From: an uncultured bacterium
Lineage (GTDB): Bacteria; Fidelibacterota; Marinisomatia; Marinisomatales; AB-629-J13
Assembly (NCBI GenBank): GCA_964606925.1
Contig: CAZSIH010000002.1
Span: 1-58,207, forward strand
Direction of reading: 5' to 3'
Length of the DNA: 58,207 bases
Both the position numbers and the translations under genes were made by a program. The notes beneath the pieces were generated by a model. It ran no database searches, was not told the DNA's origin, and was given only the letters and a program-made list of their open reading frames with translations. Positions 1 to 58,207 of this stretch are shown here, one piece after another. Position 1 is the stretch's first letter. Each line of letters begins with the position of its first letter.

Positions 1-1851
1 AGCAAGGCTACCTGTGTCTACTGCATACCAGTTGTACAAATATCCATATGTATATGCATTGTTTTCGTTGTCATCGTAAACTGCATAAGCACCTATTGAT
101 AAATTTCCCCATTCTGAATTACTGTGTCCTGTATCTATATCCATCCCATCATTGTAAGAAGTAACCTTAAGATTCTCTTTCATCCATAATTGTTCACCAA
201 TCTGGACAGTCTCGTAAACATTACCGTCTATATCGGTAACAACATCATGGTAGCATGAGCCATCATCTATTGTTGCATCTGGGTTGTAGTTTATTGCTGT
301 GGGGTCTGTACAGCCGTAAACTCCATTACTTTGACTATAAAAAATTTCTAAAGTGTAATCAAAATCAATACCATTCTCATCCTGGCTTACAATAACAACA
401 AAGATTGATTCTACTTCATCAGATGTATAAAAAATATTAAGAGAATCACCAGAAAATATTTCATGTTCAGTATCTGAAAATTTTATCACAGAGTGAAAAC
501 CAAATTCTGAAAGTGAACCATTCTGAGTATCCAATGTAACTGTTACAGGAACATCATTATTTATCCTAATATACTGACTTGCATACTGGTTTAGTGATGT
601 GCTTTGAATGTACTCAAATCCATCCTCTTCAGAAAAATTGACTGTACTATAGATTGCAGGTCCGTCAACCGGGAAATCTTCTGCCTCATCATAACTATAC
701 ATTTCAGCATCTGGTCCAGGATCTGGGGACATAACATGATTGGCAATAACCATTCCGTTCAATGCCTCCTGAAATGAAGAGCCATTGTTTGAAAGGGCAT
801 CATCAATAGCAGAAATACTGTAGTCTCCATTTTGACTATTTGTATTTATTCCCTCTTCAAAAATATTTTTAATTGTCCCTGATCCACCAAGATGTTCATC
901 AATATATTCAAAGAATATCCATGAGCCGTACCAATGTGTTCCTCCTGCATGGTCAAGAGACATATCCGGATTATTAAACCATAAAGGCATATACTGATAA
1001 CAGTCATTAATTTCATCAAAAACCTCTTCTTCCATCCATACTGCTGTTGCTTCCAATAACCAGGGTCTTTCATACCCATCATATCCATACTGAATTGCAT
1101 GAAAAAATTCATGTACTGCTGTAACCTGGACACTTTCAATTTCACTATTTGGAAACCCATTATAATTATTTCTTATTGCCATGTAACTGGTGAGAGCATT
1201 TTGCTCATTTACATTGGGAGAGAATTCATTATTCCCTGTGTTTTGCGCCGTCCATTCAGATTGAACATAACCATAGTAGTTAGAAGATAATTGACGAACA
1301 TATACATCATAATGGTTTGATCCTCCATAATCATAATCACCGGGAAAGCCTGCTAGCCATGCATCTCCTGGTGGTCTGGTGTATCCCATTTCGTTGACTT
1401 GTTCATCATACACATGAACAAAATTTTCTGACATTATATCAATATAATCAGGAATAAAATTTGCATTGTCATCGGTAGCATCAACTCCATGATTTCCTTC
1501 TGTAGTATAGTGGAATCGGAATATTCCTGAGTCATAAAATTGGTCTAATCCTTCTGCTTCATTTCTAAGGTCTCTTGTTCTATTTATTATTTCACCAGAG
1601 AAATTAAATCCCAAATCAGTCAATTGATTTTTTATTTCATCTGGCAAAGAATGTCCATGTAAACTTAATTCAAGTAGATAGGGAGAAAGATGGGCTGGTA
1701 AGTCGTCTCTTTTCTCATCACCACTGAAAGCAGATATGACAATTTCAGCAGCCTCTATTGTTAAATTTGATTCAGACTGGCTATTAGCTGATATAAATTT
1801 CGGGGAAATGATAAAAACGAAGAGCAGAATTATAGGCAGTATCTTTTTCAT
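1..1851 (-). CDS. Secreted HExxH zinc-metalloprotease-like protein with a C-terminal FISUMP (Fibrobacter succinogenes major paralogous, TIGR02145-like) domain; the 3' end runs off the window
   Basis: Absent from the supplied track because there is no stop inside the window. My translation of the minus strand from ATG 1849-1851 gives MKKILPIILLFVFIISPKF (signal peptide), VTAVHEFFHAIQYGYD (HExxH), CTDPTAINYNPDATIDDGSC and DIDGNVYETVQIGEQLWMKENL...YGYLYNWYAV. The frame is open for all 617 codons down to position 1. Confidence 0.7.
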   Translation of the reverse strand, partial: MKKILPIILLFVFIISPKFISANSQSESNLTIEAAEIVISAFSGDEKRDDLPAHLSPYLLELSLHGHSLPDEIKNQLTDLGFNFSGEIINRTRDLRNEAEGLDQFYDSGIFRFHYTTEGNHGVDATDDNANFIPDYIDIMSENFVHVYDEQVNEMGYTRPPGDAWLAGFPGDYDYGGSNHYDVYVRQLSSNYYGYVQSEWTAQNTGNNEFSPNVNEQNALTSYMAIRNNYNGFPNSEIESVQVTAVHEFFHAIQYGYDGYERPWLLEATAVWMEEEVFDEINDCYQYMPLWFNNPDMSLDHAGGTHWYGSWIFFEYIDEHLGGSGTIKNIFEEGINTNSQNGDYSISAIDDALSNNGSSFQEALNGMVIANHVMSPDPGPDAEMYSYDEAEDFPVDGPAIYSTVNFSEEDGFEYIQSTSLNQYASQYIRINNDVPVTVTLDTQNGSLSEFGFHSVIKFSDTEHEIFSGDSLNIFYTSDEVESIFVVIVSQDENGIDFDYTLEIFYSQSNGVYGCTDPTAINYNPDATIDDGSCYHDVVTDIDGNVYETVQIGEQLWMKENLKVTSYNDGMDIDTGHSNSEWGNLSIGAYAVYDDNENNAYTYGYLYNWYAVDTGSLA

Positions 1852-1874
1852 AGTATTCAATTAATACTTACAAG

Positions 1875-1903
1875 AGTATACACCCAAATTCTCAAAATAT
1901 CAA
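1875..1903 (-). promoter_or_regulatory. Putative sigma70-type promoter of the HExxH/FISUMP gene
   Basis: The minus strand reads TTGATA (1903-1898), a 17-nt spacer, then TATACT (1880-1875), about 24 nt upstream of ATG 1851. This is motif matching only, and FCB-type promoters may follow different rules. Confidence 0.35.
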
Positions 1904-1970
1904 GAAATGGAAAGGGTGTGGTTTTGGCAACCTATTTTCCCCTGTTTTGTGTGAGAGGTGGCTATATATG

Positions 1971-1990
1971 AAACAAAGGGGGTGCCCCCC
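1971..1990 (-). terminator. Possible short intrinsic terminator downstream of the tRNA-Cys/tRNA-Leu pair
   Basis: The minus-strand RNA is GGGGG-GCA-CCCCC followed by UUUGUUU. The stem is only 5 bp, all G-C. It sits in a locally GC-rich patch about 160 nt past the tRNA-Leu 3' end. Confidence 0.3.
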
Positions 1991-2152
1991 AAGGTCTGGG
2001 TGGGTACACCCCTACCCTGTGTATCCCCAATTCGCATTCATTTGACTTGTATTTGATCTTAATTGACATTTTCAACCTACATCAATGGGTTAGAAAATTG
2101 ATAATTTAATTCCCTCATAAAATTGACGGTTATATGACGAGAAATCAGCATG

Positions 2153-2237
2153 TACCCGGGGACGGACTCGAACCGTCACGGATTATACATCCGAGGGATT
2201 TTAAGTCCCTTGTGTCTACCAATTCCACCACCCGGGC
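2153..2237 (-). tRNA. tRNA-Leu (anticodon TAA), class II with a long variable arm
   Basis: The reverse complement is GCCCGGGTGGTGGAATTGGTAGACACAAGGGACTTAAAATCCCTCGGATGTATAATCCGTGACGGTTCGAGTCCGTCCCCGGGTA. It has a 7-bp acceptor stem, anticodon loop CTTAAAA, variable-arm hairpin CGGAT/ATCCG and T-loop TTCGAGT. CCA is not encoded. Confidence 0.9.
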
Positions 2238-2272
2238 AAAAAAAAATCTGCCAATCATAGCAGAGCGAAGAT

Positions 2273-2349
2273 TGGAGGCGTCGGCCGGATTCGAACCGGC
2301 GAATAACGGTTTTGCAAACCGGCCCCTTAAACCACTTGGGTACGACGCC
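2273..2349 (-). tRNA. tRNA-Cys (anticodon GCA), CCA encoded
   Basis: The reverse complement is GGCGTCGTACCCAAGTGGTTTAAGGGGCCGGTTTGCAAAACCGTTATTCGCCGGTTCGAATCCGGCCGACGCCTCCA. It has anticodon loop TTGCAAA, discriminator U73 (a Cys identity element) and T-loop TTCGAAT. Confidence 0.9.
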
Positions 2350-2469
2350 AATTAAATATAATTGTGAATAATTTGCCAAAAAAAGCGCTGGAATTTACAT
2401 TTCGTTTTTCTATTCTCACAAAGAACACATAATTATTTTATCTGAATTATTCCCTCAGTAATTTTATTC

Positions 2470-2733
2470 ATGGAACTGAACAAATTAAACATGTATCAGC
2501 GTCTCAGGGATTATGAAGTTCCGGCGGTTTTCCTCGATGAAATATTCAATAATGACAAAGACCTGAACACATTATCAGATGCCTGGGACTCCCTTAAATC
2601 TACTGGACTTTCTGATGATGAAATCGCACAGGAAATTGCATCAATTATTTTTGATCTCGATCTATTTAAGGATCCGAAGATCACAGAAGCGTTCAATTCA
2701 ATTAAAAATGGGGATGATCTCTCCAAAAATTGA
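2470..2733 (+). CDS. Hypothetical small acidic protein (87 aa)
   Basis: This is the only plus-strand ORF in a non-coding gap. It has no recognisable motif. Its last 36 nt overlap the convergent 3' end of the M16 peptidase gene. Confidence 0.3.
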   Translation: MELNKLNMYQRLRDYEVPAVFLDEIFNNDKDLNTLSDAWDSLKSTGLSDDEIAQEIASIIFDLDLFKDPKITEAFNSIKNGDDLSKN

Positions 2734-5616
2734 GCGTTGTTCTTTTAGTTTTCCCTCGTTTCCAACCACACATATCACTTCTTTTTCCAAAACGGCTTCA
2801 ATCATTTCTGAAATATCACGAATGTGTCCCGGTTTTGCGCCCATGACTTCTTCCCGATGAGTTTGAATCAATTCATTATCCATTTTTTTAAAATAACGGA
2901 CAGTCCCGACAGACCCTTTCATGACCGGTGTTAAGGGTTTATCCAGAGCAGAAATAGAACCGATTATATATTTTCGCATTTCCCGATCCGTTGGATTAAA
3001 TTTAGTTAAATAGTCCTTAATTCCATGAAAAGCCCTAAGTGTCTCCTTTAAATTAGGATCACGATAGGATGAAAAGACCGTGTCGCCATTCCTTCCCATG
3101 GAAACAAATGAACCGTAAGCTCCACCCTGAACTCTCACTTTATTCCATAAATAATCCAATCCCGCAATCCGGCTGAAAACCGTCAATGCTCCGGAATATT
3201 TAAATCCCAGTTTTCTGAAATTATATCCCTGTGTCACATACTGTACACGGGAAGGAGTTGAGAGCCCTTCATTTAGAATTTCAGGTGAAAATTGATATGG
3301 GTTTATGGAGATTTCATAATCCGGAACTGTTGAGAGAAAATCTTTCAAGTTTGATTTTGAATTATTTAACCCATCATTTTCTGTAATAAGTCCAACCACC
3401 ATATTTCTTTTATTAAAAAGTAATTCAGAAATATTTTTAAGTATTATTTTTAATTCTTCAAATTGATCATCAAAGTTTTCATCAAGTTGGGAAACAAAGC
3501 GGTAAAACTCAAGTCCCCCTGTAATTTCATGATACATCCCCAATGAACTGAGGTATGATAATAAACGTATTGAAGCCACTTGGTGTCCGGAATGCATGAT
3601 CGTCATTTCAATTCGGGATTTCAATTCTTGGATGATTTCCCTGATTCTTCCCCGGTCGTCAAATCTAGTCCGGGACATTATTTCCGATATCAACCTGTTG
3701 GATTCACTAATTTTAGGATTCAACGCTTTTGTATAAACCGTCAATTTTGGGTGGAATTCTTCCCCGTTTATTGGCTGAAAAGTATTCAGGGAAAATCCGA
3801 TTCCACCTGTATGGAGAAGCATTTCATTTGACAATTCCCCGTAGGAATAATTTGTTGTACTCACCTTACCCAAAAGAGAGATAAGGAGGGACAAATATGG
3901 CAATTGTTCCTGGGGAATCATCGATGCATCAAAAAAGTATTTCACATAACTGATTCCCCGGGTTTCTCCGGTGTGAAGAAGTGTCAGATTATCCTCTATA
4001 TTTTCATGAATTAAATTGATATCCTCCGACCTTTTATTTAAATCCGATAAATTGAGCAGAGGAATTGTCTTCAGATCCTCTTCCGAATCTTCCTTGATTT
4101 GCCTTTCCTTTAATCTGCTGGTTTTATTAACATAGGATTCAATTTCATTTTGTGTCAATTCAGCCTTGAATTGTTCAAGATGAACAGTTTTCTCCTTAAT
4201 CCTCTTCTCGGTAAGACCCTTTTCCGGTAATAATGTGACTGTAATTTTATGAGGATTATCCAATAAATAATTTTTGATCAAGGATTCAAAATATCCCTTT
4301 TTCACATTTTCTTTTATTGTCTTCAAAGGTGTTTCAAATTCCAGGATTTCAAGAGGATTATCAGAATACATCCAGTGTGACAGTGCCGTGAGTGTAAAAA
4401 CCAATCCCTTTGGAAATCCGCCAAATTCCGCTTCTCTCAGTTCAAATTCTTTAATATTCACAGATGCTTGGACGACCTTCTCATTCAACCCATCCTCAAC
4501 CAAAGAAGTGAGCGTTTCTCTGACAATTTTCTCAAATTCACCTCGTTTCTCCGGATCAGCATGTTTGACTGTAATGGAGAAAATCGGTTGTAATAATTCT
4601 TCGTCAAATCGCCCGAAAATATCCTTTCCTATTTTAGCTTTCAGTAAAGCATTTTTAAGAGGAGCTGCAGGAGTTCCCAATAGAATATGATCGAGAATTT
4701 CTAATCCCAAAATTGTTTCCGGTTTTAAATAGCTTCCTGTAACATAACTGAGATTCAAATAGGCTTTGTTTTTCTCAGATTCTTCTTCAGATAAAGGATA
4801 AATCAATTCAACAGAATTATTTTCCGTTATACCGTCCTGGATCCATGAGCCATGATTCATCTCTTTCCGTTGAAACTGATCAAGAAATCCTTCGTTCAAA
4901 AATGCTAATTGTTCTTCGATTTCTCCATCACCATATAACAGAATTTTACAATTTGAGGGATGATAATATTTTTTATGAAATGCAATGAATTCATTATAAG
5001 TTAATTTGGGTATTACATCAGGATCCCCGCCGGACTCATGTGAATAGATCGTATCCGGGAGGAGGTTTTTTCTCACGGAACGAAACAAGATTTGTTCCGG
5101 AGAGGAAAAAGCACCTTCCATCTCATTATAAACAACACCTTTAATACTCAATATTTCTTCCGGATCATTCAATTCATAATGCCAACCTTCCTGTCTGAAA
5201 ATATCCGGATTTGAATAAATATTGGGGAAAAACACAGCATCCATATACACATCCATCAGATTGAAAAAATCCTTTTGATTAGTGCTGGCAATAGGATATA
5301 CCGTTTTATCAGGATAAGTCATTGCATTTGTAAATGTTTGCATGGATCCCTTAAGCAATTCGACAAACGGTTCCTTACAACGGAATTTTCTAGAACCGTT
5401 TAAAACACAATGTTCCAAAATATGGGGAATTCCATAACTGTTGTCCGGTGGAGTTTTAAATCCTGCTACGAACACTTTATTATTATCTGTATTTTCAAAG
5501 TGAAGCAGTTCCGCTCCGCTCTGGTCATGAATAAACCGGCGTGACAAAGATGAAATTTCTTTTATTTTCTTTTCATTCACCATTCTGAAACCGTGTGTTA
5601 ATTCACTGATTTGCAT
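2698..5616 (-). CDS. M16C family zinc metallopeptidase (PreP/presequence-protease-like insulinase)
   Basis: 972 aa. The N-terminal segment GIPHILEHCVLNGSRKFRCKEPFVELLKGSMQTFTNAMTYPDKTVYPIAS contains the inverted HxxEH zinc motif and closely resembles PreP-type M16C enzymes. Confidence 0.9.
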   Translation of the reverse strand: MQISELTHGFRMVNEKKIKEISSLSRRFIHDQSGAELLHFENTDNNKVFVAGFKTPPDNSYGIPHILEHCVLNGSRKFRCKEPFVELLKGSMQTFTNAMTYPDKTVYPIASTNQKDFFNLMDVYMDAVFFPNIYSNPDIFRQEGWHYELNDPEEILSIKGVVYNEMEGAFSSPEQILFRSVRKNLLPDTIYSHESGGDPDVIPKLTYNEFIAFHKKYYHPSNCKILLYGDGEIEEQLAFLNEGFLDQFQRKEMNHGSWIQDGITENNSVELIYPLSEEESEKNKAYLNLSYVTGSYLKPETILGLEILDHILLGTPAAPLKNALLKAKIGKDIFGRFDEELLQPIFSITVKHADPEKRGEFEKIVRETLTSLVEDGLNEKVVQASVNIKEFELREAEFGGFPKGLVFTLTALSHWMYSDNPLEILEFETPLKTIKENVKKGYFESLIKNYLLDNPHKITVTLLPEKGLTEKRIKEKTVHLEQFKAELTQNEIESYVNKTSRLKERQIKEDSEEDLKTIPLLNLSDLNKRSEDINLIHENIEDNLTLLHTGETRGISYVKYFFDASMIPQEQLPYLSLLISLLGKVSTTNYSYGELSNEMLLHTGGIGFSLNTFQPINGEEFHPKLTVYTKALNPKISESNRLISEIMSRTRFDDRGRIREIIQELKSRIEMTIMHSGHQVASIRLLSYLSSLGMYHEITGGLEFYRFVSQLDENFDDQFEELKIILKNISELLFNKRNMVVGLITENDGLNNSKSNLKDFLSTVPDYEISINPYQFSPEILNEGLSTPSRVQYVTQGYNFRKLGFKYSGALTVFSRIAGLDYLWNKVRVQGGAYGSFVSMGRNGDTVFSSYRDPNLKETLRAFHGIKDYLTKFNPTDREMRKYIIGSISALDKPLTPVMKGSVGTVRYFKKMDNELIQTHREEVMGAKPGHIRDISEMIEAVLEKEVICVVGNEGKLKEQRSIFGEIIPIFN

Positions 5617-5711
5617 TTATTTCTCTTTTTTTTTATGATAATATAAAATTACTGATTAGTATACTTGGAAAATGTCAATTTATTTTCAATCTCATCACTT
5701 TTACTGTACGA

Positions 5712-5751
5712 CAGCCATTCTTGTCTGTCGGTGTGCAGACAAGAGTGGCTG
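5712..5751. other. 16-bp inverted repeat (hairpin) in the M3/M16 intergenic spacer
   Basis: CAGCCATTCTTGTCTG (5712-5727) pairs with CAGACAAGAGTGGCTG (5736-5751). There is one G-U pair and an 8-nt loop. No U-tract follows on either strand. Confidence 0.6.
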
Positions 5752-5805
5752 CACTACACAAGATTGAGGAGGCAAAAACAAACTTCCTTTACGAAGCAAA
5801 CTCAC

Positions 5806-7887
5806 TTATTGAATTCCCAGACTGGTTAAAAATGCATCCATTGTAGGTTCCCTTCCTAAAAATTCCTGAACCAGTAATTTAGGATGAACTGTGCCTCCCG
5901 GTTCAAAAATTATTTTACGAAATCGTCTTCCCGTTTCCGGATCGAGAATCCCTTTTTCCTTGAAGACCGAATACATATCCTGGGCATAAACTTTAGACCA
6001 TAAATATCCATAATAAGCCGCTTCGTAACCCACCAGATGTCCAAATGACGACTGCATGTGGGTTCCATCAAGATAGGGATATAAAGTCAATTCATCCTGG
6101 AGTAATTCCGCCATGTCTGTTGTATTAAATTCACCGAATGGGTCGAACCCGTCATGGAGAGTAAAATCATACACACCGTAAAATATTTGTTGGAGGGTGT
6201 TTAATCCGGAATTCACATTTTTTGCGGCAATCATTTTATTTAACAATCTATCGGGTATTACTGCTCCTGTTTTATAATGACGGGCAAATAATTTTAATAC
6301 CTCTTTTTCCCAAACCCAATTCTCAAGAATCTGGGATGGCGCTTCCACAAAATCCTGTAAAACAGCAGTTCCGGAATAAAAATATAAGGGAGAAACGGTG
6401 AGAATCCCGTGAAGAAGATGCCCGAATTCATGAAAATATGTTTCCACATCATCATGGGGTAATAGGGACGGTTTTCCTTTCTGTGGAGGAGGAAAATTGC
6501 ATACCAGCGCCATAACAGGAATTTGATATTCATTGTCCAATAATTTACCCATGGAAACGCTGAAAGCCGCTGCGTGAGAATATTTATCTTCCCGGGGAAA
6601 CAAATCCAAATAGAAACGACCCAAAACCGTAGTGTCTTGTTCATCATAAACTTCATACATCGTGACATCTTCATGCCATACAGATGGATTTTTAATACGA
6701 TAAAACCCAATTCCAAATAACCGATTACAAATGTCAAATAAACCATTTATGACCTGGTTTAATTCAAAATATTCACTGATTTTTTTACTGTCCAACCGAT
6801 ATTGTTTCAGTTTCAAAAGATGTTCATATCGATCTGATTCCCATGATTCAATGGTGGTTTCATACTTCCCGGTTTTTTGAGATTTTATTTTCAACAATTT
6901 TTCATAATCATCCAATGCTTTAGGCATGACCAACTCATGAAGCGTTCTCTCAAATTCCCAAACTCTGTCTGCACTTTCCGACATGAGTATTTCTGTTCCA
7001 TAATCAGCAAAAGAAGGGTAATCCAATAATTCAGCGATTTGATTTCTGAGCAGGATGAGGGAATCCAATACCTGAAGATTTTTATCCGCTGCACGATTCC
7101 AGTACAAAAAGCGCAGGGCTTTTCTTGCACTGTCAGATTCTACATATTTCATAAATGGATTATAACTCGGGTAAGACAGGTCAATACCAAATTTACCATC
7201 ATCTTTTTTTCGATTTTCAGTGTAATCCTTCGAAAGTCCATTTAAATGGTGTTCCTTTAGAAAAAGCGTATCTTTGGATTCGGATATATTTTTTTCAAAT
7301 TTTAATCCTAAAGAAGTCAATTGATCCAAAATAATTTTAACACGAATTCTCACTCTTTTTCCCTGCCCAAAGCCATTGCGATTGAAATCCCGGAGCGTTT
7401 CTACCATAAATTTTTTCTCCAAACCCTTAAGCGCTTTTCCATTGGCTCTCTGTGAGAAAATTTCAATTGCATTATATAGTTTTTCATCAACGGATATTGA
7501 ATTGAGAAATTCCTCTATTTTCTGACTTGCTTCCAGTCCTGCCTCCCTTATGTCTTTATCCGGATGAGTAAATGCAAGCAAACCAACTGGACTCCATACA
7601 TTTTCTATAACATTTCCTAAATCGTCCAATGGAAGCAGTGTGTTTTTAAATGTTTTTTGAGATGGTCCAATTTTGTAAATATTTTTTAATAGTCTATTTG
7701 CCTTATAAATGACATGGTCAGTTGCTTCCAGAATATGATCTGCAGTAATTGAAGAAAAATCAATAGATTCTTCCCTGGATTTTAACAAAGGGTTTTTATT
7801 TTTTTCAGAGCAACCGGAGAAGATCAATACAATAATGGAAAAAATAAAGTACTTTACGAGTATCTGGTTTGAGAATTGTTTAAACAT
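5806..7887 (-). CDS. M3 family oligopeptidase (thimet oligopeptidase/Dcp-like), probable lipoprotein
   Basis: It carries the HEFGHLLH (HExxH) motif in an M3-like context. I moved the start to ATG 7885-7887 (MFKQFSNQILVKYFIFSIIVLIFSGC, a lipobox-like signal) because the track ORF start at 7968 runs into tRNA-Gly. Confidence 0.85.
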   Translation of the reverse strand: MFKQFSNQILVKYFIFSIIVLIFSGCSEKNKNPLLKSREESIDFSSITADHILEATDHVIYKANRLLKNIYKIGPSQKTFKNTLLPLDDLGNVIENVWSPVGLLAFTHPDKDIREAGLEASQKIEEFLNSISVDEKLYNAIEIFSQRANGKALKGLEKKFMVETLRDFNRNGFGQGKRVRIRVKIILDQLTSLGLKFEKNISESKDTLFLKEHHLNGLSKDYTENRKKDDGKFGIDLSYPSYNPFMKYVESDSARKALRFLYWNRAADKNLQVLDSLILLRNQIAELLDYPSFADYGTEILMSESADRVWEFERTLHELVMPKALDDYEKLLKIKSQKTGKYETTIESWESDRYEHLLKLKQYRLDSKKISEYFELNQVINGLFDICNRLFGIGFYRIKNPSVWHEDVTMYEVYDEQDTTVLGRFYLDLFPREDKYSHAAAFSVSMGKLLDNEYQIPVMALVCNFPPPQKGKPSLLPHDDVETYFHEFGHLLHGILTVSPLYFYSGTAVLQDFVEAPSQILENWVWEKEVLKLFARHYKTGAVIPDRLLNKMIAAKNVNSGLNTLQQIFYGVYDFTLHDGFDPFGEFNTTDMAELLQDELTLYPYLDGTHMQSSFGHLVGYEAAYYGYLWSKVYAQDMYSVFKEKGILDPETGRRFRKIIFEPGGTVHPKLLVQEFLGREPTMDAFLTSLGIQ

Positions 7888-7926
7888 CAAAATAAATAAA
7901 GAAAAAATGCGCCGGTCAGGGTATTG

Positions 7927-7999
<73 letters not shown>

Positions 8000-8037
8000 A
8001 ATTTAGGGCTGAAAGTTAAAGTCTTATTAAGTTCTGG

Positions 8038-8484
8038 TCAATCTGATTTAGGAAAAATTTCAAACAAAGTTGAAGGTCTGTTCATAATAAACAATCCCAT
8101 TAAAAAGAGAATTGAATTTTCCAATAATTTTTGTGTACCTACCAATTCACCTTCTTTCAATCCGCATCCGCATTCAATGTTATATCCCCGTAAAATTGCG
8201 GAACTTATTGCAATGATAAAAACAACCAACAGACCCATGGACATCAATGCCGCCCCATCTACCATACAACCGATTACAAGCCCCAATCCGATCAAGAGTT
8301 CCAACCATGGAAGAATGATTGCCATTGTATTTTCCATTCCGAATGGAATGATATGATAATTATCTATACTTCGAGCAAAAGATTGAGGTTCAGTTATTTT
8401 ATCAATGCCTGCATAAAGAAATAAAACTCCTAAAATTAACCGAATTACTAAAATGAATAATGAATTTTGTATTATAGATTTCAT
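8038..8484 (-). CDS. MauE/DoxX family integral membrane protein with a CGCG motif
   Basis: It contains LILGVLFLYAGIDKITEPQSFARSIDNYHIIP, four hydrophobic segments and NIECGCGL. I moved the start to ATG 8482-8484, which overlaps the rhodanese TGA as ATGA. Confidence 0.7.
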   Translation of the reverse strand: MKSIIQNSLFILVIRLILGVLFLYAGIDKITEPQSFARSIDNYHIIPFGMENTMAIILPWLELLIGLGLVIGCMVDGAALMSMGLLVVFIIAISSAILRGYNIECGCGLKEGELVGTQKLLENSILFLMGLFIMNRPSTLFEIFPKSD

Positions 8485-8972
8485 TTTTCTATTTCGAATC
8501 CTTTTTCTTCCCATTCCGACCAACCGCCCATATAAATATAAATCAATGTAAATCCGCTTTCCTGCAAGCCGTAGGCAAGGTCTTCACTCTTGGCACATTC
8601 TCCGCCACTACAATAGGCAACAATTGGGGCTGTTTTTTCCTGTTTTTCTTCAATTGTAAAGGTGAGATCCATGAAATCTTCAGAAGACAATGCTCCGGGA
8701 ATATGTCCTTCTTCATATTCTTCTATTTCACGGGAATCCACAAAAAGAACTCCTGCATTAAAAAGTGATAACGCCTGCTCCGTTGAAATGGATTTTACAT
8801 CGCTAGTTTTCGATTGATTGGATAACAAATTTTCATCGGTTGCCTGTTCAATCTGCGGAGCCCGAAATGGAATTGATCTTGAATCGGTTCTGATCCCATT
8901 AGCTGAAATACCAACCAAAAGGGACAAGACGAGATAGATTCCCCCTTGCTTTAAAGGGGAATCAAAGCTCAT
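8481..8972 (-). CDS. Single-domain rhodanese-like sulfurtransferase with an N-terminal membrane anchor or signal
   Basis: It contains VLFVDSREIEEYEEGHIPGAL and the active-site loop VAYCSGGECAKS. The N-terminus GGIYLVLSLLVGISANG is hydrophobic. Its start overlaps the upstream gene's stop as ATGA. Confidence 0.8.
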   Translation of the reverse strand: MSFDSPLKQGGIYLVLSLLVGISANGIRTDSRSIPFRAPQIEQATDENLLSNQSKTSDVKSISTEQALSLFNAGVLFVDSREIEEYEEGHIPGALSSEDFMDLTFTIEEKQEKTAPIVAYCSGGECAKSEDLAYGLQESGFTLIYIYMGGWSEWEEKGFEIEK

Positions 8973-10126
8973 TTTTTATATAATGGTGAAAATGATTTGT
9001 CACGCAATTCTTTATCTTTACTTAAACATTGATCAACGAAAGCCAGCATTTCCGGATCATCCTTTATTTTTCGACTCATAGGAATCAAATCAAATTGAAT
9101 CTTGTTTGAAGCATGTGCAATATTGGTATTTGCTTCCTCTAATTGTTTTTCCAATGTTACAATTTGACGATAAACTGCTTGATTGTCAGCATACAAATCT
9201 TTTAGAGGTGTATCAGGATCTTTCTTTTGGTAATTTGCCAGTCTTCGTTCAGAATTTTCACTGAGTTTATTGTAATAACTAATATCCACAAAAGGTGAGT
9301 CAATATGAGAAATATCCAATTCCAGAAATGCCATATATTTTCCCTGTTTTCCGGGAATAAAAAGCGGTGGACGATCTTTTGGTTGAGGTTGTCCCTTCCG
9401 TGTTCTGGATATATCCCTGCTCATCACAATGTAATCCGCATCCCTGAACTCATCCTGTAAATCCTGTTTTTCTTTTCGATCAGCATTAACCAGCATAACA
9501 ACTAAATCAGCTTTTTTACGAATTTCTTTAATGTACTTTTTCCCCGATTCGTAAATATCTTCCATTTCAATAGTTTTGTTCCCATCCAGCAGAAGACTCG
9601 TGAGTCCTATGACACCAATCCTGAATGGTTCACGGTCAACAATCACATACGGTTCAGCAAATAATTTTCCCGTAGATTTAACACGAAGATTTGCGGAAAT
9701 AAATGGAATATCCGTTGCATCCATTATGCTCCGCAAAAAATCAACTCCTCCGGCAAGTTCATATCCTCCGATATTGATGGCAGCACATCCAATTTCCTCA
9801 TATCCCTTGATGATATTTCTCGCTTTATATTCATCGGCAGACCGAGTGTTATCCAATACCAGTGACGATGTGAACAACACCTCTCCCGCATCCAGAATGA
9901 TCGGATCTTTCCCTTTCTCCCTTATCTCATCCACATATGTTAATTTTCTTGACAGACCGCCAAGAGGATTTTTCTTTCAGCCACAGGGGTCGAGTTGAGC
10001 CCTGACATTAGCAGATAAGACAAATGACAAGGTTCCCGTAGGGTTTCGTTTTTCCTCACAGGAGAAAAGTAACCCTGAAACCACAAGAGTAAAGATCAAT
10101 CCGCTCTTTTTTTTCAATTGATTCAT
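8969..10126 (-). CDS. Putative selenocysteine-containing (Cys-Gly-Sec) lipoprotein on a degenerate 5'-nucleotidase/metallophosphoesterase-like fold; TGA 9977-9979 is read as Sec
   Basis: The frame of track ORF 8969..9934 stays open upstream to ATG 10124-10126 apart from one TGA at codon 50. The upstream part reads MNQLKKKSGLIFTLVVSGLLFSC (lipobox) ...LSANVRAQLDPCG-U-KKNPLGGLSRKL. A SECIS-like hairpin follows the TGA. The body (IILDAGEVLF, AINIGGYELAGG, IPFISANLRVKSTGKLF, RIGVIGLTS) aligns by eye with the UshA-type N-domain, but the metal ligands are replaced. Confidence 0.7.
9942..9979 (-). promoter_or_regulatory. Bacterial SECIS-like recoding hairpin immediately 3' of the in-frame UGA
   Basis: The RNA is UGA AAG AAA AAU CCU CUU GGC GGU CUG UCA AGA AAA UU. 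The upper stem UCUUGGC/GUCAAGA has 7 bp including one G-U, and the apical loop is GGUCU. The lower stem AAU/AUU lies across a CC/AA internal loop. With U of UGA as +1, the loop G and U fall at +23 and +24. Confidence 0.6.
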
Positions 10127-10151
10127 AATTTCCTTTTAATTATTTTTTCTA

Positions 10152-10475
10152 TTATCCACCGCTTAATTTAGCGTTATATCCATTTTCAATTAAAAATCGA
10201 TGTACTTGTTCCCTCACATTTCCCTGTATCATGATTTCACCTTTTTTCTCTGTTCCGCCCACATGGCATAAAGATCTTAATATTTTACCTAATTTTTTTA
10301 ATTCCATTTTCGGACCGTTAAACCCCCGCACTATGGTTGCTTTTTTCCCTCCCGGTTTGTTTTCCAGCCAAATCCTCAAATCCTGATTGGAATTAGACAC
10401 TTTTTTTTTCTTTTCAGTTCCCTCTAACGACATATTGCGGTCAGTGGAATAAACCAGTTTTGAATTCTCACTCAT
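10152..10475 (-). CDS. yciH: Translation initiation factor SUI1/eIF1 family protein (YciH)
   Basis: 107 aa. It contains GGKKATIVRGF...LKKLGKILRSLCHVGGTEKKGEIMIQGNVREQV, which is typical of SUI1/YciH. Confidence 0.85.
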   Translation of the reverse strand: MSENSKLVYSTDRNMSLEGTEKKKKVSNSNQDLRIWLENKPGGKKATIVRGFNGPKMELKKLGKILRSLCHVGGTEKKGEIMIQGNVREQVHRFLIENGYNAKLSGG

Positions 10476-10516
10476 GTATCATTCGATAATTTTCTACTTT
10501 CATTAAAAGTAATCAG

Positions 10517-10589
10517 TGGAGCCGGACGGGATCGAACCGACGACCTCCTGAATGCCATTCAGGCGCTCTCCCAACTGAGCTACGGCCCC
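10517..10589 (-). tRNA. tRNA-Ala (anticodon GGC)
   Basis: The reverse complement is GGGGCCGTAGCTCAGTTGGGAGAGCGCCTGAATGGCATTCAGGAGGTCGTCGGTTCGATCCCGTCCGGCTCCA. The G3-U70 Ala identity pair is present and the anticodon loop is ATGGCAT. There is one U-U mismatch in the T-stem. Confidence 0.85.
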
Positions 10590-10657
10590 AGAATAATTTA
10601 TAGAATCTCTGAACAAGTCAATAGTTCACGAATAAACAAAAACAGGCATAAAAGTTA

Positions 10658-11128
10658 TTAGTGTTTTCTCGTCTCTATCAACCGATATTTTCTGGCGAAT
10701 ACTTTTGATCGAACTATCCAAGCTGTATCAAATCCCTGCTTGACTATACTTATTTTCATTTTTTCAGCTTCATTCCGGGTTACAAAATTTCCTATTCTTA
10801 CCTTGTAAACTGGTGCATCAAATGCAATGTAAACATCCTCATTCCATTTTTCTTCCAATACAGTTTTTATACTGTCAGCAGAACGGGAAAAACGGGTAGC
10901 GAACACCTGGACCCTGAATCCGTCCAATTCATGGAGAGACGTATCCAATAATGCAGAGTCAGCAATGGCTGGTTTATGTTTCATGAAAGAATGGTTAATT
11001 AGAGGCCATTTCGGTGGAATATCCTTCAGTTGGGACGGATCAAATTTTTCCTTTGATTGACAAATTATTGTGGATACAACCAATAACATCATGCTCCATT
11101 TCAATAAAATTGGTTCTGATCGTATCAT
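10658..11128 (-). CDS. SPOR (peptidoglycan-binding) domain protein
   Basis: The C-terminus FRVQVFATRFSRSADSIK...YKVRIGNFVTRNEAEKMKISIVKQGFDTAWIV has the SPOR pattern. I moved the start to ATG 11126-11128 (MIRSEPILLKWSMMLLV), which overlaps the batE stop as ATGA. Confidence 0.7.
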   Translation of the reverse strand: MIRSEPILLKWSMMLLVVSTIICQSKEKFDPSQLKDIPPKWPLINHSFMKHKPAIADSALLDTSLHELDGFRVQVFATRFSRSADSIKTVLEEKWNEDVYIAFDAPVYKVRIGNFVTRNEAEKMKISIVKQGFDTAWIVRSKVFARKYRLIETRKH

Positions 11129-11871
11129 AAAAACCTCAACTGATTGGTCTTGATCCACCCTTTTTTTCCGTCCAGTAATGATATTTCTATCCAATCTCCC
11201 TGGTCATGGTCAATGGAAACCTTTATCCCTTCGTGAATTTTGAATAAAACTGCATCACTTCGGACAAAAGGACCCGAAAAGGCTTTCACTTCATATTCAG
11301 TGATAATTCCTTCATTTCTTTCTGATATATCCCAATATTTATCCAAAAGAATACCATGTAGAATTAACGCTGAGAATAAAAATATTTGCAGGGGAATCCA
11401 ACTGATATCAATCCGGAGAACTTTGATCACAAGGTAATATATCGAGGATAACAGAATAAATAAAGCTGAAATGGATATAAATTGGGAAAAGGTCAATGAT
11501 GATTTTATAAATCGGTACCATTTGAGAATGAAAAGGGTTTCGGGGACATGAATCCTATCTTTTACGTGAGTATTTGCAAGGGCGAGATTGAATTTTGTAT
11601 CTCCATCCAGAGGATTTAATTCCATAGCTTTTTCATAAGCCCAAATTGAATGACCATAGCTTCCTGACCTGAAGTATGAATTTCCCAAATTATAATAAAG
11701 ATCTTCATGAAAAAATCCCTGATTTAAAATCGTTTCGAACATCACAACTGCTTTTTCATTCCTCCCTCCCTCCAAATAAGAACTGCCCTGCATAAATAAT
11801 GAATCTGCATTTTGGCTCCATCCTAAGGATATGACTAAAAAAATGATAAATTTATTTGCCATATTTATCAA
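11125..11871 (-). CDS. batE: BatE-like protein (TPR repeats plus C-terminal SH3b-like domain)
   Basis: It has TPR-like repeats (YYNLGNSYFRSGSYGHSIWAYEKAMELNP), transmembrane segments and a C-terminal GDWIEISLLDGKKGWIKTNQL. It lies at the end of the bat operon. Confidence 0.65.
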   Translation of the reverse strand: MINMANKFIIFLVISLGWSQNADSLFMQGSSYLEGGRNEKAVVMFETILNQGFFHEDLYYNLGNSYFRSGSYGHSIWAYEKAMELNPLDGDTKFNLALANTHVKDRIHVPETLFILKWYRFIKSSLTFSQFISISALFILLSSIYYLVIKVLRIDISWIPLQIFLFSALILHGILLDKYWDISERNEGIITEYEVKAFSGPFVRSDAVLFKIHEGIKVSIDHDQGDWIEISLLDGKKGWIKTNQLRFL

Positions 11872-13597
11872 TCTTCTTTAAAATAGAAATTGCGGAAGGG
11901 ATAATATCACTTTTAATTTCTGCCGTTTGGGGAGAAAAACGACCTGCATCGCATCGGTTTAATATTTGAATCAATTCGTTCATTTCTTGTTCGGGGATAT
12001 GATTTTTCAGGACATTCTGAACCATGGTTGGATCCAAATTATCAGTTTGGAGATAGAATTTTTCTTTTAAATAAGTATATAAAACGGAAGCACCCATTTC
12101 AAATTCATTCTTTCCGCTTTCTTGAAGGGAAATTATCGCTTTTTTAAGTGCTTTTTTTGATTTGCGTACATCCATACCCGCAAATTGTTTTCTCTGGTAC
12201 TTGTTTGCTATACCGGGAAAAATAAAACCGCAAACAGCTAAAGAATAAAATAAAACTGCCACAACAGGTAAACGATTATTCTGATTCCATTCGGGCACTG
12301 TTGTTCTGTGATATCGAATGTCCTTCCCCAGCAGTGCTACTTCCTGTTTTGTCAAACCCTCCGGAATTCCCATGGGAACAGACCCGGGAGAAACTGAAAT
12401 TTGAATGGAGTGTGCTTTCGCTCTTTTCCACGCAGCGGTCTTTGGATCAAAGAAAGGAAGTTCAACCCTGGGTAGATTGAATCTCCCGGTTTGACGGGGA
12501 ATCACCACATATTCCCATCGTAATGTGCCGGTGATCTCATCCCGAAATGAATCTTTATTTATTTCACTTACCGGCGGAAATACCTCCAAAGATTTTGGAA
12601 AGGATAATTCCGGTAAACTGAATAAGGAAAGATTTCCCGTTCCTTTCACTTCGATAAAAAAAGTGACCGCTTCATTCGCTTTTACCTTTTGAACATCTAC
12701 GGATGTCTTCACTGTATAATTCCCCACTGCTCCTGTAAAATCAGAAGGTTTTCCATCAGGGTATGGAAGTACATTAATTATTTTTGTTTCAGATTTTAAT
12801 GCTTTTCGAATCGTCTGTCTGGAAGAAAAAGAATCAAATACATCAAAAAAGGGATCTCGTCTTCGTGATTTCTTCTTTTCCACATAAACCTTGGAATTAA
12901 TCGTATAAGTATCCAACGGAATTTTTCCCGTTTTTGTCGGGAATAATGCTACTGTATACAATTTTGCTTTTTTATATCGTACTCCGTCATAGGTTACTTC
13001 CCGCATATTAATCTGTCTGGGAGAATACAAACTTTCAGTCCAAAACCCGACAAATTCAGGTAAATCAACACTCTCTATGGATAAATCCGTACGGGTGAAC
13101 AATTGATAGGTAACTGTAATCTGTTCTCCTAAATATGCTGTATTCTTATCCAAATCAACTCGAATAAAATGAGATTGGGCATCTCCGGTTTTTGAACTGA
13201 CAGGATTTTTGGAAACATGTATTTTTATCGGGTTTGTTTTGAGTTTAGATTTTCCTGAGGTTACTGTCAATGAAGGAACAACTAACGATCCTGTCTTCTT
13301 TGGCGATAGTGTCCATGACAATCCACGTGTTGATGTCATTTTTCCATTTACCCAAGAAATATTGGTTTGCTGGCTGGGACCATTTACTACTATAAAATTT
13401 TTCCTTAATGGCGATATATCTACCTGCGGAGAATCATTGCCGTCAATAGCTTCAATCTTTAATTCAAATACATCATCTAACGTTAATTTATTCCGGTCAA
13501 TCGTTGCATGTACCGTTAGCCCAAAAGCAAGGTGGACACCAAACACTAATGGTAGATATTTAAAAATATATTTCAAAGAATAAGTCAATGGTTTCAT
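11852..13597 (-). CDS. batD: BatD-like oxygen-tolerance protein
   Basis: 581 aa, with a signal peptide, a large extracytoplasmic region, a late transmembrane segment (VVAVLFYSLAVCGFIFPGI) and a cytoplasmic tail. Its position between batC and batE fits the call. Confidence 0.65.
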   Translation of the reverse strand: MKPLTYSLKYIFKYLPLVFGVHLAFGLTVHATIDRNKLTLDDVFELKIEAIDGNDSPQVDISPLRKNFIVVNGPSQQTNISWVNGKMTSTRGLSWTLSPKKTGSLVVPSLTVTSGKSKLKTNPIKIHVSKNPVSSKTGDAQSHFIRVDLDKNTAYLGEQITVTYQLFTRTDLSIESVDLPEFVGFWTESLYSPRQINMREVTYDGVRYKKAKLYTVALFPTKTGKIPLDTYTINSKVYVEKKKSRRRDPFFDVFDSFSSRQTIRKALKSETKIINVLPYPDGKPSDFTGAVGNYTVKTSVDVQKVKANEAVTFFIEVKGTGNLSLFSLPELSFPKSLEVFPPVSEINKDSFRDEITGTLRWEYVVIPRQTGRFNLPRVELPFFDPKTAAWKRAKAHSIQISVSPGSVPMGIPEGLTKQEVALLGKDIRYHRTTVPEWNQNNRLPVVAVLFYSLAVCGFIFPGIANKYQRKQFAGMDVRKSKKALKKAIISLQESGKNEFEMGASVLYTYLKEKFYLQTDNLDPTMVQNVLKNHIPEQEMNELIQILNRCDAGRFSPQTAEIKSDIIPSAISILKKIDKYGK

Positions 13598-13603
13598 AAA
13601 TGG

Positions 13604-14437
13604 TTACCAATCCTTTTCCATTTTTCTGGATTTCACTCTGTTCATTTGACGTCTTTTATTGATTTTTTCCTTGTCTTTCAACGCATTGAGAATGGCTTGC
13701 GCATTCATTTTATTCTTTAATGAATCTATTCTTTCTTCATTCTTTTCAGCAGGGTTTAGCTTAGACTGATTTTGTCCCTTGGGTTGGTTATTTTCATCTT
13801 CATTTCTGGAATTATTAGTGTTTTCGTCTCTTTTTTGTTCCTTATTTTTTTCTGTTTTTTCCTCTTTTTCAGATTGATTATTCTGGGATTCCTCATTTTT
13901 CTGTTTTTCTGAATGGTTTTCTTTTTTTTCTTTTTTCTGCTGATCATTTGATTGATTGTCCTGTTGATTTTTCTCGTCTTTGTCCTGAGAATCATCCCCT
14001 GATTGATTTTTTTTTGGGGATTGTTCCTGAATCATTCTTTGAACTAATTCATAATTCCACTTTGCTTCCGAATCTTCTTGGTTTAATTCAATTGATTTTT
14101 TGAAATGAGCAAGACTTTCTTCCAGTTTCTGTGAATGAAAATATAAATTCCCCAAATTATAATGAGCTTTGGATTGGAGTGATACATCCTCCGTTGATAA
14201 TGCTTGTTTAAAGGCTTCCTCCGCTGTTTGAATATCCTCAGTTTGAAAAGAAACCGCACCCAAACCAAATATTGCTTCTTTATTTTCAATTTGCTTTTTT
14301 AATACCGTTTCATAAAAATCAATTGCTTTTTCGTATTCCCCATTTTGAAATAATCGGACGCCTTTATCTTCAACAGCCATCACCTGTTCATTAAAAAGAA
14401 AACCAAGAAAAACGATAAATATCTTACTGATTTTCAA
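13604..14437 (-). CDS. batC: BatC-like TPR protein with a K/E/N/Q-rich low-complexity tail
   Basis: It has N-terminal TPR repeats (AHYNLGNLYFHSQKLEESLAHFKKSIELN) followed by about 120 aa of low complexity. Confidence 0.6.
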   Translation of the reverse strand: MKISKIFIVFLGFLFNEQVMAVEDKGVRLFQNGEYEKAIDFYETVLKKQIENKEAIFGLGAVSFQTEDIQTAEEAFKQALSTEDVSLQSKAHYNLGNLYFHSQKLEESLAHFKKSIELNQEDSEAKWNYELVQRMIQEQSPKKNQSGDDSQDKDEKNQQDNQSNDQQKKEKKENHSEKQKNEESQNNQSEKEEKTEKNKEQKRDENTNNSRNEDENNQPKGQNQSKLNPAEKNEERIDSLKNKMNAQAILNALKDKEKINKRRQMNRVKSRKMEKDW

Positions 14438-14439
14438 TA

Positions 14440-15453
14440 TTATTTCTCCAAATCACTTGAGGTTTTTCTTTTTGTGGGAATAAAAAATGCAGCTAAAAAC
14501 ATGGATAATGCCATGACTCCAAATAGTTGAAATTGATCCTCATATTCAGAAAATTCATGAGTGCTGATGGTTTTTTTCTCCATCTGATTTATAGCTTGTG
14601 TGATCGTCTTATAATGCGCTGCACGATTATCAAATCGAACGTACACTCCATCACCTGCACGGGCAAGTTCCTGAAGAATCCCTTCATTCAATGTGGAAGT
14701 AATTAATTTTCCCTGACGATCTCTCTTGTACGAGGTATTCCCTGTTTTTTTATCAAATACGGGAATAAGTGATCCTGAAACGGATCCAACTCCCACTGTG
14801 TGGATGATAATCCCGGTTTGAGCTGCTTTTTCAGCAATTCCGATAGCTTCCCCCTCATGATCTTCCCCATCTGTGATCAAAATTAATACTTTGAATTTTT
14901 CACTTTCATCTGAGAAAGCTGAAAGTCCCGAATTAAGAGCAGAACTGATAACGGTTCCCTGGGTGGGAATCATTTCCGTATCTATTTGGTCTAAAAATAA
15001 ATTAGCTGCTTCGTAATCAGAAGTAAGGGGTAAATAAAGGTGGCTGGCTCCTGCAAAAACGATGATTCCAACCCGGTCTCCTTTGAGCTGCCGAATGATT
15101 TGGGATATCTCAAATTTTGCTTTTTCAAGGCGATTCGGTTTTACATCTTCTGCATTCATACTGACGGAAACATCCACTGCAAATATTAAATCAACTCCTT
15201 TTCGCTCCACCGGTTTCACTTGGGTACCGATCTGAATTCCGGAAGCAGAGATTATTAAAAACAGGAGTCCGATGACACGAAATCGGTTTTTCCAATTCGT
15301 TTTTTTAAAGTCCACATATTGGAATAAATGATCTTTTAAATGGGTATGCTGGATGTGCAGTAAATTTGAAATAGAATTCCTTTTTTTACTAAAAACCAGA
15401 ATAATTCCCAATATAATCAATAAGAAAAAAACAATGGGGTAACGAATGTCCAT
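14440..15453 (-). CDS. batB: BatB-like von Willebrand factor A domain membrane protein
   Basis: DLIFAVDVSVSMNAED is a VWA MIDAS motif (DxSxS), and ILITDGEDHEG is also present. There are N- and C-terminal transmembrane segments. Confidence 0.8.
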   Translation of the reverse strand: MDIRYPIVFFLLIILGIILVFSKKRNSISNLLHIQHTHLKDHLFQYVDFKKTNWKNRFRVIGLLFLIISASGIQIGTQVKPVERKGVDLIFAVDVSVSMNAEDVKPNRLEKAKFEISQIIRQLKGDRVGIIVFAGASHLYLPLTSDYEAANLFLDQIDTEMIPTQGTVISSALNSGLSAFSDESEKFKVLILITDGEDHEGEAIGIAEKAAQTGIIIHTVGVGSVSGSLIPVFDKKTGNTSYKRDRQGKLITSTLNEGILQELARAGDGVYVRFDNRAAHYKTITQAINQMEKKTISTHEFSEYEDQFQLFGVMALSMFLAAFFIPTKRKTSSDLEK

Positions 15454-16421
15454 TAAAATGACCTTTTAAACATGAATCTATCAAGGATTTCATGGAATAA
15501 TCCTATGAGCAATGCCGGGATAAGAAAAAATCCATATAATTCTCTGTACTTTGTATATTCCTTCACTTCAATTTCTGTCCTTTCCAACTGGTCAATTTCT
15601 GAATAAATATCTCTCAGGGATTCCTCATCTGTCGCACGGAAATATTGCCCCTTCGTTCGGATGGCAATTTCTTTAAGGGTTTCTTCATCAATTTCATTTT
15701 TAACGTATCCTTTATTTGATATAAACGTATTGGATTGATTTGTTCCGGCTCCGATCGTATAAATTTTTATATCAAATTCAGCGGCAATGTCCGCCGCTGT
15801 TAATGGATCAAGTTCGCCGGCGTTATTACTGCCGTCCGACAGCAGTACCATGACCTTGCTTTTTGCCGTACTTCCCCGAAGTCTGTTCACTGCATTAACA
15901 ATTGCCATGCCGATTGCAGTCCCGTCAAATTTTCTTTCTGCAACAGTCACTTCACTTAATAATTTCCCTATGACTTCCGTATCAACTGTAAGGGGACATT
16001 GAATGAATGTTTCCCCTGCAAAAACCAGTAATGCTATTCTGTCACCGGAACGACTTTCGATAAATTGCGCTGCTGTTTTCTTGACCGCTTCCAACCTGTT
16101 CGGTTTAAAATCTTCTGCCAGCATACTGCTGGAAATATCCAAGACCATCACAATATCAACCACATCCACTTTGGATTTCTCCAATGTGTCCACTTTTTGA
16201 GGTCTGGCAAGACCAAGAATGATCAGGAATAATAGAAGAGAACCTAAGACTTTTAAAATCAAATGTCTGTATTTTCCGCTGGTGATGAAAGGGTCAATTA
16301 ATAATTCTTTTGAAGAAATTTGTACGACACTTTCTTTCTTCTGACCATATTTTCGATACCAGAATTCTAATATCGGAATGAGAACTAAGGTGCATAAATA
16401 CCAGGGATTTGCAAATTTCAT
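15453..16421 (-). CDS. batA: BatA-like von Willebrand factor A domain membrane protein
   Basis: It starts MKFANPWYL and carries DIVMVLDISSSMLAEDFKPNRLEA (MIDAS) and VLLSDGSNNAG. Confidence 0.8.
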   Translation of the reverse strand: MKFANPWYLCTLVLIPILEFWYRKYGQKKESVVQISSKELLIDPFITSGKYRHLILKVLGSLLLFLIILGLARPQKVDTLEKSKVDVVDIVMVLDISSSMLAEDFKPNRLEAVKKTAAQFIESRSGDRIALLVFAGETFIQCPLTVDTEVIGKLLSEVTVAERKFDGTAIGMAIVNAVNRLRGSTAKSKVMVLLSDGSNNAGELDPLTAADIAAEFDIKIYTIGAGTNQSNTFISNKGYVKNEIDEETLKEIAIRTKGQYFRATDEESLRDIYSEIDQLERTEIEVKEYTKYRELYGFFLIPALLIGLFHEILDRFMFKRSF

Positions 16422-16494
16422 GTCAGGAAGTTATATGTTAAAAAAGTTAAGTTATATTAATGAACACCTGATCCATCAATATAAACAAAGTATG

Positions 16495-16731
16495 TTAATC
16501 AGACGATGGACTTTTTTCCTTTTCACTTTCTGAATTGGGGTCCCCATCAGTTGTAGCATCTTCGATTTCCTGCTTGGCATTACTCATAGCGCTTTTAAAT
16601 TCTTTGATTCCCTGTCCTAATCCCTTTGCAAGTTCAGGAAGCCGTTTTGCTCCAAACAGCAGCAAAACCACCAATAAAATGAGGATGATTTCCCAGGGTC
16701 CGAGATTAAACATTGCTTGTACTGTATTCAT
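16495..16731 (-). CDS. tatA: Twin-arginine translocase subunit TatA/E
   Basis: It contains [42 protein letters not shown]. The real start may be the internal ATG at 16713. Confidence 0.85.
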
Positions 16732-16789
16732 GAGACATACCTGCTCCTTTAAATTATTGCTTCATTTTTAATAATATTTCTGATTCCCA

Positions 16790-17077
16790 TTATCGGAAAT
16801 ACCGTAAAAAATAATATGCGGTTGCCATACCGACCAAACCAATAAAATTCAGCGAAACTGTCAACCCAAACTTAAGAGTTAATACGATCAAATTCAGGAC
16901 AATTACTCCGGAATCAATACCTGCTAATCCAGCTAAATCTAAATGTATTCCGGTGAGAAAGAATTGTTTTACAACACCATCCGGCATCATCCAGCCAATG
17001 AACTCTCCTAAAACAGAGCCAATGACTGCACCGCTGAAAAGTACAATAAAAATGAATCCAAGTGTTCGTTTATTCAA
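16790..17077 (-). CDS. Small membrane protein, DUF4321-like
   Basis: 95 aa and hydrophobic. The pattern GAVIGSVLGEFIGWMMPDG...LDLAGL...LKFGL...NFIGLVGMATAYYFLRYF matches my recollection of DUF4321. Confidence 0.5.
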   Translation of the reverse strand: MNKRTLGFIFIVLFSGAVIGSVLGEFIGWMMPDGVVKQFFLTGIHLDLAGLAGIDSGVIVLNLIVLTLKFGLTVSLNFIGLVGMATAYYFLRYFR

Positions 17078-17849
17078 TGGGATCTGCCTGGTTTTTGAAA
17101 TCCTTAATTTCAGACGAAGTAAGTCTATTATTGATAACCCAATTCATGATATTATAAACAATATAACCCATCAGAAAAGGAAATAATATCAATCCCTTCC
17201 ATATGAGAAGAGAAAGAATTAAGATAGCAAGCCCAATCAATCTAAGGGAATTAATTTTTCCTTTTTTGAATGATAAAAGTGGGAGTTTATTGAATCGCAG
17301 CGGACTGATCATGAGAAAGCCAAGAATAACCATCAAAACAAGAATGACTCTTGGGTCTCCCATCGTCCCATTTAATTGGTAATGAAACAGCATAAATCCG
17401 TAAAGGGATAATGCATTCACCGGTGTAGGAAGTCCTGTAAAAAAAGCTTTTTCTTCTGAATAATCAATATTGAAACGTGCCAATCTTATTGTGCCGAACA
17501 TGAGTGGAATAAAACTGATGAGTCCGCCTAAAAGAGGATCTATCCCATGGACATAAACTGTATAGATCAATAATGATGGTGATGCACAAAATGAAATCGT
17601 ATCGGCAAAGGAATCAAACTCGGTGCCGAACCTTGAAGGAATATTTAACAGTCTAGCTATTTTACCGTCCACCGCATCAAAAGCGCCAGCAATTAGGATA
17701 ATCCATCCCGCATGAATCGGTTTTCCATTAATGAGTAATCCAATGGATAAAAATCCAAAAAACATGTTTATCACCGTTAACAAATTGGGTATTACCCTTT
17801 TGTTAAACCGTCTTCTTTTCAGGCGATGTGGTTTACGTTTTCGTCTCAT
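17070..17849 (-). CDS. pssA: CDP-diacylglycerol--serine O-phosphatidyltransferase
   Basis: DAVDGKIARLLNIPSRFGTEFDSFADTISF is the CDP-alcohol phosphatidyltransferase motif. The gene is adjacent to psd. Confidence 0.85.
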   Translation of the reverse strand: MRRKRKPHRLKRRRFNKRVIPNLLTVINMFFGFLSIGLLINGKPIHAGWIILIAGAFDAVDGKIARLLNIPSRFGTEFDSFADTISFCASPSLLIYTVYVHGIDPLLGGLISFIPLMFGTIRLARFNIDYSEEKAFFTGLPTPVNALSLYGFMLFHYQLNGTMGDPRVILVLMVILGFLMISPLRFNKLPLLSFKKGKINSLRLIGLAILILSLLIWKGLILFPFLMGYIVYNIMNWVINNRLTSSEIKDFKNQADPIE

Positions 17850-18483
17850 TATTTTTCCCTATGATGGATTCTCCACCCTTAACTTTTTGTCCCAATTTCA
17901 CCCTTAAATTTATGGATTCGGGAAGAATAATATCCACCCTTGATCCAAACATTATAAATCCTAATTTATCTCCAGTATTTAATTGGGTTCCCTTTTTCAC
18001 ATAACAACGGATACGGCGGGCTAAAAGACCTGCAATTTGTTTTACTTTGATCAATCCTTCCCTTGAATGAATATGAATGTTCGACTGTTCATTTTCATCA
18101 GATGCTAAGTGATTGAATGCAGCCAGAAATTTTCCCTTTTTGTAATGTACTTCATTGACTGATCCTCCAACTGGTGTCCGATTCACATGTACATTAAATA
18201 CATTCAGGAATATTGAAATTAAGTTTGCTTTTCCAATATCAGGGTCATCAATGGATTTAATTTGAACTATTTTTCCGTCTGCAGGAGAAACAAAGATTCC
18301 TTTTTCCTGCGGGATTTTCCTTTTTGGATCTCTGAAAAAATTCAGGCAGAATAGCAGTAATAAACTAGGAATAGCAGCACAATCCATTATGATTGTGGAT
18401 CCTGAAATATTCCCAACAACTCGTATCATGATTGTTAAGACCACTAACCCAATAATAAACGGAAATCCTTCTTTAGCAATCAT
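17833..18483 (-). CDS. psd: Phosphatidylserine decarboxylase proenzyme (short form)
   Basis: It carries the FNVHVNRTPVGG motif and a C-terminal GFIMFGSRVDIILP (G-S self-cleavage site). Confidence 0.8.
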   Translation of the reverse strand: MIAKEGFPFIIGLVVLTIMIRVVGNISGSTIIMDCAAIPSLLLLFCLNFFRDPKRKIPQEKGIFVSPADGKIVQIKSIDDPDIGKANLISIFLNVFNVHVNRTPVGGSVNEVHYKKGKFLAAFNHLASDENEQSNIHIHSREGLIKVKQIAGLLARRIRCYVKKGTQLNTGDKLGFIMFGSRVDIILPESINLRVKLGQKVKGGESIIGKNNETKT

Positions 18484-19586
18484 TAATAAAAATAAGAATT
18501 GTTTACTTTTTCTAATTTTAATTTGAATAGTTTTGTTTCCCCATCTCTGTAAATTTTAAGAGTTATCTTATCTCCAGACCTAATATCCTGATCTAAAATG
18601 ATATTTTTTATATCCTGCGCCTTGGTAATACTGAATCCATTTACCGCCAGAATAATATCCGCAATTTCAATTCCTGCTTTATCGCCTGAACTGCTCTTTT
18701 CTACTTCAACGACAATGACACCTTTAACAAATGGTAAATTCAGATAACGGGCTACCCGTTTATTCAGTGATTGTACTTGAAGTCCCGTAGAATAATTTCG
18801 GTCAATTTTTCCTTTATTTTTCAGCTCTTCTGCAATAGTTTTTGCACGATTAATGGGAATAGCAAAACTGATACCAATAGATCCCTGAGAATAATTTGAA
18901 CCGGTATAAATAAACGTATTGATTCCCACAATTTCACCTAATCCATTGACCAATGGTCCGCCGCTGTTTCCCGGATTTATTGCTGCATCTGTCTGGATCA
19001 TATCCTGAAATATTTGTCCTGATTCCTGTTGACCAAAATCCATATTCAAGGCGCTGATGATCCCTACAGTTGCTGTGGGCTGATCACTGACATCAAATAG
19101 TCCATATGGATTTCCTAAAGCGATTACCCATTCACCAATAATTAGATCATCGGAGTTTCCCAAAGTAGCATACGGAAAATTGGATCCGTTCATTTTAATC
19201 AACGCTAAATCCGTATATCGGTCTTTTCCAATGACTTCCGATTCGTATTCCTCTCCTCCGGGGAGAGTGACGATAATTTCATGTGCATTTTCGATAACGT
19301 GGTAATTCGTAAGCACATAACCATCAGGACTTATCACAACACCAGAGCCTGAACTTTTTACTTTTTGCCGATGCAGTTCATAGGGGAAAAAGAACTCGAA
19401 GAATGGATCGGAGAATGGAGATCTCCGTGCAATTTCCTTTAGCTGTGTCACATTCACACTGGCAACAGCGGGAGAAATATTTTCAATTGCCCGTGTTATA
19501 GCATTTTGCCGTGATTGAGATACATTTTCCTGACAAATCAATACATTCCCGAATAGAAATAATATAGTAAGAATTTTATTGATCAT
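18483..19586 (-). CDS. htrA: HtrA/DegP-family periplasmic serine protease with a PDZ domain
   Basis: It contains TNYHVI, DLALIK and GNSGGPLVN (the catalytic triad context) plus a C-terminal PDZ domain. I moved the start to ATG 19584-19586 (MINKILTILFLF, a signal peptide). Confidence 0.85.
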   Translation of the reverse strand: MINKILTILFLFGNVLICQENVSQSRQNAITRAIENISPAVASVNVTQLKEIARRSPFSDPFFEFFFPYELHRQKVKSSGSGVVISPDGYVLTNYHVIENAHEIIVTLPGGEEYESEVIGKDRYTDLALIKMNGSNFPYATLGNSDDLIIGEWVIALGNPYGLFDVSDQPTATVGIISALNMDFGQQESGQIFQDMIQTDAAINPGNSGGPLVNGLGEIVGINTFIYTGSNYSQGSIGISFAIPINRAKTIAEELKNKGKIDRNYSTGLQVQSLNKRVARYLNLPFVKGVIVVEVEKSSSGDKAGIEIADIILAVNGFSITKAQDIKNIILDQDIRSGDKITLKIYRDGETKLFKLKLEKVNNSYFY

Positions 19587-20310
19587 ATTCCACTTTTTCC
19601 AAAATAAGACCCTGTGGAGGCGCTTTATGCAAAATAACATTTTTTTGGGGGTTTGATAATAAATGAATAAAATCTTTTTCAGAATATTTATTTTGATTTA
19701 CTGCGATCATTGTTCCTGTTAAATATCTTACCATGTGATGTAAAAAACGGTTTCCGGTAATAGTAAAAATTACCATATAATTTTCTTTTGTCCATGCAGA
19801 TTGAAAGATGTCACATTCGGTGTTATTTAATTTTTCGTTCCACTTGGAAAAGGATAAGAAGTTATGAGAGCCCAATAGTTTTTGAGATAAAGAATTCAGA
19901 CTATCAATATCTATATCCGGCAAAAACCAACTCTGGTTTTTATAGAGAGGATTTGTACCGGTATAACACTGATATCTATATGTTCTTCGAACAGCAGAAA
20001 ACCGTGCATGGAATTTTGGTGGAACAACATTACATTCAATAATCGTAATATCTTTCGGACATTTTGCATTCATAGCTCTCAATAATGTACAAGTATCTAA
20101 ATCCGTTTTTAAATCAAAATGAGCAATTTGACCCAAAGCATGAACACCGGAATCTGTACGTCCGGCACCTATAATTTTTATGGGTATTTTGCCGTTAAAA
20201 CTACCAATTAGCTCTTCCAATACCGGTTGGATGGCTTGACCGTTTTGTTGTGTCTGCCAGCCGCAATATCGGGTTCCGTCATACTGGATAGCTATTTTAA
20301 ATCGAGGGAT
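19576..20310 (-). CDS. truA: tRNA pseudouridine(38-40) synthase TruA; the start codon is apparently non-canonical (ATC 20308-20310 or ATA 20293-20295)
   Basis: It contains AGRTDSGVHALGQ (catalytic Asp). The conserved N-terminal strand FKIAIQYDGTRYCGWQTQ lies in frame upstream of the track's TTG start. No ATG, GTG or TTG lies between that strand and the upstream in-frame TAG (20326-20328). Confidence 0.75.
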   Translation of the reverse strand: MPRFKIAIQYDGTRYCGWQTQQNGQAIQPVLEELIGSFNGKIPIKIIGAGRTDSGVHALGQIAHFDLKTDLDTCTLLRAMNAKCPKDITIIECNVVPPKFHARFSAVRRTYRYQCYTGTNPLYKNQSWFLPDIDIDSLNSLSQKLLGSHNFLSFSKWNEKLNNTECDIFQSAWTKENYMVIFTITGNRFLHHMVRYLTGTMIAVNQNKYSEKDFIHLLSNPQKNVILHKAPPQGLILEKVEYDQ

Positions 20311-20333
20311 ATTGAATTCCTTCTTCTATCCAA

Positions 20334-20984
20334 TCAAAACGAAAATGAAAGATTGAAATGAACACTTCCTTCCGGAGATGGATTAATTGGAAAAATTGAG
20401 AACTGGATTTCATTTCCCGAAAGTTTCCTGCTGATATATAAAACATCAATTCCGGAAATAATGTGATTCAATACAATTCCGCCAATTAAAAATTTTCCCA
20501 TGAGTAAAAGTCGGTCACTTCGGACTCGTTTTGATTCAAATTTATCTTGTTGGGAGTCGGAATTCCAATGCCAATTCCACTGTGGATCTTCATAGGCTGC
20601 AACTGCATCAAAATCTCTCCAGCGTAAATGTTCTGTAATGAAGTCCTCCCGACTATCATAATTTCCTATATCAATCCAAAATTGCCGTGGTTTATCACCC
20701 GGACTAATTCCTCCGTGTTCCATGGCTATGGCTTCATACGTATTTTTTTCCAAATTCGAACCTAAAAAACTTCCACCCATCCCAATCCAAATAAGAGATT
20801 CTGTAATGACAAATAATTTCCCTCTTTTCTGCTCATTTAAGGAATATTCACCCCATCCGGGAATCATCAATGATCGCCAAACATAATGAGAAGAACTTTT
20901 TTCTTCAACCTTCTGTGCGGTTATTCCTGTGAATGGAATAATCAAATTAAATAAGCAAATATAGGTTATAATCTTTTTGACCAT
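20334..20984 (-). CDS. Hypothetical secreted or membrane protein
   Basis: The signal-like start is MVKKIITYICLFNLIIPFTGITAQ. It contains WRSLMIPGWGEYSLNEQKRGKLF followed by hydrophobic segments. I cannot make a confident family call. Confidence 0.4.
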   Translation of the reverse strand: MVKKIITYICLFNLIIPFTGITAQKVEEKSSSHYVWRSLMIPGWGEYSLNEQKRGKLFVITESLIWIGMGGSFLGSNLEKNTYEAIAMEHGGISPGDKPRQFWIDIGNYDSREDFITEHLRWRDFDAVAAYEDPQWNWHWNSDSQQDKFESKRVRSDRLLLMGKFLIGGIVLNHIISGIDVLYISRKLSGNEIQFSIFPINPSPEGSVHFNLSFSF

Positions 20985-22468
20985 GAAATTATTCCTGTAA
21001 ATAAAATAATAATTATTGCACTGCATTTTCCTAAAATATTTCCAAATTTTGTATAAAAAGTTAACTTATCTGATAATGAAACATTCCCTTTAAATACAGA
21101 CCTTTCTCCGATAGTTTTTTTTTCTAAAACTTTTCCCGATGGTAAAATAATCCCGGAGATTCCTGTATTGGCACTTCTCACGACCGATCTTCGATTTTCT
21201 ATAGCTCTCATTTTTGCAATTTCAAAATGTTGATAGGGTCCGGATGTTTTTCCCAGCCACCCGTCATTTGCCTGAATGGTTAAAAATTCTGCACCTTGTA
21301 ATACAAAAATACGCACAATATCCGGTAAACTTGACTCATAACAAATCAGGTTTGAAAATGAAAAATTGTCAAACTGAAATATAGTAAATTCTTTTCCAGC
21401 TGTAAAGTTCCCCTGACCAAAATTTAGATCATTCAATGATGGAAAATAACCGGATAAAGGAACATATTCAGCAAAGGGTACTAATTTCACTTTATGATAC
21501 ATTTCAGAAGGTTTATGCGGTTGAAAAAAAATTGATCCATTAAAATATAGAGGTTTTCCATCCTCAGAATTTTCTCTGTCTATTGTTCCGGTAAATAAAG
21601 GTATTTTATATCTATTCACTTTTTCCTGAATTGGAGAGCGGTCTTTTCCGGACAATCGCAAATAACTGGGTAATGCGGTTTCAGGCCAAACAATCATGTC
21701 AGGATCTAATTCCACAGCTTTATCCAAGAGCTGATGCATAAGTTCAAACATTTGTTTTTGATTGTCTCTTTCCCATTTTTCATTAGGGTCTACTGATGGT
21801 TGGGTTACAGCGACATTAATAGATTTTTTAATGGTATCATAATCAACAGAATTCATTTTTTGTGATCCATATATCCAAAGAACAGAAAGTAAACCGATGG
21901 CAGTAATAGAAAAAATCTTTTTCCTTCTACCCAACGTTAATGCAAAATACAATAGAACATTCAAAATCATAATCCAAAGTGAAATTCCGGACGAACCTGT
22001 TACATCCATCATTTGGATGAGTGGAATAAAACGAGACTGGGTAAGGGCTAAATCCATCCATGGAAACCCTAAAGTTCCAATACTACGAATCCATTCCATT
22101 GCTATCCAAATCAGCGGAGAAAACCAAAGGAAGAAGGGCTTTTCCTGCAAAAAAAATTGAAGCATGACAGCAAACAATCCCCAGAAAAGAGATAAATAAA
22201 AAACCGCACTTATTAGTGAAAGAAAAACGGGTAAAAATCCTGCTCCGCTGTTAAACCCAATCCAGTATAAAGCGATAAAATGAGCTGTAATTCCCGCTGA
22301 ATAACCAAGTTTAAATGATTCTTTATAATCGCATCCTTTCAAGGATAAGAATAAAGGAATGAATCCAAACCAAGCTAAAAATCCTAATGGAAGAGGCGGA
22401 TAAGATAATCCGATAAATAATCCGCTTAAAAGTGCAAGGAATAATTTTTTATGAATTATGGTATTCAA
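20966..22468 (-). CDS. lnt: Apolipoprotein N-acyltransferase
   Basis: 500 aa, with a multi-span N-terminal domain and a C-terminal CN-hydrolase domain (VWPETALP, ICYES). Confidence 0.85.
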   Translation of the reverse strand: MNTIIHKKLFLALLSGLFIGLSYPPLPLGFLAWFGFIPLFLSLKGCDYKESFKLGYSAGITAHFIALYWIGFNSGAGFLPVFLSLISAVFYLSLFWGLFAVMLQFFLQEKPFFLWFSPLIWIAMEWIRSIGTLGFPWMDLALTQSRFIPLIQMMDVTGSSGISLWIMILNVLLYFALTLGRRKKIFSITAIGLLSVLWIYGSQKMNSVDYDTIKKSINVAVTQPSVDPNEKWERDNQKQMFELMHQLLDKAVELDPDMIVWPETALPSYLRLSGKDRSPIQEKVNRYKIPLFTGTIDRENSEDGKPLYFNGSIFFQPHKPSEMYHKVKLVPFAEYVPLSGYFPSLNDLNFGQGNFTAGKEFTIFQFDNFSFSNLICYESSLPDIVRIFVLQGAEFLTIQANDGWLGKTSGPYQHFEIAKMRAIENRRSVVRSANTGISGIILPSGKVLEKKTIGERSVFKGNVSLSDKLTFYTKFGNILGKCSAIIIILFTGIISWSKRL

Positions 22469-22483
22469 AATACCGTATAAATA

Positions 22484-22912
22484 TTATTTGACGAAAAGGG
22501 ATTTTTTCCTGTCGAGATAGCTTTGCAAAATCAAGGCAGCTGCGGTTTGATCAATTAGAAATTTGTTTTTTCCGGTATTCATGTTTTGTTTTATAATTTC
22601 TTTTTTTGCCATAACTGTCGTTAACCTTTCATCTTCAAGCATGACTTTATAATTATTTTTTTCCAGTGATTCTGAAAATAATTTCACCGTCTCAGTTTGT
22701 TTTGTCTCTTTCCCATTCATACCCAAGGGCAATCCCACAACAATGGACTCAATGTCATATTCCTTTACGATGAGACCAATTTGTTCCAGAAGGTCTTGGA
22801 TTGACTTATTTTTTATTGTTTTTAAGGGAGTGGCTATAATATGGTACGGATCCGATACAGCAAAACCGACCCGACTGGAACCGTAATCTATACTGAGAAT
22901 TCTACCATTCAT
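22484..22912 (-). CDS. ruvX: Putative pre-16S rRNA nuclease / Holliday junction resolvase-like YqgF
   Basis: It contains ILSIDYGSSRVGFAVSD, VVGLPLGMNG and DERLTT. Confidence 0.85.
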   Translation of the reverse strand: MNGRILSIDYGSSRVGFAVSDPYHIIATPLKTIKNKSIQDLLEQIGLIVKEYDIESIVVGLPLGMNGKETKQTETVKLFSESLEKNNYKVMLEDERLTTVMAKKEIIKQNMNTGKNKFLIDQTAAALILQSYLDRKKSLFVK

Positions 22913-22925
22913 AAAAAAAGATGAG

Positions 22926-25124
22926 TTATCTTCCTACTCTTTCTATTGAGTCTATCCCTTTTATGAAGGATGCTTTTTTTATCACTCTGTCCAATTGTCG
23001 GAGGTTTCGAACCTGGATAATCAACATCATTTTAGCTAAACCGTGCACGACTTTTAGATCCATACTTGTAATGTTGATATTCAACTTGGAAATACATTCG
23101 GTTAATTCTTTTAATGTCCCTTTTTTATCTACTCCGGTCACTTTTAAGCGGACATTAAAATGATCCTTCCGACCCACATTCCATTCTACAGGAACGAGCC
23201 TGTCTGATTCTCCCTGAAGTAAAGGAAGACTTTTACATGATGATTGATGAACTGTAATTCCCCGTCCACGTGTAATAAATCCTACCATTTCATCTCCGGG
23301 GATAGGATTGCAGCATTTTCCAAAATGAACCATTAAATCCGTGATACCCTGCAATTTAATTCCCCCGGATTTTGAACGGGCATCTTCGATGAATTTCTGG
23401 TTTGATTCAAATTCTTCCTCGGAAACTTCCGACACACTTTTGGGTTTCATTTTTCTAATAATCTGCTTCACTGTTATTTTACCATTCCCGATAGCTTCCA
23501 TCAAATCATCCTTGGATTTATAGCCAAAATCGGTATGAGCATCCTTTGCTTTTTTAAATAAGGAAGTTAACTTATTTCTTCTTAGGGATTTTTCCAAAAT
23601 TTCCGTGCCTATATGAATACATTCGTCTCTTCTAATTGACTTTAAATGCCGATTTATGTGAGTACGTGCCTTAGATGTTATCACAAATTTCAACCACCCA
23701 TAACTGGGTTTTTGGGTTGAAGAAGTCAAGATTTCTACTCTGTCCCCATTTTTTAACACGGTATTAAGAGGAACCACCTTATGATTTATTTTCGATCCTA
23801 AACAGTGCAATCCAACCTGAGTATGAATTTGAAATGCAAAATCTATGACTGTGGAGTTATTTGGCAATTGCACCAAATCACCCTTAGGTGTGAACACGAA
23901 TATTTCATCATCAAATAAATCAATTTTTAACAGGTGCATAAATTCATTTGGGTCAGCAGTTTCACTTTGAAGCAAATCTATTAATTCTCTCAACCATTTG
24001 ACGTTACCACCTAAAATAGTTGATTTATTTTTACCTTCTTTATACCGCCAATGGGCAGCAATACCGATCTCTGCTGTTTTATCCATTTTTCGAGTACGGA
24101 TTTGAATTTCCACCCTGTTACCGTTGGGACCGATAACAGTGGTATGTATTGATTGATATCCATTGGATTTAGGTGTAGCAATAAAGTCTTTAAATCTTTC
24201 CTGAACAGGTGAATACAATTGGTGAATTGTTCCAAGGATTAGATAACATTGTTCAAGTTCATCCACCAAAACACGGATTGCATATAAATCATGTATTTCT
24301 TCAAAAGACTTATTTCTTTTGATCATTTTTCCAAATATTGAAAAAATGGATTTTGGTCTTCCAAATATCTCAGCATTTAAATCAAATTTCTTTAATTCGT
24401 TTTGAATGGGAGTGATAACCTGATTTATCACTTTCTCCCTTTGTCGCCTTGTCGCTTTCAGTTTGGCTTTTATTTCCTTATGTTGTTTAGGATGAAGAGT
24501 TGACATGACCATATCTTCTAATTCCCACTTAACAGAAGCCATCCCCAGTCGGTGAGCAAGAGGGACATACACGTCCCTTGTTTCTTTTGCTATACGATGC
24601 TGTTTTAAACGGCTCATATATTGAAGAGTCTTCATATTGTGAAGTCTATCAGCAAATTTTATCATCACAACACGCAGATCCTGAGCAACCGATAACAGTA
24701 ATTTCATAAAATTTCCCGCCTGTTTTTCCTGCCTGCTTGTGAATTTTATATGCCCCAATTTGGTAACTCCATCTACCAATTGAGCTACATCTTCACCAAA
24801 TTGCTTTTTTATTTGATCAATTGAAATATCAGAATCTTCAACTGTATCATGAAGCAATCCGCCTATTATGGTGTTATGATCCATCTTCCAATCTGCAAGG
24901 ATGTTGGCAACGCTCACACAATGGTCTGAGAAATAAGGTTTACCGGAAAGACGTTTTTGACCTGAATGACATGACTTCCCAAACTCAAAAGCTTTCCAGA
25001 GAATTAGTTTAATCTCATCTTCAGAATTTGAAGTAGAGATGGAAATTTTATTAAAAAGTGTTGTAAAAGACTTTGGATAATCTCCCATAATTTGGGGTAT
25101 TAAGCGGCTGATTGGATTCGCCAT
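22926..25124 (-). CDS. spoT: Bifunctional (p)ppGpp synthetase/hydrolase, RelA/SpoT family
   Basis: 732 aa. It has the HD domain (HCVSVANIL...LLHDTVEDS), the synthetase core (YQSIHTTVIGPNG..VEIQIRT), and TGS and ACT-like C-terminal regions. Confidence 0.9.
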   Translation of the reverse strand: MANPISRLIPQIMGDYPKSFTTLFNKISISTSNSEDEIKLILWKAFEFGKSCHSGQKRLSGKPYFSDHCVSVANILADWKMDHNTIIGGLLHDTVEDSDISIDQIKKQFGEDVAQLVDGVTKLGHIKFTSRQEKQAGNFMKLLLSVAQDLRVVMIKFADRLHNMKTLQYMSRLKQHRIAKETRDVYVPLAHRLGMASVKWELEDMVMSTLHPKQHKEIKAKLKATRRQREKVINQVITPIQNELKKFDLNAEIFGRPKSIFSIFGKMIKRNKSFEEIHDLYAIRVLVDELEQCYLILGTIHQLYSPVQERFKDFIATPKSNGYQSIHTTVIGPNGNRVEIQIRTRKMDKTAEIGIAAHWRYKEGKNKSTILGGNVKWLRELIDLLQSETADPNEFMHLLKIDLFDDEIFVFTPKGDLVQLPNNSTVIDFAFQIHTQVGLHCLGSKINHKVVPLNTVLKNGDRVEILTSSTQKPSYGWLKFVITSKARTHINRHLKSIRRDECIHIGTEILEKSLRRNKLTSLFKKAKDAHTDFGYKSKDDLMEAIGNGKITVKQIIRKMKPKSVSEVSEEEFESNQKFIEDARSKSGGIKLQGITDLMVHFGKCCNPIPGDEMVGFITRGRGITVHQSSCKSLPLLQGESDRLVPVEWNVGRKDHFNVRLKVTGVDKKGTLKELTECISKLNINITSMDLKVVHGLAKMMLIIQVRNLRQLDRVIKKASFIKGIDSIERVGR

Positions 25125-26488
25125 TAAAAAGGTGCCTGGACTTCTTCTTCCTGATAATAGGATAAATTCTCAAAGCTTGTATAGCGGGAAATAAAAGACG
25201 CCATAACCGTCCTGACAGGTCCGTTTCTTTGTTTTGCAACAATTATATGTACTTTACCATCATCTGATTCCTCCTGAGTATAAAGAAAAGGTCGGTAAAG
25301 AAAAATTACAACATCTGCATCCTGCTCTATCGCCCCGCTTTCCCGCAAATCCGAAAGAAGCGGTCTCCTGTCACTACGGTTTTCCACTGCTCTGGAAAGC
25401 TGAGACAGTGCAATGACAGGAAGATTTAATTCCTTTGCCAAACCTTTCAAAGATCGGGATATATTTGATATTTCCTGTTGCCGGCTTTCAGAAGCTGGAC
25501 CCTGCATCAATTGCAAATAATCTACAACGATAAGTCCTACATCTCTCTCTGCTTTAATTCTTCTGGCTTTTGCCCGTAATTCCAAAACTGAAATTCCTGG
25601 GGTATCATCAAGATAAATAGGTGCTTCCGCTAACGTCCCTACATTGGTACTCAAATTAACCCACTGGTTTTTAGGAAGATTTCCCGTTCGGACCAAATGG
25701 CTGTCCACTTTTGCTTCCGTACATAAAAGCCGCATAGCTAATTGATTATTTGCCATTTCAAGACTGAAAAACCCGATTCCTGTTTTATGATCAATTGCTG
25801 CATTTCGTGCAATATTCAGGGCAAGTGCTGTTTTCCCCATGGATGGTCTTCCGGCGATGACAATAAAATCTCCGGGATGGAAACCTGCAGTCACCTCATC
25901 CAAATCAGTCAATCCCGAGGGAACTCCTATCACTCCACCCTCCTTGGATGCTACTGAATCTAACTGTTCAAATGATTCATGTAAAATTTTGTCTATGGGC
26001 TGAAAGCCACCTCTTAAACCTGATTGAGTGATCGAAAAAATTGATTGTTCAACCCGGTCTAAAATGTCCTCTGCTTTTCGATGATCATCATAGGCTTCAT
26101 TTGATAATTCCTGAGCAACTTTAATTAATTGTCTTAATAAAGATTTTTCCAGTACGATCTTTGCATAACTTTCTACATTTGCCGTAGTTGGAATAGATTC
26201 TACCAATCCCGTGAGAAAATAAGCTCCTCCCACCGATTCAAGTACTTTTTGTTTTTTTAGAATATCAGAAACAGAGATGGTATCAATTTGTTCGCTGTCG
26301 TTAAATAATGAAACCATTGCAGAAAAAATCTTTTGATGTGCTGTTTTGTAAAAATGATCGGGTTTTAACCATTGTAAGGATTTACTCACAGCTTCCCTGC
26401 TGGAAAGCATGGCTCCTAATACAGCAGCTTCCGCTTCCAAAGATTGGGGAGGTGCCTTTAATGTAGTGGATTGGTTATCTGCTGCCAT
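25124..26488 (-). CDS. dnaB: Replicative DNA helicase DnaB
   Basis: It contains PPQSLEAEAAVLGAML, Walker A GRPSMGKTA and VVDYLQLM. There is no intein. Confidence 0.95.
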   Translation of the reverse strand: MAADNQSTTLKAPPQSLEAEAAVLGAMLSSREAVSKSLQWLKPDHFYKTAHQKIFSAMVSLFNDSEQIDTISVSDILKKQKVLESVGGAYFLTGLVESIPTTANVESYAKIVLEKSLLRQLIKVAQELSNEAYDDHRKAEDILDRVEQSIFSITQSGLRGGFQPIDKILHESFEQLDSVASKEGGVIGVPSGLTDLDEVTAGFHPGDFIVIAGRPSMGKTALALNIARNAAIDHKTGIGFFSLEMANNQLAMRLLCTEAKVDSHLVRTGNLPKNQWVNLSTNVGTLAEAPIYLDDTPGISVLELRAKARRIKAERDVGLIVVDYLQLMQGPASESRQQEISNISRSLKGLAKELNLPVIALSQLSRAVENRSDRRPLLSDLRESGAIEQDADVVIFLYRPFLYTQEESDDGKVHIIVAKQRNGPVRTVMASFISRYTSFENLSYYQEEEVQAPF

Positions 26489-27210
26489 TAGCTCTTTTTA
26501 TTAATAAAATCACGGATAAATTGAAAGTCTTCCCAAGTATATGGTTTTAAATTGGAATTTCGTAAAAGTGCTGCGGGATGATAAGTTACCAACAAAGGAG
26601 TACCGTGATAATCGTGTAATCTCCCTCTCATGGACTTGAGAGTGTCATCAACCCGTAACAGGGTTGTTCCGGAAATTCTCCCTAATGCAACGATCAGTTT
26701 TGGTTTGATCAAATTGATCTGATGCAGGAGATAGGGTTCACATTTTTCAACTTCATCCGGTAGTGGATCTCTGTTTTGAGGAGGTCTGCATTTTAACACA
26801 TTGCAGATATATACATTTTTATGGCGAGTCATTTTGATAGCAGATAATATTTTATCCAGCAATTTTCCTGCCCTCCCTACAAAGGGTTCTCCTTTCAAGT
26901 CTTCCTCTTTTCCCGGTGCTTCTCCCACAAGCATTAAATCCGCATGAGGGTCACCTACACCAAATACAAATTTATCTCTGTGCTGTCCTAAATTGCATTT
27001 CTGACAACCGGAAATAGAATTTCCAAATTCATCTAATCGAGCTGGAAAGGAAGTATCCAATTGTGTTATCCCCATTTCATTCATTGTTGATTTTCCGTAC
27101 AATGTAGAACCAAACAGTTCTTTTGTCTGTTCTAAAAAACGGATCGAATCCTTGATCAAATGGGATTCTGCCACTGCTATGCGTCTTCCTCTTCTCCAGG
27201 TTTTCCCCAA
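26488..27210 (-). CDS. Uracil-DNA glycosylase, family 4
   Basis: It contains CQKCNL, MLVGEAPGKEEDLKGEPFVGRAG and HPAALLR. The exact start is uncertain because it overlaps the rpoZ 3' end by 34 nt. Confidence 0.85.
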   Translation of the reverse strand: MGKTWRRGRRIAVAESHLIKDSIRFLEQTKELFGSTLYGKSTMNEMGITQLDTSFPARLDEFGNSISGCQKCNLGQHRDKFVFGVGDPHADLMLVGEAPGKEEDLKGEPFVGRAGKLLDKILSAIKMTRHKNVYICNVLKCRPPQNRDPLPDEVEKCEPYLLHQINLIKPKLIVALGRISGTTLLRVDDTLKSMRGRLHDYHGTPLLVTYHPAALLRNSNLKPYTWEDFQFIRDFINKKS

Positions 27211-27455
27211 CTTAGATCACCATTTAAAAATTCTTCCACTGCGACGCTGGATGGTTTCTCTAAATGAACTGTTGATTCATAATCAGGTATTTCATCCAAT
27301 ACACCAAATTCTTCTTCAGTATTTCCCCTCAACATTTTTTCAACCAGCCTGTCATGTAAAATCTGACGAGCCCTTTGAGAAATAACCACGACAGCTTCGT
27401 AGATATTCTTTGTTTTGGATTCAATATTTTTAAATGAAATTGATTTAATATTCAT
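27177..27455 (-). CDS. rpoZ: DNA-directed RNA polymerase omega subunit
   Basis: 92 aa, containing NIYEAVVVISQRARQI. It sits in the conserved gmk-rpoZ position. Confidence 0.75.
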   Translation of the reverse strand: MNIKSISFKNIESKTKNIYEAVVVISQRARQILHDRLVEKMLRGNTEEEFGVLDEIPDYESTVHLEKPSSVAVEEFLNGDLSWGKPGEEEDA

Positions 27456-28020
27456 GTATTTTTCCTTTTAGTTCTGTTAATATAATATGTTTTAATTCTT
27501 TGATTGCCGTGCCCAGATCATCATTTATGAAACTGACATCAAACATTTTTCCATACTCAAGTTCCATATGAATTCGGGTTAATCTTTTCTTAATTAGTTT
27601 TTTATCATCTGTTCCACGACTTTCCAATCTTAATCGCAGTATATCTTCACTGGGAGGTTTTACAAAAATTGACAGGGTTTGATCAGGGTATAATGCTTTT
27701 ATAGACATCGCTCCTTTCACATCCAATTCCAGCAATAATGGATCTCCTTTTATTATTGAATCTTCCAACGAAGATTTCAAAGTACCGTAAAACTGCCCAT
27801 GTACATCTTCATATTCGGCAAATTGATCCTTTTCAATCATTGATTGAAATTCTGAATGTCTGATAAAATTGTAATCCAATCCATCTATTTCTTTTACTCT
27901 TTGAAGTCTGGTCGTATATGAAACTGAAAATGATAGCTCAGAAATTTCTTTCAGAATTGCCTTACATAAAGTGGATTTTCCGGTTCCGGATGGAGCAGAT
28001 ATCGTGTAGATTAATTTCAT
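27445..28020 (-). CDS. gmk: Guanylate kinase
   Basis: It contains the P-loop SAPSGTGKSTL, YTTR and YGT. Confidence 0.9.
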   Translation of the reverse strand: MKLIYTISAPSGTGKSTLCKAILKEISELSFSVSYTTRLQRVKEIDGLDYNFIRHSEFQSMIEKDQFAEYEDVHGQFYGTLKSSLEDSIIKGDPLLLELDVKGAMSIKALYPDQTLSIFVKPPSEDILRLRLESRGTDDKKLIKKRLTRIHMELEYGKMFDVSFINDDLGTAIKELKHIILTELKGKIHEY

Positions 28021-28880
28021 AAAATATTTTGGACGTGCTCTCTAATTTTTTCTATTCTGGATTTTAGGTCTATGACATCCCGACTCACAGCAACATCGGC
28101 GATTTTTACACCTAAAGTGTTGACTTCCCGGTTTAATTCCTGAGTAAGAAAATTCAATCGTTTTCCAACCGGTTCATCTAACTGCATCAATTGCCTGAAT
28201 TGATCTACGTGGCTTAAACTGCGGGATAATTCTTCCGACACATCCGATTTATTTGCTAATATCCCAATCTCCATACTAAATCGAGATTCTTCCAATGGCA
28301 TTCCTTCAATCATATCCTTAATTTTTTCTCTATATTTAATGATTTTCTTTTCAATCAATATTTTAGTTTTTTCTTTTAAACCTTCAATGAATTCAACTAT
28401 TTCATTCAATAAAGATGTCAAATGTTCCCCAGTTTTTTTCCCTTCTTCAATTCTCATAGAATCTACCTGAATCAGTGCAAGGTTGATGGCTTTTAGAATT
28501 GCCGAACTGTCAATTTCCATTTCAGGACCATCCATAAATAAATCTTTTGACGTGATTACATCAGCCATATTCATGTGCCTGCCGTATTTTTTTTGGATGG
28601 TAAATAATATTTTATCAATTTGTTCAAATCTATTTTGATTAAACTGGATATGATTCTTTCCATTTATTCCGAGATCTAAATTCACATTGAGTTGGACGCT
28701 TCCTCTTTCCAATTTTTCTCTTATTTTATTTCGTATTGAATGGTCTAAATCCGGATACCCATCTACACCAGATAATTTTATGTCTAAATATCTCGAGTTT
28801 AAGGCTCTTACAGATACAATGCATGTTCCCTTTTTCATTTGGGCAGTTCCCTGTCCAAATCCTGACATACTTTTAATCAT
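28017..28880 (-). CDS. yicC: YicC family stress-induced protein
   Basis: It starts MIKSMSGFG and has the C-terminal EELSRSLSHVDQF...GKRLNFLTQELNREVNTLG motif. Confidence 0.8.
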   Translation of the reverse strand: MIKSMSGFGQGTAQMKKGTCIVSVRALNSRYLDIKLSGVDGYPDLDHSIRNKIREKLERGSVQLNVNLDLGINGKNHIQFNQNRFEQIDKILFTIQKKYGRHMNMADVITSKDLFMDGPEMEIDSSAILKAINLALIQVDSMRIEEGKKTGEHLTSLLNEIVEFIEGLKEKTKILIEKKIIKYREKIKDMIEGMPLEESRFSMEIGILANKSDVSEELSRSLSHVDQFRQLMQLDEPVGKRLNFLTQELNREVNTLGVKIADVAVSRDVIDLKSRIEKIREHVQNIL

Positions 28881-28949
28881 TTTTCATTCCGAATACAGTC
28901 CACAAAATTATTAAGATAATTCGACCCATTCAATCGTTTTTAATTGTCA

Positions 28950-29957
28950 TTAATCAAACCATTTTTTTATCGTTTCAACATCCATCAAAAATGTAAAAAC
29001 ATGACCGGTAGAATGTACACCCCATTCCTGAATTGTGCTTAAAGTATAATTAATTGTGTATTTTTCTGAATTTACACTGAAGCCCATAGATAGTTTTCCT
29101 TTTCCAGATCTGCCAATTCTCAATGCAAATATTTCATCTGCATTCAATTCAATTCCGTACCGAATTATACCGCCATGACTGTAAAAATGAAAATCATCAT
29201 CAAGGGTTCGTTCTTTGAGTCGGAGTCCTCCATCAAAAAAGAGATTAATATCACACCACGAATATTGAATTACTGGTGTTATACTTCCCCCTATAAAAAT
29301 CTCCAGTGGCCAGGATTCCCGATATCCGGTGGTCCACTTCATTGGTAAAATCTCAATATTTTTTATTTCCAATCCCACGGAAAAGGATGAAGTCCATTGT
29401 CTGAATATCCCGCTATTGATTGTAAATCCATAACCATTTTCATCTAAAAGTGACGTGATGTATGATTGAAATCCCAACCCAATCATCCAATCATTCCATT
29501 CAACCCCACGTTGGAGCATCAAACCGAAACGTTGTTGGTTGAAATAGGAAATTTGATGGGTAATCAACCTTTCATTTCCGTTTATTACACCATCACCATT
29601 CCAATCTTCTAATGCAAAACGTGTGTCGGGAATGTCATAAACTCCTTCATGTATAAAAATGAATTTAAAAGGGTGTGAAAGACTTCGATAAGCGAATATT
29701 TCTCTGGATAATGTACCGGAAAATCGAGATTCACTTGAAAATGAAAAAGCACCCGGTTTGAATTGATTTATTCGTGCAGGGTTAGCTAATCCGGAATCAT
29801 GGGAAAACCGTGCACCTGTAAGTGCATTTCCTACAGCAAGAGCCGGCGCATCAATGACGGTGTGAAATACAGAATTTCCGGCATTTACAGGTGATATAAA
29901 GGGCAAAATATTGAGATGTGATAACAAAATGATTTTGTTGAAAATTTGTTTTCTCAT
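28950..29957 (-). CDS. Hypothetical outer-membrane beta-barrel-like protein
   Basis: It has a signal peptide, alternating aromatic/hydrophilic strands and an aromatic-rich C-terminus. No family was recognised. Confidence 0.4.
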   Translation of the reverse strand: MRKQIFNKIILLSHLNILPFISPVNAGNSVFHTVIDAPALAVGNALTGARFSHDSGLANPARINQFKPGAFSFSSESRFSGTLSREIFAYRSLSHPFKFIFIHEGVYDIPDTRFALEDWNGDGVINGNERLITHQISYFNQQRFGLMLQRGVEWNDWMIGLGFQSYITSLLDENGYGFTINSGIFRQWTSSFSVGLEIKNIEILPMKWTTGYRESWPLEIFIGGSITPVIQYSWCDINLFFDGGLRLKERTLDDDFHFYSHGGIIRYGIELNADEIFALRIGRSGKGKLSMGFSVNSEKYTINYTLSTIQEWGVHSTGHVFTFLMDVETIKKWFD

Positions 29958-32611
29958 CAGGACTTATATTTGGATTTTAAATCAAACAGCATTTGCAGGG
30001 CTTCTATGGGTGTCATGGAATTAACATCTACACTACTCAATTCTTCTTTTAATTTTTTCTCTTCAATATCGAATAAAATTTCTTGCGTGATTGTACCGGA
30101 TATGTCACTTTGAAACTGGTTTCCTTTCGATTGATTGATATGTTGTAAAAGGATTTCATTGGCACGCTGAATTATTGACTTTGGAAGTCCTGCCATTTTT
30201 GCCACATGAATTCCGTAACTCTTATCTCCTGCTCCAGAGATAATTTTTCGAAGGAAAATGATTTTATCTTTATACTCCTTAACCTCTGCATGATAATTGG
30301 ACAATCTATCCAAAGAATCTTCCAAAACGGTTAACTCATGATAATGTGTTGCAAACAGTGTTCGGGCAGCTACATGTGAATTCTCGTGTAAATATTCTGT
30401 AATCGCCCAAGCGAGGGACAAACCGTCAAATGTTGCAGTCCCTCTGCCCACCTCATCCAGAAGAATCAGACTGTTTTGGGTTGCATTATTCAGAATATTT
30501 GCTGCTTCGATCATCTCTACTAAAAAAGTACTTTCTCCTCCGGCTAAATTATCACTGGCTCCTACTCGGGTAAACAAATGATCAACGATTCCGATCTCGG
30601 CTTCTTCAGCAGGGACAAAACACCCGATTTGAGCCATAATCACAATGAGTCCAACCTGTCTTAAATATGTGGATTTTCCCGCCATATTCGGACCGGTAAT
30701 TAAATGAATTTGATTTTTTTCCGTGTCAATTGCAAGATCATTCGGAATAAACTTTTCGGTGACAGGTAAGAGTTTTTCCACCACGGGATGGCGTGATTTT
30801 TTCAATTTCAGAATGGGTTTTTCCGTAAAACTGGGTTTCACATATTTATTTTGAATTGCCAGAATTGCAAAGGTAGTTAAAACATCCAGTTTATTCAGGT
30901 TTTCAGCATTTTTCTGTATGGAAAGAGCTTCTAATATAATTTCATCGCACAACTCATAGAATAAACGGTTCTCTATCTCTGATAATTTTTCTTCCGCACT
31001 TAGAATTTTCTCTTCATATTCCTTTAACTCGGGAATAATGTATCGTTCTGCATTTACCAGAGTTTGTTTTCGAATATATTCAGGAGGGACTTTTTCCGAG
31101 TGAGTTTTCGTCACCTCAATATAATATCCAAATACCTTGTTATATCCTATTTTCAGTGATGAAATACCGGTTCTTTCCCGTTCAGAATTTTGTAATTGAG
31201 ATATCCATTCGGAACCATCTTTCGCCAGTAATCGCAGTTCATCCAATTCAGAATTAATTCCCTTAGCAATGATCCCGCCATGTTTTAAAGTTGCAGGTGC
31301 TTCCTCGTTGAGTTTGGATCTGATGGTATTTATCAACGGTTCAGTATCTCCAAACCACTCATTAATTTTTAGTGGATTTAACACCTCCGATTCTTTGAGT
31401 TTTCTCAATATTTCACTAATAAACTCGTATGTATTTTTTAGTCCCAATAAGTCCCTGGGTGAGGCTTTGGACCGATTGATTCTCCCCAAAATTCTTTCAA
31501 GATCAGATGTTATTGCCAAAAGTTCTCTCAGAAAATGAAGAATAGATTTTTCCTTTGTGAACGAATCAACAATATTGACCCGGTTATTCAATCGCTCCAT
31601 GTCAGTCAACGGATTGTGGAGCCATTTTTTCAACAATCTTCCACCTCCCGGTGAAGCTGTTTCATCCAGAATACTTGTTAATGTTCCGTGTGTACCTTGA
31701 GTGGACAGGGAGTTAAATATTTCCAGATTCCTCATTGTAAAACTGTCCAACCCCATGATTGAGTCTTTTAAAATGGGTTTTATGCTTGAAATATGATTTA
31801 ATGGTGAATTGAGGTTATGCTTCAATTGATACATCATCGCACCGGCAGCGCATATTCCTAAACGATACTCCTCGCAACCAAATCCCTTTAGAGACGGGGT
31901 TTCAAAATGATCTGACAAGAGCCTGTATCCGTGATCGTAATCAAAAACCCAATCATCAACTCTGGAAATATACGGTTTTAATTTTTTGTACCAATTTGAT
32001 GTGATATAAGCTTGGGACTCCGCTATTATCACTTCCCTTGGTGCAAATTGTCGAAGGGATTCACTTAAATTGTCTCCAGAAGATTCCCCCACATAAAACT
32101 CTCCTGTAGATTGATCCAGTACCGCATAGCCAACATTATCGTGTGAAAAAGTCAGGGAAACAATAAAATTATTTGACTTTTGTAGTGACTCTTCATCCGG
32201 TGCCAAAGTACCGGGAGATACAACTTCAATCACCTCACGTTTTACAATGCCCTTTGCTAATTTGGGATCTTCCACTTGTTCGCAGATGGCTACTTTATGT
32301 CCTGCATTAACAATTTTAGGAAGGTAATTATCTAAAGCACGATGCGGAAATCCAGCCAAAGGAACATCAGCAGCAGCACCGTTCGCCCTCTTCGTCAATA
32401 CGATACCCAAAATTTTTGATGTTATTTTTGCATCTTCATTGAAGGTTTCAAAAAAATCTCCCATTCTGAACAACACGATACTGTCAGGATATTTGGATTT
32501 CACCTCACCGTATTGCCGCATGAGGGGAGTACCGGTAAACATGTTTTGTGTATTATTTTCTTTTATGTCCTGCATTATCGGTGAATCATTCATGGCAAAG
32601 TTTCTGTTCAC
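29957..32611 (-). CDS. mutS: DNA mismatch repair protein MutS
   Basis: 884 aa. It contains TPLMRQY, the mismatch-binding FYE/FF region (GDFFETF) and Walker A GPNMAGKSTYLRQ. Confidence 0.95.
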   Translation of the reverse strand: MNRNFAMNDSPIMQDIKENNTQNMFTGTPLMRQYGEVKSKYPDSIVLFRMGDFFETFNEDAKITSKILGIVLTKRANGAAADVPLAGFPHRALDNYLPKIVNAGHKVAICEQVEDPKLAKGIVKREVIEVVSPGTLAPDEESLQKSNNFIVSLTFSHDNVGYAVLDQSTGEFYVGESSGDNLSESLRQFAPREVIIAESQAYITSNWYKKLKPYISRVDDWVFDYDHGYRLLSDHFETPSLKGFGCEEYRLGICAAGAMMYQLKHNLNSPLNHISSIKPILKDSIMGLDSFTMRNLEIFNSLSTQGTHGTLTSILDETASPGGGRLLKKWLHNPLTDMERLNNRVNIVDSFTKEKSILHFLRELLAITSDLERILGRINRSKASPRDLLGLKNTYEFISEILRKLKESEVLNPLKINEWFGDTEPLINTIRSKLNEEAPATLKHGGIIAKGINSELDELRLLAKDGSEWISQLQNSERERTGISSLKIGYNKVFGYYIEVTKTHSEKVPPEYIRKQTLVNAERYIIPELKEYEEKILSAEEKLSEIENRLFYELCDEIILEALSIQKNAENLNKLDVLTTFAILAIQNKYVKPSFTEKPILKLKKSRHPVVEKLLPVTEKFIPNDLAIDTEKNQIHLITGPNMAGKSTYLRQVGLIVIMAQIGCFVPAEEAEIGIVDHLFTRVGASDNLAGGESTFLVEMIEAANILNNATQNSLILLDEVGRGTATFDGLSLAWAITEYLHENSHVAARTLFATHYHELTVLEDSLDRLSNYHAEVKEYKDKIIFLRKIISGAGDKSYGIHVAKMAGLPKSIIQRANEILLQHINQSKGNQFQSDISGTITQEILFDIEEKKLKEELSSVDVNSMTPIEALQMLFDLKSKYKS

Positions 32612-34488
32612 ACCCGTTCGAATTTTGAGGGAAATTTCGATCCCTGAATGCGTTCATTTCCTCTTCGGAATGTAATACCGGATTTATCTAAATATTCCAA
32701 AAGAGGAATGGCAGTTTTCCGTGTAAGATTCGTCATTGATTTAAACTCCCCTACACTGAGAATTTCATTTGAATTATAGTGATCATCAAGTTTTTCAATC
32801 AACTGATCCAAATCCGGTTTACTCATCCACAGATGGTTGGAAATGTCCAGTGAATTCCCCTGTCGTTTTAATACATGCAGGAATTCAAGAATTTGTTCCG
32901 GTTCACACCGGATTTTTTCTCCAATTTCTTTAATAGAAACCGGGACAAATTTGTTTTGGAGTAAAAGAAGTTTGATTTGATCAAGAGTATTCTTATCCTG
33001 ATTTTTCAATTCCATTTTGTTAGTTTTTAAAGCCAAACCTCCTTTTTGAATTGTAATTTCCGTTCCGTCTAATTTTGCAATAATGTAATCAAACCATGGT
33101 CGACTGAATTCCAACTCATTCCGCACAGATTCCGAATTAATAAATGCACGATATGGATTTTTCTTATGAAAAGTTGTTAAAAAATTATTAATCGCTTTTT
33201 GTGCATGACCTACTCCTATTTCTGAAAATACCATATTTTTTTCGTTTATCAACTGATTAGATTCGATCAAGGAGAGCATGTACTCCTTGGATCTTGAGAA
33301 TTTTTCCGCCCAAAACGTTACTGATCTTGGTGCATTTTCTGAGTAAGTAATAAATTGAGGAAATCGTTCTGTTTGCTGTTCAGATAGTTGATGGCATTTA
33401 ACTTTTATTTTTTTCCAAGTCCCTTCCGGATCTCGATCCAATATTTTCCCTCCACCGATTGTATCCATGGGAGAATAAGCCCGGATAATAAAACGGTCAT
33501 CCAATGCTGTGGATATCGGTTTATTAAATTCCAAAACTGCGTTTATGGATTCCCCTGCAGAAATTGTTTTAGGTATATAAACAATTTTAGCCAATGATTC
33601 CGATGTTCCTAAATGAACTCGAATTCGCTGATGCGCTTTTATTTTCCATTTTGTAGTTTTAATTAATTTTATATGGACAATGGCTCGCTGAGCAGCTTGA
33701 ATGGACTTGGGCGTCACAAGTTCTGATCCACGCCAGACATGAACCAATTCAACTCCAGTCAAATTGACCGCTGCCCTATCTCCCTTAGATACAAAATCAA
33801 CCGGCTCACCATGACTCTGGAGTCCCCTGACTTTTCCACTTTTATTTGATGGTTGAACTCCAACTGATGACCCAATTTTCAGATTTCCTGAGAGTACCGT
33901 CCCGGTGATGATTAATCCATATCCGGTTTTTTGAAAGACTCGATCAACCTGTAATCTGAAAGTTTCATCATCTTGGTTCTTTTCCTTAACTCCCTCCAAA
34001 GAAGTCAATAAATCATGCAATGACTGAATTCCTTCATTGGTCTGAACTGAGGTCTTAATGATGGGTTTACCTTCTAAGATTGTTCCTTTTGTTTTTTCTC
34101 TGATTTCTTCCTTAACCAGATCCACCCATTGATCATCCTTAATCAAATCAGATTTGGTTAATACGATGACACCATCGGGAATTCTTAATAAATCAATAAT
34201 GTGTAAATGCTCCATCGTCTGGGGCATGATTCCGTCATCCAGAGCAATCACCAAAATGACAAAATCAATGGTAGATACACCCGCTACCATGTTCCGTATA
34301 AAGCGCTCATGACCGGGAACATCGATGATGGTAATACGGTCATTTAAAAATGCAAATCCCAAATCGATGGTCATTCCCCGTTTCTGCTCCTCAACCAGTC
34401 TATCGGTATCAACCCCGGTCAGAGCTTTCACAAGGGCTGTTTTGCCGTGATCAATATGCCCTGCAGTACCGATGACGATCTGATTCAT
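32608..34488 (-). CDS. selB: Selenocysteine-specific translation elongation factor SelB
   Basis: It has the GTPase G1-G4 motifs (GTAGHIDHGKTALV, DVPGHE, TKSD) followed by long winged-helix C-terminal domains. It overlaps the selA stop. Confidence 0.9.
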   Translation of the reverse strand: MNQIVIGTAGHIDHGKTALVKALTGVDTDRLVEEQKRGMTIDLGFAFLNDRITIIDVPGHERFIRNMVAGVSTIDFVILVIALDDGIMPQTMEHLHIIDLLRIPDGVIVLTKSDLIKDDQWVDLVKEEIREKTKGTILEGKPIIKTSVQTNEGIQSLHDLLTSLEGVKEKNQDDETFRLQVDRVFQKTGYGLIITGTVLSGNLKIGSSVGVQPSNKSGKVRGLQSHGEPVDFVSKGDRAAVNLTGVELVHVWRGSELVTPKSIQAAQRAIVHIKLIKTTKWKIKAHQRIRVHLGTSESLAKIVYIPKTISAGESINAVLEFNKPISTALDDRFIIRAYSPMDTIGGGKILDRDPEGTWKKIKVKCHQLSEQQTERFPQFITYSENAPRSVTFWAEKFSRSKEYMLSLIESNQLINEKNMVFSEIGVGHAQKAINNFLTTFHKKNPYRAFINSESVRNELEFSRPWFDYIIAKLDGTEITIQKGGLALKTNKMELKNQDKNTLDQIKLLLLQNKFVPVSIKEIGEKIRCEPEQILEFLHVLKRQGNSLDISNHLWMSKPDLDQLIEKLDDHYNSNEILSVGEFKSMTNLTRKTAIPLLEYLDKSGITFRRGNERIQGSKFPSKFERV

Positions 34489-35858
34489 GAAAGGGTATTC
34501 TTAATAAGCTGAATGATAATTTTGTCCTGTTTTGGAAGAACAGATTTAAAATCAATATAATATTTATTCCCGTGAATGAATCCGATCATAGGAGGATCAC
34601 CTATCCTGAATTTTATCGCTAACGCCGTAGATTTTATTTTTTTTGTTGAAAACACCAGAGCAGCACTGGGTAAGGATTTTACGGGAAGGGAACCACTGCC
34701 AGCCTCAACCTTTGTTTCAACAGCGGAAATACCAAAGGATCGAATAAGGTTTTTAGGGAGTGAATCCAACACACGATTTACCCGCAGAAATAATTGTTTT
34801 CTGGAAGTTGCCAATAAAGACAATGCTAAATTGTGTTTCACGTGTTTTTTCCTTCCAAATAATTTTAATGTTTCTTCTAACAGGGAAATCGTGAATTTAT
34901 CGCATCTTACCGTTCGGTAAATGGGATTTTGATTGCATTTTTGTATGAGTCTTCTGGATCCTAACATGATACCTGCTTGAGGTCCTCCCAATAATTTATC
35001 TCCTGAAAAAGTAATAAGTTGAGGTTTTATCTTTACAATTTCCTGTACCGGAAATTCCATGGGAAGCCCCAACTCTGAAATATTCTCAAGAGCCCCACTG
35101 CCTAAATCCGCCATGACAGGAATCCGTTTTTTCTTCCCAATTTCCACAAGAGTTTCAAGAGATAAATCTTTTGTAAATCCATGGATTTTATAATTGGATG
35201 TGTGTACCCAAAGCAAAAGTCCTGTTTTGGAATTTATAGCATTTTCCACATCTTTTCTGTGGGTTCTGTTGGTTGTTCCGACTTCCCTCAATATTCCCCT
35301 GCTTTTTTCTATGATGTCTGGGATTCGAAATGATCCCCCTATTTCCACTTCCTGCCCTCGGGAAACGATCACTTCCTTTTTTTCCGCCAATGTGTTGATA
35401 CCCAATAAAACTGCTGCAGCATTATTATTCACAATCATAGCAAATTCTGCACCGGTTACAGCTCTTAAATAATCCGTAATATGAGACTGACGATTTCCCC
35501 TTTTACCAGACTCCAAATTCAATTCTAAATTTGAATATCCTTCCAGTGATTTTGAGGCTTCCCTAATAATTTTCTGGTGGATGGGTGCCCGTCCCAATCC
35601 TGTATGAAGAACGATTCCCGTTCCATTAATAACAGGTCTTAAACTTCCTTTCGACTTTTCTATTACTTTCGAAACGATATCCTGAATAATTTTTTGTCTG
35701 TCAATTTGTAATTTCCCTTTTTTTGCAGAGGACCTGAATTCGGCTAATATTTCATTAATCCAAAGTGTTAATATCCTTTGATCAATATCTGTTAATCGCA
35801 TTACCTCAAGTAATACTTCAGAAATAGAGGGCAAGGTTTTTAATTGTATTTGATTCAT
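34485..35858 (-). CDS. selA: L-seryl-tRNA(Sec) selenium transferase SelA
   Basis: It contains VINGTGIVLHTGLGRAP, VNNNAAAVLL and FSGDKLLGGPQAG (PLP lysine). Confidence 0.9.
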   Translation of the reverse strand: MNQIQLKTLPSISEVLLEVMRLTDIDQRILTLWINEILAEFRSSAKKGKLQIDRQKIIQDIVSKVIEKSKGSLRPVINGTGIVLHTGLGRAPIHQKIIREASKSLEGYSNLELNLESGKRGNRQSHITDYLRAVTGAEFAMIVNNNAAAVLLGINTLAEKKEVIVSRGQEVEIGGSFRIPDIIEKSRGILREVGTTNRTHRKDVENAINSKTGLLLWVHTSNYKIHGFTKDLSLETLVEIGKKKRIPVMADLGSGALENISELGLPMEFPVQEIVKIKPQLITFSGDKLLGGPQAGIMLGSRRLIQKCNQNPIYRTVRCDKFTISLLEETLKLFGRKKHVKHNLALSLLATSRKQLFLRVNRVLDSLPKNLIRSFGISAVETKVEAGSGSLPVKSLPSAALVFSTKKIKSTALAIKFRIGDPPMIGFIHGNKYYIDFKSVLPKQDKIIIQLIKNTLS

Positions 35859-35892
35859 TCTAAATTAAGGGAAAATTCCCACCAAAATATGT

Positions 35893-37065
35893 CTATATTT
35901 CTTCCACTTTTCCAATTAAAATCCAACTTAAAATTAAAGCAGGTAACAACACAGCACCCATCACGGGAAATATATAAGTTACTGCGAATTTCTCTGCAAT
36001 GAATCCACCTATTGCAGCTGCTCCTGCTCCGATCCCGATATTCAGGAAAAAATTAATTCCGTATCCCAATCCCCTGTGAGTTGAATGGGTAAGATGAGCA
36101 ATGAGGGAATTCGCAACGGGCTGCCAGTTAAAATGGATAATTCCCAGAAGTAATGCTGAACCGATAAGCCAATAATTTGAAACCAACCCCACTAAAATTA
36201 AAAAGGGAATGTTCAATAAAACAATCCAAAACAAATATTTTGTCAATGAAAACCTTTCTCCAGCCCAGCCTCCCATTGCCTGTCCGATAATTCCTGATAA
36301 AAGAACAAGGCTGGTAAACATCCCGCCTCTCAGTGTATCTGAAAAACCTTGAATAATTGTTCGGGTTTCAATAGCAAAATGGGTAGGCATAAACGTCGTA
36401 AATCCTGTAAAAGTAAACCCCATTAAAACTGAAACCATATAATAATACTTCAGAGCTGGTTTATTGGTTTTATTCTTGATTATTTCATCCTTGGGAATTG
36501 AATGGGGTGTGTCACGCCAATATTTTAAAGATATTAGCGTAAAAATAAATAATAATAAATTCACAATTGAAATCGTAATATAGGCAAATCTCCAGGAAAC
36601 AAGTTCCGTACACCCGGCACCGATCAAAGGTCCCAATGCAAGCCCCACCGAACCGCCAATTCCATGAATCGCCATTCCTTTGGATAATTTCTTAGAGTGA
36701 TGGGAAATCATGGTCAGTCCAGCAGGGTGATAAATACTGGCAAAAAGTCCTGCAAAAATCAACCCTATGGTTAATGTTACCAACGAATGAGAATTGGCAA
36801 TGAAAAGTGTAGAAATAATAGTTCCGATTTGATAGACTAAAAGTAGAGTAGGAGCACCGTATTTTCTTTCCAGAAAACCGGTGGGTAAAGATCCTAAACC
36901 ATACATAAAAGTACTGATTGACGCAATTAATCCCAAAGTCGCCAGTCCTGTGGAAAATTCATTTTTCAAAACCAGCAAAATCGTAGGAAAAATGAGCATC
37001 ATACTGTGAACGCTCATATGGGAACCAGTTGTGATGCCTAAAATTATTTTCTCTTTATGACTCAA
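35893..37065 (-). CDS. MFS transporter
   Basis: 390 aa with about 12 hydrophobic spans and typical MFS loop spacing. Confidence 0.7.
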   Translation of the reverse strand: MSHKEKIILGITTGSHMSVHSMMLIFPTILLVLKNEFSTGLATLGLIASISTFMYGLGSLPTGFLERKYGAPTLLLVYQIGTIISTLFIANSHSLVTLTIGLIFAGLFASIYHPAGLTMISHHSKKLSKGMAIHGIGGSVGLALGPLIGAGCTELVSWRFAYITISIVNLLLFIFTLISLKYWRDTPHSIPKDEIIKNKTNKPALKYYYMVSVLMGFTFTGFTTFMPTHFAIETRTIIQGFSDTLRGGMFTSLVLLSGIIGQAMGGWAGERFSLTKYLFWIVLLNIPFLILVGLVSNYWLIGSALLLGIIHFNWQPVANSLIAHLTHSTHRGLGYGINFFLNIGIGAGAAAIGGFIAEKFAVTYIFPVMGAVLLPALILSWILIGKVEEI

Positions 37066-37088
37066 TTGTTCATTCCGGAATCTATATT

Positions 37089-37127
37089 AAAAATAAAAAA
37101 CCCTCACATAAACAAAAATTGTGAGGG
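37089..37127 (-). terminator. Rho-independent terminator of the ffh-rpsP-rimM-trmD-rplS operon
   Basis: The minus-strand RNA is CCCUCACA-AUUUUUGUUUA-UGUGAGGG followed by UUUUUUAUUUUU, about 23 nt after the rplS stop. Confidence 0.65.
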
Positions 37128-37149
37128 TAAATTTTACGGAATACTCCGG

Positions 37150-37491
37150 TTATCTCAGTTCTGATATCCGGGCAGCTTTTCCTTTTAATTTTCTAAGATA
37201 ATTTAATTTTGCCCTGCGTACTTTTCCTCTGCGTAACACTTCTATTTTAGCTATCATAGGCGAATGAAGCGGGAATATTCTTTCGACTCCCACACCGCCT
37301 GAAATTTTCCGTACGGTGAATGTTGCTTCTAAATTCCCACCTTTTTTACTGATCACATCTCCTTGAAATTTTTGTATTCGTTCTTTTCCACCTTCAATAA
37401 CACGGTAGTCAATTGAAACCCTGTCCCCTGCTCTGAATTGTGGAAGGTCATCCTTTAAATACTCTTTTGTTGCTTCATATATTTTGTTCAT
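37150..37491 (-). CDS. rplS: 50S ribosomal protein L19
   Basis: It reads [45 protein letters not shown] moved the start to ATG 37489-37491, because the track's longer N-terminus overlaps trmD. Confidence 0.9.
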
Positions 37492-38209
37492 GTTTTTCTC
37501 CATTACTTCTCTCGGAATTATATTTTTCCCATAAATCTTTCCTTCTGGAAGCAGTACGTTCTTCCCTTTTCTTTTCCCGCCAGGAATCAATTTGTTTGTG
37601 GTTTCCGTTTAACAAAACTTCTGGAACCGGTATTCCATCAACCTCTCTTGGTCTGGTATAATACGGCACATCCAGCAGTCCATTCATGAAGGAGTCAGAC
37701 AGTGCTGATTCGAATGAGTTTAAGACTCCGGGAACCATACGGATAATGCTGTCCAGCATCACCATTGAAGACAATTCCCCTCCTGATATGACGTAATCTC
37801 CAAGGGAAAACTCATGAGTTACATATTTTTCAACTACCCGTTCATCAATTCCTTTGTAATGACCGCAAAGAAAAATAGTGTTCCCCTCATTACTAAATTC
37901 CCGAGCAGTCTTTTGGGACCAAAGTTCACCTTGAGGTGTTGGATAAATAATCCGAACATTATCAAATTCCTTCCATGAAGAGATGGTATGATCGATTGCT
38001 TTAAAAAACGGTTCTGCCATCATCACCATTCCTTCACCACCGCCATAAGGTTCATCATCAACCTGACGGTAATTTCCTTTTGTGAAATCTCGTAAATTAA
38101 CCACTTGAATCTCCGCTATTCCATTTTCCACCGATTTTCTTATAATTGTTTCCTGAATTATTGTATTCACAAGCTCCGGAACCGGTGTTATGATTGCAAA
38201 TCGTTTCAA
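37475..38209 (-). CDS. trmD: tRNA (guanine37-N1)-methyltransferase TrmD
   Basis: It contains [23 protein letters not shown] and [11 protein letters not shown]. Confidence 0.9.
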
Positions 38210-38706
38210 TCCAGAAGTCCTTCCATGGGAGAAATGACCAAAACCTCACATTCCCAATCAAGATGTCGGACGATCTCCGGTATGACCGGAACCAGGAATT
38301 CCCGATTTTCTTTTTGAATAACATATACATCATTTGAAGGAAGCCAAAGAATTTCTTTTAGAATTCCCACCCATTTGCTTTCTGTGGTCACGACTTCAAA
38401 TCCAATTAATTCCTCAGATATCCAATTGATTTGATCATGTTCTGAAACTCCTGCAAACACAAATTGACCAATTAAAGATTGAGCTGATTTTGTCGTATTC
38501 ACACCGGAAAAACGATATCTTGGGTGCTTCCCTGATGGAATAACTGATTCTAATTCAATCGCTTTATTTGTTGATTCAGAAAATCCCAAAAAAAGAGGTT
38601 TTTCATCAATATACTCATCAAAATATCGGGATAATGGTTTACACCTCACTTCTCCATTGAGACCTGACACTTTAGTTACTTTTCCAATTGCAAACAGTTT
38701 TTTCAT
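38206..38706 (-). CDS. rimM: 16S rRNA processing protein RimM
   Basis: It has the IGKVTKVSGLNGEV start and a PRC-barrel C-terminus. It sits in the conserved operon position. Confidence 0.85.
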   Translation of the reverse strand: MKKLFAIGKVTKVSGLNGEVRCKPLSRYFDEYIDEKPLFLGFSESTNKAIELESVIPSGKHPRYRFSGVNTTKSAQSLIGQFVFAGVSEHDQINWISEELIGFEVVTTESKWVGILKEILWLPSNDVYVIQKENREFLVPVIPEIVRHLDWECEVLVISPMEGLLD

Positions 38707-38711
38707 TAATT

Positions 38712-38948
38712 CTATCTGTCAATTACATCCAGTCTTGCACGTTTACCGCCTTCCTTGGCATTAATTGCGAATATGAGAGACCTAATTGCACCAATATTTT
38801 TTCCTTTTTTTCCAATGACCTTGCCGTAGTCGCCTTCACCAACCATCAGTTCATAGATAATTCGTTTTTCAGATTCAACAGCGTTGACTTCAACTTCGTC
38901 CGGTTTATCCACTAACTGTTTAACAACCATTTCAATAAAATCCTTCAT
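38712..38948 (-). CDS. KH-domain RNA-binding protein (YlqC/UPF0109)
   Basis: 78 aa, containing VKQLVDKPDEV and GKVIGKKGKNIGAIRSL (GxxG KH motif). Confidence 0.8.
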   Translation of the reverse strand: MKDFIEMVVKQLVDKPDEVEVNAVESEKRIIYELMVGEGDYGKVIGKKGKNIGAIRSLIFAINAKEGGKRARLDVIDR

Positions 38949-38990
38949 ATCGTATGTCTCCTTTTGGTTTAATTCCTTAATCCCTATTGT

Positions 38991-40262
38991 TTAATCTGAC
39001 GATTTTTCATTCTTTTTGGAATTACCTTTTTCATCATTTGAATCTGCCTTTTTTTCCTTTTTACTCTTCTTCGAATCTGAAGAACCATCATTAGTATCAG
39101 AAGAATCTCCTGCGTCAGTTTCACCTTCTTCTTTACTCACTTCATCGTCAGAATCATCTGTTGATTCTATTTCATTTTCAGATTCTTTCGTTTCAGTATC
39201 TCCTTCAGCGTCATCCTCAGCGTTAACCTTATCTTGACCCTCTTCTGAGTCTTCATCATCCGAATCAACATCATCCGTTTCATCCGTAGTTTCATCATCG
39301 GCAACATCCTTTTCTTCTGTCACTTCATCTGTATCTTCCTTTTCCGATCCTTCGTCAGTATCTTCACCTTTTGAATCTTCATCCGTAGTTTCATCATCAG
39401 AATCAGAGGATTCCCCTGATTCGGTTTCACTTTCTTCTTCACTCACTTCATCGTCAGAATCATCTGTGGATTCTATTTCATTTTCAGATTCTTTCGTTTC
39501 AGTATCTCCTTCTGCATCATCCTCAACGTCAACCTTTTCTCTACCCTCCTCTGAGTCTTCATCATCCGTTTCATCCGTAGTTTCATCATCGGCAACACCC
39601 TTTTCTTCTGTCACTTCATCAGCATCTTCTATTTCCGATCCTTTGTCAGTATCTTCACCTTTTGAATCTTCATCCGTAGTTTCATCATCAGAATCAGAGG
39701 ATTCCCCTGATTCGGTTTCACTTTCTTCTTCACTCACCTTTTTATCAGATTCATCTGTTGATTCTTCAGTAATTTCTTCAGTTTTTACATCGGAATCAGT
39801 TTCCTGAGACTCACTCTCTTCAATTTCTGTTTCAACAACAACCTTCACTTCTTCGCCTACTTCTTTCTCTTTTTCAGATTCTTTCTTCTGTAAAGCAGAT
39901 TTTTCCATTGCTTTTTCTGCACGGCGTTTCAAAGTTAATTCTCTGTCCAATTGCCATTTTTGCATATTTTTTTCTATTTCATCATCACTTAATCCCAATT
40001 TCATTAAGTGCCACTTATGGGACAAACCTGTTTTTGACATCATATTCTTCACAACATCAGAAGGTTGTGCTCCCTGAGAAAGCCAATGTAAAATGCGATC
40101 TTCTTTCAGGGTAAAATTCTTATCATTATTTATAATTGGATCATACCATCCAACTTCTTCAATGGCAGCACCGTCACGTCTTTTTCTTGAATCAATGATA
40201 ATGATGCGGTAAAAAGGTCTGTTCTTGCGTCCTAATCGTTTTAATCGTATTCGAGTAGCCAA
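38991..40262 (-). CDS. rpsP: 30S ribosomal protein S16 fused to a hyper-acidic, tandemly repeated C-terminal extension of about 300 aa
   Basis: The N-terminus MATRIRLKRLGRKNRPFYRIIIIDSRKRRDGAAIEEVGWYDP is canonical S16. The same frame then stays open through D/E/S/T-rich repeats for 423 aa in total. Confidence 0.85.
   Translation of the reverse strand: MATRIRLKRLGRKNRPFYRIIIIDSRKRRDGAAIEEVGWYDPIINNDKNFTLKEDRILHWLSQGAQPSDVVKNMMSKTGLSHKWHLMKLGLSDDEIEKNMQKWQLDRELTLKRRAEKAMEKSALQKKESEKEKEVGEEVKVVVETEIEESESQETDSDVKTEEITEESTDESDKKVSEEESETESGESSDSDDETTDEDSKGEDTDKGSEIEDADEVTEEKGVADDETTDETDDEDSEEGREKVDVEDDAEGDTETKESENEIESTDDSDDEVSEEESETESGESSDSDDETTDEDSKGEDTDEGSEKEDTDEVTEEKDVADDETTDETDDVDSDDEDSEEGQDKVNAEDDAEGDTETKESENEIESTDDSDDEVSKEEGETDAGDSSDTNDGSSDSKKSKKEKKADSNDEKGNSKKNEKSSD
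39090..39790. repeat. Tandem repeat inside rpsP, about 2.3 copies of a 291-306 bp unit
   Basis: ACTCACTTCATCGTCAGAATCATCTGT recurs at 39135 and 39441 (period 306), and in diverged form at 39732 (period 291). The protein units run VSEEESETESGESSDSDDETTDEDSKGEDTD... Confidence 0.8.
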
Positions 40263-40272
40263 AATCGTCTCC

Positions 40273-41610
40273 TTAATTAACTGTCATAAAATGTGATCCG
40301 GATTTTCTCATCTGGGGAAATGTTTTTCTGGTCATCTTTTTCATCATTTTTTGTATTTGAAAAAATTCTTTTATTAACTGATTTACTTCTTGAACGGACC
40401 TTCCTGATCCTTTTGAGATCCGTATTCGTCTACTGCCGTTAATTAATTTTGGTTGGGTTCGTTCTTGAATTGTCATGGATTGGATTATTGCTTCTGTCCA
40501 AATCAATTGCTTCTCATTCACATTCATCTTTTTCATCATTTTTCTGTTCACTCCCGGTAACATTCCAACAATTTGTTTTAGTGAACCCATTTTTTTTATT
40601 TGTCTGAGTTGGGATATAAAATCATTTAAATCAAATTCTTTTCCCGAAACTATTTTTTGAATGGATTGTCTATCCTCATTATCAATGGAGGTCTGTGCTT
40701 TTTCCACCAATGACACTACATCTCCAAACCCTAAAATTCTATCTGCAATCCTTTTCGGGTCAAACACTTCCAATCCATCAATTTTTTCTGAAACTCCAAG
40801 AAATTTTATCGGTGCTCCTGTTTCTTCAGTCACCGAGACGGCTGCACCGCCACGGCTGTCTCCTTCCATTTTTGTGAGAACAGTCCCTGTGAGTGAAAGT
40901 GTTTCTGAAAATATTTTAGCTGAATGTACCGCATCCTGACCTGTCATACCATCTACAACAAATAATGTCTCATCCGGGTGTGTTTTTTCCTGGATAGACT
41001 GAATTTCTTCCATCATTTCTCCGTCCACATGTAAACGTCCTGCAGTATCCAAAATTACATAATCAAGACCAAGTGAATCTGCTTCAGAAATCGCTTCCTG
41101 ACAAATAACGACCGGATCAGATTTACCCTTTGAAAAAACAGGAATATCTGCTTGCTTTCCCAGAGTTATTAGCTGGTCAATTGCCGCAGGACGATACACA
41201 TCCGCACCTGCCATCAGACTTGTAAACCCCTTATTTTTCAAGTGCATTGCTATTTTTACCGCAGTGGTTGTCTTCCCGGATCCCTGCAATCCTGCCAATA
41301 ATATTATTTTTGGTTTTTTATTTCCAGAAATTAACGGTGAAACTGCACCTCCTAATAAAGATACCAATTCGTCATGAATAATTTTAATGAACTGCTCACC
41401 GGGTTTAATGGATTTGATCACTTTAGTTCCTTCGGCACGGGATTTCACCTTTTCAATAAATGATTTTACGATCCCGTAATTCACATCCGCTTCCAATAGA
41501 ATGATACGTATGTCCCGAACCGTGGATTGAATGTTCGTCTCTGTGATCTTTCCCAACCCTCTTAAAGACCGGAATACAGCGTCAAATTTTTTAGTAATTT
41601 TATCAAACAT
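40273..41610 (-). CDS. ffh: Signal recognition particle protein Ffh
   Basis: It contains GLQGSGKTTT, DTAGR and a methionine-rich M domain (GMLPG...MMKKM). Confidence 0.95.
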   Translation of the reverse strand: MFDKITKKFDAVFRSLRGLGKITETNIQSTVRDIRIILLEADVNYGIVKSFIEKVKSRAEGTKVIKSIKPGEQFIKIIHDELVSLLGGAVSPLISGNKKPKIILLAGLQGSGKTTTAVKIAMHLKNKGFTSLMAGADVYRPAAIDQLITLGKQADIPVFSKGKSDPVVICQEAISEADSLGLDYVILDTAGRLHVDGEMMEEIQSIQEKTHPDETLFVVDGMTGQDAVHSAKIFSETLSLTGTVLTKMEGDSRGGAAVSVTEETGAPIKFLGVSEKIDGLEVFDPKRIADRILGFGDVVSLVEKAQTSIDNEDRQSIQKIVSGKEFDLNDFISQLRQIKKMGSLKQIVGMLPGVNRKMMKKMNVNEKQLIWTEAIIQSMTIQERTQPKLINGSRRIRISKGSGRSVQEVNQLIKEFFQIQKMMKKMTRKTFPQMRKSGSHFMTVN

Positions 41611-41690
41611 ATAAAAAGGATTTGTGTATAGCCTACAATTTTACTGTTTTTTTTATATGTGTTAAAAGATTTTCTAATTATGATTTTTAT

Positions 41691-41735
41691 GTCATTCCCT
41701 CACCTTCTGTCATCCTTCCGCAGGAGGGAATCCAG
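41691..41735 (+). repeat. REP/MITE-like short element, copy A (GTCATTCC...GGAATCCAG termini)
   Basis: The sequence is GTCATTCCCTCACCTTCTGTCATCCTTCCGCAGGAGGGAATCCAG, with an internal 8-bp stem ATTCCCTC/GAGGGAAT. Confidence 0.5.
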
Positions 41736-41787
41736 TTTACAAAAATTGTTGGAATCCAAAAAATGTTTAACAAAAAACTCAGGTTCT

Positions 41788-41826
41788 CTGGATTCCTGCT
41801 CTCCGCTTCGCTCCGGCTGGAATGAC
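41788..41826 (-). repeat. REP/MITE-like short element, copy B (inverted orientation)
   Basis: The reverse complement reads GTCATTCCAGCCGGAGCGAAGCGGAGAGCAGGAATCCAG. Confidence 0.5.
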
Positions 41827-41853
41827 AGTGTTTATTCATAATCCTCCTCGATT

Positions 41854-41881
41854 CGGGGAGGATTACAGGTGGAGATTTAAT
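41854..41881 (+). repeat. 28-nt direct repeat, copy 1
   Basis: The sequence is CGGGGAGGATTACAGGTGGAGATTTAAT. Its 5' part pairs with upstream TAATCCTCC (41839-41847) to form a 9-bp hairpin. Confidence 0.7.
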
Positions 41882-41982
41882 GTTGATAGAGTATAGTGAA
41901 CTATGGAAAACATATTGAGTTCTATTAGCACAGTGACCGTCACGGGTATGACAGTGGGTGTTTTTCATTGTCCTTCCCTATG

Positions 41983-42010
41983 CGGAGAGGATTACAGGTG
42001 GAGATTTAAT
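41983..42010 (+). repeat. 28-nt direct repeat, copy 2
   Basis: The sequence is CGGAGAGGATTACAGGTGGAGATTTAAT. It is 27/28 identical to copy 1 and lies 129 bp downstream of it. Confidence 0.7.
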
Positions 42011-42194
42011 TTGGATTTGTTCCTTTTTACTATCCCATTTTTGTCAGAATAAAAATACAATTATTTTCATTCCTGTCATATCTATCACTCATTTGGAGTT
42101 GAGTTTTTCAGTTTTTAAAGCATTAAAATTATTTTATCCGATTGGGATTTGAATTGTAAAACAGTAAGAGGTTTTTTCAAGTCAATAATTGCTT

Positions 42195-42251
42195 GTCATT
42201 CTGGTTTATTAAAGCTTGTCCAACGGTACTAAACAAAGGCGGAGAATCCAG
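42195..42251 (+). repeat. REP/MITE-like short element, copy C (diverged)
   Basis: The sequence GTCATTCTGG...GGCGGAGAATCCAG has the same termini as copies A and B around a longer core. Confidence 0.4.
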
Positions 42252-42374
42252 TGGATGAATACAGGTATAATCCTAATAATATGTGTCAGAGGAAATTAAA
42301 TATTTTCTATTTTGTCATAACATCATTTACATATTTACTGTTGAGATAAACAGTTTAAATTCCCCACTGAAATT

Positions 42375-43205
42375 ATGTCCGATTTTTATAAAATACTCAA
42401 AGACACACGGCTCCAGCAGGGGATTGAACTAGAAGAAATTCACAATCGGACAAAAATAAATATTAAATTTTTAAAAGCAATTGAAAATGGACAATTCGAT
42501 CTTCTTCCTGAACCTTATATTCGATTATTTTTACGAGCTTATGGAACTGAAATTGGTTTAGATCCGGAAAAATTATTAGATCAATTTGAACAATTTAGTG
42601 ATGGGGAACCTTCAAAAGTTAAGGGAAGAAAAAGACATAATAAACCTGAAAAACGACAAACAGAACCGCTACCCAAATCAGAAAAGGAGATCATTCACCC
42701 CAAAAAATCTCCAAAAATAAATCGGGAAAAAGTCATCAAGAGTATTCTACTTCTCTCCTTCTGGATATTTGGATTGATCATCATCCATAAAATTACAAAT
42801 CCAGCTGATAAACCTGATAATACCGTCGTTAAACTAACACCAACAGAATTTATCAATAATTTAAACACCAATTATTTTGAGATTTATAAAGAAGAACAGC
42901 AACTTGATTTTATTCCTCCCTATTCTTTAGTTGTCAAAACTGTTAGTCAGTTAACTGTAATGGTTTCATACGATACAACTGGTTTTTCAAAGGTTTTATT
43001 AAAAAGCGGAGAAAAAAAATCATTTTACACTGACAGCACATTAACTCTTATACTCGAACATACCCAAAATGTAACTCTTGCCATCAATGGAGAATCTGAA
43101 AAAATCACTTTAGATCAATTCCAGAATTTCCTGGATCCCATAAAAATAAAAATTACTGCTGATCCCCCTGCTTATTCTGTTAGACAGTATACTCAAATAC
43201 AGTAA
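42375..43205 (+). CDS. rodZ: RodZ-like helix-turn-helix cytoskeletal protein
   Basis: It has an N-terminal HTH (LKDTRLQQGIELEEIHNRTKINIKFLKAIENGQFDLLPEPYIRLFLRAY), a basic linker, one transmembrane segment and a C-terminal DUF4115-like beta domain. Confidence 0.65.
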   Translation: MSDFYKILKDTRLQQGIELEEIHNRTKINIKFLKAIENGQFDLLPEPYIRLFLRAYGTEIGLDPEKLLDQFEQFSDGEPSKVKGRKRHNKPEKRQTEPLPKSEKEIIHPKKSPKINREKVIKSILLLSFWIFGLIIIHKITNPADKPDNTVVKLTPTEFINNLNTNYFEIYKEEQQLDFIPPYSLVVKTVSQLTVMVSYDTTGFSKVLLKSGEKKSFYTDSTLTLILEHTQNVTLAINGESEKITLDQFQNFLDPIKIKITADPPAYSVRQYTQIQ

Positions 43206-43326
43206 TACCTCTTTTTCTTCTCCAACATTCTGAAAGGGATTAATTTATGTAAATCAATCTTTTTTTGTACCTCTCCTTTTTTTTACCAAATTTTATTATT
43301 TATTTTTAAAATTTATTTTGATTTGA

Positions 43327-43364
43327 GTGGGTAATGTTATTAGACTTGTGGGTAATAGTGGGTA
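43327..43364 (+). promoter_or_regulatory. Putative MraZ operator: three phased GTGGGTA boxes upstream of mraZ
   Basis: GTGGGTA occurs at 43327, 43348 and 43358, with spacings of 21 and 10 bp. The last box ends 24 bp before the mraZ ATG. Confidence 0.5.
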
Positions 43365-43387
43365 GTTATCCCTTTCGTTAATCCATA

Positions 43388-43849
43388 ATGTCTCATAGTC
43401 CAAATACATTTACAGGAGAATACTCCTACACTGTTGACCCCAAAAGCAGGGTCAATATACCGGCTAAATTCCGGCAAACATTATCACCGGAAAATGATAA
43501 TTCATTCGCTATTACCAAGGGAATGGACCAATGTATTTGGGTTTACCCACTGATAGAATGGAATAAAGTTCTGGCGAAACTTAAAGAACAGGCATCATCT
43601 CAGGTCAGCCGTGCATTTACTAGAGAATATTCTCGATTTTCCTCTACCGTAACTTATGACAAACAGGGGCGTATTCTTCTCACATCTGAATTAATAAATT
43701 ATGCTGAAATTGACCGCCATGTGACCATAATCGGGATGATAAATAAAATTGAAATTTGGGATCCGGGTCTATTGAAAAATTTTGATAAACAAGTATCTTC
43801 CCAGAATAACGAAGCATTTAATGAATTGGCTGAAAAGATCATCCTGTAA
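43388..43849 (+). CDS. mraZ: Transcriptional regulator MraZ
   Basis: It has two SpoVT-AbrB-like halves: DPKSRVNIPAKFR and DKQGRILLTSEL. Confidence 0.9.
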   Translation: MSHSPNTFTGEYSYTVDPKSRVNIPAKFRQTLSPENDNSFAITKGMDQCIWVYPLIEWNKVLAKLKEQASSQVSRAFTREYSRFSSTVTYDKQGRILLTSELINYAEIDRHVTIIGMINKIEIWDPGLLKNFDKQVSSQNNEAFNELAEKIIL

Positions 43850-44727
43850 TGCACTCAATACTTCATCATGTTCCGGTTATGGTGGAGGAAGTGTTATTTT
43901 ATCTGGATATAAAACCCAATCTCATTTATGTAGACGGAACTATCGGTCAGGGAGGACACACCGGACATATTCTCTTCAGCTTATCCTCAAATGGGAAAAT
44001 AATAGGAATTGACAGAGATGTTGAAGTATTGGATATGTGTCATCAGAAATTCTCCGTATCTCATACTCAACTTTCTTTACATCATAATTCATATCATCAC
44101 CTTTCTGATATTTTACAAAAGGAAGGAATACAATCTGTGGACGGGATTTTGCTTGATTTAGGATTATCCTCTTTTCAATTGGAATCTGAAAACCGTGGAT
44201 TTGCATATTCTCAACATTCCCTTTTAGATATGCGTTTTGACCAATCCAATGGAAATCCTGCGGTCGAGTTCCTGAAAAAATTAACGCTGAAAAAATTAGA
44301 AAAAATCTTGAAAGATTTTGGTGAAGAACGCTACTCAAAAAAAATCGCTTACCATATCCATCAATCACCTAATTTAAAAACGACTTCCGATTTGATAAAT
44401 ATTATACGGAAGTCCACACCACCTGCAAATCGTACAAAATCTTTCTCAAGGGTGTTTCAAGCAATCAGAATCGCAATTAATAAAGAATTGGAGATATTGG
44501 ACAATTTTTTAAGCTCATTCATTGACCACCTTTCCCAGGGTGGTAGAATTATTATTATCAGTTACCATTCCCTTGAAGACCGCCTGGTCAAACATGCATT
44601 TAAAAAATTAAAGCAAAAAGAGTTGGTCAATATTCTTACAAAAAAACCAGTAACACCCTCTCAGGAAGAAATAAGTATAAACAGTCGTTCCAGAAGTGCA
44701 AAACTTCGTGCGGCAGAAAGGACCTAA
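43849..44727 (+). CDS. rsmH: 16S rRNA (cytosine1402-N4)-methyltransferase RsmH
   Basis: It contains HVPVMVEEVL, YVDGTIGQGGH, DLGLSSFQL and SYHSLEDR. Confidence 0.9.
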   Translation: MHSILHHVPVMVEEVLFYLDIKPNLIYVDGTIGQGGHTGHILFSLSSNGKIIGIDRDVEVLDMCHQKFSVSHTQLSLHHNSYHHLSDILQKEGIQSVDGILLDLGLSSFQLESENRGFAYSQHSLLDMRFDQSNGNPAVEFLKKLTLKKLEKILKDFGEERYSKKIAYHIHQSPNLKTTSDLINIIRKSTPPANRTKSFSRVFQAIRIAINKELEILDNFLSSFIDHLSQGGRIIIISYHSLEDRLVKHAFKKLKQKELVNILTKKPVTPSQEEISINSRSRSAKLRAAERT

Positions 44728-44735
44728 GTAAAAAA

Positions 44736-45062
44736 ATGCTACATAAAAAACGTCGTTCTAAAAAAGTTCAGAATATAATTGATACCCTATTTTTCTATCT
44801 CATCACATGTTTATCTATCGGAGGATTGGTGTTATACCTTTGGGTATATACGGAAATTGATGACTCATTATATTCCCTTGATTTCCAAAGAGAAACAGTT
44901 GAAGAATTAAAGAATGATATTCATCTCCTCCAAAGTGAAATTGATGCATTGTCAAAACCGGATGTAATCGCTCGAAAAGCAAGAATGAACTGGGGAATGA
45001 TATTTGCCAAACCCGAATCCATTTCCATTCATATCAATCCGGATGAGTTAAGCAGTCTGTGA
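44736..45062 (+). CDS. ftsL: FtsL-like cell division membrane protein
   Basis: 108 aa with a single transmembrane segment followed by a coiled coil. It lies between rsmH and ftsI. Confidence 0.55.
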   Translation: MLHKKRRSKKVQNIIDTLFFYLITCLSIGGLVLYLWVYTEIDDSLYSLDFQRETVEELKNDIHLLQSEIDALSKPDVIARKARMNWGMIFAKPESISIHINPDELSSL

Positions 45063-47032
45063 CAAAATCTTTCCTGAAATATCGGACAAGGATTACTGTA
45101 CTTTCTTGTTTTGTGATTCTTGGATGGTGTGTGCTGAGTGCCAGATTATTTCAAATTCAGGTTCTTGATAATAAATTTTATATTGGCAACGGGTTTCTGC
45201 AGGGGCAACACAAAGAAATTTTAAAAGCATCCCGTGGAAATATTTATGATCGAAATAACGTACTTTTGACCAGGAATATTTCTCATATTACCTTATGCGG
45301 GAATCCCGCTGATATAACTGAAAAGAAGTCTGTGGCTAAATTATTGAGTCAATGTACGGAAAAACCCCGAGCATATTATATAAAAAAATTATCATCTAAG
45401 GATTCCTTTGTGTATCTTGAAAGAAATATTCTTGAATCTCAGTGTGACGAGTTATTAAGGATTGAAAAATACGGAGTGATCATTAAGAAAAATTATTTCA
45501 GGTATTATCCGTTTGGTTCTTCAGGAAGTCAGGTGATCGGCTTTACTGATACTGATAATCGGGGATTAAGCGGAATTGAAAAACAATATGACCCAGTTTT
45601 AACCGGAACACAGGGATGGATCATTAAAAAACGTTCAGGAACAGGAAAAAGTAAGCGGGATAACAGTTATCCATTTGTAAATCCCAAGAATGGATCCAAT
45701 ATTCAACTGACATTGGATATTGAATATCAATGCATTTTGGAAGACGAATTAAAAAAACAATTGGATGCCACAAATGCAAAAGGTGCGACCGGTGTCCTTA
45801 TGAATCCGGAAACCGGGGAAATTCTTGCTATGGCTTCCATTCCCTGTTTTGATCCGAATCACCCAAATGACTTCCCATTGGAAAACCAGAAAATCAGAGC
45901 CATAACCGACCAGTTCGAACCGGGTTCCACCTTTAAAATTGTTTCAGCTACTGCTGCCCTGGATAAAAACATCGTGAATTCTGATGACGAATTCTACTGT
46001 GAAAATGGTAGTTTTTATTACAATGACATTCGAATTCGGGATCATGAGGAATACGGTCTTTTGACATTTTCTCAAGTCCTTGAACAGTCCAGTAATGTAG
46101 GAATTATAAAAATAACGGAACGTCTTCAAACTCAGTTATTTTACAATTATATTAAAAAATTTGGATTTGGGATTGAAACAAACATCAATTTACCCGGTGA
46201 AACCAATGGCTTCATTCGAGAATTGCAAAACTGGAGCAAAATTTCACCAGGGGTTATAGCTATGGGACAGGAAATCAGTGTAACTGCATTACAATTAGCA
46301 TCGGCGTATTCTGCAATTGCTAATGGAGGATATTTACTCAGACCCGAAATTGTACAGCAGATTATGAGTCATGGCGGGATGATAAAAGAAAATAACAATT
46401 CTAAAGTCCAACGCAGAGTTGCCTCATTAAAAACAATGGAAACTTTAAAAAATATTCTTGTAAAAACAGTTAAAATTGGTACTGGGTCATCTGCTTCAAT
46501 TCAGGGTTGGAATATTGCAGGAAAAACCGGGACAGCTCAGAAATACATTAATGGGTCGTATTCAGAAACAAAATTTATTTCAAATTTTGTAGGGTTCTTT
46601 CCTGCAGAAAAACCTATCCTATTGGGACTAATTCTTATTGATGAACCAAAATCCGGCTTTCATTGGGGTAGTACAGGTGCAGCACCGGTTTTTCGAAAAG
46701 TCGCCAAAAGAATTATAAACATGGATGACTCATTCCAAAATAAACATGAACAAAAAAATAAATTGCACGAAAACAATTTGTGGGCTTCGAACTCAACAGA
46801 ATTATCCGAAAAGATCCAAAATCCGATTCTTTTCAACATTCCAGTAAAGGTTGAAAATATGGAATGTATCGTACCGGATGTACGTCAAATGAGTTTATTA
46901 AAAGCAGGAAGGGTATTAAAAGAAAGTGGATTTACCTATTCAGTCCATGGTTCTGGAATCGTGTACTGGCAGTCCCCGAAACCGAATATTAATAAAACCT
47001 GTGGATCAACCTGTGTCATTGGACTTAAATAA
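45059..47032 (+). CDS. ftsI: Peptidoglycan D,D-transpeptidase FtsI (class B PBP) with a C-terminal PASTA-like domain
   Basis: The GTG start overlaps the ftsL stop. It contains the SxxK motif (GSTFK), SSN and KTGT, and the C-terminus reads [21 protein letters not shown]. Confidence 0.9.
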
Positions 47033-47033
47033 A

Positions 47034-48479
47034 GTGACGAGACAACTCACAGAGTTAGTAAAAGATATTAATCCACTTAATTTAGTAAAAGACGAAATCA
47101 AAATCAGCAGATTATGTACCAATTCTAAACAAGTAGTTAGTGGAGATCTGTTTATTGCAATCCCCGGTCAATCCGTAGATGGACATCAATTTGTACATGA
47201 AGCGATTAATAAGGGTGCAGCAGCTGTACTGATCAACGGAAGAGATATTGGTTCTGTTTCCATTCCTCTCATATCTGTGGCGAATCCCCGAAGAGCATTG
47301 TCAAAACTGGCATCAGAATTTTATGATAATCCTTCAAAAAAAATAAATATTACGGGAATAACGGGTACAAATGGCAAAACATCAACCGCATTTCTTTTGA
47401 ATTCCATTTTAAGGGCTGATGGGAAAGATTCAGCTGTTTTAGGTACATTGGGATTAAAAACAAAAAAATATGAGGAGGGAAAAAATCTCACTACCATGGA
47501 TCCTATCAATCTTCATGAAACAATGAACCAGTTAATCCAAAACGGTACAACTCATCTAATTATGGAAGTTTCCTCTCATGCAATTGATCAATTTCGAGTG
47601 GCTGATGTGGAATTTAATTATGCCGTTTTTACAAATTTAACGCAAGATCATTTGGATTATCATCATACTATGGAAGATTATTTTCAGGCAAAAGCTAAAT
47701 TATTCAAAACACTTCCTCTTAACGCAACTGCTATTATTAATCTGGATTGCGAATATGGAAAAATGTTAAAAAAATTATGTCCTGCTCCCGTTATATCAAC
47801 ATCTACAATCTCACAGGACATGATCCAATTTTCTGAAACTCATTCCAATCTTGACGGTATCATTGGAAAAATAAGAGCAGGACATAAAACATATAAAATT
47901 GACTCTCCCCTGATTGGAAATTTTAATAAAGAAAATATCTTAATGGCTGTTGCAACTGCCCACAGTATGGGAATTTATCAGTCATCCATTGAAAGTGGCA
48001 TTAAAAATTGTACACATGTTCCCGGGAGAATGGAACGCTTTAAAACTTCAACCGGAGGGACAATTATCGTTGATTATGCTCATACACCGGATGCGTATGA
48101 AAAAGTTTTTTCTACAGTAAAAACATTAATGGATGGACATATTCATTCCGTATTCGGAGCAGGTGGAAGCAGGGATAAAAGCAAACGGTCCATCATGGCT
48201 TCCATTGCCGAAAAATACTCAAATCACTGCTACATAACACCGGATAATCCAAGGGATGAGGACCCCGACAACATATCCGCTGATATTATTTCAGGATTTT
48301 CATCAAATTGTTTTACGATTTATCCAGATCGAAAATCCGGATTGATTCATGCAATTGAATCCATGAAACCTGAAGATGTTGTGGTTGTATTGGGAAAAGG
48401 ACGTGAAAATTTTCAGGAAATAAAAGGGGAACGAATTCCTTATTCAGATGTGGAAACAGTAAAGGAATATATTTCATGA
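47034..48479 (+). CDS. murE: UDP-N-acetylmuramoyl-L-alanyl-D-glutamate--2,6-diaminopimelate ligase
   Basis: It contains [10 protein letters not shown] and the Mur ligase middle and C-terminal domains. I moved the start to GTG 47034, 2 nt after the ftsI stop; the track start at 46926 lies inside the ftsI PASTA domain. Confidence 0.9.
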
Positions 48480-49816
48480 GAATTAACTTACCTGACCCGG
48501 TGGGGTTTGCAGAATGTTTTACCGAAGAGTCAGGTGTAAAAGTCAATCCTGTTGTGACGGGAATTACAACTGACAGCCGGGATATAAAACCGGGTGATCT
48601 CTACATAGCCTTGGTCGGTCGCAGAACTGACGGGCATAAATTTATCCCTGCTGTGGAATTGGAGGGCTGCAGTGCCGCTTTGGTATCGGATGTACAGGAT
48701 GAGTGTAAATCCATTCAACAAATAAAGGTTTCAAATCCATTAGAAACTATCGGCAAAACTGCCAAGTTATGGAGAGAATATGTAGGGATTCCCGTATTAG
48801 GTATTACGGGAACAAACGGAAAAACATCAACGAAAGAATTAATAAAACATGTTTTGAGTGAAAACATGAACGTTCATGCTACGGAAGGGAATTATAACAC
48901 TTCTATTGGAGTTCCTCTCACTATGTTAACCATAACTACATCTCACGAAATATCTATTTTAGAATTAGGTGCAAATCAAATGGGAGATATTCGGTATTTA
49001 TGTGAAATAACAAAACCAAATCACGGACTTATTACCAATATAGCTCCTGCACACTTAGATGGATTTGGTTCTGTAGAGGAAATAGCAAAGGAAAAAGGAG
49101 AATTATTTCTCTCTTTGACAAACGGATTTGCGTTTGTAAATGATGCAGATGAAAAAGTAAGTACCCTCTCCTGTTCCGGAACAAAAATATCCTACGGATT
49201 AACACCAACCTGTGATTTTCCAGCAGACATCATCTCCGAAAATGACGGCAGTCTGACTTTAATTATTGATTCAGAGGAAATTCCCACAGATTCCAGAAAT
49301 TTAACCTTTCTGAAAAATGTGATCGCAACGGCATCTGTGTCTATCACTCTTGGAGTAGAGTGGGATGTTTTTAGAGATCGAATTTCAACGTTTGATCCAC
49401 CAAAAGGAAGATGCCAGGTGAAACAATTTAATTCTGTTACCGTCATAGATGATACCTATAATGCAAACTTGGAATCAACCATTGCAGCACTTGATTATTT
49501 AAAGGCTTTTGGTGGAAATGGGCGGAAGATTTTCATTTTTGGAGATATGTTTGAATTAGGTCAAGATACGGAATTACACCATCGGAAAATAGGTGAAAAA
49601 TGTAAACAGACCGAATTGGACGCTGTGTATCTACTGGGAGAAAAAACTTTATATACCGATATGGAATTGAATTCATCCATAACCCATCGGCATTATTCAT
49701 CAAAAAATGAATTGATCTCCTCATTGAAAGATTCGTTCGAAGAAGGAGATAAAATTTTAATTAAGGGATCCAGAGGTATGGCAATGGAAACGATAATACA
49801 GGGGATCTTTGACTAA
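48476..49816 (+). CDS. murF: UDP-N-acetylmuramoyl-tripeptide--D-alanyl-D-alanine ligase
   Basis: It contains [13 protein letters not shown] and DDTYNAN. Confidence 0.9.
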
Positions 49817-50919
49817 TGCTTTACCATTTTCTTTATCCGTTAAAATCGCACTGGTCCGCTTTAAACCTGTTTCAATATATCACTTTCAGGTCTGCACTGG
49901 CAGCCATCATTGCATTGCTTATAAGTTTCATTTTCGGTCCAAAGGTCATTCACATGCTCAAATTTCATCATATTGGTGAAAAAATACGATCTACAGGACC
50001 AAAGACGCACATACAAAAGCAAGGAACACCCACAATGGGAGGAGTACTCATTTTAATTGCAGTACTCCTCCCTACCCTCCTTTTAGCTAATCTGACAAGC
50101 CCTTTCATACAAATCATAATATTTGCAGCAACATGGATGGGATTAATCGGCTTTTTAGATGATTATTTGAAAGTGATTAAAAAATATGAAAAAGGACTCA
50201 TTGCCAGGTATAAATTATTTGGGCAAATATTTTTAAGCATTGGAATCAGTGTTTGGATTTATTATCAGGGTAATTGGGATGGGATTTATTCTGTTACTTC
50301 AGTCCCATTCTTAAAAAATTATAATTTAGACTTCGGCTTTTTTTATCCCATAATTATTTTATTTGTCATAACAGGAACGTCAAACGCCGTAAATCTGACG
50401 GATGGTCTGGACGGACTTGCCACCGGATTATTAGCAATAGCTTTTACGGTTTTTGGAGCAATTGCTTATATTACCGGAAGGGTTGATTTTTCAAGTTATC
50501 TAAATATTTTGTATCTTCCGGGAGCCGGTGAATTAACCATTTTTACTTCTGCAATGGCAGGAGCATGTCTTGGGTTTCTTTGGTTTAATTCTGCACCTGC
50601 ACAGGTTTTTATGGGAGATGTTGGTTCTCTTTCCGCCGGAGCTGCCCTGGGAACATTGGCAGTGTTATTAAAAAAGGAACTTTTGCTGATTATCATCGGT
50701 GGAGTATTTGTTTGGGAAGCATGTTCTGTACTCCTTCAAATTGGATATTTCAGGTGGACCAGAAAGAAAAAAGGTGAAGGTAAAAGGGTTTTTAAAATGG
50801 CACCGATTCATCATCATTTCGAATTAGCAGGCTGGCCTGAAACAAAAGTGGTAGTCAGATTCTGGATCATAGGCATCCTATTAGCATTATTTTCTCTAAC
50901 AACGTTTAAGATTCGATGA
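49816..50919 (+). CDS. mraY: Phospho-N-acetylmuramoyl-pentapeptide transferase
   Basis: It contains GTPTMGG, NAVNLTDGLDGLA, MGDVGS and PIHHHFE. Confidence 0.95.
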   Translation: MLYHFLYPLKSHWSALNLFQYITFRSALAAIIALLISFIFGPKVIHMLKFHHIGEKIRSTGPKTHIQKQGTPTMGGVLILIAVLLPTLLLANLTSPFIQIIIFAATWMGLIGFLDDYLKVIKKYEKGLIARYKLFGQIFLSIGISVWIYYQGNWDGIYSVTSVPFLKNYNLDFGFFYPIIILFVITGTSNAVNLTDGLDGLATGLLAIAFTVFGAIAYITGRVDFSSYLNILYLPGAGELTIFTSAMAGACLGFLWFNSAPAQVFMGDVGSLSAGAALGTLAVLLKKELLLIIIGGVFVWEACSVLLQIGYFRWTRKKKGEGKRVFKMAPIHHHFELAGWPETKVVVRFWIIGILLALFSLTTFKIR

Positions 50920-52289
50920 TGGATATATACAAAGTCATTCCTGAAACCCTGAAAAATAAAAGAGTTACTGTCCTCGGAATGGGGATCAGCGGAATAGGTG
51001 CTGCAAAATTGTTGCACCATCTGGGTGCAGATGTATTTTTGAGTGATATCAGGGAATTTCAGGATAACAATGAACACACTATTCAATTGAATAAATTAAA
51101 TATCCCCTTTGAAACAGGAATTCACAGTAAAAGGATATTTGAAAGTGAATTTATAGTTGTGTCACCGGGGATTGGAAAAGACATGGATGTCATTCAAAAA
51201 GTACTTAAAAATGACATACCCGTCATCGGTGAATTGGAACTGGGAAGCTGGTTTACTTATGCGCCAATCATTGCTGTTACCGGTTCAAATGGAAAAACAA
51301 CCACATCAAAATTATTAGAAACTATCTGTCAAACTGATACTATTCACGGTGTATGTGCAGGAAATGTAGGAATTTCTTTTACTCAAAAAGTTCTGGAGGA
51401 TTTAATCAATCCGGACCCAAAACGGTTCTTCATTCTTGAAATATCCAGTTTCCAGGCGGAATTTTTCATTCATTTTTCTCCGTTTATCAGTATTTTTCTT
51501 AATATATCTCCGGATCATTTAAATCGTCATGGGACAATTGAAGAGTACCTGAATGCAAAAATCAGCTTATCAAAAAATCAGGATGAGAATACTTATGTGG
51601 TGTTTAATGAAGATGACTCACGGATAAAAAACTCTTTTCAAAATTCACCTATGAGAAAAATCCCGTTCAGCCTTTATCCTGAACAATCGTTTAAATATGG
51701 ATTAAATGAGACCAGGATAATTAAGAAAGATCATTCGAATTTCATCTCGTTGGAAGATATATCATTGATAGGGAAACACAATTATTCTAATATCATTGCT
51801 GCAGCAACTGCTTCTCACATATTAGGGATTGAAGAATTCCAAATTGCAGAATCAATCCGGAACTTTCATCCAATTCCACACAGAATGGAACATTTCCATA
51901 CTGCAAACGAAATCAAATATATTAACGATTCCAAAGCAACAAACATTGATGCAGTTCAATGTGCATTAGACAGTTTTAATCAGCCGGTAATTCTCATTCT
52001 CGGAGGATTATTTAAAGGCGGACATTTTAACGAACTCCTTCCACATACAGGAAACGTAAAAGCAGTCATTGCATATGGCGAGGCTCAGGAATTAATTAAC
52101 ACTGCATTGAGGGATACGGTAAGACTGTACAAATCTGACAGTCTTAAACATGCGGTGGTCCTGAGCCGTTCAATTGCTCATCCGGGGGATATCATTTTAC
52201 TGTCTCCCGGTTGTGCAAGTTTTGATCAATTTAATAATTATGAAGAAAGAGGAGACTGTTTTAAAAATTGGGTTTTAGAGCGGATTTAA
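50916..52289 (+). CDS. murD: UDP-N-acetylmuramoylalanine--D-glutamate ligase
   Basis: It contains VLGMGISG, VTGSNGKTTT and NDSKATN. Confidence 0.9.
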   Translation: MMDIYKVIPETLKNKRVTVLGMGISGIGAAKLLHHLGADVFLSDIREFQDNNEHTIQLNKLNIPFETGIHSKRIFESEFIVVSPGIGKDMDVIQKVLKNDIPVIGELELGSWFTYAPIIAVTGSNGKTTTSKLLETICQTDTIHGVCAGNVGISFTQKVLEDLINPDPKRFFILEISSFQAEFFIHFSPFISIFLNISPDHLNRHGTIEEYLNAKISLSKNQDENTYVVFNEDDSRIKNSFQNSPMRKIPFSLYPEQSFKYGLNETRIIKKDHSNFISLEDISLIGKHNYSNIIAAATASHILGIEEFQIAESIRNFHPIPHRMEHFHTANEIKYINDSKATNIDAVQCALDSFNQPVILILGGLFKGGHFNELLPHTGNVKAVIAYGEAQELINTALRDTVRLYKSDSLKHAVVLSRSIAHPGDIILLSPGCASFDQFNNYEERGDCFKNWVLERI

Positions 52290-52293
52290 TTAA

Positions 52294-53439
52294 ATGATCC
52301 ATTTAAATCTCATTAAACGTAATATCGATCATATACTGCTCGGACAGATTTTACTCGTCACTGCGTTTGGGATTATCATGCTTTATAGTGCAAGTTCAGC
52401 TCAGTCTATCCATCTAACCGGCGGTAAAACAAACTCAATGTATTTGACCGCTCATTTAAAACGGTTATTCATCGCCTTATCTGCAATGACTGCATTTATA
52501 TTCATTGACTATCGAAAGTTAAAACAATGGGCTCCTCTTTTGATTGGTATTTCATTTGGATTACTTTCCCTCGGATTGATTTTCAAGATTATTTCCGGAA
52601 GTACTTTTCCTGCAAGGTGGATTCATTTAGGTTCAATTACTTTCCAAACGTCTGACTTCACCCGATTGTCTGTCATCATTTATCTGGCTGCTTATCTGGA
52701 TACAAATCACCGAAAAATTTCGGATTTTACTAATGGACTACTTCCACCTGTACTTATTTTAACTGGAATCTGTAGTTTGATCGTTTTACAACCGGATTTC
52801 AGTACAGCCATGGTGATTGCATTCATTGGATTTGTGATTTTGTTCATTGGCGGTGCAAAAGTGTCTCAGTTGGCAGCATGCGGATCAATAGGGATCGCTG
52901 TCTCGATACCTGTTTTGATGTTAAAATCATATAGGTTAGATCGAATATTCGCATGGTTTAATCAGGAAGGTTCTAATAATTATCAGGCATCGCAATCTCT
53001 CATCAGTCTTGGAAACGGAGGATTAGTTGGTTTGGGTTTGGGAAACAGCATGCAAAAGGATCAATTTCTTCCCACTCCTCATACAGACTTTATTTTTGCA
53101 ATAATAGGTGAAGAAACAGGTTTCATAGGTGGAATGTTTTTACTGTTTCTGTTTATCCTAATTTACAGAAGAGGTATCAGGATAGCCAGAGAATGTACCG
53201 ATCCATTCGGAATTTTTCTGGCAGTGGGAATTGGATTCAATTTGATTTGTTATACATTTATCAATGTTGCAGTTGTAACAGGAATATTACCGGTGACAGG
53301 ATTACAAATCCCTATGGTGAGTTATGGAGGTTCAGGATTGGTCATTACGTTAATAGGAGTTGGAATTTTGTTAAATATCAGCCAGAGAAAAAGATCGGTG
53401 AGATTATCTGATATTCGAAACAAGAGAATTTATGAATGA
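52294..53439 (+). CDS. ftsW: Peptidoglycan glycosyltransferase FtsW (SEDS family)
   Basis: It has about 10 transmembrane segments and contains PDFSTA, PTPHTDFIF and SYGGS. Confidence 0.9.
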   Translation: MIHLNLIKRNIDHILLGQILLVTAFGIIMLYSASSAQSIHLTGGKTNSMYLTAHLKRLFIALSAMTAFIFIDYRKLKQWAPLLIGISFGLLSLGLIFKIISGSTFPARWIHLGSITFQTSDFTRLSVIIYLAAYLDTNHRKISDFTNGLLPPVLILTGICSLIVLQPDFSTAMVIAFIGFVILFIGGAKVSQLAACGSIGIAVSIPVLMLKSYRLDRIFAWFNQEGSNNYQASQSLISLGNGGLVGLGLGNSMQKDQFLPTPHTDFIFAIIGEETGFIGGMFLLFLFILIYRRGIRIARECTDPFGIFLAVGIGFNLICYTFINVAVVTGILPVTGLQIPMVSYGGSGLVITLIGVGILLNISQRKRSVRLSDIRNKRIYE

Positions 53440-54529
53440 AATTAGAATTCTTATTGCAGGGGGCGGCACCGGGGGTCATCTTTTTCCGGCAATTGCCATC
53501 GGAGAAAAAATTCAATCCATGCATGGAAATACAGCTATCCATTTCATGGGTTCAACCTTTGGCATCGAGTCAAAAGTATTACCAGTGAAAGCGCTCCCTC
53601 ATACCTTACTCCCAATGAAAGGATTACAAAGAAGTCTTTCATTTCAATCCCTGATGAAAAACCTGAGTCTTCCATATTTTTATTTAAAATCCACTTCCGT
53701 TGCAGGAGATATTTTTAATGAATTTTTACCCCAGGTTGTCGTTGGTACAGGTGGATATGCCAGTGCAATTCCGGTGAAAATGTCCCTGAAAAACAACATT
53801 CCTGTGATTCTTCAGGAACAAAATTCTTATCCGGGACTCACGACTCGAATGTACGCTTCCAAAGTAAAAATTGTTTGTACCGCATTTGAAGAAGCTCATA
53901 ATTACCTCAATACTGATTGTTTTCTCACGGGTAACCCAATTCGTACAAATATAATGAACGGAAACAGAGACGAAGGCGGAAGAAAATTTCACCTGAATCC
54001 TTCTTTAAATACACTTTTTATTTTTGGCGGAAGTCAGGGTTCCCTTTTTCTAAATCAAATAATGGAAAAATCCATTGAAAGATTACGGAAGAAAAATATT
54101 CAGGTTTTATGGCAGACAGGAGATAATCATTATAGTCATTATAAACAGTTTGATTCAGAGATGATTCGTGTCACACCCTTTATCGATGCTATGGCAGATG
54201 CCTATGCGTTGTGTGATTTAATTATTTCCCGGTCAGGTGCATTGGCAGTTTCCGAAATCATGGCAGTAGGAAAAGCAAGTATTTTAGTCCCTTTTTCCGG
54301 TGCAGCAGAAAACCACCAATACAAAAATGCAAAAGCATTGGAAGGTCAAGAAGCAGCAGTTTTAATGAGTGAGAAAAATTTGGACTCAACAGCAATTGTG
54401 AATACTATCATAAAATTGGTACATGACAAATCTAAATTGAAAGAAATTGGCAAAAGGGCAATATCCATGAGTAAACCAAATGCCACGGAATTAATTGCCA
54501 ATAAAATTATCGAGTTGGCAACCGCCTGA
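53432..54529 (+). CDS. murG: UDP-N-acetylglucosamine--N-acetylmuramyl-(pentapeptide) pyrophosphoryl-undecaprenol N-acetylglucosamine transferase
   Basis: It contains GGGTGGHLFPAIAI, EQNSYPG, SRSGALAVSE and HQYKNA. Confidence 0.9.
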   Translation: MNEIRILIAGGGTGGHLFPAIAIGEKIQSMHGNTAIHFMGSTFGIESKVLPVKALPHTLLPMKGLQRSLSFQSLMKNLSLPYFYLKSTSVAGDIFNEFLPQVVVGTGGYASAIPVKMSLKNNIPVILQEQNSYPGLTTRMYASKVKIVCTAFEEAHNYLNTDCFLTGNPIRTNIMNGNRDEGGRKFHLNPSLNTLFIFGGSQGSLFLNQIMEKSIERLRKKNIQVLWQTGDNHYSHYKQFDSEMIRVTPFIDAMADAYALCDLIISRSGALAVSEIMAVGKASILVPFSGAAENHQYKNAKALEGQEAAVLMSEKNLDSTAIVNTIIKLVHDKSKLKEIGKRAISMSKPNATELIANKIIELATA

Positions 54530-55914
54530 TGTTCCGCAAAGTAAACCATGTTCATTTTGTAGGAATAGGAGGAATAGGAATGAGCGGAATTGCAGAATTG
54601 CTTTTGAATTTAGGATTTGAGGTCAGTGGTTCGGATTTGCAGAAATCACCAATCATAATGTCCCTCATTGACAAAGGAGCAAAAGTTCATTTTGGTCACG
54701 ATCAGAAGAATGTTACACACAGTGATGTGCTGGTCTATTCCAGTGCAGTTCATGATGATAATCCGGAAATATCAGCAGCACAGAAAAATGGAATTCCTGT
54801 CATAAAGCGTGCTGAAATGCTGGGAGAATTAATTGCTGTAAAACCAACAAGCATTGCCATTGGAGGGACTCACGGGAAAACATCCACCACATCTATGATC
54901 GGATCTGTATTGACAGAAGCAAAAATGGAACCCACTTTAGTGGTGGGAGGACATGTTAAGAATATTGAATCCGGGTCTATGTTGGGAAGAGGAGATATCA
55001 TTGTGGTTGAAGCAGATGAGTTTGACCGCAGTTTTCTTGCATTACGTCCAACAATCAGTGTCGTAACAAACATTGAGTTGGAACATACTGATTGTTATCA
55101 GAATTTAACAGAACTGCAGGACGCTTTCCTTACTTTTTGCAACTCAGTTCCATTTTATGGTGCGGTCGTTGTGTGCTCTGATTCTCCTGCATTGGTGGAA
55201 ATATTACCTGACATTCGCAGATCCACTTTAACCTATGGATTGTCTTCTGACTCACAGGTATCTGCTCAAAACATCAGTCACACAGGAAGTGAGAGTTCAT
55301 TTCAGGTAACCAAGGATGAAAATTCCTTAGGTGAAATTTCAATAGATGTTCCCGGGAAACACAATGTCACAAATTCCCTGGCAGCAGTCACCCTTGGGTT
55401 AGAATTGGGCATTCCTTTTTCTGCTATTTCACGGGGGATACAATCTTATTCAGGTGTGAAAAGACGATTTGAAATAAAAGGGTCATGTCATGATGTAATG
55501 ATTGTGGATGATTATGCTCACCATCCTACCGAAGTACGAGCAACATTAGATGCTGCAAAAGATGGGTGGAACCGGAGAATTATTGCGGTTTTTCAGCCAC
55601 ATCTTTTTTCACGAACACGGGATTTTTATCAGGATTTTGCTAACTCTTTTTCTAAAGCAGACATTTTAATCGTAACTAAAATTTTCCCCTCGAGGGAAGA
55701 ACCTATTGAAGGAGTCTCCGGAGAATTGGTTGTCAATGCTGCTCAGAAAAATAACCATCCGCACTCAGTGTATATAAATGATTGGAAACAGCTGAAGAAA
55801 TCCTTGGATGAACTTGTGAAACCGGGAGACATGATCATCACAATCGGCGCAGGGAATATCTGGCGGTTTTGCCAGGAGTATTTTGAACATTTATCCGCTA
55901 AATCAAATCTCTGA
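54529..55914 (+). CDS. murC: UDP-N-acetylmuramate--L-alanine ligase
   Basis: It contains HFVGIGGIGMSGIA, GGTHGKTSTTSM and DDYAHHP. Confidence 0.9.
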   Translation: MFRKVNHVHFVGIGGIGMSGIAELLLNLGFEVSGSDLQKSPIIMSLIDKGAKVHFGHDQKNVTHSDVLVYSSAVHDDNPEISAAQKNGIPVIKRAEMLGELIAVKPTSIAIGGTHGKTSTTSMIGSVLTEAKMEPTLVVGGHVKNIESGSMLGRGDIIVVEADEFDRSFLALRPTISVVTNIELEHTDCYQNLTELQDAFLTFCNSVPFYGAVVVCSDSPALVEILPDIRRSTLTYGLSSDSQVSAQNISHTGSESSFQVTKDENSLGEISIDVPGKHNVTNSLAAVTLGLELGIPFSAISRGIQSYSGVKRRFEIKGSCHDVMIVDDYAHHPTEVRATLDAAKDGWNRRIIAVFQPHLFSRTRDFYQDFANSFSKADILIVTKIFPSREEPIEGVSGELVVNAAQKNNHPHSVYINDWKQLKKSLDELVKPGDMIITIGAGNIWRFCQEYFEHLSAKSNL

Positions 55915-56834
55915 TGGAGTATGAAAAGGAAATTACGAGTATGATCAACGGAACCTGCCTTATGAACGAACCCATGTCAAAACATACAACTTATGGCATT
56001 GGCGGACCTGCTTCATTTTACATCAAACCACAAGATAAGGAGGATTTAAAAAATATATTATTATTTGCCGAAAGTAAATCCATTCCGGTTAATTTTGTCG
56101 GAACGGGGTCTAATCTCCTCGTGTCTGACTCAGGAATAAAAGGAATTGTTATTTCTCTGGATAAATCTTTAAAAAAAATCACGTTTTTATCCGACACCAT
56201 GATTTATGCAGAAGGCGGAGCCATGCTGGGAAAACTGGTGAAATTATGCATCGGTAATAACCTTACAGGATTAGAAAGTTTGATTGGAGTACCGGGAACA
56301 CTTGGCGGAGCTCTGGTCATGAATGCAGGGGCATTCGGTGGAGAAATTTCCAAGTGTCTTCAGTCGGTTGATATAATCAAAACGGATGGTACTGAACAGC
56401 AATATTCCTCAAAGGACATACATTTTCAATATCGGTCCTCCAGTTTCTCAAAGGAGGAGATCATTGTGGGAGCTACATTCATATTAAAAAAAGATGATCC
56501 GAAACAGATTCAGGTGAAACGACAAAAAGCAAGTCATGGAAGAAAATCGTCTCAACCGTTACGTATTCGATCTGCAGGAAGTGTATTTAAAAATCCGGAA
56601 ACCACAGCCGCCGGTTACCTAATTGACCAAGCCGGGATAAAAGGGACAATAAAAGGAGGTGCAGAAATATCAACAAAACATGCAAATTTCTTCGTCAATA
56701 ATGGAAATGCTGCCAGTGATGATTTAGTGTTCCTTATACGCCTTGCACGGAAAAAAGTATTGAAAAAATTTGGGATCCATTTGGATTTAGAAATTAAAAC
56801 GCTGGGGTTTCCAGAGGGAACATTTGAAACATGA
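55914..56834 (+). CDS. murB: UDP-N-acetylenolpyruvoylglucosamine reductase
   Basis: It has the FAD-binding domain (GGPA...VGTGSNLLV, GVPGTLGGALVMNAGA) and contains SAGSVFKNP. Confidence 0.9.
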   Translation: MEYEKEITSMINGTCLMNEPMSKHTTYGIGGPASFYIKPQDKEDLKNILLFAESKSIPVNFVGTGSNLLVSDSGIKGIVISLDKSLKKITFLSDTMIYAEGGAMLGKLVKLCIGNNLTGLESLIGVPGTLGGALVMNAGAFGGEISKCLQSVDIIKTDGTEQQYSSKDIHFQYRSSSFSKEEIIVGATFILKKDDPKQIQVKRQKASHGRKSSQPLRIRSAGSVFKNPETTAAGYLIDQAGIKGTIKGGAEISTKHANFFVNNGNAASDDLVFLIRLARKKVLKKFGIHLDLEIKTLGFPEGTFET

Positions 56835-57592
56835 AAAAGAAAAAATATACCGTCTCAACATTCATCATTTTCCCTCTCACAATCGGACTGTTCATCCTGC
56901 TGATATGGAGTTCATTTAATTGGGCATCTTTTTCACAGAATGTGAACATTTCCAGTATAAAAATTACTGGACATGAAATTATTTCGATCAAAGAATACCA
57001 CTCTTTAGTTAATTCCTTCACAGGTTCATCCACATTCTCCATTGATTTGAGAAAAATTGCATCTATAATTGAAAAACATTCCTACGTAAAATCTGCAAGA
57101 GTAAGCCGTTTGTTCCCAAATGGCGTTTTGATCGAAATCACAGAACGACAACCCATTGCTATGGTGAACGCTGTTCCTCCCATGCTTTTGGATAGAAGAG
57201 GCTTTTTATTTCCATTAAGAGGATCATTCAGTGATTATTCCCTTCCTGTCCTTTCTCATTTTGTAGCCACAGGAAATTCTTATCATGAAATGAATAAAAA
57301 TCATTCAAAATCAATGGCTGCAGCAAAACAAATCCTTCACTTTTTAGCGGATGAACACCCCCAATTATTTGCGAATATTTCCGAATTACGATTGAACAAT
57401 CAGGAGGATTTTGAAATTATTTTACTTGAACAACCTACCAAGGTAGTTTTAGGAAAAAACCAGTTTATCAAAAAATTAAATGTATTAATGAAGTTTAATA
57501 ATCAACTTTTATCACTCAATAAAAATATTACGGATTACAAAAAACTGGATCTACGTTATGAACGCCAGGTTGTCGTACGGGAATGGATATGA
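56831..57592 (+). CDS. ftsQ: Cell division protein FtsQ (POTRA domain)
   Basis: It has a single N-terminal transmembrane segment and a POTRA-like region (VNISSIKITGHEIIS...IEKHSYVKSARVSRLFPNGVLIEITERQP). It lies between murB and ftsA. Confidence 0.75.
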   Translation: MKKKKYTVSTFIIFPLTIGLFILLIWSSFNWASFSQNVNISSIKITGHEIISIKEYHSLVNSFTGSSTFSIDLRKIASIIEKHSYVKSARVSRLFPNGVLIEITERQPIAMVNAVPPMLLDRRGFLFPLRGSFSDYSLPVLSHFVATGNSYHEMNKNHSKSMAAAKQILHFLADEHPQLFANISELRLNNQEDFEIILLEQPTKVVLGKNQFIKKLNVLMKFNNQLLSLNKNITDYKKLDLRYERQVVVREWI

Positions 57593-58207
57593 TAAAAAAA
57601 GGAACACTCATTCAAAATCAGTCAATCGTTGCAGGTATAGATATCGGGTCTGCTAAATGCTGTTGTTCCATTGGTAAATTTAATTATGAAACCGGTGATA
57701 TTAAATTGCTGGGAATTGGTGAGAGCTCATCCACCGGTATGAAAAAAGGATCTATTGTGAATCGTGATAAAGTGATTGAAAATATTGAAGATGCAGTCCG
57801 GGATGCAGAATCAATGGCACAAATTAAAGTTGATAGGGCAAATGTCACCATTTCCGGGAATCATATTCGGGGATTGAATACACAGGGAGCCATAGCCATT
57901 CACACAAATGGAAACGGTCATATTCCTGATGCTCAGCCAATTCAACCGAAGGATATTCATAAAGTTTTGGATATGGCAAGGGCTATTTCCTTCCCGATAG
58001 ACCGAAACATCTTACATATCATCCCGCAGGAATATATAATTGATACAATGGAAGGCGTCATCAATCCGATTGGAATGACAGGGCGAAGACTTGAAGCTAG
58101 GGTTCATCTTATCACGGTTGCAATTTCTTCCCTGACCAATATAAAGGATTGTGTTGAAGAATCAGGGATTTCAGTGGATGAAATAATATACCAGGGATTG
58201 GCATCAG
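57589..58207 (+). CDS. ftsA: Cell division protein FtsA (N-terminal part; runs off the window)
   Basis: Absent from the track because it is edge-truncated. The ATG overlaps the ftsQ TGA. My translation reads MIKKGTLIQNQSIVAGIDIGSAKCCCSIGKFNYETGDIKLLGIGESSSTGMKKGSIVN..., an actin-like ATPase phosphate-1 motif. Confidence 0.85.
   Translation, partial: MIKKGTLIQNQSIVAGIDIGSAKCCCSIGKFNYETGDIKLLGIGESSSTGMKKGSIVNRDKVIENIEDAVRDAESMAQIKVDRANVTISGNHIRGLNTQGAIAIHTNGNGHIPDAQPIQPKDIHKVLDMARAISFPIDRNILHIIPQEYIIDTMEGVINPIGMTGRRLEARVHLITVAISSLTNIKDCVEESGISVDEIIYQGLAS

Follow-up and report, generated by a model that had tools for sequence, protein, structure and literature searches.

An UshA-like selenoprotein operon of Marinimicrobia that may encode an envelope thiol/selenol relay with a two-cysteine rhodanese and a MauE protein

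Results

Organization of the operon

The window analysed here is the whole 58,207-nucleotide stretch of contig CAZSIH010000002.1 (assembly GCA_964606925.1), from an uncultured bacterium of the Marinisomatales, and the genes of interest lie on its minus strand (Table 1). Genes for a putative selenocysteine (Sec) lipoprotein, a rhodanese-fold protein and a MauE/DoxX-family membrane protein follow one another with ATGA stop/start overlaps, the rhodanese ATG lying over the selenoprotein stop codon at 8972-8969 and the MauE ATG over the rhodanese stop codon at 8484-8481; the three open reading frames and both overlaps are as originally predicted. The SUI1/YciH-like gene upstream is present on the same strand in 69 of 80 related loci, mostly 0-35 nt from the selenoprotein gene, and no other flanking genes are conserved across loci. 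In one sub-clade a 1.4-kb gene lies between SUI1 and the selenoprotein gene; judged by eye, its product resembles an acyltransferase-like membrane protein rather than another component of the module. Scans for promoters and terminators around the operon gave counts no higher than the shuffled expectation, and no terminator was found. There are no sulfur-metabolism genes near the operon, and the neighbouring genes point to no substrate.

Table 1. Coordinates of the genes and features of the operon region in the window.
Feature	Coordinates	Strand	Size	Comment
UshA-like selenocysteine lipoprotein gene	8969..10126	-	385 aa	
Secreted single-domain rhodanese-fold gene	8481..8972	-	163 aa	PF00581, 61 bits
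MauE/DoxX-family four-helix membrane protein gene	8038..8484	-	148 aa	PF07291, 102 bits (cutoff 27)
SUI1/YciH-like gene	10152..10475	-		25 nt upstream of the selenoprotein gene; PF01253, 64 bits
Signal peptide and lipobox L-F-S-C	10058..10126	-		Cys23 is the lipidated residue predicted from the sequence
Codons Cys48-Gly49-Sec50	9977..9985	-		TGA at 9979-9977; proposed redox-active selenenylsulfide pair
SECIS-type hairpin	9947..9965	-	6-7 bp stem	Loop GGUCU; within the L-G-G-L-S-R codons
Rhodanese active-site loop C121-S-G-G-E-C126 (CX4C)	8595..8612	-		Loop AYCSGGECAKS
MauE C105-G-C107	8164..8172	-		Loop between TM3 and TM4; motif ECGCG

The selenocysteine codon and its hairpin

The first gene contains an in-frame TGA at residue 50, in the context LDPCG-U-KKNPLGG (LDPCGU being residues 45-50). 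TGA occupies this position in all 80 related loci, with conserved coding sequence on both sides, and is a true Sec codon. The stem of a putative SECIS hairpin begins 11 nt after the UGA and closes on the invariant loop GGUCU, and GGCGGTCTG does not vary across 78 distinct aligned sequences, synonymous sites included. Hairpin pair 24-36 is GC in 41 sequences, AU in 21, UA in nine, GU in six and UG in one, with none unpaired, and the covariation score was reached by none of 500 shuffles. Because the fold of the single sequence is not unusually stable relative to shuffled sequences (z = 0.81) and Rfam gives no SECIS match at the gathering threshold, the case for the element is built on conservation and covariation; together with the universal TGA these bear out the original selenoprotein call. 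Other lineages have Cys in place of Sec (EPCGC, DSCGC, DNCGC and DPCSC), and such Sec/Cys interchange at a single position is what a catalytic redox residue usually shows.

There is no tRNA-Sec among the four tRNAs of the 58-kb window, and no credible second selenoprotein emerged when the window was scanned for other TGA codons that might be read through and have a hairpin behind them; the candidate at 41823 is not a genuine ORF.

The selenoprotein has a degenerate 5'-nucleotidase domain

The selenoprotein consists of a degenerate 5'-nucleotidase N-domain and a helical C-terminal region. Its predicted signal peptide ends in L20-F-S-C23, a close match to the lipobox [LVI][ASTVI][GAS]C, and a Cys is present at the lipobox position in most of the full-length homologues aligned. 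The protein matches the NCBIfam profile NF041198 over positions 2-384 of 519 with a score of 206 bits, below the cutoff of 275, the shortfall being due to the missing tetrahaem cytochrome c domain that full members carry at their C-terminus (approximately positions 385-519); CxxCH motifs and Pfam cytochrome matches are both absent. Relatives with the cytochrome score 309-567 bits, and full members (P0331, P0347, P0360, P0386, P0377 and P0322) carry a C-terminal Cytochrome_C554 multihaem domain, with P0294 having an additional DsbA-like domain; the CG(C/U) domain has therefore been coupled repeatedly to electron carriers. A His-rich tail (HxGHNH) is found at the end of many orthologues but not of the window selenoprotein or its closest relatives. 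Against the SoxB thiosulfohydrolase profile the window protein scores 31.6 bits, and relatives reach as much as 101 bits.

Although the module as a whole was originally thought to be undescribed, this does not hold for its Sec protein, which is catalogued as an 'UshA-like (seleno)protein' and in NF041198 (PCGU). It has been known in marine selenoproteomes since 2008 as a 'COG0737 UshA-like, CxU' family (PMC2398784), with 76 Sec sequences in Global Ocean Sampling data and a place among the top twenty selenoprotein families there by abundance (PMC2398784), and is listed again in PMC13188914. In literature on the trio, on rhodanese with MauE and on Marinimicrobia selenoproteins we found no description of the operon.

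Homology to the N-domain of UshA-type 5'-nucleotidases, proposed from the start, agrees with the NCBIfam match, with HMMER comparison to PDB sequences (UshA-type matches at E values of 1e-17 to 1e-16) and with Foldseek. The AF2 model used in the latter search (pLDDT 87.7) is of P0004, a homologue 67% identical to the window selenoprotein, with the TGA read as Trp, and it matches 1oie, 1hp1, 2ush, 3ivd and CD73 at E values of about 1e-19. Approximately half of the alignments to 5'-nucleotidases end at ~280-300 columns and the others reach ~370-405, with query TM-scores of 0.5-0.6. After residue ~283 the model has two long helices and one strand, and from this modelled secondary structure and the length of 385 aa the C-terminal nucleotide-binding domain of 5'-nucleotidases is predicted to be absent. 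The CG(W/U) loop (residues 49-56 of the model) has pLDDT values below 50, so that only the order of the sequence indicates where it lies with respect to the former active-site cleft.

By alignment, the dinuclear metal site is lost. In profile alignments to 3ivd and 1ush, and in comparison with the canonical relative P0288 (HTGDLHGHLDPF), the motif I D-x-H aligns to N40-V-R42 (SANVRAQ), a position occupied by S-V-H in most orthologues. The site was rightly predicted to be degenerate, but the original pairing of NDxHG with LDPCGU is off by six residues; the 'L-D/E-P' segment is an ordinary family element that is also found in active enzymes, and C48-G-U50 is an insertion or loop directly after that segment. 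The reported change of GD to GE at motif II is correct for the window protein (DAGE82), but most orthologues have DAGD, and D, N or E occur across the wider family. At motif III the IGNHE of active enzymes aligns to IG-G121-Y122-E, with N/H replaced by G121/Y122 as in the proposed change of GNHEF to GGYEL, and the motif IV His aligns to an invariant N214. Motif positions I-V vary across the wider family.

The rhodanese and MauE proteins

The second gene encodes a single-domain rhodanese, in which C121 aligns with the catalytic Cys residues known from 6mxv, 3nhv and 2k0z. The cationic six-residue loop C-R-x-G-x-[RT] is absent, the corresponding segment being C-S-G-G-E-C-A-K; the loop exceeds that of 6mxv by two residues and has the CX4C spacing of BH2092 (PDB 3nhv). 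The motif YCxxxxC[GA] is present in 70 of 71 orthologues, mostly in the acidic form CSDDDC (CSDDDCGS). The original description of a membrane-anchored, single-domain protein with the loop YCSGGECAKS is correct as to fold and loop, but the anchor is uncertain: the hydrophobic stretch is of 13 residues followed by ISA/NG, and on sequence features it resembles a cleavable signal peptide no less than a membrane anchor.

The third protein matches PF07291 and has the ECGCG motif as predicted (C105 and C107), with CGC in 67 of 67 orthologues. Its AF2 model contains helices at residues 8-31, 51-71, 75-99 and 112-134, and the loop that holds the CGC (residues 100-111) is modelled with low confidence and is unstructured. 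K29 at the end of TM1 and E62 in TM2 are invariant in the clade and may correspond to the conserved Lys (TM1) and Glu (TM2) published for MauE near its quinone site. The residues after CGC are G-L in the window protein and F-K in other clades. Foldseek comparison of the model with the PDB gave nothing significant (best E value 0.46), the matches in a homologue search included only close Marinimicrobia relatives, and there is a weak match (27.8 bits, cutoff 80) to HvfX, a DoxX-type 'Cu-binding RiPP maturation protein'. Complementation of dsbB, reported in a 2026 preprint, demonstrates that MauE can stand in for DsbB as a disulfide generator with its active site at the CGC in the TM3-TM4 loop; for the MauE proteins studied there, TOPCONS assigns this loop to the periplasmic side. 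The preprint also describes a conserved Phe after the CXC (Phe-Gly) and mentions that MauE had previously been reported as possibly a reductase (bioRxiv 10.64898/2026.03.05.709764).

Distribution of the trio

Among 67 Marinimicrobia loci with at least 1050 nt of downstream DNA, 62 have the rhodanese gene directly downstream of the selenoprotein gene and the MauE gene after it, in the same order, as expected of the tightly coupled envelope module that had been predicted. The trio is kept at 38-81% selenoprotein identity to the window protein, with overlapping or near-overlapping start and stop codons common across these loci. The conserved neighbourhood does not extend further, the trio not having been found beyond the Marinimicrobia clade: there is no rhodanese or MauE gene near cytochrome-fused relatives (L081-L083) or near close Cys-form relatives lacking the cytochrome (L084-L088); none of the five Cys-form loci found by a narrow-alignment metagenome scan has the partners. 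Cytochrome-fused relatives occur in sulfide-oxidising cable bacteria (Ca. Electronema).

In five Marinimicrobia loci the selenoprotein gene lacks partners. Second selenoprotein copies in trio genomes (L016/L079, L021/L080 and L040/L059) are without them, which fits one shared relay, and two solo paralogues directly follow a gene for a secreted TlpA/AhpC-like thioredoxin-fold protein with a WCKPC motif.

Discussion

We propose that the operon encodes a Marinimicrobia-specific envelope chain of thiol/selenol-disulfide exchange that is linked to quinone and runs through the MauE CGC, the rhodanese CX4C and the lipoprotein CGU, a reading to which we give a probability of about one half. The MauE CGC, periplasmic by analogy with characterised MauE, would be a DsbB-like quinone-coupled disulfide generator, and the acidic CX4C loop of the rhodanese, which takes the usual place of a thioredoxin-fold protein (DsbA or MauD) beside MauE, would act as a dithiol/disulfide shuttle. 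Cys48-Gly-Sec50 of the lipoprotein would cycle between selenol/thiol and selenenylsulfide on an N-domain without the dinuclear metal site. We infer both disulfide exchange among the three proteins and the direction of electrons, which would enter at the Sec site from a periplasmic substrate and be handed on by the rhodanese and then MauE to quinone. The CG(C/U) domain is wired instead to a fused tetrahaem cytochrome c in other phyla. The substrate is presumably a small molecule and may be a reduced sulfur compound.

This relay is supported by the conservation of the operon, the interchange of Sec and Cys, the fusions to electron carriers, the lost metal ligands, the DsbB-like nature of MauE with the same architecture in the window protein and the thioredoxin-fold gene directly ahead of two solo paralogues, as well as by the near-invariance of the paired redox residues in all three proteins (CGU 80/80, YCx4C 70/71, CGC 67/67). 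There is also precedent for a rhodanese in such a role, since in E. coli the periplasmic PspE can drive the formation of disulfides (Chng 2012, cited in PMC5403849). The original prediction was of either sulfur/selenium transfer or a thiol-disulfide relay, and it is the relay that the outside evidence best supports, since MauE replaces DsbB via its CGC; transfer receives little support from the acidic, longer, two-Cys rhodanese loop. Relatives without partners (L081-L088), the five solo Marinimicrobia loci, an operon linkage that is confined to one phylum and could partly be inherited synteny, and CGCGL in the window MauE, without the Phe reported after CXC, count against the relay. TlpA-like proteins are usually reductants, and the TlpA-like neighbours of solo copies, with the reductase report for MauE, count against a fixed oxidative direction. 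We put forward tentatively the larger claim that the trio is a new type of quinone-linked periplasmic oxidoreductase, in which the Cys-Gly-Sec of a dead 5'-nucleotidase would oxidise (or reduce) a small sulfur or selenium substrate and the CX4C rhodanese would shuttle to the MauE oxidase, with cytochrome wiring elsewhere.

A Cys in the canonical catalytic place of a rhodanese fold, the SoxB profile scores and the occurrence of cytochrome-fused relatives in Ca. Electronema would also suit chalcogen trafficking, in which C121 passes persulfide or perselenide to or from the Cys-Gly-Sec on a SoxB-like scaffold and MauE re-oxidises or gates the carriers. It seems unlikely, however, because the loop (CSDDDC/CSGGEC) is acidic and two residues longer than the thiosulfate-binding cationic CRxGxR loop, the second invariant Cys suggests a disulfide rather than a persulfide carrier, sulfur-metabolism genes were not found nearby, and the metal site that SoxB hydrolysis requires is absent. 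Alternatively, MauE and the CX4C rhodanese could serve general oxidative folding in Marinimicrobia, with the selenoprotein as a syntenic neighbour or one of many clients. SUI1, for which an envelope role is not obvious, is equally conserved in the cluster, the selenoprotein gene stands by itself in five loci and in other lineages, and the preprint presents MauE as a generalist DsbB replacement (10.64898/2026.03.05.709764). This too seems unlikely in view of the tight, often overlapping arrangement that persists down to ~38% selenoprotein identity while all other flanks change and the specific absence of the partners beside second copies in trio genomes; moreover, rhodanese is not known as a general Dsb partner.

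Handling of soft metals seems improbable, whether the Cys/Sec pair, the acidic CX4C and MauE/DoxX bind or transfer Cu, Zn, Ni or Hg, or the former phosphatase cleft holds a new redox metal site built by C48 and U50. The His-rich tail of many orthologues, the acidic residues around the rhodanese cysteines and the weak HvfX match would be compatible with it, and haem fusions also suit a redox metal centre; but the window protein and its closest relatives lack the tail, conserved ligands are too few with motif positions I-V variable across the family, and disulfide formation by the CGC of MauE has been demonstrated. That an ordinary active 5'-nucleotidase/phosphodiesterase gene has been broken by a stop codon, giving a pseudogene or two ORFs, is very improbable and is refuted by the conservation data. 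Database gene calls do split at the TGA and name the product a 2',3'-cyclic-nucleotide 2'-phosphodiesterase, but the TGA is universal and followed by a covarying hairpin, the N-terminal 49 codons are conserved, and the metal ligands and C-terminal nucleotide-binding domain are missing.

A selenoprotein family previously known only from catalogues is now tied to a proposed redox pathway, concrete and testable, in Marinimicrobia, one of the most abundant ocean phyla. New here are the recognition of the UshA-like selenoprotein as a putative metal-free phosphatase remnant, of its full-length relatives as fusions to multihaem cytochromes, and of its linkage in Marinimicrobia to a DsbB-like MauE via an unusual two-cysteine rhodanese. 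If the proposed relay is correct, this would be the first MauE with a partner outside the thioredoxin fold, and would extend the known variety of bacterial disulfide relays and assign a biochemical function to CX4C rhodaneses as a class.

Comparison with known systems

The window selenoprotein shares with the NF041198 family a 5'-nucleotidase-like N-domain, (D/E)PCG(U/C) followed by GGL(S/A)R, Sec/Cys interchange and a helical region to profile position 384, but differs from full members in lacking the tetrahaem cytochrome c554-like domain, in being a predicted lipoprotein and in having rhodanese and MauE partners. With SoxB and UshA/CD73 it shares the metallophosphatase N-domain fold and the motifs L(D/E)P, GG(L)xR and (F/L)(I/L)SAN(L/I); unlike them it has lost the dinuclear Mn/Zn site, appears to have no C-terminal substrate-binding domain and has gained a Cys-Gly-Sec pair.

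A DoxX-family membrane protein also works with SseA, reportedly a rhodanese-type protein, in the DoxX-SseA-SodA complex. This M. tuberculosis membrane oxidoreductase complex acts in thiol homeostasis (Nambi et al., as summarised in PMC6201333), but unlike the trio it faces cytosolic mycothiol and includes a superoxide dismutase, and it has no selenoprotein and is not known to carry CGC or CX4C motifs. TsoB (NF045694) similarly combines a rhodanese domain having two chalcogen residues four apart with a membrane thiol-redox protein, but has UxxxxU and a fused, DsbD-like reductive membrane domain (PMC13188914), whereas here the genes are separate, the motif is C-x4-C and the partner is MauE; the window rhodanese scores 34.6 bits on NF045694, over the rhodanese part only, against a cutoff of 805.

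The MauE protein resembles that of the preprint in its four TM helices, the CGC in a flexible TM3-TM4 loop and perhaps the Lys at the end of TM1 and the Glu in TM2, but adjoins a CX4C rhodanese rather than a thioredoxin-fold protein and has Gly-Leu rather than Phe after the CGC. PspE, as cited in PMC5403849 (Chng et al. 2012), acts through a single Cys and a sulfenic acid, with DsbC, whereas the window rhodanese has a conserved Cys pair. As in the E. coli DsbB-DsbA system, a quinone-linked membrane oxidase would hand disulfides to a periplasmic carrier, but, unlike both DsbB-DsbA and PspE, the proposed acceptor is a dedicated Cys-Sec lipoprotein.

Organization of the selenoprotein operon

Three tandem genes of the minus strand, within 10126-8038, encode a UshA-like selenoprotein, a rhodanese and a MauE/DoxX protein; re-reading of the three ORFs matches the coordinates, ATGA overlaps and Cys/Sec motifs of the original prediction, which are therefore correct. 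The selenoprotein begins with a predicted signal peptide and a putative lipobox (LLFSC, Cys23), and its Sec region reads LDPCG-U50-KKNPLGGLSRK. Flanking the operon are a tRNA-Gly gene downstream and the genes for SUI1 and tRNA-Ala upstream. The M3 peptidase gene downstream is a longest-ORF call that overruns the tRNA-Gly, and its true start must therefore be further downstream. The neighbouring genes in the window (the M3 peptidase, a SPOR-domain protein and the BatA-E operon) give no clue to a substrate.

Features of the selenoprotein operon and its flanks in the window
Feature	Position	Strand	Remarks
M3 peptidase	5806-7968	-	TTG start at 7968
tRNA-Gly	7926-7999		39 nt past ORF 3
ORF 3, MauE/DoxX	start overlaps ORF 2 stop (ATGA 8484-8481); ends 8038	-	148 aa; ECGCG
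ORF 2, rhodanese	start overlaps ORF 1 stop (ATGA 8972-8969)	-	163 aa; AYCSGGECAKS
ORF 1, selenoprotein	10126..8969	-	385 residues; reads through one in-frame TGA
SECIS-type hairpin	9965-9947	-	19 nt; stem begins 11 nt past UGA; loop GGUCU
In-frame TGA of ORF 1	9979-9977	-	codon of U50
SUI1/YciH translation-factor-like gene	10152-10475	-	directly upstream of ORF 1
tRNA-Ala	10516-10589		upstream of ORF 1
BatA-BatB-TPR-BatD-TPR/SH3 'aerotolerance' operon	11125-16421	-	just upstream of SPOR-domain gene

Selenocysteine decoding

The TGA of ORF 1 is a selenocysteine codon. It is present at the U50 position in all of the best 80 of 151 relatives in the genome collection, and these 80 loci, at 37-81% protein identity, belong without exception to the Marinimicrobia (synonyms Neomarinimicrobiota and Fidelibacterota). 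GGCGGTCTG is the same in all 78 distinct sequences compared, synonymous codon positions included, and the stem pair 24-36 is never unpaired in them while varying between GC (41), AU (21), UA (9), GU (6) and UG (1). The covariation score of the hairpin is reached by none of 500 shuffles, and pairing collapses to 25-51% when the register is slid. The fdhF SECIS of E. coli has an apical loop that GGUCU resembles. Relatives in other lineages have Cys at the U50 position (EPCGC, DSCGC, DPCSC). The 'full-length' database homologues have Trp there, and we infer that gene calling in these cases used a genetic code with TGA as a Trp codon. Some public gene calls cut the selenoprotein at the TGA, using an internal GTG/ATG start and the name cyclic-nucleotide phosphodiesterase, and others read the TGA as Trp (P0004, P0027-P0040, P0248 and P0260-P0268 are the database relatives covered here); both treatments hide the Sec residue from annotation-based surveys.

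Loss of the phosphatase metal site

For an orthologue with 67% identity, AF2 gives a model (pLDDT 87.7) whose structural matches include E. coli UshA, 3ivd and CD73, at E values of about 1e-19. About half of these alignments end at roughly 280-300 columns, and past residue 283 or so the model consists of two long helices and one strand; at 385 aa the protein is too short for a 5'-nucleotidase C-terminal domain. The metal-ligand motifs were mapped from profile alignments to 3ivd, 1ush and the canonical relative P0288, in which HTGDLHGHLDPF aligns against SANVRAQLDPC of the window protein. The original prediction of a dead phosphatase holds as to the loss of the site, which these alignments support, but its motif map, with LDPCGU replacing the first ligand motif, needs correcting: 'L-D/E-P' is a normal family element after motif I, and C48-G-U50 is an insertion directly past it, followed by the family GG(L)xR helix start.

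Metal-ligand motifs of UshA-type 5'-nucleotidases and their counterparts
Motif	Active enzymes	Window selenoprotein	Orthologues
I	D-x-H	N40-V-R42	S-V-H in most
II	G-D	G-E82	G-D in most
III	G-N-H-E	G-G121-Y122-E	G-K-Y-E in most
IV	His	N214	Asn, invariant
V	His	Arg (M-S-R-D), probable position from the strand order of the model	variable

As judged from the aligned residues, the dinuclear metal site is gone and the phosphatase is dead. Readings of the gene as an active nucleotidase or as a pseudogene are excluded. The Cys-Sec pair is part of the loop leaving the first active-site strand, and because this loop is modelled at low confidence (pLDDT below 50 for residues 49-56), it is the order of the sequence that would place C48 and U50 at the old active-site cleft.

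Relationship to cytochrome-fused family members

The best NCBIfam match of the selenoprotein is NF041198, 'UshA-like (seleno)protein', a model named after its PCGU motif, although the protein scores 206 bits, short of the curated cutoff of 275 bits, over an alignment confined to positions 2-384 of the 519-position profile. What it lacks is the Cytochrome_C554-type multihaem domain at the C-terminus, which has four CxxCH motifs and is present in all relatives scoring above the cutoff (P0331, P0347, P0360, P0386, P0377 and P0322). A representative search also identified P0294, a 1207-aa polypeptide in which two UshA-like CxC domains, one with GPCEC and one with RACGC, are joined to a thioredoxin domain of DsbA type and, at the C-terminus, to a domain resembling cytochrome c554. 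The occurrence of tetrahaem cytochrome fusions elsewhere, together with the interchange of Sec and Cys at one position, argues for a catalytic redox role of the CG(C/U) domain rather than a structural disulfide. In some family members both motif cysteines have been lost (e.g. LVPHNVRRNPYGG; P0259, P0272, P0301, P0282) and others have CxxC instead (ESCPTC, EPCETC; P0334, P0339), so the redox motif is evolutionarily plastic.

Conservation of the gene neighbourhood

Conservation was counted in the 67 loci whose sequence continues for 1050 nt or more past the selenoprotein gene. Rhodanese and MauE genes follow in the same order in 62 of these, and both are also present in five shorter loci; a lack of co-occurrence outside this genome, named in the original prediction as grounds for rejecting it, is thus not what is seen among Marinimicrobia. 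In the remaining five loci the selenoprotein gene is alone, and three of these are second copies in trio-bearing genomes (L016/L079, L021/L080, L040/L059). Immediately upstream of two solo copies (L079, 4393-5001; L080, 4227-4895) is a gene for a secreted TlpA/AhpC-like thioredoxin-fold protein with WCKPC, which suggests that the paralogue has a different redox partner.

Upstream, SUI1 is on the same strand in 69 of the best 80 of 151 loci, mostly with a gap of 0-35 nt, and with the trio it forms a conserved four-gene cluster; the linkage may be plain synteny or may reflect a connection to UGA recoding or translation. In one sub-clade the gap is 1.4 kb and contains an acyltransferase-like gene. 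Flanks other than SUI1 are not conserved, and the Bat operon is not part of the module, since just 3-6 of the best 80 of 151 related loci share it.

The trio is specific to one clade. Rhodanese and MauE genes are absent from three cytochrome-fused loci outside the phylum and from a metagenome clade of cytochrome-less Cys forms, which has unrelated neighbours. In two of the cytochrome-fused loci (L081, the cable bacterium Ca. Electronema, and L082, a related metagenome contig) another cytochrome gene follows downstream, and none adjoins the third. The downstream product in L081 (7669-9018) and L082 (7662-9026) is a protein of roughly 450 aa with cytochrome c and Dehyd-heme_bind matches, and it may be a dedicated electron-transfer partner of the UshA-like protein.

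The rhodanese and MauE partners

The ORF 2 product has a short hydrophobic N-terminus, a linker of roughly 35 residues and a single rhodanese domain (PF00581, 61 bits), with C121 aligned to the catalytic Cys of solved rhodaneses. Its loop is acidic, two residues longer than usual, and has a second Cys at +5 (CSGGEC in the window, CSDDDC in most orthologues); YCx4C is present in 70 of 71 orthologues. The ORF 3 product is a MauE/DoxX protein (PF07291, 102 bits), modelled by AF2 with four long helices; a flexible loop joining helices 3 and 4 contains C105-G-C107. CGC is present in 67/67 MauE orthologues, and K29 and E62 are clade-invariant.

A putative disulfide relay

The decisive outside evidence comes from a 2026 preprint on MauE replacing DsbB: both CGC cysteines, in the loop joining TM3 to TM4, are needed, TOPCONS predicts this loop to be periplasmic, and docking puts ubiquinone next to it (10.64898/2026.03.05.709764). 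The window MauE shares this architecture, and the E. coli periplasmic rhodanese PspE can drive disulfide formation without DsbA (Chng et al. 2012, as cited in PMC5403849); for these reasons we read the operon as a relay. Quinone-linked MauE would exchange through its CGC with the rhodanese CX4C, standing in for a thioredoxin-fold carrier, and the rhodanese would exchange in turn with the Cys48-Sec50 pair of the putative lipoprotein. Physical contact among the three proteins is presumptive, as are a substrate and the direction in which electrons move; oxidation is favoured by the demonstrated activity of MauE, and the TlpA-like neighbours of the solo copies hint at reduction.

A role in sulfur or selenium transfer is possible, and a weak similarity to SoxB and the cable-bacterial relatives are suggestive of it, but the acidic, extended, two-Cys loop differs from the thiosulfate-binding loop of rhodaneses. 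Many orthologues have a His-rich C-terminal tail (e.g. DHSGHNH, HNHDHS; P0004 and P0027-P0040 in the homologue alignment, and L031 5151-6185), which may be a metal-binding appendage and has suggested a soft-metal role, although the window selenoprotein, like its closest relatives, lacks the tail. The association could also be purely syntenic, in which case MauE and rhodanese would be general folding machinery; the equal conservation of SUI1 and the five solitary selenoprotein genes are in keeping with this, and the retention of both partners in order in most loci with the relay.

Comparison with known systems

The finding is not categorically new, because all three protein families are known and that of the selenoprotein is catalogued: the Global Ocean Sampling selenoproteome (PMC2398784) includes 76 of its Sec sequences under 'COG0737, UshA-like, CxU', and reviews of 2022 and 2026 (PMC9312934, PMC13188914) list it again, with no function given in any of the three. 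Within the literature searched, the cytochrome-less lipoprotein subfamily, its operon across the phylum with genes for a DsbB-like MauE and a CX4C rhodanese, and the identity of full family members as cytochrome fusions with a degenerate metal site all appear to be undescribed. The CX4C spacing is shared with the rhodanese-like Bacillus halodurans BH2092 (YCWGPAC; PDB 3nhv/3o3w), which could be a structural template for the two-Cys loop, and U-x4-U occurs in TsoB, a catalogued selenoprotein that fuses rhodanese with DsbD (PMC13188914). MauE is usually partnered by, or fused to, a thioredoxin-fold protein (10.64898/2026.03.05.709764); as read here, the operon would be a disulfide relay that ends in a selenoprotein and has a carrier other than thioredoxin, and Marinimicrobia may have replaced the haem wire with a thiol wire leading to quinone.

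Follow-up and report, generated by a model that had tools for sequence, protein, structure and literature searches.

Among the selenoprotein families known from marine prokaryotes, the family "COG0737, UshA-like, CxU" was described by Zhang and Gladyshev in 2008 from surface-ocean metagenomes (GOS), in which 76 sequences with Sec and 92 homologues with Cys were counted (PMC2398784). The family and its CxU motif are also listed in two reviews (PMC9312934 and PMC13188914). The literature searched contained no experimental datum on this family, and the family goes unmentioned in the papers on the Sargasso Sea (2005) and on Olavius (2007). We analysed a window of 58,207 nucleotides from an uncultured member of the Marinisomatales (Fidelibacterota) carrying a gene that is one more correct instance of this selenoprotein family; the recoding is consequently not new, as the family has been catalogued since 2008. 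The best explanation of the data as a whole, with a probability of roughly 0.9, is a single gene for an exported UshA-like (seleno)protein lipoprotein, in which UGA at codon 50 would be read as Sec and of which a redox role is the part that we infer.

The described family is represented in NCBIfam by NF041198 ("UshA_like_PCGU", UshA-like (seleno)protein). The window protein matched this profile at E = 9e-61, with residues 11-377 covering profile positions 2-384 of 519, and its score of 206 bits lies below the curated cut-off of 275. Profile positions 385-519, which remained unmatched, belong to the C-terminal part that represents the tetrahaem (four CxxCH) domain of the Desulfobulbaceae members, and at least three CxxCH motifs were found only in the seven Desulfobulbaceae loci. 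Scores of 445-463 bits were obtained for the Desulfobulbaceae forms and of 121-185 bits for the other short forms; the short form escapes the model, as the cut-off mirrors the architecture with the fused cytochrome. Both forms have the P-C-G-U motif, the UshA-like N-terminal domain and the SECIS hairpin in common, whereas the Marinimicrobia form is a lipoprotein without the tetrahaem domain and frequently carries a His-rich tail at its C-terminus (e.g., HGHNHNHNH; 31 of 71 short forms), which is absent from the window protein. A second model, NF049981 ("UshA-like (seleno)protein family 2"), also describes an UshA-like selenoprotein but matched weakly (33 bits versus a cut-off of 140) and has the motif CxxU instead of CxU. 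In Pfam, no match was obtained for the read-through protein at E ≤ 0.01.

Direct reading of the reverse strand bore out the claim of the preliminary description that the gene consists of a single frame with one internal TGA: from 10126 to 8969 there are 385 sense codons followed by a stop, the start codon being ATG at 10124-10126 (Table 1). The TGA is found in the context ...AQLDPCG-TGA-KKNPLGGLSRK... and is thus preceded by Cys-Gly, as had been noted. Upstream of it a lipoprotein signal had been described, and the N-terminus (MNQLKKKSGLIFTLVVSGLLFSC) is indeed lipoprotein-like; a Cys directly follows the hydrophobic core in 68 of 71 short-form homologues as counted by eye, and signal peptides occur throughout. 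The AGGA reported in front of the ATG was likewise present. The mechanical ORF call begins only at GTG 9934, and within the phylum the gene is mis-called either as a truncated "hypothetical protein" of ~300-340 residues or with Trp at the Sec position; this "W" in database homologues arises from translation of the TGA with genetic code 4.

Table 1: Features of the UshA-like selenoprotein locus and of the Sec machinery in the window (positions counted from the first nucleotide of the window).
Feature	Position	Strand	Remarks
UshA-like selenoprotein CDS, complete	8969..10126	-	385 residues, predicted Sec at residue 50; one frame
UGA codon, predicted Sec50, motif P-C-G-U	9977..9979	-	TGA column 81/81; Cys in non-Sec relatives
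Cys48 codon, C-x-U partner of Sec50	9983..9985	-	invariant in 78/78 aligned Sec-type genes
Signal peptide, lipobox-like Cys23 at its end (LLFSC)	10058..10126	-	direct reading
AGGA, putative ribosome-binding site	10131..10134	-	4 nt 5′ of ATG; direct reading
SECIS hairpin	9947..9965	-	7-bp stem in window; conserved core 6 bp, 9964-9959 with 9953-9948; apical loop GGUCU 9958-9954
Membrane-anchored rhodanese-domain protein, invariant Y-C-x4-C-G	8481..8972	-	Pfam PF00581, 1.4e-16
Four-helix MauE/DoxX membrane protein, invariant C-G-C	8038..8484	-	PF07291 5e-29, PF07681 6e-11
selB, selenocysteine-specific elongation factor	32608..34488	-	TIGR00475, 353.5 bits vs cut-off 242.25
selA, selenocysteine synthase	34485..35858	-	TIGR00474, 508.7 bits vs cut-off 267.9

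For comparison, 80 loci were fetched, which together with the window gave 81 related sequences from Marinimicrobia/Fidelibacterota and cultured Desulfobulbaceae. The loci were gathered by a peptide pattern overlapping the SECIS-encoded motif, so that the invariance of residues 51-60 results in part from this way of collecting. Cys48 lies outside the pattern.

The fold was evaluated with a model of the orthologue P0004, which is 64-67% identical to the window protein. The model (pLDDT 89) was matched by Foldseek to UshA/CD73 structures (2USH, 1HP1, CD73) with E = 5e-19 and a probability of 1.0, and its Sec loop is of low confidence (pLDDT <50 at residues 51-53). It places the first beta-strand upstream of the TGA, in agreement with the earlier proposal, and ~100 mainly helical residues after the N-terminal domain. 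As modelled, the N-terminal domain is a 5′-nucleotidase-like fold. The protein thus resembles E. coli UshA and human CD73 (PDB 1USH, 2USH, 4H2I) in its N-terminal metallophosphatase fold (HMM E = 1e-16 to 3e-17) and in its predicted location outside the cytoplasm. It differs from these enzymes in that identity is only ~17%, other residues stand in place of the metal ligands and of the catalytic His, and the C-terminal nucleotide-binding domain is absent (no Pfam match; 5′-nucleotidase profiles match the N-terminal domain only). The dinuclear metal ligands and the catalytic Asp-His dyad (DxH, GD, GNHE, H and GH motifs) were not found intact. At the ligand positions of UshA, the family carries N/S for Asp41, H/G/K for Asn116, Y/F for His117 and N for His217, and in the window protein NVRA replaces DxHG and GGYE replaces GNHE. 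Judged from these alignments, most dinuclear metal ligands are lost in the UshA-like selenoprotein. A replacement of DxHG in metallophosphatase motif I by DPCGU was considered and rejected, as NVRA is the stretch that aligns with motif I; the C-G-U loop was inserted ~5 residues further downstream. Another member of the 5′-nucleotidase superfamily is SoxB, a thiosulfohydrolase acting on periplasmic sulfur compounds, which retains its dimanganese site and is not known to carry a Cys-x-Sec loop. Its profile (TIGR04486) matched the UshA-like selenoproteins weakly with 31-46 bits, far below the cut-off of 550.

The same recoding might serve a different chemistry, with Cys48 and Sec50 coordinating a metal centre in what is left of the 5′-nucleotidase active site and not acting as a selenenylsulfide redox pair. 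Sec ligates Mo/W in formate dehydrogenase and Ni in [NiFeSe] hydrogenase. In favour of such a centre, the C-G-U loop adjoins the former dimetal site, the former ligands are partly kept (motif II Asp in 64 of 78 and motif I His in 46 of 78 sequences, N146 invariant), the His-rich tail of many short forms is typical of metal-handling proteins, and a catalytic redox metal site would be in keeping with the tetrahaem fusion of the Desulfobulbaceae. However, the window protein has Arg in place of the motif I His and Glu in place of the motif II Asp, and it lacks the His tail; any metal site would therefore rest mainly on Cys and Sec. Moreover, C-x-U and C-x-C are classical redox motifs, and cofactor-insertion genes were not found nearby. 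We thus regard metal ligation by this pair as unlikely.

For UGA to specify Sec, SelB carrying Sec-tRNA(Sec) would have to be recruited, presumably by a hairpin within the coding sequence that has a 6-7 bp stem with the loop GGUCU 18 nt after the UGA and is written over the codons of the conserved peptide P-L-G-G-L-S-R. A known counterpart is the SECIS element of E. coli fdhF, the sequence of which was confirmed in 5419 of 5426 E. coli genomes. As stated in the preliminary description, GGUCUG begins 18 nt 3′ of the TGA in both genes, and the two elements also share a small apical loop, a G+C-rich stem and the position inside the coding sequence. Unlike the fdhF element, the window hairpin has a 5-nt loop on a regular stem of 6-7 bp with an invariant G-U pair, and the bulged U of the upper stem is absent from its predicted structure. 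In three Desulfobulbaceae members the loop reads GGACU or GGGCU instead. The hairpin UCUUGGC/GGUCU/GUCAAGA has a folding energy of -8.9 kcal/mol within a 61-nt fold and of -7.8 kcal/mol as a 23-nt hairpin alone. Published criteria for bSECIS elements (PMC13188914) are a loop of 3-9 nt with G at loop position 1 or 2, a stem of 4-16 bp, a distance of 16-37 nt from the UGA and an MFE of -7.5 kcal/mol or lower, and the window hairpin lies within all of them. Rfam yielded only tRNAs at the gathering threshold across the whole window, with no match to a bacterial SECIS model, and noise only for positions 9880-10040 at E ≤ 10. Since the 61-nt stretch folds no more stably than shuffled sequences (z = -0.12), support for the SECIS element is comparative and not thermodynamic.

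The hairpin positions were paired in 81.5% of cases compared to 28-45% in slid controls, and four stem pairs are invariant in the 78 aligned genes. The pair formed by the third positions of the Leu and Ser codons covaries while remaining synonymous (G-C 50, A-U 17, U-A 5, G-U 5, mismatch 1); for pair 27-39, 22 two-sided compensatory changes were counted, and the observed covariation score was reached by none of 500 shuffles. The U-A and A-U versions are spread over several clades, and G-C, G-U and A-U are found together within a single clade (L004, L003/L037, L028). The codons of Gly56, Gly57 and Leu58 are frozen as GGC (78/78), GGT (75/78) and CTG (78/78) with an entropy of 0-0.27 bits, whereas 10 of 11 conserved Gly/Pro/Ala/Ser control columns outside the hairpin showed a codon entropy of 1.6-2.0 bits and the remaining one, Ser236, 1.21 bits. 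Freezing of synonymous sites together with compensatory pairs shows selection on the RNA itself. With respect to the structure described earlier, the 7-bp upper stem and the GGUCU loop fold as proposed, but the seventh pair is kept in only 32 of 78 sequences. The lower AAU/AUU stem did not hold up; its A-U pairs are present in just 28 and 57 of 78 sequences and are thus not conserved.

These findings also bear on the possibility that the UGA is read through without Sec machinery by a near-cognate tRNA-Trp or tRNA-Cys, the hairpin serving to slow the ribosome or being a by-product of the conserved peptide. Such readthrough would be compatible with the plausible full-length protein with Trp that code 4 gene calls produce. 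Nevertheless, selection acts on the RNA, the hairpin repeats the loop and the spacing of the fdhF element to which SelB binds, the window encodes selA and selB, and Cys but never Trp occurs at the UGA column of non-Sec relatives. We therefore consider readthrough of this kind very improbable.

Conservation of the UGA column was analysed in the related loci, since a search for homologues with Cys or TGA at codon 50 had been proposed as a check. Cys-Gly-TGA is kept in all 81 sequences from two phyla, the window included, and the TGA is retained across protein divergence down to ~21-25% identity. More distant non-Sec relatives carry Cys at this column (CGC in 26, CEC in two and CSC in two cluster representatives), and their frame is continuous across it. 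Protein conservation spans the TGA and is strong upstream as well, and the peptide with the highest conservation in the family lies across the TGA. A true stop would leave either a pseudogene or two genes, one for a lipopeptide of 49 residues and one for a protein of 321 residues that begins at GTG 9934, and would match the mechanical ORF call and most public annotations. Against it stand the TGA in 81 of 81 sequences at such divergence, the conserved peptide across it, the uninterrupted Cys-type relatives and the first beta-strand modelled 5′ of the TGA, which in effect refutes this explanation. Taken together, the sequence comparisons support the proposal of the preliminary description, according to which UGA at codon 50 would be a selenocysteine codon inside one exported lipoprotein gene, and each refuting condition named there that lent itself to analysis turned out in its favour.

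The window also encodes part of the machinery needed for Sec incorporation. The assignments of selA and selB made earlier were confirmed, both scoring above their NCBIfam cut-offs (Table 1). Neither the window nor 35 flanks yielded selC (tRNA-Sec) or selD. TGA was correctly taken to be a genuine stop for neighbouring genes: both ATGA junctions (8969-8972 and 8481-8484) were found, and of the 38 stop-free stretches in the window that reach 200 codons or more, 16 end in TGA, the selenoprotein gene included. No further convincing in-frame TGA candidates were detected in the window. That UGA is simply a sense codon of this organism (code 4 or 25), as the W in some pipelines' homologue translations might indicate, is practically excluded because genes of the window regularly end in TGA, and the in-frame TGA is also shared by cultured Desulfobulbaceae, among them Desulfopila aestuarii DSM 18488 and Desulfosediminicola flagellatus, which use the standard genetic code.

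Downstream of the selenoprotein gene follow two genes for membrane proteins with paired Cys residues. The start of the rhodanese gene overlaps the stop of the selenoprotein gene (ATGA), and the ATG of the MauE/DoxX gene (8482-8484) overlaps the rhodanese stop. The rhodanese gene is co-linear with the selenoprotein gene in 64 loci, mostly at intergenic distances of -4 to +31 nt and with both Cys invariant, and the MauE/DoxX gene is co-linear in 60 loci with an invariant CGC. One Marinimicrobia clade (L006/L010/L018/L022) and the Desulfobulbaceae lack the pair, which was not found beside the two Cys-type homologues that were looked up either. Gene order may in part reflect a phylum-wide arrangement, because SUI1 and tRNA-Gly are as syntenic as the rhodanese/DoxX pair. 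The neighbourhoods in Desulfobulbaceae, with a DHH/DHHA2 phosphoesterase and a GAF-cyclase regulator, were uninformative. For the neighbours only, an analogy is offered by the DoxX-SseA(rhodanese)-SodA membrane oxidoreductase complex of Mycobacterium tuberculosis, reportedly described by Nambi and coworkers in 2015. Like the genes downstream of the selenoprotein, this complex is said to combine a DoxX-family membrane protein with a rhodanese-type protein in thiol/oxidative-stress chemistry; unlike the locus described here, it is not known to contain an UshA-like or Sec component.

The Cys-paired neighbours in Marinimicrobia and the tetrahaem fusion in Desulfobulbaceae suggest an extracytoplasmic redox role. 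The protein would then be a redox protein outside the cytoplasm and not a phosphoesterase, and its Cys48-Gly-Sec50 loop might cycle between the selenol/thiol and the selenenylsulfide state. In Marinimicrobia, electrons or sulfur would probably be exchanged with the C-x4-C rhodanese and the C-G-C MauE/DoxX protein, which are predicted to be co-transcribed, and in Desulfobulbaceae a tetrahaem cytochrome c domain fused to the UshA-like domain may take their place. As a tentative and at present doubtful extension, the three co-linear genes could form an undescribed extracytoplasmic selenol/thiol relay in Marinimicrobia, with the Sec lipoprotein on a gutted 5′-nucleotidase scaffold as the catalytic end of a membrane-wired sulfur- or selenium-compound oxidoreductase, and the Desulfobulbaceae, cable bacteria included, would wire the same domain to the fused tetrahaem cytochrome.

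The practical value of the present analysis lies in the annotation of a systematically mis-called gene whose family ranks with the more abundant selenoproteins of the sea. Testable functional leads come from the dismantled metal site, the export of the protein, the neighbours with paired Cys residues and the alternative tetrahaem fusion. If the relay exists, a selenoprotein family that ocean surveys have recorded in abundance since 2008 would gain its first assigned function.

Direct translation of the minus-strand frame of the gene analyzed here (referred to as the Sec gene) yielded 385 sense codons and one internal stop, the TGA at 9977-9979 (codon 50; ...SFVLSANVRAQLDPCG-TGA-KKNPLGGLSRKLTYVDEIREKG...), consistent with the single interruption reported in the preliminary description. 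The mechanical ORF call (8969..9934, 321 aa) begins with a GTG 14 codons downstream of this TGA. The full frame opens at ATG 10124-10126 behind an AGGA with a spacer of 4 nt, and its N-terminus (MNQLKKKSGLIFTLVVSGLLFSC) resembles a lipoprotein signal, so that both features proposed for the gene start were found on direct reading. At its 3′ end the gene overlaps the next one by ATGA. A reassigned genetic code (4 or 25), already argued against from neighbouring stops, is excluded, since TGA terminates the Sec gene itself and 16 of the 38 long open frames in the window (TAA 21, TAG 1).

A protein search yielded 235 relatives, mainly from Candidatus Marinimicrobia, most of them annotated in the truncated form at ~300-340 residues. 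Approximately 15 were full-length, every one with W at the TGA column, and one full-length database protein disagrees with the standard-code translation of its own DNA. For comparison, 78 genomic loci from species-representative genomes, two contigs and the window were assembled (81 sequences), including cultured Desulfobulbaceae (Desulfopila aestuarii DSM 18488, Desulfosediminicola flagellatus) and Candidatus Electrothrix. Cys-Gly-TGA was present in all 81, window included, and the "W" of the database proteins is therefore a TGA read with genetic code 4. The loci were retrieved by the peptide pattern [KR][KS]N[PQ]xGGLSR just past the TGA, so that the invariance of residues 51-60 partly reflects this selection; Cys48, Gly49 and the TGA lie outside the pattern. 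An exhaustive profile search, free of this bias, gave CGW (equivalent to TGA) in 33, CGC in 26, CEC in two and CSC in two of the cluster representatives covering the column, as had been anticipated for codon 50 (Cys or TGA). Judged from these residues, the CGW/CGC split is the classical Sec/Cys pairing. Full-length public proteins with Trp at this position (…DPCGWKKNP…) are P0004, P0027-P0040 and the 33 cluster representatives; the DNA carries TGA (574-576 in locus L079). NCBI records of the Marinimicrobia genes are "hypothetical proteins" cut to ~303-344 residues. In database protein P0094 (386 aa), an unrelated N-terminus with a PF01315 match is joined to the UshA-like body just past the Sec position, probably through a chimeric gene call or mis-assembly.

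The TGA is directly followed by the hairpin UCUUGGC-GGUCU-GUCAAGA (9965-9947), with a folding energy of -8.9 kcal/mol in its 61-nt context and -7.8 kcal/mol alone. It falls within all bounds of the published bacterial SECIS model (loop 3-9 nt, stem 4-16 bp, G at loop position 1 or 2, 16-37 nt from UGA, -7.5 kcal/mol or lower); Rfam held no matching model. The 61-nt fold energy was no better than that of shuffled sequence (z = -0.12), and support for a SECIS element must thus come from comparison with relatives. Base pairs were counted in 78 distinct sequences, aligned over 64 nt around the TGA. The conserved core is a 6-bp stem (9964-9959 pairing with 9953-9948) over the loop GGUCU, with four invariant pairs. 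The 7-bp upper stem originally proposed folds, but its seventh pair occurs in only 32/78 sequences, and the lower AAU/AUU stem did not hold up, its pairs being kept in only 28/78 and 57/78. The Leu/Ser third-position pair was G-C in 50 sequences, A-U in 17, U-A in five, G-U in five and unpaired in one. G-C, G-U and A-U versions occur inside one clade (loci L004, L003/L037 and L028) and U-A in at least three clades (window/L001/L079, L054, L077), so these variants do not reflect a single inherited event. Overall pairing was 81.5% compared to 28-45% with the partner columns slid, and none of 500 shuffles reached the observed covariation score. Furthermore, codons in the hairpin are frozen (Gly56 GGC 78/78, Gly57 GGT 75/78, Leu58 CTG 78/78), whereas in ten of eleven equally conserved Gly/Pro/Ala/Ser columns outside it, among them Gly49 one codon 5′ of the TGA, codon choice varies (commonest codon only 34-53%, entropy 1.6-2.0 bits); the exception is Ser236 (64%, 1.21 bits). 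This freezing is support for the predicted SECIS independent of pair covariation.

The comparison with E. coli fdhF proved correct: GGUCUG begins 18 nt past the UGA in both genes, and the fdhF sequence given in the preliminary description was present in 5419/5426 E. coli genomes. The U of the loop is essential in fdhF; it is not universally retained in the UshA-like family, as the loop is GGACU or GGGCU, not GGUCU, in three Desulfobulbaceae loci (L067, L068, L072). The Cys-type homologue P0147 (L081 4001-5122, L082 1129-2250; …EPCGCRTPLGGLAKK…) has a SECIS-like hairpin, UCUUGGC-GGUCUU-GCCAAGA, directly 3′ of its Cys codon, apparently left over from a recent switch from Sec to Cys; the more distant Cys-type gene in L083 is without such a hairpin.

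Both selA and selB, previously noted in the window, scored above their NCBIfam cut-offs, and selA, selB and mutS lie side by side, each overlapping the next at its end. A search of the window and of 35 flanking regions found neither selC nor selD. The conserved TGA, the Cys relatives, the covarying hairpin and selA and selB support the earlier reading of the truncated ORF as a Cys-Gly-Sec selenoprotein.

Features of the window, with profile scores and cysteine motifs
Feature	Position	Strand	Remarks
Sec gene	8969-10126	minus	UshA-like, predicted lipoprotein
rhodanese	8481-8972	minus	paired Cys Y-C-x4-C-G; ATGA start/stop overlap with upstream gene
MauE/DoxX	8038-8484	minus	paired Cys C-G-C; ATGA start/stop overlap with upstream gene
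tRNA-Gly(GCC)	7926-7999		
M3 peptidase, mechanical ORF	5806-7968		TTG start at 7968
mutS	29957-32611	minus	
selB	32608-34488	minus	TIGR00475, 353.5 bits (cut-off 242)
selA	34485-35858	minus	TIGR00474, 508.7 bits (cut-off 268)

The window protein matches the curated NCBIfam equivalog NF041198 (UshA_like_PCGU, "UshA-like (seleno)protein"; E = 9e-61). "COG0737, UshA-like" with the motif CxU is listed in the Global Ocean Sampling selenoproteome as an already described family, with 76 Sec sequences in 20 samples, 92 Cys homologues and no classical thiol-oxidoreductase motif (PMC2398784), and reappears in reviews of 2022 (PMC9312934) and 2026 (PMC13188914); none of the three gives a function. The recoding is therefore a rediscovery. 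The window protein reached 206 bits against a cut-off of 275 and covered profile positions 2-384 of 519, whereas Desulfobulbaceae members scored 445-463 bits across the whole profile. The latter carry four CxxCH motifs in a C-terminal domain, weakly like cytochrome c554-type and decahaem cytochromes, which is absent from the Marinimicrobia (short) form. The Desulfobulbaceae versions (L067-L069, L071, L072, L075, L076, including Candidatus Electrothrix; e.g. L068 5893-7446) comprise 494-583 residues with an ordinary signal peptide and no lipobox, and appear monocistronic. By visual count, 68/71 short forms have a lipoprotein-like Cys directly past the hydrophobic N-terminal core.

Some 60 Marinimicrobia loci share the gene order SUI1, Sec gene, rhodanese, MauE/DoxX, tRNA-Gly at only 35-45% protein identity, with mostly -4 to +31 nt between Sec and rhodanese genes. 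The paired-Cys motifs of rhodanese (64/64 loci) and MauE/DoxX (60/60) are invariant. Several observations count against an obligatory partnership. One Marinimicrobia clade (L006, L010, L018, L022) showed no rhodanese or MauE/DoxX match downstream, with only ~1.2 kb of flank in L006 and L022; neighbours are unrelated in the Desulfobulbaceae and for two Cys-type homologues; and SUI1 and tRNA-Gly are equally syntenic. This clade keeps the Sec gene (…SGSMHGQLDPCGUKKNPMGGLSRRY…), in L018 directly followed by tRNA-Gly. The M3 peptidase ORF enters the tRNA-Gly gene and its real start must thus be downstream of the called one; in L084 the orthologue is called with 693 residues compared to 720.

An AlphaFold model of P0004, a full-length orthologue 64-67% identical to the window protein, was confident except for the loop around the Sec position (pLDDT 89, pTM 0.85) and places the first beta-strand upstream of the TGA, as the preliminary description had held. 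Foldseek matched it to E. coli UshA and human CD73 (E = 5e-19, ~17% identity). Residue-level alignment and column counts revealed that UshA Asp41 is replaced by Asn/Ser, the His43 position holds His in 46 sequences and Arg in 27, the window among the latter, GNHE has become G-(H/G/K)-(Y/F)-E/D, and His217 is Asn. Four residues inserted just past motif I form the C-G-U loop. On this alignment the dinuclear metal site is dismantled. Taken together, the comparisons demonstrate a conserved Sec codon, UGA50, supported by a SECIS element, in a predicted exported UshA-fold protein without the nucleotidase active site.

With moderate confidence, we infer a redox centre in the Cys48-Gly-Sec50 loop, with partners at the membrane or fused haems. 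The loop would cycle between selenenylsulfide and selenol/thiol; at the Marinimicrobia membrane it would exchange electrons or sulfur with rhodanese and MauE/DoxX, and in the Desulfobulbaceae with the fused haems. As the main rival reading, Cys and Sec would be metal ligands in a remnant of the old UshA-type site. The partly retained Asp/His positions speak for such a role, as do the His-rich C-terminal tails of 31/71 short forms (e.g. HGHNHNHNHKW or HKHNHDHDHKHNHDHDHK; seen in L001, P0004, P0027-P0040), but the window protein has Arg and Glu substitutions and ends in …SFSPLYKK (8969-8990) without a His-rich tail. A nucleotidase is very unlikely given the dismantled site and the lack of a 5′-nucleotidase C-terminal domain in Pfam and NCBIfam profile searches. 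The recoding as such is not new, as the family was already known, and the leads to its function are testable; the window protein represents a short-form member which current models and pipelines miss.
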